Positions 1-64,000 of a stretch of DNA of 64,000 bases are shown here, piece by piece. The position numbers and the translations under genes are program-made. The notes below the pieces were generated by a model. That model was not told the DNA's origin. It did no database searches and saw nothing but the letters and a program-made list of their open reading frames with translations. Source of the stretch: Octopus vulgaris (taxonomy: Eukaryota); NCBI GenBank assembly GCA_951406725.2, contig OX597824.1, positions 73,346,001 to 73,410,000 of the forward strand. Reading direction: 5' to 3'. Numbering within the stretch: the stretch's first letter is position 1; the number at the start of each line of letters is the position of its first letter.

Positions 1-348
1 TGGTTCCTCTGCTTTGTGGCAGAAGTAGGAAGAAAGAGTGAGAGAAAGTTGTGGTGAAAGAATCAAGCCCCAAAGAATCCCTCTCCCCAGATGGCTATGA
101 TGCAACCCCCAGTACACCAGCTTGTGATTGGAGATGCACATATTGTCAGACACTAAGGGACATGCTCAAGTGGTTACGGTCAAGTGACTGGCATGCAGAT
201 CTGTGGTATTCAGTAGAATATTTGCTATAACAATATTTCTGCTTCAGCAACCTAGTGCTAAATCTGTCTGAAATGTAATGGAAAATACATCAGTTTCAAA
301 ATATTGATGTCCAGGTCACAAATGCAATGTTTGAAAGGAATGGTGGGC

Positions 349-781
349 ATTTCTTATACACTGCCTTTGTTGCTGTTAATTTTGAAAATAATGAAGAATT
401 CAGTAAAATAACTTCATCGTTATTGATAAGGTGTTTGGAACATAAATTTATGTAAAATTTTGATTGAACGTTTCACTTTAGATCACTTTAACTTTTTAGC
501 ATACAGATTACTCCTTCAAATGTAAAGCTTATTTATTCACATTGTCTGGAATTAATCATGTATTATCTCAAGATTAGCTTCAAAATTTTGACGATTTGAT
601 CACAGGCTTTTTGAATGAAATTGTAGGGTGGGTGTGAGAGACCAGATCTGGCTAGTTTGAACATGACCAGATAGAATATTTTAGCCAGACATAGCCAGTT
701 TAAATGCTAAAAGGTTTTTACAGAATTTTTGTATCACAGGATCAGGTGTGGTCTCAGACAGGTTAGTACCAAAAGGGTCAA
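349..781. mobile_element. Decayed TTAA-type (piggyBac-like) MITE 'B', interrupted by MITE 'A'
   Basis: Ends in ...ACCAAAAGGGTCAA, a decayed AAGGG-TTAA terminus. Its internal sequence recurs inverted at about 34330-34450. It is split at GATCACTTTAA by MITE A. Confidence 0.55.
488..718 (-). mobile_element. piggyBac-type MITE 'A' (about 225 bp)
   Basis: Reverse-complement homolog of 48206-48426. Begins TTAA-CTTTTTAGCATACAGATTA and ends TTTAAATGCTAAAAGG. Confidence 0.75.
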
Positions 782-1247
782 GCACTATTATATCAATCAT
801 ATTTGGAAACTCTAAGACTGTACGGTCTTCTTTTTAATTACATACATTTTAGTTTATATTACTGCAAACCTTTATAAAGTTAAAACTAAATAAATCAGCG
901 ACATTTTCCCATAAACCTTCTTTAATATTGATGTATAGTTGTCTTCAGAATAATATCAAAATTCTTTTCCATTTTGAACTTTGCAATCAATTTAATAAAA
1001 TATTCTTTTACTCTTTCATTGGTTAAATCCATTCAATACAGGATGTTTATATAGTTTTAAATTCATTATGAGTTGTAGCAAAATAGTGAATTAAAATCTG
1101 GGCAAAATTGAAGAGTTGTTAAGTACCATTAATGAAATGGTACTTGAAAGTAGAATAAAAGAGGGCTTTTGGATTGTTGACAAATTAAACCACCACGAAT
1201 ACTTCAATGACTGTAAAATTAAATGTTATTATTTTACATGCACATAA

Positions 1248-1640
1248 GGTGTAGGAGTGGTTGTGTGGTAAGTAGCTTGCTTATCAACCACATGGTTCCG
1301 GGTTCAGTCCCACTGCGTGACACCTTGGGCAAGTGTCTTCTACTATAGCTTCGGGCCGACCAAAGCCTTGTAAGTGGATTTGGTAGACGGAAACTGAAAG
1401 AAGCCCGTCATATGTTTGTGTGTGTGTGTGTGTATGTTTGTGTGTCTGTGTTAGTCTCCCAATATCGCTTGACAACCGATGCTGGTGTGTTTGCGTCCCT
1501 GTAACTTAGCGGTTCGGCAAAAAGAGACCGATAGAATAAGTACTTGGCTTGCAAAGAATAAGTCCTGGGGTAGATTTGCTCAACTAAAGGCGGTACTCCA
1601 GCATAGCCACAGTCAAATAACTGAAACAAGTAAAAGAGTA
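1248..1640 (+). mobile_element. tRNA-derived SINE family S1, full length
   Basis: A-box-like TGGTTGTGTGG and B-box GGTTCAGTCCC, internal (TG)n, tail GAAACAAGTAAAAGAG. More than 10 homologous copies or fragments lie in the window. Confidence 0.85.
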
Positions 1641-1719
1641 TATACAAACACACACACATGTGTGTGTATATATATATATATATATATTTATATATACATA
1701 CTATATATACAATTTCAAA

Positions 1720-2315
1720 CCAAGTGAAATCATAGTTGTGGCCAGTGTCATGTAACTGGCACCCATACCGGTGGCATGTAAAAACCACCTATCAAGTGTT
1801 GGACCTCACAGAGGCATTGTGGCCAACGCTGATGTTGTTTAAGTACCACTTTTGTTGGTGGCGTGTAAAAAGCACCTTTCAAACATTGGGCTTCATGGAG
1901 GCAATGTGTCTGATACCAGTGTCACGTAACTAACACGTGTTAGTTACGGTGTTGTGAAACTAGCACCTGTGTCAGTGACACGTAAGAAGCAGTTTCAAGT
2001 GTTGGATCTCGCAGGGACAGTAACAAATGACCAAGACCTTCTGCAACATGCTGTGCTTGAGAAGTAGACCCATCAAGCCAAGTGAAATTGTAGATGTGGA
2101 AGACACTGGTGCCGTGCAACTGGTGCCCATGCTGATGGCACATAAAAGCACCTGTTGCACTCTTGGAGTGGTTGGTGTTAGGAAGGGCATCCAGCCATAG
2201 AAACCATGCCAAATCAGACTGGAGTCTTGTGCAGCACCTAAGCTTGCCAGTCCTGGTCAAACTGTCCAACCCATGCCAGTATGGACAACAGACGTTAAAT
2301 GTTGATGATGATGAT
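1720..2315 (+). mobile_element. RTE-LINE 3' UTR / S2 repeat ending in (GAT)n
   Basis: Motifs GTTAGGAAGGGCATCCAG and GTCCAACCCATGC with a (GAT)n tail. The same tail is contiguous with an RTE ORF end at 27360-28130. Confidence 0.75.
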
Positions 2316-2322
2316 ATATATG

Positions 2323-2363
<41 letters not shown>

Positions 2364-2522
2364 CAATAAATGGTGGGGTTGTGTTGACCGCACGTGGAGA
2401 AATGATAGGCAAGGAAAAATTATAAAAAGGCAGAATGCTAAATTCATTAAAATTTACCTTCAATTTAGCATTCTGCCTTTTTATAATTTTTCCTTGCCTA
2501 TATCATCATCATCATCATCATC

Positions 2523-2808
2523 ATGTTTGTTCCTTCTCAAGCCACGCCTGGCTCAAAGGGCCGGTTTCCCGGATTCCTTGGCATATAGGTTCCCCACCTG
2601 GACAGGACACCAGTCCATCACAGGTGAGCTGCAAGATGCAGGAGGAAAGAATGAGAGAAAGCTGTAGCAAAAGAGTCAGCAGAAGTTTACCATTACCTTC
2701 TGCCAAAGCCGTGTGGAGCTTAGGTGTTACGTGCATAAATACACACATCGCCCAGACTGAGATTCGAAGCCACGATCCCCTGACCGCGAGTCCGCTACTC
2801 TAACCACT
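2523..2808 (-). mobile_element. tRNA-derived SINE family S3
   Basis: Reverse complement of 9688-9992. Confidence 0.8.
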
Positions 2809-2811
2809 ATA

Positions 2812-2869
<58 letters not shown>

Positions 2870-2974
2870 CATCCACATAGTCTTTTACTTGTTTCAATCA
2901 CATACACACACTCATATGTGTGTGTGTGTGTGTGTGTATACATATATATATATATATATTTACATATGTATACT

Positions 2975-3262
2975 CTTATTTGTTTCATTCATTTGACCGT
3001 GGCCATGCTGGAGTACTGCCTTAAAGGGTTTTTTTAGTTGAAGAAATTGACCTCAGGACTTATTCTTTGTAAGCCTAGTACTTATTCTGTCAGGCTCATT
3101 TACTAAACACACCAAAATCTGTTGTCAAGCGATGGTGGTGGGAGACAAACACAGACACAAAGACATAAATACATAAACTAAAATCTATTTGTAAATCTTC
3201 CATTGGCCTGAAGCTATAATAGGAGACACTTGCCCAAGGTGCCATGCAGTGGAACTGAACCA
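2975..3262 (-). mobile_element. SINE S1, partial
   Basis: Homology to 1248-1640. Confidence 0.7.
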
Positions 3263-3447
3263 GTGGTGAGTGTGTTAAAAGAGAATGACAACAGAATATA
3301 TATTTTGTTTTCCTTTTCCTTTAATATATACCTTCTGACTCAGAAGCCGTGTGGAGCTAGGTGTTACTGTGCATAACATACACACATCGCCCAGACTGAG
3401 ATTCGAAGCCACGATCCCCTGACCGCGAGTCCGCTATTCCACCAGTG

Positions 3448-3487
<40 letters not shown>

Positions 3488-4099
3488 GTATGTATGTATA
3501 TTTGTGTGTATATATATATGTATGTATATTTGTGTGTGTGTATATATATATATGTGTGTGTGTATATATATGTATGTATATTTGTGTATGTATATATATA
3601 TATATATATACATACATACACACACACACATATATATACATACATATATGTGTGTATATAGATGTGTGTGTATATATATGTATGTGTGTGTGTATATATA
3701 TATATATATATGTATAAATAAATATATAATAATAATAATAGTATTTTTATATAAGCTTAAAGCTTATGGCAATCACCATGCAGTGACTAAGGAAAATAGT
3801 CTAATAAAGGAGTATATAAGCCCTTGACAGAAAGAAAAAGGCTTTCCTATTTGCTGGTGTAAAAGTAACACACTTAGTCACGTTAACAAAGGAATGTGGG
3901 TTTGAGTCCCATGCGGATAGGAAAGCCTTCTTTTCTCTGTTGAGGGCTTATATGCCCCATTATTAGACTGTTTTCCTTAGGCATTGCACAGTGATCACCA
4001 TAAGCTTTAAGCTTATATAAAAATACCACTATTATATTATTTACAGGATTGTAAAATACAGCGCTATATAACAAAACCATTCGCACCGAAAGCAAATAA

Positions 4100-4147
<48 letters not shown>

Positions 4148-4149
<2 letters not shown>

Positions 4150-4516
4150 CGCAGGAGTGGCTGTGTGGTAAGTAGCTTGCTAACCAACCACACGGTTGCG
4201 GGTTCAGTCCCACTGCGTGGCATCTTGGGCAAGTGTCTTCTGCTATAGCCCCGGGCCGACCAATGCCTTGTGAGTGGATTTGGTAGACGGAAACTGAAAG
4301 AAGCCTGTCGTATATATGTATATATATGTATATGTGTGTGTGTTTGTGTGTCTGTGTTTGTCCCCCTAGCATTGCTTGACAACCGATGCTGGTGTGTTTA
4401 CGTCCCCGTCACTTAGCGGTTCGGCAAAAAGAGACCGATAGAATAAGTACTAAAAAGGTGGTGCTCCAACATGGCCGCAGTCAAATGACTGAAACAAGTA
4501 AAGGAGTAAAGGAGTA
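4148..4516 (+). mobile_element. SINE S1 (CpG-rich, young)
   Basis: GGCGCAGGAGTGGCTGTGTGG head and GGTTCAGTCCC B box; starts directly after (TA)n. Confidence 0.85.
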
Positions 4517-4529
4517 TATATATAATCAA

Positions 4530-4892
4530 CAAGTGGCTTTGTGGTGAGTAGCTTTCTTACCAACCACATGGTTCTGGGTTCAGTCCCACTGTATGGCACC
4601 TTGGACAAGTGTCTTCTACTATAGAGTCGAGCCAACCAAACTCATAAAGTGGATTTGGTAGACAGAAACTGAAATAAGCCTGTCGTATATATATGTGTGT
4701 GTGTCTGTGTTTGTCACCCCACCATCACTTGACAACTGATGTCGGTGTGTTTACGTCCCTGTAACTTAGCGGTTCAGCAAAAGAGACCGATAGAATAAGT
4801 ACGTAACTTACAAAGAATAAGTCCTGGGGTTGATTTGTTCGACTAAAGATGGTGCTCCAGCATGGCCACTGAAACAAGTAAAAAAGTAAAAA
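4530..4892 (+). mobile_element. SINE S1, tandem neighbour
   Basis: Second copy immediately downstream of 4148-4516. Confidence 0.8.
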
Positions 4893-6791
4893 AAAAAAAG
4901 ATTAAAAGACATACAAAATGCTCACATGGATACAGCATGGATGTGCGGATATAGTGTTTGCATTGGTTACCACATGGTCCTGAGTTCTATCTCACTGCAT
5001 GACATTTGCAAACAGAACAGAATACTTAGAAACTCTATGGAAACCTGGTGTATGTGTGTGAGTCTTTGCAACTGTCCGGATATGAAAAGAATCGAGAAGA
5101 ACAAAAATGGTGATGTTTGTTGACATTTCCTGCTGACAAATCATTCTCCTGTAACTCTGCTCTTTCAAAGATGAATAGAATTTTAAAAAAAACAACAATT
5201 GCTTCAAAAGCAATTAAAGCTTAGTGATAAGGAAATAATCTCCTCTTCTTCCTCCTCTTCCTCATCATCTTCTTTTTCTTCCTCCTTCTCCTCTTCTTCT
5301 TTCATTCCTCCTCCTCCTCCTCATCATTATTTTAACATCCACTTTTCTATACTTGCACAAATCAGACAGGATTTATTGACATAAATTTTCCACAGCTGGA
5401 TGCTCTTCCTATTGCCAACCCTTATTTGTTTACAAGTGAAGTAACATTTCTCTTTCGGCAGACATGTTTTTACTGAATATTGGAAATGAAAGACACCATT
5501 TGTATGATGGTGATGCTCGTTTTTACAAGTGCCAGATGATATCAAAACAAGGAGACACTAACATGCAGGCAAACACACACACACACAAACGTATGATGGG
5601 CTGCTTTCAGCTGTTTCTCTCCAAATCTACTCACTAGGCTTTGATCAGCATGGGGCTATTGTGGAAGACACTAGCCCAAGGTGCCATGCTGTGGGAATGA
5701 ACTAAAAACTATTTGGTTGGGAAGCAAACATCTCGATCACACATCCACATCTATAAATAACAATGCCTCAAGATGTATTCATCTAGCCCATGCTAGCATG
5801 GAAAAACAGATGCTAAATGAACAGGTATATATGTGTGTGCATGCTGAGTTATCAATTGTCTTATGTGGATGTGTAGGCTAACCTAAGCCAGTATACAATC
5901 TTATTCAGAGGACGATTCATTTATTTATCATGAGACTAAGGCTAAGTCATGGTCCTTAAAATCCCCATCCCTGCTCAGGTTTGCTCAAAGATGCATTCAT
6001 ATTTAATGTTACATTCTATCAATTTGGTCTAAAGTTTAAAATCATTGGGTAACTTACTCTTAAATCATCATCATCATTTAACATCCATTTTCCATGCTGG
6101 CATGGGTTGAACAGTTTGACAGGAGCTGCACCAAGCTCCAGCTGTCTGTTTTGGCATGGTTTCTTTGGCAGGATGCTCTCCCTAATGCCTACCACTTTAC
6201 AGAGTGTTCTGGGTGACTTTTTACATGACACCAACCCGGGTACTTCTCACATGACACTAGGTCATTTTATGTGGCACCAGCATGGGTGCTTTTTACATGG
6301 CACTAGCATGGGGTGCATTTTTATGTGCCACCAACACAAGATGCTGGAGCAAAAACAATATACCTTATATTGTCTCAGCTGTCCTGGCTGATGGGTGGAT
6401 GGTTTGGTGTCTGGGCATCAGATTAAAAACAGAATATTATTGTGATTTAAACCAGTTTCTTATTTGGAACTTAGGTTGGGGTAAATTTACTTATCACTTA
6501 TGGAACCAGAGCTTAGCAACATAGCCTTTAAAATTAAGACAATGAAAGAAATAGATGAAAGAGAAAAAGAAAGAGGTGTGAGAAAGATTTATTACTTTAT
6601 TGAAGTGTTGCTTTTATTCTAAACCAGCACTTCTCCAATAGACAAATATCAGGTCCCACCTCCCACAAAATATAAAAGAAATTTTTCCCCATCATTTTTT
6701 TTATAAATGTGAAGTCAACAATAGAATTTGCATTTTTTTAAAATTATGGTATTGAACGAATTTAAAAGTTGGCAACCATCTTAATTTTTAT

Positions 6792-7036
6792 TAATCCTTC
6801 AGCATTTAAACTATCCATATCTGGCCCTTATATTCTGTCTGTTTAACCCTTTAGCTTTTAAACCTGCCATATCAAGCCAAGATATTCTATTTGTTTTATG
6901 TTCAAACCAGCTGGATCTGGCCTCTCACACCCATCCTACAATGTCATTCTAAATGTAAACATCCACATCATCAAAATTTCAAAGCCACGACATAATGCAC
7001 TATTAATTCAAAACAATGTGAATAAATAAGCATTAC
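6792..7036 (+). mobile_element. MITE A, with duplicated left end and truncated right end
   Basis: TTAATCCTTCAGCATTTAAAC at about 6792 and TTAACCCTTTAGC at about 6843; body matches 48206-48426. Confidence 0.7.
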
Positions 7037-7179
7037 AACAACGACTACTATTACTGTTGCTTTTATCATGTATCAAGAATGGAAGCTCAACATGGGTTAC
7101 TCAGTGCTAGGAATAACAGTCAAACCTCCCTCAAAATACATCATGTTATCTGTATTTTAAAAACAGTGAGAACAGTCAA

Positions 7180-7567
7180 AATCAAAATCAAACCAAATCA
7201 ATTCATATATCAGAAAGCAGAACCAAATTGAGGTCGATCAACATCAGTGGGAATTGCAGCTGTGGTTAAGCGAACTATCCGATCGTGGTCGTTGCCGGCG
7301 CTGCCCCATCTAGCCTCTGTGTCGGTGGCACGTAAAAGCACCATCCGTTTCTGGCCGTTTGCCAGCTCTGTCTGGCACCTGTGCGGGTGGCACGTAAAAA
7401 GCACCCACTACACTCACGGAGTGGTTGGCGTTAGGAAGGGCATCCAGCCGTAGAAACACTGCCAGATCTGACGGCCTGATGAAGCCTTCCAGCTTCACAG
7501 ACCCCAGTTGAACCATCCAACCCATGCTAGCATGGAGAATGGACGTTAAACGATGATGATGATGATG
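7180..7567 (+). mobile_element. S2 / RTE-tail repeat
   Basis: AAAAGCACCCACTACACTC...GGACGTTAAAC(GAT)n, near-identical to 50160-50350, 56627-56806 and 61540-61716. Confidence 0.8.
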
Positions 7568-8097
7568 GCTTTATTGAATGTTGTTAGTTTAGATACTCTC
7601 TGTCTTGAAGTAAATGAATGCATGTTTGTCATGACTGGAATGTCTTTGTTCATTAGTCTGCTGGATTGAGCCTGAATGACCTTCAATTAGATAACAATAA
7701 TCCATGACAATAACAACCGCTTCACTAACAGAAAAAGCCGTATTTTTTTTCCGTCTCCCATTTCCATTATATTACCAAACTCTGTGTCTGCCCTCGAATG
7801 TGATATATCAACCAAAATTCTAGCACTTTACTCTTCTTTATGTAGCATTTTTTAAAGGTCACTTTCCCTAGCCAGAACAAGCACCAAAATTTTAAAAACA
7901 ATACAGTCCCCCCATCACATGCACTTCCTCCTGGGTGAACGATGGGATTTCTCTCTTTTCCATAACTTTCATTCTTTCCCTTAATTCTCCTTTTTCTTTT
8001 TTTTCCTTTCTTTCTTTTCTTCTGTCCTTTCCTCTTGGATGGTTCAACTTTGACCTCGTTTTCCACCTGTCCGCTCTTATTTATATGGCACAAGGAG

Positions 8098-8395
8098 TGA
8101 AGGCTCATGGCTTAGTGGTTAGGGTATTCAGCTCACAATCATAGAGTTGTGAGTTCAATTCCTGGTGGTGCATTGTATCCCTCCAGTCCACGCAGCTGGC
8201 AAAAACGAGTAGTACCTGTATTTCGGGGGGCCAGCCATATCACATTCTGTGTCATGCTGAATCTTCCTGAGAACTATGCTAAGGGTATGCGTGTCTGTGA
8301 AGTACTCAGCCACTTGCATGTTCATTTCTGAAGCAGACTATTCCATCGATCAGATCAACTGGACCTCTTGTCATCGTAACCAATGGAGTACCAGT
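8098..8395 (+). mobile_element. tRNA-derived SINE (S5-type head)
   Basis: TGGCTTAGTGG A box and GAGTTCAATTCC B box; head shared with 23010-23352 and 51440-51770. Confidence 0.65.
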
Positions 8396-8566
8396 TTAAT
8401 ATGGCACAAGGAAGGAGACTGCACCAAAGCTCAACAAACTTCTTATGACATTAACCCGCTTCATGGAACCATTGGTAACTTATCAACTCCCCCACCACAT
8501 CATGTAAATTTCTAAAATAAAAATTAAAACATAGAATTAATAAAAAAAAAAAATCTTAATTTTAAA

Positions 8567-8830
8567 AACAAGAGCACTCAGAGAGCGCAAACCTCCGCTA
8601 AGGCAACACCAACGTCCTCTCAACCAGAGATGATTTTTAAAATGAGAGTATCTCTCAAAAATTACGTAAAAAAAAATAGGAAAAATAATCCAGAATCTTT
8701 GTCCAATACCAGATCAATCCCCAAATCTAATCAGTTCATGACAGTTATGAGGCCAAACATCCCTGAAAGTATCATCCGAATCCATCCTCTGGTTCTTGAG
8801 ATATCTTGTCCACGGACAAACAGAGAAACA
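8567..8830 (+). mobile_element. Helentron-associated (HINE/DINE-1-like) non-autonomous element, partial
   Basis: AACAAGAGCACTCAGAGAGCGCAAACCTCCGC start and a CGGACAAACAG-type repeat near the end. Recognised by pattern only. Confidence 0.45.
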
Positions 8831-8901
8831 CCAGTTGTGAAGCACTGGTGGAGGACAAGCACAGACACAAAGACATACATAGATATGTGTGTGTGTGTGT
8901 G

Positions 8902-8952
<51 letters not shown>

Positions 8953-9018
8953 TCCACAGTGGTGCTCCAGCATGACTACAACCACATGGCTGAAATGAGT
9001 TAGAGAATAAAAGAATTA

Positions 9019-9063
<45 letters not shown>

Positions 9064-9687
9064 GTGACAGTCTTCTTTCACTTTCTATCTACCAAATCCA
9101 CTTACAAGGCTTTGATCAGCCCAAGGTGCCATGCAGTGAGGTTGAACTCAGAACCATGTAATTGGGAAGCAAGCTTCTTACCACACAACCACACCTGCAC
9201 CTTTCTTACTACTTAGCCTGATAGTAAGACAGAACAATCATGACTGGAGTTATGATTCAATTATGATAAAGCAACAACATTGTTGCATGGCTGGCACATT
9301 GGCTGGTTTATCCATTGGTTTGTTTATTCACTCATTGGCTCAGTATATAAACCCTATGAAGTTGTTATGTAACTCTAAATTATTCCTGATCAAAGGCAAT
9401 CTCACCATGACCATCTTTATTTTTTCTCAGATACTGTGAGTTTGAGAGCTTATTATCCAATGTGTCCTGTTTTTTAACAGAGTAGGGTATGATTTAAAGG
9501 AGATTTGTCTACTATTTCTAGCTCCCTCACTAATTAAGTCATAATTTATTTGTTATTATTGTTGTTTAGCTCCAGGTCAACCCTGATTGAACAGACTTAT
9601 AAGCAAATGCATTCCAGTCGAGACCATCCCATCTTTGTCCTACATACAGGGGAAACTGGGACGACATTATCTAAAAGTGCATTTTGT

Positions 9688-9992
9688 GGAGGCACATGGC
9701 CTAGTGGTTAGAGCAATGGACTCGCGGTCGAGGGATCGTGGGTTCGAATCTCAGATCAGATGATGTATGTGTTTATGAGCGAAACACCTAAGCTCCATGT
9801 GGCTCCAGCAGAAGGTAATGGCGAAACTTCTGCTGCCTCTTCCACCACAACTTTCTCTCACTCTTTCCTCTTGCATCTTGCAGCTCACCTGCGATGGACT
9901 GGTGTCCTGTCCAGGTGGGGAACCTATATGCCAAGAAACCGGGAAACCGGCCCTTATGAGCCAGGCAAGGCTCGAGAAGGAACAAACAAAAG
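9688..9992 (+). mobile_element. SINE S3, full length
   Basis: TGGCCTAGTGG A box, GGTTCGAATCT B box and GGAACAAAC tail. Confidence 0.85.
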
Positions 9993-10217
9993 TGCCTTTT
10001 CCTAAGATGGTGATGAGTTATTTGAGGGAGATTTGGCTGCTGTTTCTCCCTGATCAAGTGATCATATAGAAGCTCCTTCATTGGATTAAGGTCTAAACTA
10101 GTGGTTGTGGGTTAAATTCTTTTTTAACTGAAAATTTGTCGTTTTCTATGTGTATAAATATATACTTGTGTGTGTGTGTCCTGTAAGATCTGTACATCAT
10201 CATTATTTGTTTTAATG

Positions 10218-10417
10218 ACTCTTTTACTTGTTTCAATCATTTGACTGTGGCCATGCTGGAGCACCGCCTTTAGTCGAGCAAATTGCCCCCAGGATTTATT
10301 CTTTGTAAGCCTAGTACTTATTCTATTGGTCTCTTTTGCCAAACCGCTAAGTTACAGGGACATAAACACACCAAGTGATCTTGGGGGGGACAGACACAGA
10401 CACACAAACATATACAC

Positions 10418-10450
<33 letters not shown>

Positions 10451-10622
10451 CATATATTCGACGGGCTTCTTTTAGTTTCCGTCTACCCAATCCACTCAGT
10501 AGGCTTTGGTCAGCCCAAGGCTACAATAGAAGACACTTGCCCAAGGTGCCATGCAGTGGGACTGAACCCGGAACCATGTGGTTCATAAGCAAGCTACTTA
10601 CCACACAGCCACTCCTATGCCT
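10218..10622 (-). mobile_element. SINE S1
   Basis: Full reverse-complement copy. Confidence 0.85.
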
Positions 10623-10739
10623 AATGTTTTTTATATTTCCTATTTTATCATGGGTTTCTATTCTATGACAGGTTTCCAAACAGTTTCTCTCTATCAATTT
10701 CACTCTCTAGATATTAGTCAACTTGAGGTTACAGTTGAA

Positions 10740-11285
10740 TAGTGTTTCTCAACCAGGGTCTGTATCAGTGTTTCTCAACCGGGGTTCTGCAAAAGGATCC
10801 TAAGGGTTCCACAAGAAAGAGTGAGTTAAGCTAATGCTAATTTTATATATATATATATATATAAAATTATAAATATATATATATATATATATATAACATT
10901 CAAATCAACATCTCTGTCTATATATCTACCCTCTTTATAATGTTATCAATTAACATGAAAATAAGTATATGTATTGATGGAAAACCTTTATAAATTGGCT
11001 GAAGATTGCTCAACATTTTAAAACTGTTGTAATGCTTACAATGTTTAATAAAATGATGTAGCATGAAACAATCATACCAAATTACCGAAGATATTCTCGT
11101 TGCTTATTTTTATTATATATATATATATATAAATGGAGTTAAACGCAGGTGTTATTCAAATTCTTTTACTTCCAACACATTTCGAAGATATCATTGGTAT
11201 TATTCTAAAGGAATAAAATTGGTAACTGTTTGTCTACTTTTTCCTTGTCAATTGTAAACAAAGGGAAAAATACACACATCTATTT

Positions 11286-11341
<56 letters not shown>

Positions 11342-11781
11342 CGTCTCAAGAACCCCCTGCACAAAATATATTATTTACCATAATCTTCCTCATATGTCTT
11401 TTCACCATAGTTCACATGGTAAATATCATATATATATATGATATTTACCATGTGAACTACGGTGAAATGATATGAGGAAGATTATGGTTAAATAATATTT
11501 TTTGTGCAAGGGATCCTTGAGATGTAATTTATTTTAAGGATTACACAAGTGTAAAAAGGTTCAGAAACACTGGTCTACATGGTCCTTGAGGATCCATATA
11601 AGATTTTAGTGTTAAAATTTATGTGCAATAAATTGGTTACACTTCTACAAAACATGAAATATTTATTTTTTTATACATTTCCTAATAGCATATATGATAT
11701 GATTTTTAAAACATTAAATGGCTAGGAGAGTTTGTTCGAATAAAATAGGAATCAAAGTTGTCCATAGGTCGAGAAACCCTG
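10740..11781. mobile_element. hAT-type MITE (outer)
   Basis: TIRs TAGTGTTTCTCAACC and GGTCGAGAAACCCTG; 8-bp TSD CAGTTGAA/CAGTAGAA (7/8). Confidence 0.75.
10766..11572. mobile_element. hAT-type MITE (inner, nested)
   Basis: TIRs CAGTGTTTCTCAACC and GGTTCAGAAACACTG; 8-bp TSD GTCTGTAT/GTCTACAT (6/8). Confidence 0.75.
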
Positions 11782-12500
11782 CAGTAGAATATTCTTACCC
11801 ACTATGTGATAGAATTCAAGATCACATAATTCCTAAGTAAACCCCATATCCCTACAGCCATACCTGCACTCTCTATTTAATAAAATTGGTGTTTCATTAG
11901 TATCTCCTTAGATCCCAGGGACTTTTAAGGGCTGATTCTTAGTTCTAGTTTTTTGGTGTGAAGCGTACAAGAGCTAAATCTTCCATTAGATAGCTTGCTG
12001 ATCCACTAATTAAAATCTCTAGAACAACTGGTACTTATTCCTCAACAACTTGGTTGAACTGGGACATGTAGAATTAACTAAATATACACCTCAAAGAAAT
12101 GCCAGCACTGGGTTTGAACTGAAGGCATTTAAACTAGTAGTCTGATACTTTATCCACTTGGCCATTGCATCTCTACAAGAGCAACGAGTCAACTACCAGA
12201 TTGACTTGCCATAGAAAAACTACTTGAAACTCTAGTTTCTTATCTGAAATGGTGTCTGGAAATTCTAATGACTCATGGGGTGCTGTTTGCTCTCTCTTTC
12301 TCTCTCTCTCTTTTTGAGTAAAATGTCACATTTTCTCCCCACTCCATCCCATCTCTCTTTCTCTCTTTTGTCACCAAATTTTAACTTGTTATTGAGCTGG
12401 TTAAAATGTCAACTTGAAAACTTTGTCAGCACCATGACATTAAATACTTCGTTGCTGTGAGCAGTTGTTTATCATCATCATCATCATCATCATCATCAAC

Positions 12501-12547
<47 letters not shown>

Positions 12548-12549
12548 TG

Positions 12550-12890
12550 TGCTAACCTGGCAGAATTGTTACCATTGTAGACAAAATGCTTCACATTGAG
12601 TTCAAATTCCACTTTGCCTTTCATCCTTTCAGGATTTATGAAATAAGCACCACTTGAACACTGGGATTGATGTAATCGACTATCCCCCTCCCCCAAATTT
12701 CAGGATTATTATTATTATTATTATTATTATTAAGGTAGCGAGCTGGCAGAATCGTTAGCATGCTGGACAAAATGCTTAGTGGCATTTCGCCCATTGCTAT
12801 ATTTTGAGTTCAAATTCTGCCGAGATTGACTTTGTCTTTCATCTTTTTGGGATGAAAGGCAAAACTATTGTCCTTGTGGCAAAATTTGAA
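12550..12890 (+). mobile_element. Two decayed S4 SINE copies (Meta-domain-like core)
   Basis: CTGGCAGAATYGTTA head, GAGTTCAAATTC B box and GACTTTGCCTTTCATCCTTT core, set among (TTA)n. Confidence 0.7.
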
Positions 12891-12919
12891 AACATTATTA
12901 TTGTTATTATTATTATTAT

Positions 12920-13395
12920 TCCATGTTTGACTTTTGCATTATATTTGCACAAGTTAGCTCCGAGTCTCACCCAGAGACCTCAAGAGACAACAAGTTGAAA
13001 GTTCATGTTGGTGTTATGCGTAGGGTGCCATATATTTGGTTTTGTACTTAGTGTTGTACTAGTGGATGTTTAAGAAACCATAAGAAAATTATGTTTGTTT
13101 TAAAACTTGAGATTACATAGAAAGTATTTTGCGTAGGATATGAGCAGTTCCTATGAGCACTATCTTTTGAATTTCTGCCAATTTCTGGTATTTGAGTTAG
13201 GTAGCAATCAGCCCCTTTTGCTATCATTCCCAGGGCACCTATGACAACAGCTATTGTTTTAGTCTTCAGGTTCCACATTTTGCTGATTTCTATTTCAAGA
13301 TCTTTATATTTGCTCAGTTTTTGGTAGGTCTTGACAGATACGTTTATATCGATTGGGACAGTCATATCAATGAGGAGGCATGATTTTTGTTTCAT
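12920..13395 (-). mobile_element. R4/Dong-clade LINE 3' fragment (restriction-like endonuclease C-terminus)
   Basis: LLIDMTVP...KYKDLEIEISKMW...VVIGALG; flanked on both sides by (TTA)n. Confidence 0.75.
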
Positions 13396-13404
13396 TATTA
13401 TTAT

Positions 13405-13960
13405 TGAGTGAGAGAGCAGTGCATGCCATCAGAGTGATATTGAGGTATAATATACAAAGCCCAGTATACCCATCATGACTACCCATGTGATAAAGGTACA
13501 CCAGGCATATGCATCACAACCATATGTGCATGACATAATGATCTCATATCAAGATAAATAATGCATGACCTTACAGGTGGAGGCCCAGTTAGAATTTTCT
13601 TCAAGTTAAATAGCCCATCCCACTCAAAAGGTCTCTGAATAAGGTTTGTTTAAGGATGATGAACAAAACACCCATATTTCCAGAGGTGAATTATTCAAAT
13701 CCCAAAGAATTTCTCTCAACATACGGCTATGATGCTCCCCCACTACTTCTGCTCATGATCAGAGATGCTCATATTGTCAGGCTCTAAGGGACGTGCTCAA
13801 ATGGTTGTGGTCAAACAACTGTCAAGCAAATCTGTGGTATGGAGCAGAATATTTGCTGTAGGCCATCTTTTATACCAAGACAAAACAATGTACATGATAA
13901 CACTTCCAATCAATTAAGCTCAAAAACCATGAGAGCCACTACCTGGTACTGCATCAGGGC

Positions 13961-13962
<2 letters not shown>
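13405..13962 (-). mobile_element. Non-coding retroposon inserted in (TAA)n (probable non-autonomous R4/Dong partner)
   Basis: (TTA)n on both flanks; homologous fragment at about 70-232. Confidence 0.5.
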
Positions 13963-13993
<31 letters not shown>

Positions 13994-14029
13994 GCTATTA
14001 CATGCTAAATTAATTAGCAGGAATGTTAT

Positions 14030-14490
14030 CTTGAGGTTTGGTGACAACAAGCCTCCTCAAATCTCAAGAATCTTTCTTGGGATTCTTGTAGAATACAAAA
14101 TGGTATTTTTCTATATGTTGACAATGCAATATCATTCAGTTGCTTATGTAACATTTTGGGTATTGTGCCACAGGAATAATTGTTGTTTTAATCTTCCATA
14201 ATCTCTCCAGTTCTTTGGCTGGGTCCTGATATTTCTTTTTCAAATTTCTTGGGTATTGACTCTGTAATCATAAGGAACTGCAAAGTCCTCTATAATCATA
14301 TCTGGTCTTCTTGCTTCAACCGTATGGTCAGTCTTTATAGTGAAGTTCCATAAAATCCTGTAATCCTTATTCTCTATCACAACATCTGCTTCATGTTCAT
14401 ACCATTGTCTTTAAAGGCATGTCTGCACCTATACTCTTTTTGTGCTGGCTTACTACATTCCCTCAAGGAATGATTTATGCTTTCATCTTT
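14030..14490 (-). mobile_element. Decayed R4/Dong LINE fragment
   Basis: Minus strand reads WYEHEADVVIENKDYRILWNFTIKTDHTVEARRPDM. Confidence 0.7.
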
Positions 14491-15812
14491 TCCTTGCAAA
14501 TTCAGTCAATTAGATTTTAGTAAAAATAAATGCTAGCTAGATATACAATTCTGTAGATAGGCATTAGTTGATGCCATACAGAAAGAATCAGATGACAATA
14601 AATTGTATTCATGTTCAAAATGCAACAATTTTATTACAGATTTCCAAAAACGCTGAACAAATGTGTGTGGCAGCAAAACTTACAATGTGTGCCAAACATC
14701 ATTATGTGGACATACAGTCTGGCAGGAATAACTTGTGTAAGACATGAACAATTTCAGTTTCATGAATAATTTCAGTTTCACTTACTACAATTTACAGGGT
14801 CTCTAGATTGGAGCTGATATCAATTACATGATACAAAGTAGGACAAATGTTATAATGTAGATACAAATCTTGCTGGAGAAACCAATTTCAGCAAACCAGA
14901 TAAAATGATAAAATATGCCCCAAAGCTGCTTAAAAGAAACGAATGTCAAGTGAAGAACTGGGCACATGGATTCAGAGATACTAAAGGAAACTTAGCGCAG
15001 TAGTCATAATGACTAGGAAAGCAAAACAGTAACTTCCCATGTTCTAGATGAAACTGACAGAATGAGGAGCTTGAAAGTACATTGTTAACAGTTCAATGTC
15101 TTCACAGCATTTAAAACTTTTAGTTTTTAGAGGACATTTAGACTTGTGCAGAAGTTATTGATTGAATTTGTGCAAAGCCAACCTTAACTGGTCTGCATCT
15201 GTCCCAAACAACTAATTCGTGCTCCAATAAAAAAAAAAGATTTATCATGTCTTACTACAAGATCAACCCCAGTACTCAGCTAGTACTTATTTTATTGCTC
15301 CCTAAAAGGATGAAAAACAAAGTCAGCCTCAGCAGAATTTGAACTCAGGACATGAAGACGGACGAAATGCCGCAAAGCATTTTGCCCAGCATGCTAACAA
15401 TTCTGCCAGCTCGTCACCTTAACGTCACCCTAATAATTGCATCAATATTATCATTGCACCATCACCATCCTCATTGTATCACTGTGATCATTATATTTTC
15501 ATCAACATTACCACCACCATCATCATCATCATCATCATTGTCATCACTGTTGGTTTCATCATTGCATCATCACCACCACCAGTGCTTCCAATTAACATCA
15601 TCATCGTTAACTTTGATGTCATTATCATCATAGAAATCCATCACACAAGTCATTTCCATAAGCATCACCACCACCACCACCACCATAACCTTTATCGTCA
15701 TCACCATTATCATTACCCGTTATTACCACCACCACCATCATCATCATCATCAATTCACATTTCAGTCACAGTGACTGTATGATGGTCCAAGAAGCTGCGT
15801 CCAGCTTTAACG

Positions 15813-15826
15813 GTCACCATAGCAAC
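15813..15826. promoter_or_regulatory. RFX X-box consensus match
   Basis: GTCACCATAGCAAC fits GTNRCC-N2-RGYAAC and lies in an apparently non-repeat segment. Motif match only. Confidence 0.3.
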
Positions 15827-16929
15827 CAACCAACCAACGTTCCAGAGGTGTGATGTAACTGGCTTAACTCGATGACCTGTGTTGGCTGTTTGTGCTTAGC
15901 TCCCTCCCTTCTTTCCCATCCTTCTTCTCACCCGTCCTTCCTCCAGACTTTCCAATATCCACTTAGTAGAGATATGGTTGCTAATGTCGAAATAAAGGTC
16001 AACTGATTAAGATATTGGACAGAACAAGCCAAAAATCAATACAGGTCTGAGATGACATTTTTTTTTTTTTATATATTATTCCTACTTGGCAAAGATTTGT
16101 CTTCTCATAATGTGACAAACGTAACACATTAAGGAAAGCAGACTCTTGAAAAATCAAAATTATAGATTGGTAAAGTAGGCTTTCACTTTGATAAATCAAC
16201 CTTTTGCACATTGATGATGTAATAACAAATGTGTCCAATCTGTTGTTTTTTTTTGTCTGGTTTATTGTAATCCAGCAAGAAACAAACAAAGGAAACATGA
16301 ATTGAAGGAAAAGACCATCAAATTCACTTGGATCATCATTATCATCATCATTGTTATTTTACGTCTACTTTCTATGTTTGCATGGGTTGGTGGGATTGTT
16401 ACACACTGAATCAATTCTTATTTGGAGTGACTGTCCTCCTTGACAGGTCAATCTTTGCAGGCAAGAGGTGTCAGCTGCTTCAAGTGACTATTATCAGGTT
16501 TAACAATAGATTTTGAGGAAACAAAATAATAATAAAGAAGGTACAGGCATGGCTGTGTAGGTGCAGGCAAACTTGTGTTGGCACAGGTGTGACTGTGCAG
16601 GTGCAGGCGTGACTGTAGGTGCAGGTGTGACTGTGCAGGCACAAAAACAAAAGGAAAAGAAAACAAGTACACTCAAACTCCCTCCAGCCACGTAGAAAAG
16701 AAAAAAATTTGTACTGTAATGATATATGACGATTCAAATGAGGAATTATGTAAGGAGGTAATGACATGGGAAGAGTGTAAAAAAAGTGGAAACAGAGGGG
16801 TAAGACAATTTTAAGAGGTGGCACCAATGTGTGGTAACCATTGAGGAACAAAAGGTGAGGTTGGCAAGGCATGAAAGTGGATATGATTGGTGGGATGCAG
16901 AACTTGACTGGAACAAACTACCAGACCTT

Positions 16930-17200
16930 TTAACATATGAATTCCTTCTATGCTGATTCTTGTAGCTCTTGGTCCTCAGTAAGTGGGCAGAAGCACCACT
17001 TCCTCACTCTTGATGGATGTCACGTCCTTGAACCTCACCTCCACTACTCCAAACATCGAACCTCTTGCGAAGTACACAATATCACTCCATATCAGTCTCA
17101 GAGCCTTTTCCGCCTGGACCATAGTCGCAATGTCAATTTTTCCTTTAACATTGTTGGAAGAGCATGATGTAGACATTTTAGAAGGTTCAGGGTATAAGAG
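16930..17200 (-). mobile_element. Probable LINE ORF1 (L1/Tx1-like) remnant
   Basis: QAEKALRLIWSDIVYFARGSMFGVVEVRF...VVLLPTY*GPRATRISIEGI. Resemblance only; contains an in-frame stop. Confidence 0.35.
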
Positions 17201-17339
17201 GTGTTAAAAGGCAGAAATGGAGTTGCTTGGAGATAGGGCCGGGTAGTTTCATTGCATTTTTCTCATTTTCATTATCATCCCATCATCTCATACTTTGATT
17301 TGATTTTTTCTTTTTTTTTTTTTCTTTTATGTCCCCACA

Positions 17340-19731
17340 TGTTATGTATTGTCCCATCTGTGTTCGCTCCATTTGGGTAATAAAAAATCAATGGGTTTTT
17401 TTCAATGTTTGAAGAGAAGTTTGCACCTTAGTTTTTAATGAAATGTTGTCAGCAAGTAGTGATTCCGACTTTGAAGGTTTTACTCTTGACGATATAGAAA
17501 ATATAAATGAAAACAAGAGTATTTTGTCTTCAGACGAGGAAGATTTTGAGAAAGAGAATGATGAAAGTGATATCATAAACATGGCAACATAGTCAAAGAT
17601 TACAACACCAATCACTATTCCTGATTTCACAGAAAACACTGGTCCACAACACAGTTTATCTCCTGATGCTCAACCATTGGACAATCTATTTTTGTTTTTA
17701 CCGGAAAGTTTTTTTGAAAAATGTTACAGAGGAAACAAACAAATATACAGAACATATAATTTCTATTCGCAGAAGAAACGATCCACTATGGCAGCCGAAT
17801 TTTACTGTGGAAATGGGAGCATTTTTTACAATCAATATTATGTTTGGTGTTAAACAGTTTCCTCAATTATGGATCTACTGGAGTCCTGATATAAGGTATG
17901 GCGATCCATATATCTCAAATATAATGTCGAAGATGAGGTATTCAAAAATATCTCAGTATTTACATTTAATTGATTCTGCTAATGCCCCTAGCAAAAATGA
18001 CCCAAACTATGATCCCCTATACAAAGTACATCCTGTAATTGATTTACTCCTTAATCATTATAAAACTGTATCTACCTGGGAAAAATCTCAGTGTAAATGA
18101 AATCATGATAGGCTATAAGGGCAGAGTACATTTTCAGCAGTACATGCCTGCCAAACCCACTAAATGGGGGATCAAGGTGTGGGAAGTTTGTGAATCAGAC
18201 ACTGGATCTAGTGTAAACTTAGATGTTTACACAGGTAAAAAATATAATGGAAACAGACCATATGGATTGGGATATGATGTTGTATGGTTTTTTACTGAAC
18301 CATTTCACCATCACCGACACCTCTATTTTGACCGTTTTGTTTTCTTCGGTGGCTTTGGCAGAAAATCTTGCCCATGTAAGTACATACATGTGCAATACTG
18401 TTGTGGGCAACTGTAAAGGTTTACCCCATGAAATGAAAACAAAATTTTAAAAAAGAGGGGACATTTTACAAATGCAAAAGGAAAATTTATTAGCTACTGC
18501 TTTCAAAGACAAAAGACAGATTTTATTTCTGTCTACTAATGAACAACCTGGTGTTGGTGCTGAGGGGGAAACCTCTAGTAAATATTTGTTATAACAAATA
18601 TATGGGTGGGGGTTGATAAATCTGACCAATATCGGGCTTATTACCCAGTTGGTTGACCTGGGGGAAAATGGTGGAGGTACATTTTGTGGGTTTTAGTTAA
18701 TTTAACTATAGTTAATTCATATATTGTATATGTAAAAAGCCAATAAGGTACCTCTGCCACCAAAGGACTACGACCATTTGGAATTTCGGGTTGAAAGCAC
18801 ATCTCAATTACGTGAAGGCTTTTCTTCTTGAAAGCACATAAGTGAGAGAAAGGCAAAATTAACTGAGGTGGATGTCACCAGAGAAATATTGACTGTCGTG
18901 GAGTCAAAAAGATAAATAGAAGAAAAAAGTTTGCAGACTGTTTGCTGTAAAAAAGAAAATCTGCAGATTGAGACTTCATATGTGTGTTCCTTTTGCAAAG
19001 TGCACTTGTGTAAAGGGTGCTTTGGGCAGTTTCATGACAGAAATATGTCATAACTATATTATTTTATCATATAGTCCTTTTCATTTTATTATAAATAATG
19101 TGAAAGTGAGAAATAATATTAATTTTCAGTATGTTACTCACCTGTATTCACCTTTGTCTCACCTGTTAAAGAGCTTTTTTTATTAGATGCTGTCTGTTAC
19201 ATAAATGAATTCATTAAATTGTATAAGAGTACATAGCCAATGGAATATTGACTAGTAAAAGAGTTTTGTACTTTATTTTCAATGAAAATGTTTGAATGAA
19301 ATATAAAGAAAGAATAAAATCGTGTACCAATTACACCTGTGTTTTAATTAATTCAAATTAATGTACCTCATCTTGAAAAATGTAAAATTGTTGGCAGTTG
19401 ACATCTGGGATAATTTTAGTAACAAATCAAACAGGTAAGATGCATAAAAGATATGAATTTTAGTGTTTATTCATAATGTTATTGGTTTTACACATGTTAA
19501 TTAAATTTACCTGCCTGTAAAAGTCAAATTTAATCAGAAAGCTCAGCTAAAATTATGTAACTATAAGTCACTGGCATATAAGCACCCATTTACAAAATTT
19601 CAAATCTGTATGTAGAAAATTAACAAAGTTACAAGCAAATATTGTGGCCACCCTACTTGAACCTGAATAAATCAAAATTAATGTGAACAGATAAGCATTA
19701 TATTTGGCAAATTAATCTGAACACTAAATGG
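17340..19731 (+). mobile_element. piggyBac element with right end retained and left end not found
   Basis: Transposase followed by ...TTAATCTGAACACTAAATGG-TTAA at 19712-19735. Confidence 0.75.
17390..19053 (+). pseudogene. piggyBac transposase (PGBD4-like, DDE_Tnp_1_7), frameshifted
   Basis: Acidic N-terminus SDSDFEGF; DPLYKV; LSVNEIMI (first catalytic D appears as N); YMPAKPTKWGIK; LYFDRF; YMGGVDKSDQ; C-terminal CSFCKVHLCKGCF. Several frameshifts. Confidence 0.92.
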
Positions 19732-19904
19732 TTAAGCTAAATAAACAAAGAATCTCTCAAATTTTGGTACCACCACTAGCAAGTGCAGTGTAGATAATGC
19801 ATGTAAACACACAGTACACACAATGCCACTTGTGGTCACACAGTGAAGTAGGTTGTTGGGAGGTACTGTCCTTCAGTTGCCCCCAAAAAATCAGTTGTGT
19901 ATCT

Positions 19905-20275
19905 GAATTAATGCATTTGAGCTTTGGTTGTTGGAGAAGACTTTTACGGATTCCATGGACAGCGAGGCTCACTAATGGAGAAGTTCTTAAGCAGATCAGG
20001 CCGAAAATGTCGCTAGAAGCTAGGATCACCAAGCATAGATTGGCATATTTTGGTCATATTATGCGGAGAAAATCCCTGGAGAAGGATATCATGCTCGGAA
20101 TGGTCAGTGGCAAGAGAGGAAGAGGCCGACCAAGAACCCGCTGGCTGGACACCATCAAGAGTGATACCAGAATGGACATAGCCAATCTGAAAGAAGCAGC
20201 CCAGGATAGAACTGACTGGAGGACACTGATCCATCGAGTAACCGAGAGTCAACTTCGACTGAGCAGATAGATAGT
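19905..20275 (+). mobile_element. RTE (BovB-like) LINE 3' end
   Basis: CWRRLLRIPWTARLTN...YFGHIMRR...GKRGRGRPRTRWLD...RVTESQLRL. Confidence 0.9.
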
Positions 20276-20309
20276 ATCTGTATCTATTATCCAAGCTCAC
20301 TTACATGTA

Positions 20310-20526
20310 CAAGGGGGTGCTGAAAAGTTCCTGGCTTTAAGGATATTGTGAAAGGCCTATTGGGAGGCCCAACGTTGCAAGTTTTTTTACAGAGGTTATA
20401 TAAACTGAATGACCAATGCAATAAATGTGTGAATCTGAGAGGGCAATATATTGAATAAAATCACAATTAACTGATCCCCCTGTATTTTCTTTTACCCATA
20501 ACCAGGAATTTTTCAGCACCCCCTTG
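20310..20526. mobile_element. mariner-derived MITE
   Basis: 25-bp TIR CAAGGGGGTGCTGAAAA(G/A)TTCCTGG with one mismatch, TA on both sides. Confidence 0.9.
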
Positions 20527-21462
20527 TAACAAAGAGCTAAAATCCCTAAAATAATGTTATGTTTTTCTCTAATAGTGATAATATATTAAACATTTGGTAC
20601 AACAAGCAAACGTCTACCATGGAATTACTGCCGCCAACCTTCAGTATGAAAGACTAATATGTAATACTTCCATTGTTATAAATTCTAAATACATTCATTA
20701 TCTGAATATAAACATAAAATGCCATACTTCTCTTCCCAAAATACTATATTATTATAAACTATCATTGTACATATTTCTATTGAAAAAATATATATATTTG
20801 ATAATGAAAATATTTAGATGGAAATATAATGAAAGTGCTTACATTCTATATTATGTCTTTTATATCCTTCCATACTGATAGCTGAAGACAACCCGTTTGT
20901 ATTGCTATGTCCGCATCGGAAATTGTATCAATCAATGTCTGATTAAATACAACAAATTTTACTCATAATTGTTGATAGCAAATAACCGGATAATAAAACT
21001 GACATTGAGAGTAATAAAAAATAGTTTTTGTGTTTCTATCTAGACTGGAATTTGCACTTTAAATAGATGCTGTATCATGAGATGCCAACATGATTTATGT
21101 TCCATGAAATTATATACAAAATATTGGATGGAGTATTCAATTATTTATTCTATTTATTTTTTTAACTTTTTCACTTCTCAAAAATTTCAAATGCTGTCTA
21201 TTATTTTATCAAGATTCTGGTTCAAAAAATTTTTTTTGAACTTATTTATTAACTTTTCAAAAATTTTCAGATATAACCCTTGGAGTGACTACACTCTCAG
21301 AGTGGTTGGCGTTAGGAAGGGCATCCAACTGTAAGAAACTCTGCCAGATCAAGATTGGAGCCTGGTGCAGCCATCTGGTTCGTCAGTCCTCAGTCAAATC
21401 GTCCAACCCATGCTAGCATGGAAAGCAGACATTAAACATTGATGATGATGATAACCCTGATA

Positions 21463-22250
21463 TATTGGGTCATCCCATAAATAATGCAATTTTTCCAATT
21501 GCATGAACTAAAAGTCAGAGGGGGACAGGATAAACTACCTGCATCAACTTGCTATAAAAGCAGGTAGTAATTTTGCCTTGAACTTATTCTTAGTGCAAGT
21601 TTTGAGGAGTGCAGTTCAATATTAACAGTTATTTTTTCAAAGCTATAATGTAAGTGACAAAGGAACATATTTTGCTTTATGAGTTCAATAAAGGCAACAA
21701 CGCAACGGAAAGTGCGAGGAATATTAATGCAGTATATGGGTATCGGACAATAAGTGTAAGCCAGTGTCAATGGTAGTTCCAGAAATTCAGAGCCAGAAAC
21801 TACAGCCTAGAAGACAAGCCTCATCCTGGGAGACCTGCAGAGCTCAACAAGAATGTCCTGCGAACCCTGGTGGAACAAAATCCCATCGTAACTGTTGAGG
21901 AACTAGCAGAGAAGCTTGAATTCAGTCACTCAACCATTCATCAACACTTGTATGCCATCAGAAAAGTCAGCAAATTGGGTCAATGGGTTCCTCACAAACT
22001 TTCCAAGTCTAATCACGCACAGAGAGTGAATGTGTGCTTTTCTTTGATGTCACATCTCACGAATGAACCTTTTTGGACCAAATAATGACTGGTGACAAGA
22101 AATGGGTTCTCTATAAAAATGTCAAGAGCCAAAGACAGTGGGTAGGGAAAGGAGAAACACCGGCACCCCAGGCTAAAGAAGGTCTTCACCCACATAAGGT
22201 GTTATTATCTATTTGATGGGATATGAACTTTTAAACCCAAACCAAATTAT
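21463..22250 (+). pseudogene. mariner transposon, 5' part (3'-truncated)
   Basis: LYEFNKG, HPGRP, WVPHKL and IMTGDKKW motifs with stops and frameshifts; TA-TTGGGTCATCCCATAA left end. Confidence 0.88.
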
Positions 22251-22866
22251 GATATTTTGAATGCAACATCTTTTCACTGAACTGCTAAAGATTCAAAGAA
22301 GTATTTATGAACTGCAGTCAAACTCTTTATGTCTTCATTTTTCATTACCTGAAGTCAATTTCAGGGTGGTTGTACACTGTATGCACATAGCAAATACATT
22401 CCTTTAACTCTACTTTTTCAAGTAGCTATTACATTGCCATTTTTGAACGTACCAATCATACTTCTCTCAAAAAAAATAGCTCCCTTTGCTGTTGAATAAA
22501 ATAAACTTGCAGAGGGAAAGTTTCAACATCTTCCTTCAATTTCTTTACACCATTTAATGTGGCTGTTTCTGACAAAAAATTTCACTTTCGTGTAAAACAG
22601 CTATATTTTGTAGTCATTATCTGTTATCTACTCCCAAAACACTTCAGTAGCTCTATTTTGCATCACTTGCAAACTTATATGTTCTATGAACATTAAAGTG
22701 CAACAACTTCCACAATAACCAGCCTTCAATTTGGTTTTCTGTTCCTAGGTTAACCAGAAACTTAGATTGCCATGCTACTCATTAACCTTCTCTGTAGTTA
22801 AATTATTTGGTGAAAAAAATACCACCAAAGCAACTTAAACCATCCAAAAGACAAGTGTGTTTGCTA

Positions 22867-22897
<31 letters not shown>

Positions 22898-22967
22898 TTA
22901 AGGGTAGAAATTGATATTAGTCAATTAAAACCAGTGGTCTAGGATATTAAAAAGAATCCGAAGATTA

Positions 22968-23009
<42 letters not shown>

Positions 23010-23010
<1 letters not shown>

Positions 23011-23352
23011 GTGTAAAGACCCCCTTTGGTCATGAATGAACATGGGAGTGTACCTAGAAAGTTATCCTTCAAGGCACAAATCCAGGGAAGGTTGTTTTAT
23101 GGAAGACCAGCAGTTGCCCATGCATACCAGCCTCTCCTCTCCACACCACCGATGTTATCCAAGGGAAAGGCAAAGGCCAATACAGCTTCGCACCAGTGAC
23201 ATAGCAACTTATTTCTACAGCTGAGTGAGCTGGAGCAACATGAAATAAAGTGTCTTGCCCAAGAATACAACACACAGCCTGGTCCAAGAATTGAACTCAC
23301 TATCTTATGATTGTGAGCCTGATGCTCTAACCACTGAGCCATGCATCTTCAC
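23010..23352 (-). mobile_element. tRNA-derived SINE S5
   Basis: Minus strand TGGCTCAGTGG and GAGTTCAATTC boxes; homologous to 51440-51770. Confidence 0.8.
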
Positions 23353-23384
<32 letters not shown>

Positions 23385-23992
23385 TAATGTTTTCATAAAC
23401 AATCTCCACTTTTACAATTTCAATTGTTAATCTTAAATCTATACACACTCATTCAGAAAAGCAGAAATTCCACAGATGTTGTTTCAACCAAATAGAGAAA
23501 AATCATCATGATCTTTGTAATTAAATGATTTAGATGTGATAGGGTATCCATATTACAAAGAGAAAAAGTTAAAATATCAGCATTCTGCATCATATCTTTT
23601 ATAACTTTCCTTATTGTGTAATTCCTGCTTTTTTCACTTCTTTATATTATTGTAAATATGTTCCTCTTGACTATCAATTATTTTAAAACACATGCAAATT
23701 TATTCCATTAATATTTATTGATTTATAATAATATATTGAAGTGTAATACATTAGTAATTGATCTCTTAAATACTGTGTATATATTTTATGATGCTTATAC
23801 ATCAATTTAGTATGTGAATATATATATATGTTTATTCAGGCAGCTTTTTCCCCTTCTACATGATTGATTTTTTATTGTTTTTGTGGTGGGGTTTCTTAGT
23901 TTTTCTTTCATTTCATTCCTATTTCATTTCTTTTCTCCAGATCTGAAAGATTTCCCATCTTCACTCGGTGTTATGTTTGAAGGAAAGGAATT

Positions 23993-24117
23993 CTATTTGT
24001 GTCTATCCAGATTGCCTCCTGTGAGTTTGGCCAAAGACAAGTGTGATGTCATTGTAACTAAACCAAGCATCCCTTTCACTGAACTCTTCCATCCTCTTTT
24101 GTTAGACCCTTCACCAG
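23993..24117 (-). CDS. Candidate terminal exon of an unidentified small minus-strand gene
   Basis: Acceptor TCTCTTTTATTTGGTTTCACATTGGTTCTTGTCAG. Only the phase-1 frame stays open for long (40 aa to TAG), matching the phase of exon 36791-36851. AATAAA lies about 120 nt downstream. Confidence 0.3.
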
Positions 24118-24271
24118 CTGACAAGAACCAATGTGAAACCAAATAAAAGAGATTATTGTTGTTTTTGTTAACATATTTGTATCTTTGGTTTATTTTCCTC
24201 ACCATACATACATTACCTCTTTCCCCATACTATCATAGATGAAATAATGCCTTAGAAATATATATATATAT

Positions 24272-24458
24272 AGGGAGAGTTTACGAAAAAAACAAAAGAC
24301 GAAGACAGGTGGTGTACAAAACAAACAGATGTATTAGTATAACACTCAGGAATAGAAAAAGTCTTTTACGTTTCGAGCCTATGCTCTTCTACAGAAAGGG
24401 ACACAAAAAACAAGGAGAGAAAAAAATGTGTGTAGTGGCTAACGATCTATCGTGGCGA
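24272..24458 (-). mobile_element. Penelope-type pLTR fragment with hammerhead-like core
   Basis: Minus strand CTTT-CTGTAGA-A-GAGC(ATAG)GCTC-GAAAC-GTA-AAAG; abuts (TA)n; partial copy at 29400-29462. Confidence 0.55.
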
Positions 24459-24479
24459 TAGATTCAATATATATATTGA

Positions 24480-26090
24480 ATAAGCAATATTTAAAGGGCC
24501 TTATAGAGAAAACAGAGAAGTTCATCTACAGAGTGAGATGGCTTGTGTATTTCTTCAACAGAAGAGAACAAGAGCATCCAAACAAATATGGATTTTAGTC
24601 TAGAAAGAACCCACCACCCATCAATGAAATAGCACCTTTTGAAAGGAACCTGTTTGAACTAGTAAGGAAAATTAAATTTCAAAATGTCAGCAACCCAATC
24701 CAAAAAACTATGAAAGACAAAATTAACAACATTAAAAATGTGGACAAAATTTTTGTCAAATCAGATAAAACAAAAAATTTATATGCAGTTGACAAAAACA
24801 TTTACAACAGGTTCCTATCAAATAGCATCACAAACACATATTAAAAAGCAAATAATAATTCATATAGAGGTGAATATTGAAGCCAGAAGAATCCAACCTT
24901 AAGTTGAATACCTACCCCCACACAAGCCCTTTATTATCCTTAAAGACCATAAAGATAATTTTAACAGAAATAAGTTTAATTAGCTTAAATATCCTTAACT
25001 TGATTCTAGATAAATTAGTAGGGCGTTAAATTTACACCTTTGGAGTAGTAGTGGGTCAGTTATAGACTGGTTTAAAGATATTAGAGACAAGAACAATTGC
25101 AAATTTACACAGTTTGACAAAGTAGATTTTTACCCATCAATATCCAGACCCATAGAGCACTAGATTTTGTCAAAAAGTACGTAACTACTGGCAACACCAA
25201 TGTTGAAAGTATTTTACATACCAAGAAGACTACTTTTTTTTGACAAATCAACCTGGGTCAAAAAGAATGGAGACCTTTTTATTCAACATGCCAATGGGTG
25301 CATATGACAGCTGAACTGTGCATGCTTATAGGCATATATATTTTACATGGCTTAAAAACTGAATTCCCTTCATTAAGCGCTGGATTATTATAAGGACAGT
25401 GGTCTGATAGTTACCTGGAATATGAATGGGCATGAATTTGACAGCCTCCAGAAGAATCTTATTGCATTCTTCATTCATCCAAAAAATGGGTTTTAAAATC
25501 ACCTTAGATACTAACCTTAAAAATGTAACTTTATTGATATTAATTTAGATTTAGAATCCAATATCTTTAAGGGTGTTTGTAAGTCCAGTGAAAAGCTATG
25601 CTATATTGACAGAGGGTCCAATCACCCACCCATCATACTAAAGAATATAGTTAGCAATATAGGGAAGCAGATTTCATCATTATCTTCCAAAATGCCACCC
25701 CATACTATCATGATGCCCTACATAGAAGTGGATTCTCAGAGGAGATCCAATATATCCCTAGTGAAGGTAACCAAAACAGTGCATGTAGGACTAGATTTAG
25801 AAAGGTTTTGTGGTTCAACCCAACCTTTAGTTAAGACTAACATACGTAAGGAATTTTTTAACTTAGTATCAAGGCACTTTCCAGCCAGCCACAAATACCA
25901 TAAAATCTTCCACAGGGGAACAACCATTCATGTTGCAAGGATTTTGCCTCTCATATAAACCAACACAATGCAAAATTTTAAATCAAACAAATTGTACTAC
26001 CAAAGAAAACAGTCAAAAATGCAATTTCAAAAACCAAAGTTGCTGTCCTTTAGGAGGGAACTGTTTGACCAAAGGCATTTGCATAAATTG
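24480..26090 (+). pseudogene. Penelope-like retroelement ORF (Naiad-type RT, truncated at start of GIY-YIG), decayed
   Basis: LIEKTEKFIYRVRW; YGF*S..PP...FE; VKSDKTKNLY; LKDHKDNF; QFDKVDFYPSI; MPMGAYD; GLYKDSGL; SNHPP; WFNPPL; GGNCLTKGI. Confidence 0.85.
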
Positions 26091-26204
26091 ATGCATACAT
26101 GTATTTGTGCATACCTGTTTGTATCTATTGCTTATGTTTATACATATTTATAATTAGATGTGTAAATCTATGTGTATGTATGTGTATATATATATATATA
26201 TATG

Positions 26205-26562
26205 TACTTGTACTTGTGGCGACATTCACTCTGGGCAGGTTGAGTCGGCTTCTTCCCTGGAAGAAGTTTTGTGGGAATATGTGGATTTCACAAGCGGTCC
26301 CCAACAATCCCGCATGTAGAGACATCCTGTTTGCCGCAGATTGTCCGCAGACGCAGGGATAGAATGACCAAGGAGCTGCCAGTTGCCGAAACAGACACTC
26401 TGAGGATTTTTCACCAGAGCCCCGTCTGCCGGGTTGTGGCCCTAATACCACTCAGTGTCAGACCAATCCGCCTTGGGTGGCCCTACCAGGAACCGAAGTT
26501 CCCGACGGCATAGCTCAGACACTACCTCTTGCCAGCGTCCCCACCATGGAGAGGAGGGGATG
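26205..26562 (-). mobile_element. GC-rich LINE (RTE-like) 5' region
   Basis: Abrupt GC and CpG enrichment; GGCCCTACCAGG...GGCATAGCTC pattern recalled from RTE 5' UTRs. Confidence 0.4.
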
Positions 26563-26814
26563 TATATGCACTGAATTAAAAGACGAATGCTTTTGACTGG
26601 TGTTAATATATGTTTATATATTATTTTTATATAAGTTTCTCTTAATCTTATAAACAACTTACCAAAGTATTTATTTTATCATTCATATAATCTTCTTCAC
26701 TATAATTTACTATTCAACCTCTATTTATTTACCCATTATTACCCTAATTATATTCACATGTTATCCATTATCCACTAAAACAACCTATAACTCCGTTCTA
26801 TATTTAATATATGA

Positions 26815-27099
26815 GGAATTATTTACTTCGACGGACATTTGTCCTCATCTTGTTTGTTGTTAGCACGTTTCGGTTGATATACCCTCCAGCCTTCTTCAGG
26901 TGTCTTGGGGAAATTTTGAACCTAGGTTCTCATTCCTAAGGTATTTTTCGATGTTATTATGATTATTATTATTGTTAGTGTTCAGGTCATAATTTTTATT
27001 ATTATTATTATTATTATTGTTATTGTTATTATTGTTAGTGTTCCGAACTCGGAATCTTGGGGTTAGTAGCCCACGCTCTTAACCACTACACCATATGCC
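26815..27099 (-). mobile_element. tRNA-headed SINE S6 with hammerhead-like tail
   Basis: Minus strand TGGTGTAGTGG A box, GAGTTCGG B box, (AAT)n, second box GGTTCAAAAT, then GACAC-CTGAAGA...CC-GAAAC. Confidence 0.65.
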
Positions 27100-27223
27100 T
27101 GTGGACAATTATGGAGTGAATTAACGTACAACTCCACTTCATTGAACACAAAGAAAATCAATATAAAACTTTAACCAGTTAAATCAGCATAAAACTTTAA
27201 ACAGTCAAAGGATATTACAGTGA

Positions 27224-27281
27224 AGACCCTGAAGAAATTGAAATGCTTACTAACTGATGTAATTGAAACATATGTCGGTCT
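27224..27281 (+). ncRNA. Type I minimal hammerhead ribozyme motif in PLE 3' repeat
   Basis: Stem I AGACC/GGTCT; core CTGAAGA; stem II AATTG/TAATT; GAAAC-ATAT-GTC. Predicted cleavage after C27276. Confidence 0.75.
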
Positions 27282-27359
27282 ATTTGAAGCTGTATTTATA
27301 TGTAAATGCGAATTAAAGGTAATGCTAATGCTACTTCATTATAATTAATTATTATTATT

Positions 27360-28132
27360 TCATCATCATCATCATCATCATCGTTTAACGTCCACTTGCC
27401 ATGCTGGCATGGGTTGTATGGTTTGACTGAGGACTGGCAAGCCAGGAGGCTGCACCAGGCTCCAGTCTGATCTGGTAAGGTTTCTACAGTTGGATGCCCT
27501 TCCTAATGCCAACCACTCTGAGAGTGTAGTGGGTGCTTTTTACGTGCCGCCGGCACAGGGTCCAGCCAGGCGGCACTGGTATCGACCACACTCAAATAGT
27601 GCTTTTCATATGCCACTGGCACTGGCATCAGACATGCTCGAATGGTGCTTTTTATGTGCCACCAGCATGGGTGCCATTCAGGTGAAACTAGCATCAGCCA
27701 CAGCAACAATTTCATTTGACTCAACAGGTTTTCTCAAGCACAGCATATTGCTCGATGATTAAAGAGTACTTTTAAACGGGCCAGTTATGTGACACTGGCA
27801 TCAGCCGCAGCTATGATCTCACTTGGCTTGCCGGGTTTTCTCAAGCACAGCATATCTCCAAAGATCTTGATCACTTGTCATTACCACCATGAAGCCCAAC
27901 ATTCAAAGGTCGTGCTTCACCACCTCATCCCAGGTCTTCCTGGGTCTACCTCCTCCACTGTTATGGTGTGACACTTCTTCACACAGCTGTCCTCATTCAT
28001 ACACAACACATGACCATACCGGCACAGTTATCTCTCTTGCATACCATATCTGATAGTTCTTACATCCAACTTTTCTCTCAGGATGCTTACACTCTGTTGT
28101 GTATGTTCACTGACATTACACATCCAGCAGAG
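27360..28132 (-). mobile_element. RTE LINE 3' end including S2 tail
   Basis: (CAT)n tail and S2 motifs, then a decayed ORF end (YGHVL; RPRKTWDEVVKHDL). Homolog at 40085-40880. Confidence 0.8.
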
Positions 28133-28164
28133 TATACTATCAATATATGTATGTATGTATGTAT

Positions 28165-28745
28165 ACAGGTATGGTAATGCAAACAGGCTATGGGACGTGG
28201 ATGCTGTATAGGAGGCAAATGCAAGTACTTGACCAGTTCCACCTCTGCTGCTTGCGATGAATCATGGGAATTTCCTGGGAGGACAGAGTCTCCAACACAG
28301 GTGCTTTGCAGAGCCGAAATGCCCAGGATCCAAGCCATCATCATGAAGGCCCAGCTCTGGTGGGTCGGACATGTAGTCTGAATGGACGACGCATGTCTAC
28401 CAAAGATGATCTCTGTGCTGGCTTCTGGAGCAAGAAACCCTGGAAGGCCACTGAGGACAGCCTGAAGACTTCCCTTGAAACCTGCGGCATTTCAGCCCGT
28501 GGCTGGGAATCACTTGCCTCTGACCGCGACACCTGGTGTCTAGCTGTCTAAAAGGGTGTTAGGCTGTTCAAGGAAAAGTGCTTCAAGAGTCTGGACCAGA
28601 AACAACAAGCCTGAAAAGAGAGGATCCCCAACCCTACTTCTGCTGTTACATGCCCAACATGTGGCTGCGTCTGCGCGTCCGCCTTTGGGTCCACCTCCGG
28701 CGTCACTGACATCATTGTCGAACCCCGACAGACTTCCGTTATAAT
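28165..28745 (+). mobile_element. RTE LINE ORF C-terminus, decayed
   Basis: LDQFHLCCLR*IMGISWEDRVSN; QLWWVGHVV; WESLASDRDTW; terminal CPTC motif. Confidence 0.8.
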
Positions 28746-29844
28746 GCAAACAGGAAAAGTAAAACTCAATATTTGAGTATATGTATATTTTTATGAATAT
28801 TTAGCAGAAGCAACAGATTGGCTCAAGGGTTGGCACTTATCAAGAGTTTGGTAAGTGCACTTATTGAGAATTTGATAAGAGCCAACGCACGAAACTCATC
28901 CCTTGGGCCATTTTGTTGCTTCTGCTAAATAATATATATACACACACAATGTTTCCACTTAGAAATAGCGATACTAATAACCAGTTGTTATAGAACTCAA
29001 TATATATACGCTTTAAAATAAGCATTAGACAAGTACAGAATTATTGAATGACAAGGGAACAAGAAATGTGCAATCAACTACATTAGCTGACAGTTGTTTC
29101 TGCTATAAAAAGCAAGGCTATCAGAGTTAAGTGCTTGTGCAACATGTCATAGCTTTCCCATGGCCATTCATATGGAATGTACCTGTATTTAAATGTATTT
29201 CAGTGCTTTCCCAAATAAACAAACACTTCATTTTAATGGCTCCGAGGAAGCAGTAAAATGTTGCACAAGCACTCAGCTCTGAGTGCACTGCTGAAACAGT
29301 TGTAAGTTAATAAAGTTGGTTATGTAATGTGTAATTCCTTTCCTTGTTATTCAATGATGTATTTGTGTGCGTGTATATATATATATATATATAGATAGAT
29401 ATAGGAAGAGAGTTCACAAAAACAAAAGACGAAGAGAGCTGGTGTAGACAACAAACAGATGTCCATTTCTATTGTGACCAATCAGAAGCTATCAACTATT
29501 TCTAGTGAGTCATCTGGGCATTTAAGAGAATCCTATTTGCTGTGCCCTCTTAGTACATTTTACTCCAGTGCATTTGTCTCATATGAAGCTTACCTTCTCT
29601 GTTAGTCTGCCTGTAATTCCACTACATTTCTGGTGCTTACATTGGGCACAGCATTTCCTTACTTTGCCTTAGGCTCTCAAATTCTGATAGAATCATGATC
29701 TACAGTGTGCCTTGTCCAGCGAAACCTTGTGGAACCCAGGGAGAAATGGAGAGAGAATCAAGTCCTGCACAGGATTTGTGATTTTATTGAAAGTGTAAGA
29801 TGCAGTATTAACATTTGTAGAATTAATTCTCAACCCCCAAAAGA

Positions 29845-30178
29845 ATGTGTGGAACCTTGAGCAAGTGTCTTCTGCTATATACCCAAACTGATCAAAGCCT
29901 TGTGGGTGGATTTGGTAGACAGGAACTGAAAGAAGCTTGTTTTATGTATATATGTGTGTTTGTACATTTATGTATTTGTGCCTGTTCCCCATCACTTGAC
30001 AACTGGTGTTGGTTTGTTTATGTCACTGTAACTTAGCAGTTCTGCAAAAAGGATTAATAGAATAAGTAACAGACTTTAAAAAAATATAAGGAGTAGTGTC
30101 AATTTGTTCAACTAAAACCCTGAAAGTTGTGATGCCCCATCCTGGTCACAGTCCAATGATTGAAACCAGAAAGATAAA
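29845..30178 (+). mobile_element. SINE S1, old copy
   Basis: Diverged homology to 1248-1640. Confidence 0.65.
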
Positions 30179-30616
30179 GCATTTGCAAAAGAAACCTGAC
30201 AATTAGTCAAAGAACATGAATCCCTAATTTGCAAGAAAGGAGTTGTAGTGAATGAAATAACCATTAGGCATGCAGGGTGCTTATTTTATTCATGCCCAAG
30301 TGATCATCATCATCATCATCCTAATGTCCACTTTTCCATGCTCATATGAGTTGAACAGAATTTATTGGAGCAGATTTTCTATAGTTGGATGCTCTTCCTG
30401 TCACCAACCCTTGCGCATTTTCAAGCAAGGTAATATTTCCCAGTAACCAGACATGTTTTCACACAAGATTCAAAACAAAGGACACTGCTTGCATGATGGT
30501 GGACATTCGCTTACAACTATCATATGATGTCAAGGCAAGGGTACAATGACACACACACACATACACATATACACTCGCACACACATGCATACATACATAT
30601 ATATATATATACATAC

Positions 30617-30647
<31 letters not shown>

Positions 30648-30655
30648 CACATATA

Positions 30656-30698
<43 letters not shown>

Positions 30699-32704
30699 GA
30701 ATTAGTCTTCTTTTAGTTTCTGCCCACAAAATCTGCTCACATGGCTTTGGTTGGCCCAGACCTATTGTAGAAAAAAAAAAAACACTTGTCGAAAGTGCCA
30801 CACAGTGGAACTGAACCTGAAACCAGGTGGTTGGGAAGCAAATGTCATACCACACAGCCACACCTGTGCAAGGAAGTGTGAAAAATAGACTTGGTGAATA
30901 TGTAACATTGTCCACTTTTGACATAGTACCACAAATTCAGTGATGGTTGTTGTGAACAGAATTGATTCCACTAATGACTACTGCTAATTATAATTTTTGG
31001 ACCCAGAATGGAAGGATAGCAAACTAATTCACATGTGAGCTGAAGCAAAATTGAGTACAGCTATATATTTTTCAATGGAATCTTTTAATTTATAATGCCT
31101 AATTATCATTGGTTTTAGAATAAATATTCTTATTACTGTAGTACAGGGATGTATTTTTGTCTAAACAGTAATTTATGACTTTCGTCGTACGATTGCTATC
31201 TCAATTAAGAATAGCTTAATTGAGGTTATTGCTAAGGAGTGGGTGTGAAATCATTTAACTTTGGAATAGCACTGGCAGAGCTTAGAAGTTTGCTTTGCAG
31301 CCATGTGGTTCTTTGAATTCCACTGCTGGTATCTTGGACATTCTATCGCTTCCGGTTAACTACTTCAATTTAGTTGACAGTAACTGCGCAGAAACCATTT
31401 GTTTACATGTGGAAGTCATCATCATCATATATACATATACATGCTTGGACAAACATGCACATGCACAAACATACACACATATGCACGCATGCACAAACAT
31501 GCGTATTCATTAATATGTAAATATGTATATTCACATGCATGTACGCATGCATACCAGTATGTATGCACACACACACATGTACACATGCATTCACACATGT
31601 GTACATGCATGCAAATATACATATGTACATGAATGCATATGCTTTGTGTGTATGTGTGTGCATATGCTTGTGAATATCTGTGCATGTGTGTTCATCCAAG
31701 CATGTATATATGTGTGTGGGCACATCCATGTACAGATGTGCACACTCACATCAATATACACATGCATGCAAATCTATATGAATGCGTCTACACCCCCTAT
31801 ATACTTGCACATGCCACCTCTTCCTACAACCCCCTCCCCAACAACCTGACCAACTTCTAGTCTATTTCCTGTCCTCCACGTAGTCAATTTCCTGTTTGCC
31901 ATGCAGTATTTTCCAGCTAACTATTACCCATATACCAATATCAAACCACGACACCACATGACCTTCCTCAACTAATCGCAGCCCACCTTACGGTAATAAC
32001 AATCAACTTCTGTCATTCAAATTCAAAATGACTGATGACTAGCATCTCACTGGAAACTCAAGAGTACCAACGAATTTGAATCAAACTGTTTTGATCCATC
32101 CTCCCTTCTCCTCACTCTCTTTGTTTCTTTTCCTCATCCTCTCTCTTGTCCCCCTTCCCCTCTGCCTGTTGCTCACACGTAACTACAGGCCATTTCTCTT
32201 GCCCCTGTCTTTTCTGGACAAGATGTCCATCATGCTGGATGTCATTTCTCTCACCTCCCGACATTTTTTCTCTTCTATTTATTCTATTTCCTTTAAGAAT
32301 TTCTCCGGGGCATTACTCATTACAATTTGTCTTGGCTTAATGGCCCTTAATGTTTGTCTTCGTCAATTGTTTACTTTGTATGCCCACTCTGTTGTTGTTT
32401 GTTCATTCAAAGCCCCAACTCTCCACAAATTTTATATTTTAAAAATTTCTGGATGCTGCTGTCTTATGAAGTTTTCCTATCTAGTTAAAGGCATAAACAA
32501 CTGACGAGTGAGTTATCTTCTTTTGGTATTTTGTTCTGTACTTATCTCTCATATACATACAATGGGATTCTTTCAGTTTCCGTCTACCAAATCCACTTGC
32601 AAGGCTTTGGTCGGCCCAAAGCTATAGTAGAAGACACTTGCCCAAGGTGTCATGCTGTGGGACTGAACCTGGAACCATGTGTGTTAATATTTACATGAAA
32701 TGTA

Positions 32705-33200
32705 GGTGGTAAGCTGGCAGAATTGTTGGCATGCCAAGCAAAGTGATTGGCAATATTTTGTCCGTCTTTACATTCTGAGTTCTAATTCTGCCAAAGTCAA
32801 CTTTAGTGGCAAGCTGGAAGAATCGTTAGAATGCCAGGCAAAATGTTTAGCAGCATTTCATCTCTCTTTACATTCTGAGTTCAAATTCCACCGAGGTCAA
32901 TTTCGCATTTAAGAAAAATAAGGCAACAAGGCAGAAGAATCATTAACACACCAGGCAAAATGCTTAGCGGCATTTTGTCCATCTTTATGTCCTGGGTTCA
33001 AATGCTGCTGTGGTCGACTTTACCTTTGATCCTTTTGGGGTCAATTAAATGAACACTGGAGTTCATTCAATTGACTTATCCCCTCCCCAAAAAATTTCTG
33101 GGGTTATACCAAAATATAAAACTAATATTTAGTATCAACAGTGAGCTAGTAGAATCAGTAGCAAGCCCAGCAAAATGCTTGGTGGAATTTCATGTTTTTA
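32705..33200 (+). repeat. Head-to-tail array of four decayed S4 SINE 5' parts
   Basis: Heads at about 32705, 32805, 32921 and 33139. Confidence 0.65.
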
Positions 33201-35059
33201 TGAAAATGTAGAGTACTGGTGAGGCAGAAGAATGCGTTGGCATTGCAGATATCAGCTGATTATGCATGAGAGATAATTGTGCTAATAAAAACATGTACAA
33301 TGGATAAGGAGAGCAAGTCTAAAAATAAAAGTTCTGTATACTGGTTGTTGGAGGCGGTATCTAGAGCAGATAGCAATTAAGGGAGATATAGGAAGCTGTA
33401 GTGAGGTCAAGTCTCAAGATGACATACTTCATGGACATGATAACAAAAGATCATATTGAATGGCAGTGTTCTGTGCAGCAGATCATTTCAACCTACGTCA
33501 ACAAGGGAACTTGATAAGGTTACCTAACCTGCTAATAACAGCAGCAACTAGTTCTTCCTTAGATTACATATTCTTGCATCTTAAATAAAATGTGAACATA
33601 TTTGACAAAGTAGTTCTAAATAAACTATGCTTGAAGAACAAATTGATGGGATGGTCATGGCAGGAAAACTTTTGATCATTACACATTCACTACACACATG
33701 AGCCAAACAACTTCAAAAGAGTGTATAACCATGATAGCTATAGTGATGATGATGATGATGATGATGATGATTGTTTCTGATTTTGCACAAGACCAGCAAT
33801 TTTAAGAGAAAGGGAAACTTAATTACATTGACCCCCAGTACTTGACTGGTATCTATTTTATCAACCCTGACAATGGACTGAGATGTCTGGCGATATGAAG
33901 TTCTTGAGAAGATCTACCCACGTCAGTAAAACAGTTCTTGAAGTGCTGTGTGTCTCACCTACACTTAACAAGAAAACTTCTCACACACCACAACAAACCA
34001 AACTACATCTCTACATCTCTTCTCTTCCTCACATTTCCACTTTATGTACTATGCTTACCTCCTGCTCCCCAATCCTGTCCTCTTGGCCCTGTCTCACTGT
34101 ATCATTGCTATCCGCTAACCCCTAACCTGTGTGATCCACCCTTCAATTGCACCTAGAAAAAGGCAAAGGCCAATACAGCTTGGCACCAGTGATGTCGCGA
34201 CTCATTTCTACAGCTGAATGAACTGCAGCAACATAAAATAAAGTGTCTTGCTCAAGAACACATCACACAGCCCAGTCTGGGATGTGAACTCACTACATCA
34301 TTGACAAAGTAATCTGGAAGCTAAAAAGTTAAATCTTCCATCAAAATTTCCTGTTAGTCTATGAGTCTTTCACCAGTTTAATAATGACAAAATTATTTTA
34401 AAAATTAATTGAAATGAAGGCAGAGTATTTCAAGAGAAATGTAGTAATGAAATAACAGCTGTCATCTTATAATCATCATTATGATTATGATGGCAAGATG
34501 ACAACTGTTATTTCGTTAATCCATCATTGACTTCAGCATTCTATAGCTATTTGCAAAATTATACATATATTCTATGAAGGCATTTATTTCAAATAAGGAT
34601 TGGGATTCTCATTTGCACAAATTACTTTTGGTTTGTATTGTTTTTAGAAACGAATAATTAACATTATAAATTGACAAAGCAAATAATAAGCATATTTTCC
34701 TAATAAGAAATAATGTTGCAGATTGTAGGATGTGAAACTAGGAGTGCTAAACACCCTGTTTATAAACATTAATGTTATTCTTTTGCACACAAACACATGC
34801 ATGATTATTATTATAAGAGCAGTGAGCTGGCAGAATTGTTACTGCATTGGAAAAATGCTTAGTGGCATTTCTTCTGGCTTCATGTTTTGAGTTCAAATTC
34901 CACTGAGGTTGATTTTGTCATTTGTCTTTTCATTATCAATGAAACAAGTATCAATTAAGTACTGAGGTCGATGAAATCAACTTCCCCACACTTAATATTT
35001 TGGTGGCCTAGTTTTAAAACAAGAAAGGATTTATAATTATTATTATACACTCACAACAA

Positions 35060-35945
35060 ATTGACTGTTGAAAAAGAAAAAATCCTAACATCGGACAACA
35101 ACAAGTAACAGTAGATACCACAAACCCTCCTAAGCATCCTAGCTGTCCCTAATAACACTGTTTTCTGGAATTATACTAAACTGGGTTTTATGCCTATTTC
35201 CCCTATCCATCTGTTCAGATCTTTAGGGATAGTCCCTAATGCACCTATAACTACTGGGATACATTTTACCCACACTTTCCATAGTCTCAGAGTAAATCAA
35301 TTTCTAGGTTGTGGTCCTTTGCTATTTTTTTCTATATCTCTCATATTGATTTTTTTCATCATTTAGTGTTATAAAGTCAATTACCTGACATTTTCTATTC
35401 TCTTTATATACAACTACTAAATCAGGCCCTCTAGCTCCTATTACTCTATCAGTCTGAATGTTAAAGCCCCACAACATCTTGTATTTCATACCTTCTAGTA
35501 CTTTACTAGATTCATATTCATACCTATTTCTTTACTACCCACAAGGGGTTAAACACAGAGAGGACAAACAAGGACAGACAAAGGGATTAAGTCGATTATA
35601 TCGACCCCAGTGTGTAACTGGTACTTATTTAATCGACCCCGAAAGGATGAAAGGCAAAGTCGACCTCGGTGGAATTTGAACTCAGAACGTAGCGGCAGAC
35701 GAAATACCGCTAAGAATTTCGCCGGCGTGCTAATGTTTCTGCCAGCTCGCCACCTTATTTATACTATTTATTAGTATGTTTAAATCCTAGCTTTCTATAT
35801 AACTCAGTGGATTACTCTCCCTAGGTTGTCATGTCTTTTCTTGTATTCCTTTGGTGCCAGAATGCTACATTCACTTACTATATGAGTAACACTTTTCCTC
35901 TTTTGATTAGCATAACCTACATTGGGAATCTACTTGGTTTTTGTC
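35060..35945 (-). mobile_element. Decayed R4/Dong LINE fragment interrupted by an S4 SINE
   Basis: Minus strand CRLC...ESVTHIVSECSILAPKEYKKRHD and VVIGALGTIPKDL. Confidence 0.7.
35521..35757 (-). mobile_element. SINE S4, young copy
   Basis: Close reverse-complement match to 53172-53400. Confidence 0.85.
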
Positions 35946-36790
35946 TATCTTGATCTCCATCTCTATCACTGCATCTTCTCTTTCCTCTACACCTGACATC
36001 ATCTCGCTATTTCTCATCTATCTGGGTTTCACCATACTGTTGCTCTCCACTACCTTTTTACACGTTCCCAAACTGAGATTCACCATTATCCACATCTCCA
36101 TCCATGTTCTCCTTTCACAGCATTCTCTTCTATCTTCATTTCTACCATCTGTCACTCATTTCACACACTTGTGAACCTACACACCCAGTTATCCCTGATC
36201 CTCAGTTCCTATCCTCACTATGTCCACCTTCTAGTACCTTCAGAGTATGTTCTATCACTGTTTTCTTCACCATCCTTTCTCTCTTTCCTGCTAGAGAAAC
36301 CATGAATCTCTTTCACTTACCTTCTGGTACCTTGAGGGTATGCTTAGTCACTGCTTCTCCACCATCCATTCTCTCTTTCCAGCTAGGGCAGCCATGAATC
36401 TTCCTGTCCCTATAAACACTTGATACAAAGCCATTTCCTTCAATACTGTACCATTGTTCTGTCAAGGGATCTTGTCTTGCAAGTTACCTGGTGACCTCAA
36501 AAAAGCACTCAATACAATGTGTAAAGTGATTAACATTAGGAATGGTGTCCAAGTATAGAAATCATGCCAAAGTTGACACTGGAGCTGGATGTAGTACAAC
36601 AGATTGTTGGATCCTGTTGAACCAGCCAACCCATGTCAGCTTAGAACAATGATGATGATTTTCATTAATATTTCATAGTTTATCAAATATTTCACAGGTA
36701 AAAGATTTTGTGATCACATGTTCAGTACAACTGGATGCCATTGATCAGGTATAGTTACTTCCTTATTGGTTGGCTTTGTGTATGACTCAC

Positions 36791-36851
36791 CTAAATGGAG
36801 TGGTGAAGGTATCCTATCAGCCAACCAACCTTTTGTTGGCATTTGCAGCCA
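36791..36851 (-). CDS. Candidate internal exon (61 nt, WLQMPTKGWLADRIPSPLHL)
   Basis: Strong acceptor CTCTTTGCGTTTCTTTGTTACAG and donor AG|GTGAGT in apparently unique sequence. Only phase 0 is stop-free. Confidence 0.5.
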
Positions 36852-37167
36852 CTGTAACAAAGAAACGCAAAGAGTACAATAGATCAAATGGGTGATGCAA
36901 TAGTGCTCTACTTACTGCTTAGGTAGGAAGGATGTATATTTTGAGTCGACAGATGAATTACTTTAGTTCAAAATTCTCACTATTGCAAGTGATTTTTTTT
37001 CATTATACTTCTTCAAAGTTTATGAGAAAATACGTGGGAAAGTATGTATGTGTGTGTATGCCAGGCCAGTACTGTGCATTAGGCAAACAAAGCCAACAGT
37101 TTAGGGTGCTAAAGTCAGGAGGTACCAGAAAAAAGAACAAATGAAACATATGTAAGAAATATGTTTT

Positions 37168-37566
37168 AGACATGCGTGGCTGTGTGGTAAGAAGCTTGCT
37201 TCCCAACCACATGGTTCCAGGTTCAGTCCCACTGTGCAACACCTTGGGCAAGTGTCTTCTACTATAGCCTCAGACTGACCAAAGCCTTGTGAGTGGATTT
37301 GGGAGACAGAAATTAGAAGAAGTCCGTCGTGTGTGTGTTTGTATGTGTGTCTGTGTGTGTGTCTGTGCTTGTTCCCTGCCAACGATTGACAACCAACGGT
37401 GGTGTCTTTATGTCCCTGTAACTTAGTGGTTCGGCAAACAAGGTCGTTAGAATAAGTACTGGGCTTACAAAGAATAAATCTTGAGATCGATTTCTTCGAC
37501 TAAAGCCCTTTAAGGAGGCTCCAACATGGCTGCAGTCAAATAACCGAAACAAGAAAGAGAATAAAA
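37168..37566 (+). mobile_element. SINE S1
   Basis: Full-length homolog. Confidence 0.8.
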
Positions 37567-37840
37567 GAAACAAAATCCAAATCTGTTGATGAAAAATTTG
37601 TTCTAGTTGCTTGAACAATGTTTTAGCAATGGCAGAAGACTGAATTATCACCAGCAACTTTTTTTTTAATTCTTTTAAGTGTAATGGTTATATGACAGTT
37701 TCCCAGTTCTTCACACAGTTCTTTACCTTTTCATTGAACTCTGTAAGATCTTTTGAGCTGTACAAGTTAGGTAGTAGAGGGTAGAAATTGCATTGCTTCA
37801 TAGTATGGTCTGCATCTTCGCATTCACAGGTGGATGGACC

Positions 37841-38297
37841 TGTAGTGATGCTATCGTGGAAGTTTCAGCACGTATGCACAGAGTTGGATTACTTCCGGTG
37901 GGCATCGGAAGTTCCCTCATGCATATGTGCAGGAACTGCAACCTGAAAGCGTACCCGCTAAATCGGCCCTTTTGGAAGAGCAGCCCTAACGAGTGGTCGT
38001 GGCTAAAACTTCTCTCAGAGAAAACCCTATGCATAGAGAAGCTCTCTTTGAAGCGAGAATGGAGACCGTATCTTCTTGGCTCACCCGAGTGAACATTTGT
38101 TTACAGTCCTGTGGACTTGGCTGCCGGTTCGCCCTTAAGAAATATATATGTATATATTTTACCTGTGAACCCGAAGAATAAAGTGTTATTTATTGTTATT
38201 GAAGACAGCCGGATTTTGGTACCTTTTCTTCGACTTGTATGTGACAAGATAAAACCAGACACCCCTCAAGTGTTCCTGAAACTCTCATCTTGTTACA
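37841..38297 (+). mobile_element. LTR (probably Gypsy-type), 457 bp, no internal region
   Basis: TGTA...TACA termini, AATAAA at 38177, followed after 2 nt by a tRNA-Trp PBS. GACC at 37837-37840 and 38339-38342. Confidence 0.85.
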
Positions 38298-38299
38298 AT

Positions 38300-38338
38300 T
38301 GGTGACCCCAACGTGATTCGAACATGCAGCCTACTGAT
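38300..38338 (-). other. PBS extended into a 39-nt copy of the tRNA-Trp 3' half, including CCA
   Basis: TGGTGACCCCAACGTGATTCGAACATGCAGCCTACTGAT is complementary to tRNA-Trp positions 76-38 (recalled metazoan sequence), with about 3-4 mismatches, two of them at CpG. Confidence 0.85.
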
Positions 38339-38664
38339 GACCATTCTTGTAATCACATCAAATCAAATCACCTTTTTGTCATCCCTTTCTTGTTCTAGTG
38401 CAGTCAAGGGTCTTTCACTGAACCCATCAGACTGCATCATATCTTCAAGGAAGAGATCAAGCTAGACTTATGATGTGGCAGTAGATCCTTGAGCTGATGA
38501 ACTAGTGCATGCTGACAAAGAACATCTCAAGGATCTAGAAGAAAAACATGATTGTTGCTCCCCTGAAGATGAACTGTGAGTTTTACTTTGTCCAACTTCT
38601 CTTTCAGAGTGCTTACACTCTGTCATGTATGCACACTGACATTACACATCCAGCATATGCAATG

Positions 38665-39040
38665 AACATTCTGCTTTGCCACCCATATAAACTGTTTGAG
38701 TGTCTGTTCCTTAACAGGCTTGCTCCTTCTATTGAACTGACCATCATTCCTCAACAACCCAGATTCCAATCTGGTAACTTACAGCAGTCTTACAACAAGC
38801 AAACTATAGAAGCTCCACCAGCTTATTGAAGACAGATTTCAGAAAGGACTGAAAAAAAAAGCTGTTTTTGTTGATTTGTGTGCAGTATATGAGGCTGTGA
38901 ACCATTCCTTCTTTCCGTAAAAGATCTTGGAGCTGACAAAAGACCTGGCAATTATAGACCTCATTGTAAGTGTTCTTTGTTGTCTTGAACAGCAAGCAAA
39001 GTCAGAATGGCTTGTACCAAGACAGTGTGTTGGTTTCACT
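38665..39040 (+). mobile_element. LINE RT fragment, decayed
   Basis: LLCHPYKLFECLFLNRL...IPQQ and AVFVDL motifs. Confidence 0.6.
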
Positions 39041-39044
39041 ACTA

Positions 39045-39238
39045 CAAGGGGTTGCTGTAAAGTTCCTGGATTTAAGGGTGGCCCAACCTTCTGAGTTCTT
39101 TTACATGGCTTAGAAAAACTGAAGGACCACTGCAATAAATGTGAATATGAGAGAAGAATATGTTGGGTAAAATCATAATTAACTGATCCTCCTGTATTTT
39201 CTTTTACCCAAAGCCAGGAACTTTTCAGCACCCCCTCA
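39045..39238. mobile_element. mariner MITE, same family as 20310-20526
   Basis: Same TIRs and internal sequence. Confidence 0.85.
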
Positions 39239-39477
39239 TTTATTAATGTAACATCACCAGCTGCATATTGATACAATACTGTAAATTATATATTGTAAGC
39301 AAATCTGCTGGTTGTATTCTGCAAACAGTCGTAATGGGAGAAAGACTAGTTTAAAGTGTTGCATACCACTGCACTGGCCTTGTACATGCATGTGTGTATG
39401 TGTGTCTATGGGTGTGTGTGTGTGAGTAAAGAAGTTAGGAGCACTTAGTACTGCCACTGCTACGTGCTTTTACAGAT

Positions 39478-39786
39478 ATATATTGTTTGTTCCTTCTCGA
39501 GCCATGCCTAGCTCATAAGGGCTGGTTTCCCGGTTTCCTTGGTGTATAGGTTCCCCACCTGGATGGCACGCCAGTCCGTCGCAGGTGAGCTGTAAAATGT
39601 AGGAGGAAAGAGTGAGAGAAAGTTGTGGCGAAAGAGTCAGCAGAAGTTCACCATTACCTTCTGCCAGAGCCGCATGGAGTTTAGGTGTTTTGCTCATAAA
39701 CACACACATCGCCCAGTCTGAGATTCGAACCCACCATCCCTCGACCGCGAGTCCGCTGCTCTAACCACTAGGCCATATGCCTCCAC
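39478..39786 (-). mobile_element. SINE S3 with TSD
   Basis: Full copy; 11-bp TSD CTTTTACAGAT at 39467 and 39787. Confidence 0.88.
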
Positions 39787-40084
39787 CTTTTACAGATGGC
39801 ATTCTGGCAGAATCATTAGCCCACTAGGTAAAATGCTTAGCAGCATTTCATCCATCTTTACCTACAGAGTTCAAATCCTGCCAAAGTCAACTTTGCCTTT
39901 TATCCTTTCAAGGTTGATAAAATAAGTACCGGTTGAGTATTGGGGTCGATGTTATCAACTAGATCCTCCCCCAAATTTCAGGTCTTGTGACTATTGTAAA
40001 AAAAGGATTAATGTGATAGTAGAAACAAGGGGAGAGAAGCAAAACTCCCCTAACTCACATGAACGAGCTATTTAAACATGTCAG

Positions 40085-40880
40085 TGTTTAATGTCCACTT
40101 TTCATGCTGGCATGGGTTGGACAGTTTCATTGCGAGTGGCAAACTGGGAGGCTGCACCAGGCTCCAATCTGATTTGGCAAGGTTTCTACAGCTGGATGCC
40201 CTTCCTAAGTCAACCACTCAGAGTGTAGTAGGTGCTTTCTATGTGCCACCAGCACAGGAGGCAATCAGGTGGCACTGGCATCGACCACACTCAAATAGTG
40301 CTTTTTACATGCCACTGGGACAGGAGGTAGTCAGGTAGCACTAGTATTGACCATGCCTGAATGGTGTTTTTTATGTGCCACTGGCACAGGTGCCATTCAT
40401 GTAGCACTGGTATTGGTCACGAATACAATCTCACTTGATTCAACAGGTGTTCACAAGTACAGCATTATTGCTCAACAATTGAAGGGTGCTCTTCAATGGG
40501 CTAGTTATGCGACACTGGCAATGACCACAATTACTGTCTCATTTGGCTTGCCAGGTCTTCTCAAGCACAGTATATCTCCAGACAGAGGTCTTGATCATTT
40601 GTCATTGCCTCTATAAGTCCTAACATTTGAAGGTTGTGCTTCACCACCTCATCTCATGTCTTCCTGGGTCTATCTCTTCCACTGGTACCCTCCATTGTTA
40701 GAGTGTGACACTTCTTCACACTGCTGTCCTCATCCATATATAAAACATGACCATACTAGCGCAGTCATCTCTTTTGCACACCACATCTGATACTTATCTC
40801 CAACTTCTCTCTCAGAGAGCTTACACTCTGTCATGTATGCACACTGACATTACACATCCAGCAGAGCAATACTAGTTTCA
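40085..40880 (-). mobile_element. RTE LINE 3' end with S2 tail
   Basis: Colinear with 27380-28132. Confidence 0.8.
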
Positions 40881-41037
40881 TTTTCTTCAACTTCTAATAT
40901 ATATCTATATATTATATTAAACATAAATCTTTAGTTAAATATATTCAACGAGAATATTATATACTGAATCTATATTGAGTGCTCTATTATATCAAAGTAT
41001 TAATACTATTAAAGTATTTATATATTTAATACAAGCG

Positions 41038-41073
<36 letters not shown>

Positions 41074-42569
41074 AATAATATATTATTATTAATATCAGGA
41101 AATCAATATCGAAAACTCCTCAGAAAGATATACACGTGTGGAAAATAATTGTTGTATTAAAAATATATAAATATGTATAAAAGTATATGTAAATATGTAT
41201 AAGTATATAATGTATATGACAGTTTAAAAGTTTTGAATGAAGTATTTAAAGCATTTTACGATCATTTCACAGAAGTGCTGTCCCTATAATGAAATCCTAT
41301 ATTGATAAGCATTTATAGACAACTCTTCTACTCTTCAGAGATATAAAATTTGAATTTTGTATAACATATCGAATGGTAGTTTTTTTTTTAAATTTGAAGT
41401 AATACTATAAAATGGTGCTTGTTTGAAATATAAATTAAAAATGAAAAATTACTGCTTTTGGTGAGAGTCTTTAAATTCATATATACTTCCTTGGTTAGTC
41501 TTCTGCAATAATCCATAATATTCATATGCAAAATTTGTTATATTGTCTTGTATTCCAAATATAGTTCATATACTTAGTTTAGAAATGTGAAATTTGTATA
41601 TACTTTGGTATGAGAATCTTGAAATTCATATATGTCTCCTTGGTAATTCCTCAGTCTATAAATGCTTATCTGATATTGATTTCCTGATATTAATAATAAT
41701 ATATTATTAAAAAATATATATATTAAACATATATATATATATATATATTATATTCTGATCCCCTTTCCTTGTGGTATATATTCTGATCCTCATTCCTTGT
41801 GAGTATGCCTGGCATTTTTGCATTTTGGCACCATCTCTATTCTGCTGTCTCTCCTTCTATAGCACTTCATCCAAGTTGGGTAACCAAGTATTTCCTCTGC
41901 AGTAGTGCACCTGTTTTTGTCATCATTCCAGATCTCTCTCTCTCTCTCTCTCTAACCAGGTAACCTTGTACTTCCTCTACAGCAAGGCACCTGTTTCTGT
42001 CTTTCTGTTTCACTATAACCTTTCATCATCTGACATAAGATCACCTTCTCTAATGCCCACACCCCTCTTGAAAGTTTTTTTCTTTGTCTTGCAAGTACTT
42101 GGTGACCCTGTCAGTGCAGGTTCCACTTAAAAGCACCCAATCCGCACTGTAAAGTGGTTGGTGTTTGGAAGGGCATCCAGCAGTAAAAACCTTGCTAAAA
42201 CTGGCCTTGCCTGTACTTATGCCACATAAAAAGCATAACTGACCTCACCTTTGTTTGTATCACATAAAAAGCACTACTGACCTCGCCTGTGCTTGTGCCA
42301 TGTAAAATGCACTAAGTCCATTCTGCTGAATGGTTGGTGCTAGGAAGAGCATCCAGCTGTAAAAATCCTGCCAAAGCAGTTACAGAAGTCTGGTGCAGGC
42401 TCCTTCCTAGCCAGCTCTTGTGAAACCATTACATCCATGCTAGCATGGAAGGCGGACATTAAACGATGATGATGATGATCATGATCATGATATATGCATG
42501 TATATGTATGTGTATGTATACATATTAGTATTTTAAATATGACCCACCTCTCAAAGACTGGGATTAACA

Positions 42570-43775
42570 AAACTTAGCACAATTATTGGTCCTTCTCTAC
42601 ACTGTCACCACCAATGGTAACACACTTCTCCCATTGCTTTATGCAGCTGTAAAGATCTCTTCTGTAGAAGTTGGTAGGTTGCATCTGAAGCCAAGACTTT
42701 ACCTCAGATATAAGTTCATCATCATCCAAAAAGTGCTTCCTTTTCAAAAACAACTTCATGGTTGGAAAGAGGTGGAAGTCAGATGGTTTGAGGTCAAGAG
42801 AGTAGGATGGATGAGGGAGGATTTCGTAGCCACAGGAGTGTGCTTTCATCTGGGCAACATGCGCATTGTAAACCGAGGTGTTATCTTGGAGGAGGCAGAC
42901 TCCTTTGGTCAACATGCTATGTGTCTCCACTTTGATGGCATCTGCAATTTCTGCAGCAGAGAAGCATAATATACTCTGTTAATTGTGGTGCCCTTTGCCA
43001 GAAGATCCATCATTACTACTCCGTGCTGGTCCCAAAAGACCGTGAGCATCACCTTGCCTGCTGAAGGTTGGGTACGAGCCTTCTTTGGAGGTGGTGAGTT
43101 ACCAAGCTTTCATTACCCAGGATCATAGTGAAGGACCCATGTTTCATCCTGTGTGATAAGTCTGCTGAAAAAGTCCTCTTCATCTTCTTGGCACATTGCC
43201 AAAAGAGTCTGAGAGCAATGGACTCATTCCTGCTTCTGAAAAGTGTGAGCATCCGAGGAATCTATTGTATGGACAACTTCTGCATGTGCAAATGGTTGCG
43301 AATAATTTTTCCATGGACCCTATACTTAGCTTCACTTCTTGGGCTAGTTGCCAAATAGATATGCAGCAATCCTCCAGAACGGTGTCTTCCACTTTATGGA
43401 TGGTGTTGTCATCAATGGCGGAATGTGGTCATCCAGAAATAGGAGCAGTTTCCACCAATGTCCAACCATATTTTAACTGGCGATGCCAGTGCTTGACTAC
43501 AATTGTATGATGGTGCATCATCACCATAAACTTCTTTCATCTCATCGAAAATCTCTTTTGGTGTACAACCTTACATGTATAGGAACCTGATCACTGATCT
43601 GTATTCAACTGCTTCCATTATAACACCTTGTCCACTTCAGCAGCCGTAAAAAACAAATGAATACTAATGGAAAGCTACAATTTACAATGTGACATTGAGA
43701 CATGTATAATTATACCTGTACAGGCTGTTTCCTGCAATAAGTGAGTTAGGGGAAATCTTTAATGAACACCCCTCG
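42570..43775 (-). pseudogene. mariner transposon, near full length (CDS about 43618-42583), decayed
   Basis: MEAVEYRSVIRF; QDETW; LLQDN...HPSYSLDLKPSD with exactly 34 residues between the Ds (D,D34D). TA-CGAGGGGTGTTCATTAAAG terminus. Confidence 0.9.
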
Positions 43776-44323
43776 TATATATATACACACACACACACAC
43801 ACAATTCTTCAATCCCTCTGCCTCCTACCTCTCTCTGTTCCTCCCACATGATCGATGTTTGGCCAAGCATAATCTTTCTTTCTTGGCTTTACTGCTGCCT
43901 ACACAACACCTTAATTTCCTGAATTCTGACTTTCATCTATGTTTGTGCCTTAAGGCTTCCACTTAACACACCAGCTCAATTTAACTTGTCCTTATTAGTT
44001 GAAAGACACCTGTTGTTATTCTTGTTGTTTGTATTTGTAATCATTCAACATTTTCTCTGTTTTCTTGTTCTTTTGTCTATGTTGTCACACATATTTGCTT
44101 GCTTTGTTCCAAAAATTTAATGCTCTTAGCTTAGATTTTTGGGGCCTACCAATCTTGAACAGTCTCAAGTGTAACAGGCCAAAATTGTAATGATGATTGG
44201 ATGCTTGACTGGTGAAAGAAAGCCATGAATGTTCCATCCTAGCTTTTCCTGTCCATCTTTGTATCATCTATCTGTCCATGTGTTTTTATTGTCATCCGTT
44301 ACATTCTTATTGTTTTTTGGATT

Positions 44324-44355
<32 letters not shown>

Positions 44356-44580
44356 AATAAGGATAAGATTTTTTAATTAAAAATAAAATAACGATTTTAT
44401 CAAGTGGCCAGCATGGAAAAAATAACCTTCAAAGGTAATAATTATTAAAATTATAAATTAGGGTATCTACGAGATACCACCATGCTGAAAATAGTAGCAG
44501 GATACCCTAATTTATAATTTTAATAATTATTACCTTTGAAGGTTATTTTTTCCATGCTGGCCACTTGATATAAATTTATG

Positions 44581-44647
<67 letters not shown>

Positions 44648-45271
44648 GTATGTATAATTGAAATTAAGGATAAAATCTTTATAAGAATTTATCAAATAGT
44701 TAGCGTGAAAAACCTCATAAGGGAAAAATCCATCAATTATTTTTCTTAAATATATTTATTTATATTAAGGGCATTACTATACATAAATGCCTCATTCTAG
44801 GAGGGACTCTTAAAGTCAAAACTACCATAATAAATGTGTCTATTTATTATGGTAGTTTTAGCTTCAAGAGTCCCTCCTAGCATGAGGCATTTATGTATAG
44901 TAATGCCCTTGATATAAATATATATATATCTTGACGTATATTTTTTCTAAACAAAAGGCTATTATCAGTATTATTCATTTCCGCTTCTCCAGGTGAACAC
45001 GCCCACACTGGAAGGTTATTACATCAGTTAGAAATAGATGGAGGTTGATAGCAAGAAGGGCATCTAGCTGTGGAAAACTTTACTCCAGCATACTCTTGCC
45101 TGACTTGTGGAAGCATGGTGCAATGATGATGACGACAATTGCAATGACAACAATGACGATGAAGAAGAAGAACACACATGTTATGGTATGCTTTAATGCA
45201 TGACCTGTTACCAGACAAATTGTGACACAATATACAAACCATATCAACTCTTGAATTCTGATATTGCTTAC

Positions 45272-45379
45272 TTCCTTTTGAAGTATAAAGCTGTGTATAT
45301 TTGGATTTAGGCCATAATCTAGAAGAGCTTCATAAACCTCAGGAAGCAAACAAATTTTTGATGCTTTCGAATCTTTCAT
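45272..45379 (-). CDS. Candidate first coding exon (MKDSKASKICLLPEVYEALLDYGLNPNIHSFILQKE)
   Basis: ATG with A at -3, 36 open codons, donor GAA|GTAAGC in phase 0. Possible acceptor at 45424-45425. Confidence 0.35.
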
Positions 45380-46067
45380 TGTGTTTCAGTGATGTTATTA
45401 AAATCATATATTTTCTCAAAACTCTGTTATCAGATAAAGTTCAAGTGAGGTATGGTTTTTCTTTAAAAATATATTTATTTTAAATAACATCAAAAAGATC
45501 ATGATGAAAAATTCATTTGTATTCTGTGAGTATTTTGACTATGTATGTATGTATGTATGTGTGTGTGTATACATACATGCATATAAATATTTGAAGAGGA
45601 AGTGAAAGAGAGAGAGAGAGTCAGCTGTGTAGCTCAATGTATACACACAGCTGATAGCCCTGTTACAGCAGTATTTGTACTCAGATAGCATCTCTTAGAG
45701 ACATGCTATACCAAAAAAAAACACAATAAATATCAGAGAGCCACAAAAATTTGTCCTAGCAATGACCAGTTATGAATACCAGATTTTTATTTAGCCAGGC
45801 AACTATTTGCAACATCAGTGAATCCTCTATTCACATTTTTCTATGGCTGGCAGAAATTATGTGCACTTGAAGAGGCTCAAAAAAGGCAATCCATTCTTCT
45901 CACTGCCTGCTATTGAGATGAAATTTTGTCTCTTTCAGATATATATATATATATATTATACACATATTTTTTTTTATACATACAGATACACATATAATAT
46001 GGAATAGAATCAGCAGGAATATCTTTGTTCATTGATCTGCTTGATCATGCTAACCTGGGGCTACATA

Positions 46068-46556
46068 ATCATCATCATCATCATTTAATGTTCGCTTTCC
46101 ATGCTGGCATGGATTGGACAGTTTGACTGAGGACTGGTGAGCCAAACGGCTGCACCAGGCTCCAATCTGATCTGGCAGAGTTTCTACAGCTGGATGCCCT
46201 TCTTAATGCCAACCACTCCGAGAGTGTAGTGGGTGTTTTTGTGTGCCACCGGCACGAGGGCCAGCCAGGCGGTACAGGCAACGGCCATGCTCAAATGGTA
46301 TTTTTTACATGCCACCTGCTCAGGAGTCAGTCCAGCGGCACTGGCAACAACCTCACTTGAATGTTGCCACTGGCACAAGTGCTGGTAAGGCAACGCTGGT
46401 AATGATCACACTTGAATCGTGCTTTTTACATGCCACCGGCATGGGAGCCAGTCAGTGGCCCCGGCAACGATCATGCTTGGATGGTGCTCTTAGCATTCCA
46501 CTTGCATGGATGCCAGTCAAGCGGTGCTGTTATCGAATCTGATTTCAATTTCACTT
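46068..46556 (-). mobile_element. S2 / RTE-tail repeat
   Basis: (CAT)n, S2 motifs and internal GC-rich subrepeats. Confidence 0.8.
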
Positions 46557-47242
46557 GCGTATATAATTAGTCAGTAATTGATATATTTGAAAAGAAACAC
46601 ACTCTAAAACATTAGACTGGTAATAATTAGAAGGTCGTTTGTTATGACCAGTCAGAAAGCGACCATTGGTTTCACATCTACAAAGCACTTAACTGTATAG
46701 GTAACTCACCAGACTCAATGACACTCTATATGTATCTCCAGCCAATGAGTCTGATGTGTTGCCTATGCACTTTATAGGTGCAAAACCTATGGGAACTCTC
46801 TGACCGACAATAACAAACAACCTTCTAAATATATGTGTGTGCGTGTGTGTGTGGGGGGTTGTATGTATGTATGTATGTATGATATCTGAGTAACATGTAC
46901 TAGTGCACATAAATACCTATATGGGAAACATGTGTAGAGGGAGAAAGACTAAGTGAGTAACTGGGAAATCAGAGATGGAAGCAGATAACTAGAAGAGTGG
47001 TGGTGGTGGTTGGGGAACCGATATAATGGGAGATCATATCACAGATAGACAAATAGCTAGAGAGACACTGTGGGGAAGAGGCGTAGGTATGGATGTATGG
47101 AAGTTAGGTAGGTCAATGAACAGACTATGTAATCAATGGCTTGATGATTCTTGTTTCAAATTCTAGTGTTTCATTCATATAGATTTTTCATTTATAAATA
47201 AACACACAGAAATAAATGAATGAGAAAAGTAATTTGTATATA

Positions 47243-47319
<77 letters not shown>

Positions 47320-47399
47320 GTATATATATATATATATATATAATATAATATAATATAATATAATATACCAACACACACAGCTACGACATTCGTGTCATT

Positions 47400-47640
47400 A
47401 CCATCATCACCACCACCAACAACAACAACATTAACTGCAAAAGTGCTATCACTGCCACCAACAACACTATTATTCACACTACCACCACCATCAACAACAA
47501 CAACAACAACATCACCACCACCAACAACAACAACATTAACTGCAAAAGTGCTATCACTGCCACCAACAACACTATTATTCACACTACCACCACCATCAAC
47601 AACAACAACAACAACAATATCAACATCCCCATCACTTCCA
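47400..47640. repeat. 105-bp tandem duplication within (CAA/CAC)n
   Basis: TTAACTGCAAAAGTGCTATCACTGCC at 47431 and 47536. Confidence 0.85.
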
Positions 47641-47963
47641 TCACCATCACCAGCATCAATGACAACAATAATAATGAAAAAAAGTAAGACAGAGGAGCCA
47701 AATATAAATGAAAAAAATATGTTAGTAGAGCTGGTTAGTAAGTACAAGATGGAACACACACACACACACAGACACAGACACACACACACACACGCACACG
47801 CACACACACACACACTACTTATATCTAAGACTTACACATGCTACATATAAATATTTAAAATGAAAAAGCCCCCCAGCAAAAGTTGTTTTTTTTATATATC
47901 TTCTCTGTATAATTTACTTTAATTTCCCAGGTGTAATATCACACACATACACATGTATATATA

Positions 47964-49006
47964 TGAGGTGGTACCAAAATGTCCCAGGACTAGTTCTATA
48001 GCATGCCAACAGATGGCACTATATGGTTGCATGTGCAGTGAAAGCTAACAGGGACTTTTATAAGGTGGTGTGTCGAGTGACATTTGCTATGTTTACTTCA
48101 GAAGTTGTGAAATTTGTGTTTTTATGATCATGCGTATGCTGTAGTCTGCAATTTTGTCACGGTCAGGAAGTTGGAACAAAGAACCAACGTGAAATTTTGT
48201 GTTAACCCTTTAGTGTTTAAACTGGCCATATCAGGCCAAAATTGTCTTCCTGTTTTATGCTCAAACCAGCCAGCTCTGACCTCTCACACCTACCCTACAA
48301 AGTCGTTCTAAAAATAAACAGGGGCATCATCAAAATCTCAGAGTTACAAGATGCTGTACAATTAATTTAAAACAATGTAATTAAACAGGTTTTTACATTT
48401 GACAGATTAATCTGAATGCTAAAGGGTTAAACTTGGGAAGGCTGCTTCAGAGACATTGAGGATGCTTTGGCAAGCTTACGGTGACGAGGCAATGGGTCAT
48501 TCGCAATGTTTCAAGTGACGCGAGCACTTCAAAAGTGAAAGACTGTCCTTGGAAGACAATGAGCAATCTGGAAGGCTTGCCATGTGTATCACCTCCTGAA
48601 ATGTGGAAAAAATTCATCAGCTTATGTGTGAGAATTGTTGGAGGACAATCAATGACATTGCTGATGTTTTTTGGCCTGTCTCAATTGAACATGCGGCATG
48701 TCTCTGCCAAGTTTGTCCCCTGTGTGCTGACCACTGAGCAGAAAGAACATCATGTCGAAGTCTGTCAAGATCTCCATCAGCATGCCACTGATGACTCATC
48801 CTTCATATCAAGGGTTATCATTGGTGACATGAGTTGGGTCTACAGTGACAACCCTGAGATGAAGCAGTGGTTGTCACAGTGAAAAAGGCCTTCATCTCCA
48901 CGACTGTGCAAGGTGACTATTTCAAAGAAGATGATGTTAAAATTTAAGTAAATAAGTTATTTTTTATTAAACATAACTAGTCCAGGAACTTTTTGATACC
49001 ACCACG
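47964..49006 (+). mobile_element. mariner transposon, internally deleted, both TIRs present
   Basis: TIRs TGAGGTGGTACCAAAA...GGACTAGTT and AACTAGTCC...GATACCACCACG, TA flanks. EQRTNVKFCV, AKFVPCVLT and IIGDMSW motifs. Confidence 0.9.
48206..48426 (+). mobile_element. piggyBac-type MITE A, complete, TTAA TSD
   Basis: TTAA-CCCTTTAG...CTAAAGGG-TTAA. Removing it restores the mariner frame KFCV/KLGK. Confidence 0.93.
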
Positions 49007-49055
49007 TACACACACACAAACACTCACACACATACACATACACACACGCACAAAT

Positions 49056-49090
<35 letters not shown>

Positions 49091-49938
49091 CAAAAACATA
49101 CACACACACACACACACACACACAGACAGCAGAGAGTTATTACAAGGGAGATAATCATTTCTTTATAATATTTGGTGGGATTAGAAATTTGAATTTGTAA
49201 TAAGGAAAACAATGCATAGAATACATGCATTTAAGTTTTCTTTGGGTTTTTTAAAAATAATATGTTTATATCTTACAATTTCCATGTTGTATAAATGACT
49301 GAGAGTACAATACACAGCTCTGTTGTTTCTGGTATTCATTTTCTGCTGATTGAAGAGGAGCAACAGCAGCAATATGAAATGAGACATTTTTCTGAAGGAT
49401 ACAATCTGCTGTCTAGTCTGGGAATCAAAACTACACTTGTGAGCCTAACTACTAGGCCATAATTCTTCAAACATAGACAAACACACACACCTATGCATGC
49501 ACACACACACATGCACATGCATGCATATACAGACACAAGAAGGGAAAAAGGGAAAATAGGAGAGCTTCTGACAATGCTGAAAGTTTAACAAAACCTTTAT
49601 ATTTCAGGTGCGAAGGTCCATCCTCAGAAGAAAAACAGTCTGGGAAATGCCTTTTTATACAGGTTCCATTAATTAACCTATTCAAATTCCTCAGTATTAT
49701 ATTGGCAGTAGCATTCTCTCTCCAAATGTTGGAGAGTGTACGTTAACGGAACCTGTATAACTAGATATTTTCCAGATGTATAACTAGACATTTGTATGAA
49801 TGCTTTTCTTCTGAGGATGGGCCTTTGCACATGAAATATAAAGGTTTTGTTAAACTTCCTCCATTGTCAGAAGCCTTCCTATTTTTCCTTCTTCAATGTT
49901 ACAATGCTTCAAGTGAATTACAATGCTTCTATAAATAA

Positions 49939-50013
<75 letters not shown>

Positions 50014-50016
<3 letters not shown>

Positions 50017-50317
50017 CGTGGCCGATGCCAGCGCCGATCCGAATCGTGGCCGATGCCAGCACCGCCTCGACTGGCTTCCATGCCGGTGGCACATAAATTG
50101 CACCAATCCGACCATGGCTGTTGCCAGCTTCGCCTGGCACCTGTGCGGGTGGCATGTAAAAAGTACCCACTACACTCATGGAGTGGTTGGCGTTAGGAAG
50201 GGCATCCAGCTGTAGAAACATTGCCAGATAAGACTGGAGCCTGGTGCAGCCTTCAAGCTTCCCAGATCCCCGGTCGAACCATCCAACCCATGCTAGCATG
50301 GAGAACGGACGTTAAAC

Positions 50318-50350
<33 letters not shown>
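50014..50350 (+). mobile_element. S2 / RTE-tail repeat, young
   Basis: CpG-rich with a long (GAT)n tail; begins after (TA)n. Confidence 0.8.
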
Positions 50351-50606
50351 ATATAAAGTAACACTTCTAGAGTCTGTGATGTCACTATTGTTAGATGCAT
50401 CCGGTTAAATACCCACATACTCACTGAGGAGTTTACAGATACACATTAACACATTCACACCTGCTCATGCATAAAGACGCACCCAAAAAGACTCAGGCAT
50501 GTGTGCGCGTGTGTGTGTGTTTGTGTGTGTGTGTATATATATATAGGGTTGCCAATTTAGTTGTTTGTGAGAACAGTCAATTTCATTTATTATCATTATT
50601 ATTATT

Positions 50607-51378
50607 GCCTTTGCAAGGCTTCTAACGCTGGAGATGTACTACAGTGTCAGCTGTTCACTACCAATGAACTAAAGTAACACCTCTTATTTTTCGAGCACCT
50701 TCCAGAGTATTCGAGCGGTTCCAAGTAGTGCTGTTATCTGCAAGTGCTCCACCCTTGTTGCAGCCCCTATTTGTTCCATGTACTTCTCAAAATTTTTACT
50801 CACTGTTCCCAGAGCTCCGACAATTATTGGTACTACTACCACCTTTTTCATCAACCACAGCTACTTAACTTCCCAAGCTAACCTGTCATATCTCTCGACT
50901 TTTCTTTCTTCCTTATTGCATACCTTGTTGTCAGCTGGGCATGCTATGTCTATGATCCAGCATAGTTTGTTTTCTTTCTCAATTAAGACTATGTCTGGCT
51001 TCCTATTCTCAATTGCATAGTCGCACTGAATTATATAATCCCATAGGATCTTTGCATTTCTATTTTCAACTAAGTGGTCGTACCAATTTTTCGCTCTGTC
51101 AAGTCCATACTTGTTGCAAAGTGTCCAATGGACAAGCCTGGCTATATTGTCATGGCGTTTCTTATATTCTTTCTGGGCTAGTGGCGTACATTGACTGGTA
51201 ATATGCCATACAGTTTCACCATTTTGTCCACAGATTCTGCACTTATCACTCTCTGATGTGTTATCTATTCTGTATTTTATATAGTTTGTTCTTAGTGCTT
51301 GCTCTTGGGCAGCACAGATTAGAACCTCTGTTTCCAGTTTTAAATCACTTTTAGTCATCCACAGCCATCTTTTTTCTC
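50607..51378 (-). mobile_element. R4/Dong-clade LINE 3' fragment (CCHC and RLE endonuclease)
   Basis: CRIC...HITSQC...RHD...KPDIVL...IIDIACP; (TAA)n on both flanks. Confidence 0.88.
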
Positions 51379-51425
<47 letters not shown>

Positions 51426-51439
51426 TATTATTATTGTTA

Positions 51440-51770
51440 AGGCACATGGTTCAGTGGTTAGAGCATCATGCTCACAATCATTAGGTAGTGATTTGGATTC
51501 CCAGACTGGGCTGTGTGTTGTGTTCTTGAGTAAGACACTTTATTTCACATTTCTCAGCAGTAGAAATGAGTTGTAACATCACAGGTGCCAAGCTGTATCT
51601 GCCTTTGCCTTTCCTTTGGATAACATCAGTGGTGTGAAGAGGGGAGGCAGGTATGCATGGGTGACTGCTGGTCTTTGATAAACAACTTTGCCCAGGCTTG
51701 TGCCTTGGAGGGCAATTTTCTAGGTGCAATCCCATGGTTATTCATGACTACAGGGGCCTTTACCCATTTT
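51440..51770 (+). mobile_element. SINE S5
   Basis: Homolog of 23010-23352. Confidence 0.75.
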
Positions 51771-51839
51771 ATATACTTGTTAATGCTGTTATGAGTTATA
51801 CACATGTGTATGTTTGCATATGTGAGTGCATATATATAT

Positions 51840-52150
51840 CACCACCGTGATCACCGTGACCGACCAGGCCATCAGATGTTGTTACACATCGCTGGTCACA
51901 ATGCGCTTCGCATTGATTTAGCCTTCAAATGACGCCACCCGCTGGCTAAGCGAGCAGGCCAACAGAAGAAAGAGTAAGAGAAAGTTGTGGCGAAAGAGTA
52001 CAGCAGGGATCGCCACCAACCCCTGCCGGAGTTTCGTGGAGCTTTAGGTGTTTTCGCTCAATAAGCACTCACAACGCCTGGTCTGGGAATCGAAACCACG
52101 ATCCTACGACTGCGAGTCCGCTGCCCTAACCACTAGGCCATTGCGCCTCC

Positions 52151-52151
<1 letters not shown>
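51840..52151 (-). mobile_element. S3-related tRNA SINE with a different 3' tail
   Basis: Head and core shared with S3; the tail (GGTCACGGTGATCACGGTGG on the minus strand) differs. Confidence 0.7.
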
Positions 52152-52225
<74 letters not shown>

Positions 52226-52972
52226 AGAGAGAGAGAGAGAGAGAGAGAGAATTAAGAGACACAACCTCCATAAAGTAATTCAATTAATAATGAAAGATAT
52301 TATCTATAATAAAATATAAATTTAAATATATTATTATTAACATTGTACTAAAAATGTCTATACTAAATAATACACATTAAAACAACATTATTATTAATAT
52401 TGTACTAAAAATTTCAATACTAAATAATACACATTAAAAAAATACACATTAAAACAACGACACACGTTTTGTGACTATGTATACAAATCTACAATATCAA
52501 AATCGATAATCTCAAAAATTAATATTTCTTCAAACCAATGGTACATACCAACTCTTCAGGTCTCAATAACATGAAATAAATTTACAACATAAATGAAGAC
52601 GTTTTATATATATATATATATATATAAATATGTTTTTAAATGTCTGTACCCCGCTCAGTAGAGAGGTCCTATTTTGATGATACTTGATCTAACTGGTACT
52701 GGTACCACATCAAATGCACTCAGTCACTATGTTAAGTGGTTGTCATTAGGGTGGGCATCCAACTGTGGAAACGATGCCAAAGCTGACAAAGAACCTGGGG
52801 GAGCCCTCTCACTCATCTGTTCTTGTTGAAATGTCCAACACTTGGCAGCATGAAAAGGTTATGTTAAATGATGATGATGATGATGATGATGATACATGTA
52901 TGTGTATGTATATATGTGTGTGAATGTGTATTTATGTATATTTGTGTGCATGAATATGTATGTGTGTAAATG

Positions 52973-53022
<50 letters not shown>

Positions 53023-53171
53023 TATATGTATGCATATGTGTGTGTGTCTATACACACACACATATGTACTTGTATACACCTGGTCTTTTCATAATTTTGT
53101 ACCTGCTAAGTCTCGATCTACTGCTCCTCTTGTCTATTTGATGCTTTCTCATCCGTCCATTTATTGTGGGC

Positions 53172-53766
53172 AGTGAGCTGGCAGAAACGTTAGCACGCCG
53201 GCCGAAATGCGTAGCCGTATTTCGTCTGCCGCTACGTTCTGAGTTCAAATTCTGCCGAGGTCGACTTTGCCTTTCATCCTTTCGGGGTCAATAAATTAAG
53301 TACCAGTTACGCACTGGAGTCGATGTAATCGACTTAATCCGTTTGTCTGTCCTTGTTTGTCCCCTCTATGTTTAGCCCCTTGTGGGTAGTAAAGAAATAG
53401 GTATTTCGTCTGCCGCTACGTTCTGAGTTCAAATTCCGCCGAGGTCGACTTTGCCTTTCATCCTTTCGGGGTCAATAAATTAAGTACCAGTTACGCACTG
53501 GAGTCGATGTAATCGACTTAATCCGTTTGTCTGTCCTTGTTTGTCCCCTCTATGTTTAGCCCCTTGTGGGTAGTAAAGAAATAGGTATTTCGTCTGCCGC
53601 TACGTTCCGAGTTCAAATTCCGCTGAGGTCGACTTTGCCTTTCATCCTTTCGGGGTCAATAAATTAAGTACCAGTTACGCACTGGAGTCGATGTAATCAA
53701 CTTAATCCGTTTGTCTGTCCTTGTTTGTCCCCTCTGTGTTTAGCCCCTTGTGGGCAATAAAGAAAT
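53172..53766 (+). repeat. SINE S4 with three tandem 184-bp units
   Basis: GTATTTCGTCTGCCGCTACG at 53217, 53401 and 53585; units near-identical. Confidence 0.92.
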
Positions 53767-54007
53767 ATATTGTCCCTTCTCCTATGTGCCATGCTATGCC
53801 ATTAGTGGAATGACATAAGACACTAGAGCCTTCCATATGCAATCCTCACTGTTTATCACCGCCTGTATCTCAGAAGATCCTCTCATCTCCCATTTACAAT
53901 CCTTGATTAATGATGGACTGCACTGGATCATCTGATGCTTTTTCTTTCATCTCTCTCGACCCACTCACCAGCAAATATGTAGCTACCTTATTTTGTGTGT
54001 GTTTGCA

Positions 54008-54038
<31 letters not shown>

Positions 54039-54768
54039 GTTTGCATGTGTGTGTGTGTGTGTGTGTTTGCACGTGTGTGTGTTTGTGTGTGTGTATGCGT
54101 GTGTGTGTGTGCGTGTGTGCGTGCGTGCGTGCGTGTGTGTGTGACTCCCATCATGATGCCTGAATAACAAACAAGCATTTGCAATGAATCTGTTCATATA
54201 TGAAATCCTACCCCTCCTTACATCCCCGTAACTTAGAGGTTCAGCAAAAGAGACTGATAGAATAAGTACTAGGCTTACAAAGAATAAGTCCTGGGGTTGA
54301 TCAGTTCGACTAAAGGCAGTGCTCCAGCATGGCCACAGTCAAATGACTGAAACAAGTAAAAGAGTGAAAGAGTAAAAGAGAATGTATGTATATAAGTACG
54401 TATGTACGCATGTATGTATGTATGTATGTATGTATGTATGTATGTATGTATGTATGTATGTATGCATGTATGTATGTACATATGTATGTATGTGTGTATA
54501 TGTTTGCATACATGTGTGTGTGTGTCTGTGTGAGTTGTGTATGTATGTAATTATGTATTTAAATAAGTACTTAAATGTGTATATAAATATGTATTTATGC
54601 ATGTATGTATGCATTTGTGTGTGTATGTATGAACTTATGCTTGTACATATGTGTGTATGAGCATATGTATATATATAAATGAAAGTGTTTATGTATATAT
54701 CTATGTCTGTATGCATGCATGTATGTATGTATGTATGTATATATGTATCTATATATATATATGTATGT

Positions 54769-54836
<68 letters not shown>

Positions 54837-55061
54837 TGGAAATGTGTATGTACATTTGTGTGTATATTTGTATATATGTGTATGCATGTGAATGCATCCA
54901 TGCAGATGTTAATGTATATTTTTATGTGTGTATATATATATGTACATAAGTATATATCTATGTGAGTGTGTAATGTGTGCGTAGAGTGAGAAAGAGAGAC
55001 TGACATAGAGTGAAAGTGAGAGTTACAGGTATAAACAAGAGGGGAGTTGAATATGAAATAT

Positions 55062-55098
<37 letters not shown>

Positions 55099-55628
55099 AG
55101 AGAGAGAAAGAGAGAGAGTAGACAAACAGATAGAGAGAGCTGTGAGGAAAGAGGAAGAAGTGGAGGGAAAATATATAAATAGAAAAGGGAAAACTGAATC
55201 TGCCCCACTCCCTTTAAAACAATAAATAAATAAATAAAATAAATAAATATAACCAACAAAATAAGCTAGAAATAATTATAAAAGACAACTGTTTTCCCTT
55301 TCTTTTTCTAATTCAGGAAAAGTAAACTAAATAAATAATAAATATAACTAACGAAAAGCTAAAAATAATTATAAAAATATCGACTATGTTTTTCCTATTT
55401 TCTTTACTTCAGTAAAAGTAAAATAAAATAAAAAGAATTTATATTTTTCTATATATAAATAACATTATAAATAACATATTATAATACAATTTTGCTAAAT
55501 AAATAAATAAATAAATGAAAATCCTTTACAAAATAAAAGGTGAAAGAGAGAGAAAGAGACAGAAAAATAGAGAGAGAGATAGGAACGGTGAAACTGTGAG
55601 AAACAAGGAGAAAGAGAGAGGGATAGCG

Positions 55629-55661
<33 letters not shown>

Positions 55662-55669
55662 GAGAGATT

Positions 55670-55709
<40 letters not shown>

Positions 55710-55859
55710 GAGAGATTGAAGGAGGGAGGGAGAGAGAGAGGAGGGTTGAGGTTAGGCTTAAAAAAATTACCTGTTATGTAGAAAAGAAGCTTAGCACATG
55801 GTCTTATGTTGAAATGATAGACAAGTTGTAGCTCAATCTACACACACACACACACACAC

Positions 55860-56925
<1,066 letters not shown>

Positions 56926-57677
56926 CCTTTATGTATGTTTGTGTGTTTGTGTGCATGTGTGTGTATGTGTGTATGTTGGGGGCATGTAGACAGATATAGA
57001 TATAGATATAAACATAGATATATGGAAACTGAAAGATCTAGTGAATGGGAAGAGATTTCAAGAAATTCTAACTAATGCATATGACTACAAAGAGGTAGGT
57101 TTTCGATACATGTAACATAGATGAAATCTGGGAATTTCTATGAAATATCTTGCTCAGAGTCATTGAACAGACATATGGCTGGAGCAAAGACCTGATCAAG
57201 CTGAGAGTAACATGGAGGTGGAATGATACCATTGATAGGACAGTCAAGGCTAAGAAACAGGCATGAAAAACCTGGGATGTAGAGGTTAGCAGGGAGCATT
57301 ACCAAGTGGGTAGAAGAGCAACTTGGTGACAGGTGTATCTGGTGAAAGGTGGAGCAGAGAGGAAGAGATTTGTGCATGTCATGCAGCGTGAGGATTGGAG
57401 GTGTGAAGTGTTCAGGATCGTAAGGAAGTGTGTGAGAGAGAATGGTTAAGTCATTGTTAGAAGAATGTTCAGAATGATGAAAACATACTTGCCACTGATA
57501 TGGAAAATAAGAAGGCATTGTGGAATTGTTATTATGAAAGACTGTTGAATGTAGAGAATGTAAGGGAAGAGGAGGAGCTAGTATGAGCTGATCCTTTTGA
57601 AGGACCACGATTCGAGTTGACAGCAGCATTGTAGAAAAGGTAATCAAGGAGGTGAAAAGTGGGAAATCTGCAGGTTC

Positions 57678-57961
57678 TGTGGGATGACGTCAGCAGCTGG
57701 GGAGCTGACCAGAACTTAGGGCTGACTGGAAGGGGAAGGGGGCTGGAGTGACGTGTGCGCAGGCAGGGGAACATTGGGCCTTTTCGATCGGGGTAGCCGA
57801 CAGAGTTGGACATGTGAGCGCTTTGTCAAGGTGGGGGAAAAGCAGCTGCTATTTCTCGCGTTCGGGTTGGGCCATGTGGAAGGGTGCATTACCACTGGAT
57901 AGGTCTCCGTCGACGAAGAGAAGGTAGGTGTCCTTATTTCAAATCTCCTGCATACACCACA
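57678..57961. mobile_element. Solo LTR, 284 bp
   Basis: TGTGG...CCACA termini and perfect 5-bp TSD GGTTC; the LINE frame resumes across it. Confidence 0.88.
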
Positions 57962-58143
57962 GGTTCATCTGGGATAGTTGCAGAGATGCTCAAGATATCT
58001 GGTGAGGTAGAGTATGAGATACCCACCCAGGGAATAAATCAAGTCATATAAGAAGGAGCCGTACTCAGTGACTGGTGTTGCAGTATCATTGTAAGCTACT
58101 ACAAAGGCGACAGAGATGCTGTAAAAGGAAGCATTTATAGAGA

Positions 58144-58538
58144 AACTTGCAGTATCGCCTGGCGTTGCTCGGGTTTGTTTCGACCCTTTAGAATTGGAAT
58201 TTTTGAAAAGTAAAAATTTTGCATTATGTAGCTTGTTATTCTCTTTAAGTGAAAAATTTTCTGGTTGAAATACACCGAAAAATGGCGACACAGCAGTAAA
58301 AAAATCGTAAAAAATAGGGATTTTCAAAGAAAAAAAGTACCCTTTTGATGTAAATAAATTTTGGTGTTAACATGGTCCAATTTGAATTTTTTCTTCTACG
58401 GAAGGAAGAGCAAGCCTTCTTCTATCATACTTTCAATTTTGGTTAACTTGTGCCACAGGGTCTCGGAGGAGATAGTGTTAGTTGAAGGCTACCAAACCTG
58501 CCATACACAGACAACTTCAGCTTTATATATAGAGAGAT
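58144..58538 (+). mobile_element. Helitron/HINE-like non-autonomous element
   Basis: AACTTGCAGTATCGCCTGGCGTTGCTCGGG start (short hairpin) and CAGACAACTTCAGCTTTATATATAGA end; interrupts the LINE without a clear TSD. Confidence 0.6.
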
Positions 58539-58776
58539 TAAATTGCTGGATCAGGTTATGAGAACAAAGAGTGAGTCATTGCACAATGGCTTCATTACAG
58601 GATAGATCTAGAGGAGATGCAGTTTGGTTTTGTGCTCAGAAGAAATATCACAGATGCAATCTTTCTAGTGAGGCAACTGCTGGAGAAATTCTTCGTTAAG
58701 AGTAAATCTTTATCTATGGCATTCGAGAAGGCATTCAACAGGATCCACATACACTAATGAAACTGGGCATTGACAA

Positions 58777-59378
58777 ATAATAATAATAATAATGAAATTA
58801 TTGTTATACAGTGCTCAGGTGCACCACAACTTGTCAAAAGTGCGTATAAAGCATATGCAGTAATGTACAAATGTCTGGAAAGTGAACAGTGTATGAGTCA
58901 GATACATGCTTGTATGTGTATGGAGGGGAGAAAATCAGGTGTAGTGTTGGCGAATGTCAAGAAGCATGGAAGTTTTGAAGGATGCAGTGCTCTAACAATT
59001 AACAACTGATGCCGGCAGTTTGTTCCATGCTTCAGTAACTCTTAGTGTGAAAAAATGTTTCTGAAAGTCATGGGAGCTGTGCTGTTTTCTGACTTTGTAA
59101 ATATGTCCACGGGTGTTAGACAGGTGGAGTTTGAAAAGGTGCTCAGAGTTATTGTTAGTAAGATGGTTAATAGTTTTATGGGCGTCTGCCAAGTCAGCTG
59201 CCAGACGTCGGAGTTTCAATGTGTCCATGCCCAGGGAAGTAAGGCGTTCAGAATATGGCAAATGCCTGGTGGAGGGTATTCTCTTGGTTGCACGTTGCTG
59301 AACGGCTTCCAGACGATTAATATCCTGGGCAAGATAGGGGTTCCAGACCGGTGATGCAAATTCCAGGTGAGGTCGCGG
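58777..59378 (-). mobile_element. CR1-clade LINE 3' end
   Basis: RPHLEFASPVWNPY...LEAVQQRATK...TRGH...FFTLRVTEAWNKLP; short (ATT)n tail. Confidence 0.88.
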
Positions 59379-59983
59379 ATTGTGAGAGCTATGTACAAAA
59401 ACACAGTAAGTAAAGTAAGTCAGCAATGACTTCAGTGAAGAATTTAGTGTAAGGGTTGGAGTCCATCAAGGTTTGGTTTTCAGTCCCTTCCTATTCATCA
59501 TAGTCTTACAGGCAATCAGAGAGGAGTTTAAGATTGGCTGTCCATGGGAATTCCTATATACTGATGATCTAGTTCTCAAAGTTTAATCTATGGAGTAATT
59601 TGAGAGGAAATTTCAAGCATGAAAGCTAAACCTGGAGTCAAGAGGTCATAAACTTAGCAAAGATAAAAGTTTTAGTTAGAAAGAAAGAAGATAAGACCCT
59701 GATATCCTTGGGGAAATGGTATAAGCTCTGTACAGTCCACTTAATTTAGGCTGTAGACACAAGAGATATAATGGAATCACAGGTAGACTATCAAAGCACT
59801 TAAGCTCAAATACCAAAGGTAGAGTAATATGCATTTTATTAAAGCTGAAAAAATCTTCACAAGCTGTTACTCAAAGTTTCATGTTAACATTTGTCAGACA
59901 CTTATATTCACACACATTGCTGTTTGTTGGACAGTATGATCAAAACTGCCTGATGAATGGTAATGGGTAACTCTGAGTAAGAT

Positions 59984-60395
59984 CTCTTTTACTCTTTTAT
60001 TCTTTTACTTGTTTCAGTCATGTGACTGTGGCCATGCTGGGGCACCGCCTTTAGTCGAGCAAATCAACCCCAGGACTTATTCTTTGTAAGCCTAGTACTT
60101 ATTCTATTGGTCTCTTTTGCTGAACCGCTAAGTTACGGGAATGTGAACACACCAGCATCAGTTGTCAAGCAATGTTGGGGGGGGGGGGGGGCAAACACAG
60201 ACACAAACATATACACATATATACATATATACGACAAGCTTCTTTCAGTTTCCATTTACCAAATTCACTCACAAGGCTTTGGTCGGCTTGAGGCTATAAT
60301 AGAAGACATTTGTCCAAGGTGTCATGCAGTGGGACTGAACTCGGAACCATGTGGTTGGGAAGCAAGCTACTTACCACACAGCCACTCCTACATCT
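59984..60395 (-). mobile_element. SINE S1
   Basis: Full reverse-complement copy. Confidence 0.85.
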
Positions 60396-61713
60396 ATTCT
60401 GGGAAAATTTTTTGGCTTTAATAAAAAGTACACACACACACACACACACACATTGGTAAATAGATAATAGAATATGGATTGAATGATATACTTCACTACA
60501 ATCGTTTCAGTAAATTTTTACTGTTGTAGTACATTGGTGAGATGATATAATTAGCATATTGTATAATCACTATCATCTGTCAAAGGTGCTAGATGTGTTT
60601 TTGCAGGTGATTGTTTTAAATGAATCTTTTGTTAGATCATACTGTTCTTTCACTCAGTGTTAAAATGACTACCCGAAGCAGTGTGCCATTTTCAGCAATT
60701 TGCAGACAGAACTTAATCCACAGATAAAGTGACAGACAAAATACAATAATTGTATACTATGGAATTCCTGATGTATACCCAGTAGTAAGAAGATTTCCTC
60801 TGTATAATGAGATTTGGTGGCCAATAACTGTGGACAAGCTTTGCACGGCATACTACAAGGTTTTAATGAAATCTTATTTAATCATATGTGTGTGTGCATG
60901 TGTGTGCACGTACAAGTGTGTGTGTGTGTGCATGTACATGCACGTGCATGTGCACATGCAGAATACCAATACATGCAGCCCTTATAGATGTGATGGAGAG
61001 GTGTTATGGAACGTTTTTATTGATTAAATTTGGGGTTCTGCTATTGTGCAGAAGTTATTCATGCATGAAGAATATGCATGCAGAACTTCATAATCAGGTG
61101 TGTCTATTTAGGTGTGTTAGTTTCTGGTTCATGGGGTTATTATTCTTTGTAGGGGTTCTCAAAAGGATGTAGCTAGGAAGAAGGGGTTAGTTGGTAAGCA
61201 AATATGTCACTATATATATACATATATATAAAGCCAAACATATGCACATACACACACAAACACACACATACACACCACACACACACACAGACACACACAC
61301 ACAAGTATTCATATATGTTGTCATCATCATTTAACATTCGTTTTTCTATGCTGGCATGAGTTGAATGGTTTGAGAGGAGCTCTATAACTGAAGACCTGCT
61401 TAGGCTCCATGTCTGTTTTAGACATGGTTCCTATAGCTGGATGCCCTTCCTAATGCCAACCACGTTACAGAGTGTACTGGGTGCTCCTATATATATACAT
61501 ATGTGTGTGTATATATATATACATATATATATATATATAAAAAGCACCAACTACACTCTCGGAGTGGTTGGCGTTAGGAAGGGCATCCAGCTGTAGAAAC
61601 ACTGCCAGATCAGACTGGGCCTGGCACAGCCTTCTGGCTTCCCAGACCCCAGTTGAACCATCCAACCCATGCTAGCATGGGAAACGGATGTTAAACGATG
61701 ATGATGATGATGA

Positions 61714-61750
<37 letters not shown>

Positions 61751-61799
61751 TAAATATTTAAAATATACTTATATAGATATTATTACAAGTAAAATAAAT

Positions 61800-62017
61800 A
61801 ATCTTTTCTACCCTAGGTACAAGGCTCGAAATTTTGGGGGAGGTGGCCACTTGATTAGATCGATCCAATATGCAACTGGTACTTAATTTATTGACCCTTT
61901 AAGGATGAAAGGCAAAGTCGACCTTGGTAGAATTTGAACTCAGAACGCAAAGACAGATGAAATATTGCTAAGCATTTCATCCGGTATGCTAATGTTTCTG
62001 CCAGCTTGGCGCCTTAG
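61800..62017 (-). mobile_element. SINE S4
   Basis: Reverse-complement head and core. Confidence 0.75.
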
Positions 62018-62986
62018 TAAAATAACTAATAACAACAATAATATAAGTGGCTAGCAAGCAAAAGCTGATAAATGGTAAATCCAATGTATTATAAATAATT
62101 TGTAATTATAAGGCACACAAGGTGCTGGCATAGATCTATTAGTTTTGGATACCCCCTCATGCATCTGCCAACATAATGAAGTAACTTCAAGCTCCCCCAG
62201 AAACAACTGTTGGACTTGTAATACCATACCTTCTCTTCTAATTCTTTGAGTTTATATGATCTTAGTAAGTCTGCTCCATTAATATGTAAATATATATATA
62301 TATTTGTATATATATATTTATACTTGAATGTTAACCATCTGAAAATTTTTCTGTCTCTTACTTTTCTTTATTTACATGTATACAACATCATTATTTAATA
62401 TCTGTTGTCCATGCTGGCATGGGTTGGATGGTTGGACCAGCGCTGGCAAGCTGGGGAGCTGCACCAGACTCCAGTCTGATTTGGCATTGTTGCTACTGCT
62501 AGATGCCTTCTTAATACCAACCACTTAACAGAATGTGCTGAGTGCTTTTCCATGTAAGTTCTTGTACTTACTTTGAGCACTACAAGATGTTTTCTATATA
62601 GAGATTCTTCCAATGTTATCTGTTAACTCTCTTTCTCACTATATATATATATATATATATAGATAGAGATGGAAAAAAAGTCAAGGTAGAAAATGCTAAA
62701 ATAATTTTATAAAAATCATTTCAGTACCGGTTTCAGTCATTGAGACATTTTCAACTCTAAAGTATGGAAAACAACTAAATTTTGGAAAATTTTAATTTTA
62801 AAAGAATATTTATATAGTATTCAAATACAAGAGGCATTTTCCTTGTTTCTACCTGTCTCTGTCTTTCTTGTATACTCTTGTGGGTTTGAGGTCGTTTTGG
62901 ATTCTTGGTAGGGGAGAAGAAGAATGCAGGAGTGCCATGATAGTAGTATGTTAAACGGTCAAGCGCCATTTATATATATATATTTT

Positions 62987-63147
62987 GGTGTAGGCATGAC
63001 TGTGTGGTAAGAAGCTTCCTTCCCATCCACATGGTTCAGGGTTCAGTCACACTGTTTGGCACTTTGGGCAAGTGTCTTTTACTATAGCCTTGGGCCGACC
63101 AAAGCCTTATGAGTGGATTTGGTCGACGGAAACTGAAAGAAGCCTGT

Positions 63148-63188
<41 letters not shown>

Positions 63189-63377
63189 TTGTGTGTTTGT
63201 CCCTCCACCATCACTTGACAATCGATCTTGGTGTGTTTACGTCTCCCATAACTTAGCAGTTCGATAAAAAACACTGATAAAGTAAGTACCAGGCTTACAA
63301 AGAATAAGTTCAGGGATTGATTTCTTTGACTAAAAGGCAGTGCTCCAGCATGGCTACAGTAATCAAGCAAAAAGAAT
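62987..63377 (+). mobile_element. SINE S1
   Basis: Full-length homolog. Confidence 0.8.
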
Positions 63378-63530
63378 ATATATTTGATATTTTGAACTAC
63401 TGGGTATATGTTGCTTAGTGTGTTGAAGTGTTGAGTAGAGCACTGACATAGTCTAGGCTATCTTGTGTCATTCGCAGTTAGGGTATATTTTCGTTGTGTC
63501 TACTTCAGGAATTCTGCAGCGTTAGTTGAG

Positions 63531-63644
63531 ATAATGATAATTGATTAAGTAACCAGAAGATGGATTTGGTATTAATCTTTATTTTGTACAAAATAAAGAT
63601 TAATACCAAATTCATCTTCTGGTTACTTAATCAATTATCATTAT
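63531..63644. repeat. 114-bp spacerless palindrome
   Basis: 57-bp arms with one mismatch, centre TGT|ACA. Confidence 0.95.
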
Positions 63645-63675
63645 ATATTTGTGTATGTGTGTGTGTGTGTGTGTG

Positions 63676-63752
<77 letters not shown>

Positions 63753-63855
63753 ATATATATATTTGATATGATTTTAAAACAAAACTGTCCTACGAATGGA
63801 AATGTGAAACTCTGGGTAACAACTTTTGTTATATTTCTGCTGCTTTTAAATAAAG

Positions 63856-63906
<51 letters not shown>

Positions 63907-64000
63907 ATATATAATATATATATTCTTTTATTTTTTTTACTTGTTTCAGTCATTTGACTGCAGCCATGGAGCACCACCTTCAGTCAAACAAATCGATCCC

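What the first reader, a model, noticed from the sequence alone, without database searches (positions are those of the whole stretch)
37837..38342. LTR integrated with half of its tRNA-Trp primer copied, ending exactly at position 38
Seen: a 457-bp TG..CA LTR, 2 nt, then 39 nt complementary to tRNA-Trp from the CCA end to position 38, then GACC, which also precedes the LTR (4-bp TSD). No internal retroelement sequence follows. Known: a PBS is at most about 18 nt because plus-strand synthesis stops at m1A58; read-through stops at the modified base 37; vertebrate tRNA-Trp has m1G37; CCA is added after transcription. Inference: this is not a recombination-derived solo LTR but an integrated plus-strand strong-stop DNA whose RT read through position 58. 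It would be a fossil record of tRNA modification sites, and possibly a recurring class of LTR-tRNA-half mini-elements.
Basis: partly seen in the sequence, partly recalled or inferred. Interest (0 to 1): 0.75.

Follow-up and report, generated by a model that had tools for sequence, protein, structure and literature searches.

The report
Retrotransposon scars recording tRNA modifications
A jumping gene's terminal repeat is fused here to a DNA copy of half of the host tRNA that primes it, and dozens of similar scars in this genome end or carry errors at the same three tRNA positions, so they likely preserve where that tRNA was chemically modified when the copies were made.

Summary
Confirmed, and recurrent. 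The window holds a 457-bp Gypsy LTR, AT, and 39 nt complementary to host tRNA-Trp from the CCA end (not gene-encoded) to A38, between GACC repeats. Empty paralogs of the target repeat carry one 4-mer. In the wider LTR group 35 of 70 copies carry a shared leader with only a 12-nt PBS, so the long match is not a normal leader. The genome holds at least 56 LTR-plus-long-tRNA-copy sites (45 events). Copies end preferentially at nt 39, before G37 (10 of 24, P=5e-6), and at nt 50, before G26 (3 of 6). They carry errors opposite A58 (14 of 45 versus 21 of 765, P=3e-10). These are the known RT-blocking modified positions. Best model: plus-strand strong-stop DNA read through m1A58; its unpaired tail was then joined to the target, an LTR end, internal sequence or an inverted LTR. 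A tail on a full-length 3' LTR followed by solo-LTR recombination is not excluded. The modifications are inferred, not measured. The genome looks like an octopus, not a vertebrate. These are one-off products, not a mobile mini-element family. No prior genomic description was found in 10 paper searches or in this scan's notes.

The parts
37837..37840 (.). Left copy of the 4-bp target-site duplication GACC
   Evidence: Sequence; single 4-mer in paralogous empty copies of the host repeat
37841..38297 (+). Ty3/Gypsy-type LTR, 457 bp, TG..CA, with AATAAA at 38177
   Evidence: 40 scored genome matches at 86-91% identity besides itself at 100%, 704 first-look candidates; a relative lies after RT-RNaseH-integrase (L139); 22 of 24 plain copies have a 4-bp TSD with at most 1 mismatch
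38298..38299 (+). 2-nt spacer AT between U5 and the primer site, as in native 5' LTRs of this group
38300..38338 (-). DNA copy of mature tRNA-Trp(CCA), positions 76 to 38 (the minus strand reads as tRNA). The first 12 nt equal the native PBS length; 38317 is the normal strong-stop end; 38318 lies opposite A58 (correct T here); 38338 lies opposite A38
   Evidence: 36 of 39 match to the host gene plus CCA
38339..38342 (.). Right copy of the target-site duplication GACC, directly after the tRNA copy; no CA att end on this side
37660..37836 (.). Older dispersed repeat that was the integration target (left part); family not identified
   Evidence: 37 genome matches to the left flank; no Pfam hit for the 49-aa open stretch
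38343..38580 (.). Continuation of the same older repeat (right part; end approximate)
   Evidence: Paralogs align on from the left flank into this stretch

Best explanation
This is a Gypsy LTR joined to a 39-nt DNA copy of its tRNA-Trp primer, likely an integrated replication error in which plus-strand synthesis read through the predicted m1A58 stop and halted at the predicted m1G37. Steps: (1) SHOWN: the copy comes from mature tRNA (CCA present, normal AT spacer). (2) SHOWN statistically, modification identity INFERRED: across the genome such copies end before G37 and G26 and carry errors opposite A58. (3) INFERRED: the over-long strong-stop DNA pairs with the minus-strand PBS over only 12 nt. 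The minus strand can still copy it and make a normal double-stranded U3 end, but the plus strand is left with an unpaired tRNA tail that cannot be extended normally. (4) PARTLY SHOWN: the tail is resolved by mis-priming, often on short microhomology, onto the U5 end, an inverted LTR end or internal sequence. Where this restores a second att end, the TSD is a clean 4 bp, consistent with integrase inserting both ends. (5) INFERRED for this locus: integrase inserted the U3 end and the tail was joined to the target by repair (or taken as a non-canonical second end), which lost the unpaired interior. The product has no PPT or genes and cannot copy itself.
For: Native leader: 35 of 70 U5-anchored loci held (72 exact hits) have a 12-nt PBS plus an A-rich leader, most with gag/RT behind. 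Recurrence: 56 sites with 27 nt or more, in several LTR families; 13 of 86 distinct contexts in an extension-blind sample have 28 nt or more. Signatures (45 events): nt 19 (A58) altered in 14 of 45 versus 21 of 765 at other non-CpG positions, P=3e-10, and versus 3 of 265 at other T positions. Ends at nt 39: 10 of 24 versus 27 of 407, P=5e-6. Ends at nt 50: 3 of 6, P=0.006. Nt 51 (G26) is deleted in 2 of 3 copies that pass it. Tails join the gag leader (L137) or integrase coding sequence (L189, L188, L199) downstream of the LTR, which fits a transferred strong-stop DNA at the left end. When the right end is an LTR terminus the 4-bp TSD is exact in 11 loci (L002, L003, L034, L038, L334, L356, L348, L172, L339, L039, L032) and has 1 mismatch in 2 (L246, L182). 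Direct tail-to-flank joins give variable duplications of 4,2,3,3,1,3,2,0,2 bp, above random (P=0.0013). The tRNA copy at nt 34-41 resembles the U5 end. Literature passages: HIV-1 strong-stop products include minor stops at position 37 and, on unmodified tRNA, full read-through (PMC13191261); Ty1/Ty3 make dead-end tRNA-tailed strong-stop DNA (PMC5371799, PMC2939329); one-ended integration with host joining of the bad end is known (PMC5041404).
Against: The modifications were not measured in this organism. 1 of 16 tRNA-Trp genes has T at position 58, which could explain some of the 8 A mismatches, though not the 5 C mismatches or the indels. The 7 cases of A opposite G37 are ambiguous, because in 3 (L180, L192, L284) the A can come from the duplicated target. 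The PPT test cannot exclude a 3'-LTR origin (expected 0.9, seen 0 of 23). The focal locus has a perfect 4-bp TSD without a CA end; only 1 of the 9 direct joins scored shows this, and one-ended integrations in PMC5041404 usually give much larger duplications. Two lineages carry an inherited 30-32-nt match in their leader (an 11-member group; 6 loci), so long matches can be inherited; the first group was collapsed to one event and the second is not in the 45. End positions are uncertain by 1-2 nt through chance matches. The 50-nt stop was noticed after the fact and rests on 6 copies.
Confidence: 0.65

Rival explanations
1. Same read-through chemistry, different route. The tRNA was not removed from the minus strand, so the final plus strand of a full-length cDNA ran into the tRNA at the right end. 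The whole element integrated with the tail on its 3' LTR, and LTR-LTR recombination later left LTR plus tail.
For: Solo-LTR formation dominates this group (22 of 24 plain copies have TSDs; only 10 of 260 LTR starts follow a PPT), so tailed full-length precursors would be rare. It keeps the fossil-record reading intact.
Against: 0 of 23 non-native copies with a located start has a PPT in front. No long-match site examined has sense-strand integrase directly before its LTR. Three full-length members end normally with a TSD. Tails fused to gag leader or integrase sequence and fold-backs need the tail at the left LTR or on a free strong-stop DNA.
Confidence: 0.24
2. This copy first had the tail followed by the last 7-10 nt of U5 (as in L002, L003, L034, L038), was integrated at both ends by integrase, and later lost those few bases.
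For: It explains the perfect 4-bp TSD. The closest relative with a tail (L002) has exactly that structure.
Against: It needs a precise later deletion with no flanking microhomology. Nine other sites also end at nt 39 without a U5 piece.
Confidence: 0.06
3. The 39-nt match is the family's ordinary leader, and the interior was deleted after integration.
For: Two lineages do carry an inherited 30-32-nt match. The only gag-linked 5' LTR among the 30 closest copies (L012/L137) has a 32-nt match.
Against: 35 of 70 U5-anchored loci share a 12-nt PBS leader. Tail lengths vary from under 18 to 75 nt with unrelated junctions. L137 itself carries an error opposite A58. A deletion would have to remove exactly the interior and 3' LTR up to the TSD.
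Confidence: 0.03
4. A tRNA-half retrocopy made by a LINE, or a tRNA gene, happens to abut a solo LTR.
For: A CCA-bearing tRNA copy alone does not name the enzyme.
Against: One TSD encloses LTR and tRNA copy together. The copy starts exactly at the PBS position behind the AT spacer, and the same geometry recurs in dozens of loci, always with the primer tRNA. tRNA genes lack CCA.
Confidence: 0.02

Closest known systems
HIV-1 plus-strand strong-stop read-through products P1 and P5 (PMC13191261, passages; PMC8599865, passages)
   Same: U3-R-U5 plus a tRNA copy that passes A58 and stops before modified base 37, or runs to the tRNA 5' end.
   Different: In the passages read these are minor products that cannot act as templates; PMC8599865 states that cDNA extended beyond position 54 cannot be integrated. 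Here such products are integrated and inherited in an animal germline, come from Gypsy elements, and show a further stop before G26.
Dead-end tRNA-tailed strong-stop DNA of yeast Ty1 and Ty3 (PMC5371799 and PMC2939329, passages; Lauermann and Boeke 1997 not held)
   Same: The PBS is shorter than the copied tRNA stretch, so the first strong-stop DNA has an unpaired tail. One laboratory insertion (MK44) captured such a 12-nt end.
   Different: The Ty tail is 12 nt. Here tails run to 18, 39, 50 and 75 nt, occur naturally by the dozen, and carry misincorporation marks.
One-ended aberrant integration of ASLV and HIV-1 DNA (PMC5041404, passages)
   Same: One precise LTR end and one host-joined end with a variable junction.
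   Different: There it is induced by mutation or drug and duplications are often hundreds of bp. Here duplications are 0-4 bp and the bad end is a tRNA copy.
Helenus TRIMs (PMC10886601, passages)
   Same: Short Gypsy-dependent LTR derivatives with tRNA-derived sequence and, in animals, 4-bp TSDs.
   Different: Helenus has two LTRs, PBS and PPT, the tRNA-like part lies inside the LTR and is not the primer, and it multiplies as a family. None of this holds here.
Modification mapping by RT stops and misincorporation (mim-tRNAseq, PMC8062790, passages)
   Same: Positions 26, 37 and 58 are among the standard RT-barrier sites, read as stops and mismatches.
   Different: Here the reading was done in vivo by a retrotransposon RT and fixed in the genome.
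Strong-stop DNA plus primer tRNA model for the origin of tRNA-derived SINEs (Ohshima and Okada; recalled only, not read)
   Same: On the opposite strand these loci read tRNA, CCA, antisense U5. L063 carries a whole tRNA-Trp that ARAGORN calls a gene.
   Different: No amplification or transcription of any such chimera was shown here.

Membership tests
Ty3/Gypsy LTR retrotransposon (origin of the LTR) | pol order RT, RNase H, integrase before the 3' LTR | tested here: met
   L139, whose LTR is 89% identical to the window's
Ty3/Gypsy LTR retrotransposon (origin of the LTR) | TG..CA LTRs, PPT before the 3' LTR, fixed short TSD | tested here: met
   L359-L361 show paired LTRs, PPT and 4-bp TSD; 22 of 24 plain copies have 4-bp TSDs
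Ordinary recombination-derived solo LTR | TSD directly abuts both LTR ends; no PBS retained | tested here: not met
   41 nt lie between the LTR's CA and the right TSD
Read-through plus-strand strong-stop DNA | LTR followed by the complement of mature primer tRNA including CCA, longer than the native PBS | tested here: met
   39 nt versus a native 12 nt; genes lack CCA
Read-through plus-strand strong-stop DNA | Ends one base short of RT-blocking tRNA positions; errors at positions read through | tested here: met
   ends at nt 39 and 50, errors at nt 19 and 51
Read-through plus-strand strong-stop DNA | The blocking bases are actually modified (m1A58, m1G37, m2,2G26) in this tRNA | not tested
   Identities are recalled from other eukaryotes; no tRNA reads were examined
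Read-through plus-strand strong-stop DNA | Single-LTR form at the time of integration (no later LTR-LTR recombination) | tested here: inconclusive
   0 of 23 with an upstream PPT, about 0.9 expected
TRIM / Helenus | Two LTRs with PBS and PPT between them | tested here: not met
   One LTR in the window, no PPT
TRIM / Helenus | tRNA-like sequence inside the LTR; copies share one structure | tested here: not met
   The tRNA copy lies outside the LTR and junctions differ between loci
Half-tRNA priming (copia, Ty5 type) | PBS complementary to the anticodon arm, not to the CCA end | tested here: not met
   The match begins at the CCA end

The most novel reading that the evidence does not exclude
LTR-retrotransposon reverse transcriptases have been running a natural tRNA-seq experiment in the germline. 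Read-through strong-stop DNAs, held in the HIV literature to be non-integrating dead ends, integrate often enough to leave a datable, position-resolved fossil record of primer-tRNA modifications (58, 37, 26) in any LTR-rich genome. Now and then they place a whole tRNA with its polymerase III promoter in front of antisense U5, a ready-made precursor for tRNA-headed SINEs or TRIMs.
Probability: 0.55. Interest if true: 0.82.

Novelty: new variant of a known kind. Interest (0 to 1): 0.72.

Why it matters
It gives in-vivo, genome-encoded evidence for a question so far studied mostly in vitro: how tightly tRNA modifications stop plus-strand synthesis, and what happens to the products that escape. 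It runs against the statement, made for HIV-1, that such products cannot integrate. It makes ancient or unstudied tRNA modification sites testable from assemblies alone, by a simple census of LTR-PBS junctions. It also explains a class of odd 'solo LTR plus long PBS' and spurious tRNA-gene calls, and shows a route by which long tRNA matches enter leaders and are inherited.

Tried and rejected
Rfam and ARAGORN do not see the half tRNA, so the match was made against the genome's own tRNA-Trp genes. L038 and L039, 5.5 kb apart, looked like one element with a tailed 3' LTR; they are separate insertions with their own TSDs. I first read the sequence after L058/L172 and L246 as internal leader; it is the inverted start of the LTR. 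I first took 18-nt matches as the normal PBS of this LTR group; the normal PBS is 12 nt. 'A opposite G37' was downgraded to suggestive. CpG decay does not explain nt 19: it is not a CpG base, and CpG neighbours 9, 12, 15, 22, 25 and 28 show 0-3 changes in 45. An orthologous empty allele was sought in 4 of 24 listed runs: none shows a joint that skips the insertion, all four bridge the left junction, and the right junction was uncovered, which proves nothing either way. One young family with a 20-nt leader match (most of the 36 rows at 20 nt) showed no long tail, so tails may be family-dependent or enriched with age. The host repeat was not identified. PMC7197481 (passages) held nothing on tRNA tails. 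No supplements were opened; those of PMC10886601 and of Repbase-type papers might list such junctions.

Full report
OBSERVATION. The window lies at G000:C11:73346001-73410000 in a 2.8-Gb assembly. At 37841-38297 is a 457-bp TG..CA LTR, followed by AT, 39 nt, and GACC; GACC also precedes the LTR. ARAGORN found 16 tRNA-Trp(CCA) genes in the stretches fetched, none with a full encoded CCA end. The 39 nt match the complement of the common gene plus CCA at 36 positions (two CpG transitions, one T>A) and stop opposite A38. No gag/pol and no second LTR lie in the window. The insertion interrupts an older repeat with 37 matches. Of 19 paralogs aligned at the left flank, most continue directly into the right-flank sequence with one 4-mer, and L158 has GACC itself. 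So the duplication is exactly 4 bp and the G after nt 39 is target. Contigs from 4 runs, labelled as 4 organisms, bridge flank and LTR on the left with 0-6 differences in 399 nt; none shows an empty allele, and the right junction was not covered.

THE FAMILY. The 40 best LTR matches other than itself are 86-91% identical. Most are plain solo LTRs: 22 of 24 with both ends located have a 4-bp TSD with at most one mismatch. One copy (L139) follows broken RT, RNase H and integrase genes in Gypsy order. An exact 20-mer spanning the U5 end and PBS start has 72 hits, of which 70 were held. Of these, 35 have a 12-nt PBS and an A-rich leader, mostly with gag/RT behind; 6 belong to a lineage with a fixed degenerate 30-32-nt match; 29 are other. 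So the normal leader is not a 39-nt match, and even 18-nt matches in this group are likely tRNA copies. Caveat: these gag-bearing members are from the wider group; among the 30 closest copies only L012/L137 is a gag-linked 5' LTR, and it has a 32-nt match.

RECURRENCE. A CCA-bearing 29-nt pattern (up to 2 mismatches) has 64 hits and 0 control hits; about a dozen are tRNA genes. A 17-nt pattern blind to extension has 190 hits. I examined the first 94 in coordinate order, which collapsed to 86 distinct contexts: 73 match for 17-20 nt and 13 for 28 nt or more. Pooling all loci then held, minus tRNA-gene loci L127-L133, gave 56 sites of 27 nt or more in several LTR families. I collapsed an 11-member shared-leader group to one and dropped L248 (poor gapped match), leaving 45 events. 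Loci found later (such as L348 and the 65-nt side of L141) are not in that count.

THE MODIFICATION SIGNATURE. Opposite A58 (nt 19), 14 of 45 events are altered (8 A, 5 C, 1 insertion) against 21 of 765 at other non-CpG positions 4-29 (Fisher P=3e-10). Of 6 reaching nt 50, 3 end there (P=0.006, noticed afterwards), and 2 of the 3 that pass lack the base opposite G26. Positions 26, 37 and 58 are standard RT-barrier sites (PMC8062790, passages). Their identity here as m1A58, m1G37 and m2,2G26 is recalled from other eukaryotes, not measured. Against: 1 of 16 genes has T58, and the A seen opposite G37 in 7 of 24 can be target-derived in 3.

WHAT FOLLOWS THE TAIL. (a) The last bases of U5, then an exact TSD (L002, L003, L034, L038, L334, L356; L348 with a foreign U5-like end); tRNA nt 34-41 resemble the U5 end. 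(b) An inverted LTR part; TSD exact in L039, L172, L339 and with one mismatch in L246, L182. (c) Internal sequence: gag leader (L137), integrase (L189, L188, L199), or integrase plus second LTR with exact TSD (L032). (d) Flank directly, as in the window: duplications of 4,2,3,3,1,3,2,0,2 bp in the 9 loci scored, more than random (mean sum 8.1, observed 20, P=0.0013) but exact 4 bp only here. The contrast fits two-ended integrase action in (a)-(c) and one-ended insertion plus repair in (d).

MECHANISM. Established: PPT-primed plus-strand DNA copies U3-R-U5 and the tRNA to m1A58; minor HIV-1 products stop at 37 or, with unmodified tRNA, run to the 5' end (PMC13191261, passages). Ty1 and Ty3 accumulate tRNA-tailed dead-end strong-stop DNA (PMC5371799 and PMC2939329, passages). 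Host enzymes can join a bad end after integrase inserts the good one (PMC5041404, passages). Inferred: with a 12-nt PBS, an over-long strong-stop DNA still lets the minus strand build a normal U3 end but leaves a plus-strand flap, which mis-primes or is end-joined, giving classes (a)-(d). The main rival places the tail on the 3' LTR of a full-length insert, later reduced by recombination. No tailed 3' LTR was seen (0 of 23 with a PPT in front; none with sense integrase directly upstream), but only 10 of 260 LTR starts follow a PPT, so about 0.9 were expected and the test is not decisive. That counting pattern fits 21 of the 30 closest copies but only 10 of the 70 U5-anchored loci, so the ratio is rough. 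Both routes keep the fossil-record reading.

COMPARISON AND NOVELTY. It works like the HIV-1 read-through products and the Ty dead ends, but is integrated; PMC8599865 (passages) says such HIV-1 cDNA cannot integrate. It is not an ordinary solo LTR, not a Helenus TRIM (PMC10886601, passages) and not half-tRNA priming. PMC7472051 (passages and section 4.3) considered RT errors at tRNA modifications within mouse ERV PBSs and rejected them there; it does not cover sequence beyond the PBS. Ten full-text searches of the open library (listings only, apart from the papers named) found no genomic census of such junctions. Subscription and older literature is largely missing: Lauermann and Boeke 1997 was not held, and the Ohshima-Okada SINE model and a cloned MLV circle with tRNA sequence (Colicelli and Goff) are recalled only. 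This scan's notes hold no match; the nearest, e1-9869716, is a tRNA-Trp copy inside an LTR in another genome.

VERDICT. A real, recurrent class of integrated reverse-transcription errors that carries a statistically strong imprint of tRNA positions 58, 37 and 26. New variant of a known kind; interest 0.72.

Noticed in passing
L063/L208 (G000:C29:5320140): LTR followed by the complement of a whole tRNA-Trp with CCA, lacking the base opposite G26 and mismatched opposite A58. ARAGORN calls it a tRNA gene. No TSD found.
   Followed up: partly
L060/L141 (G000:C25:9812022-9812152): Two LTR ends head to head with tRNA copies of 31 and 65 nt joined at an inverted repeat between the D- and T-arm regions.
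   Followed up: partly
L039, L172, L339, L246, L182, L143: Fold-back insertions in which the tRNA copy is joined to an inverted LTR part. Where both outer ends are U3 termini the 4-bp TSD is exact (L039, L172, L339) or has one mismatch (L246, L182).
   Followed up: yes
L032 (G000:C2, about 127977700-127978900): A 1.2-kb two-LTR deletion derivative: LTR, 13-nt tRNA match, integrase fragment, second LTR, exact TSD. TRIM-like in shape.
   Followed up: partly
L344, L345, L351, L295: A gag-bearing lineage, partly in tandem arrays, whose leader carries a degenerate 30-32-nt tRNA-Trp match: probably a read-through tail that became fixed and was amplified.
   Followed up: partly
L171, L179, L193, L195, L206, L251, L279, L121, L122, L175: Another group with a shared 31-32-nt match followed by repeated U5/PBS-like units. 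Members differ at the base opposite A58, as if it were recopied from tRNA in separate cycles.
   Followed up: partly
L348: A 32-nt tail is followed by a U5-like end that resembles another LTR family, then an exact TSD; possible cross-family template switch.
   Followed up: no
L341, L350: Two copies share an unexplained tRNA-like sequence after a 9-nt PBS match that does not fit the tRNA-Trp genes seen.
   Followed up: no
L355: LTR joined to its target through a 4-nt overlap between the PBS and the duplicated target.
   Followed up: partly
L130-L133 (G000:C6:58.38-58.46 Mb): Cluster of at least 14 tRNA-Trp(CCA) genes with a few variants (T47; one T58).
   Followed up: partly
L211-L283, most rows at 20 nt; L144: A young, abundant tRNA-Trp-primed family with a fixed 20-nt leader match; L144 has LTRs 99.3% identical around a 1.5-kb interior.
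   Followed up: no
window 37660-37840 and 38339-38580: Unidentified older dispersed repeat (37 matches) that served as target.
   Followed up: partly
window 39047-39236: 27-nt inverted repeat arms, 89% complementary, 136 nt apart; possible MITE.
   Followed up: no
window 37170-37470 and from 39480: SINE-like repeats; the first resembles an octopus tRNA-derived SINE (recalled, not tested).
   Followed up: no
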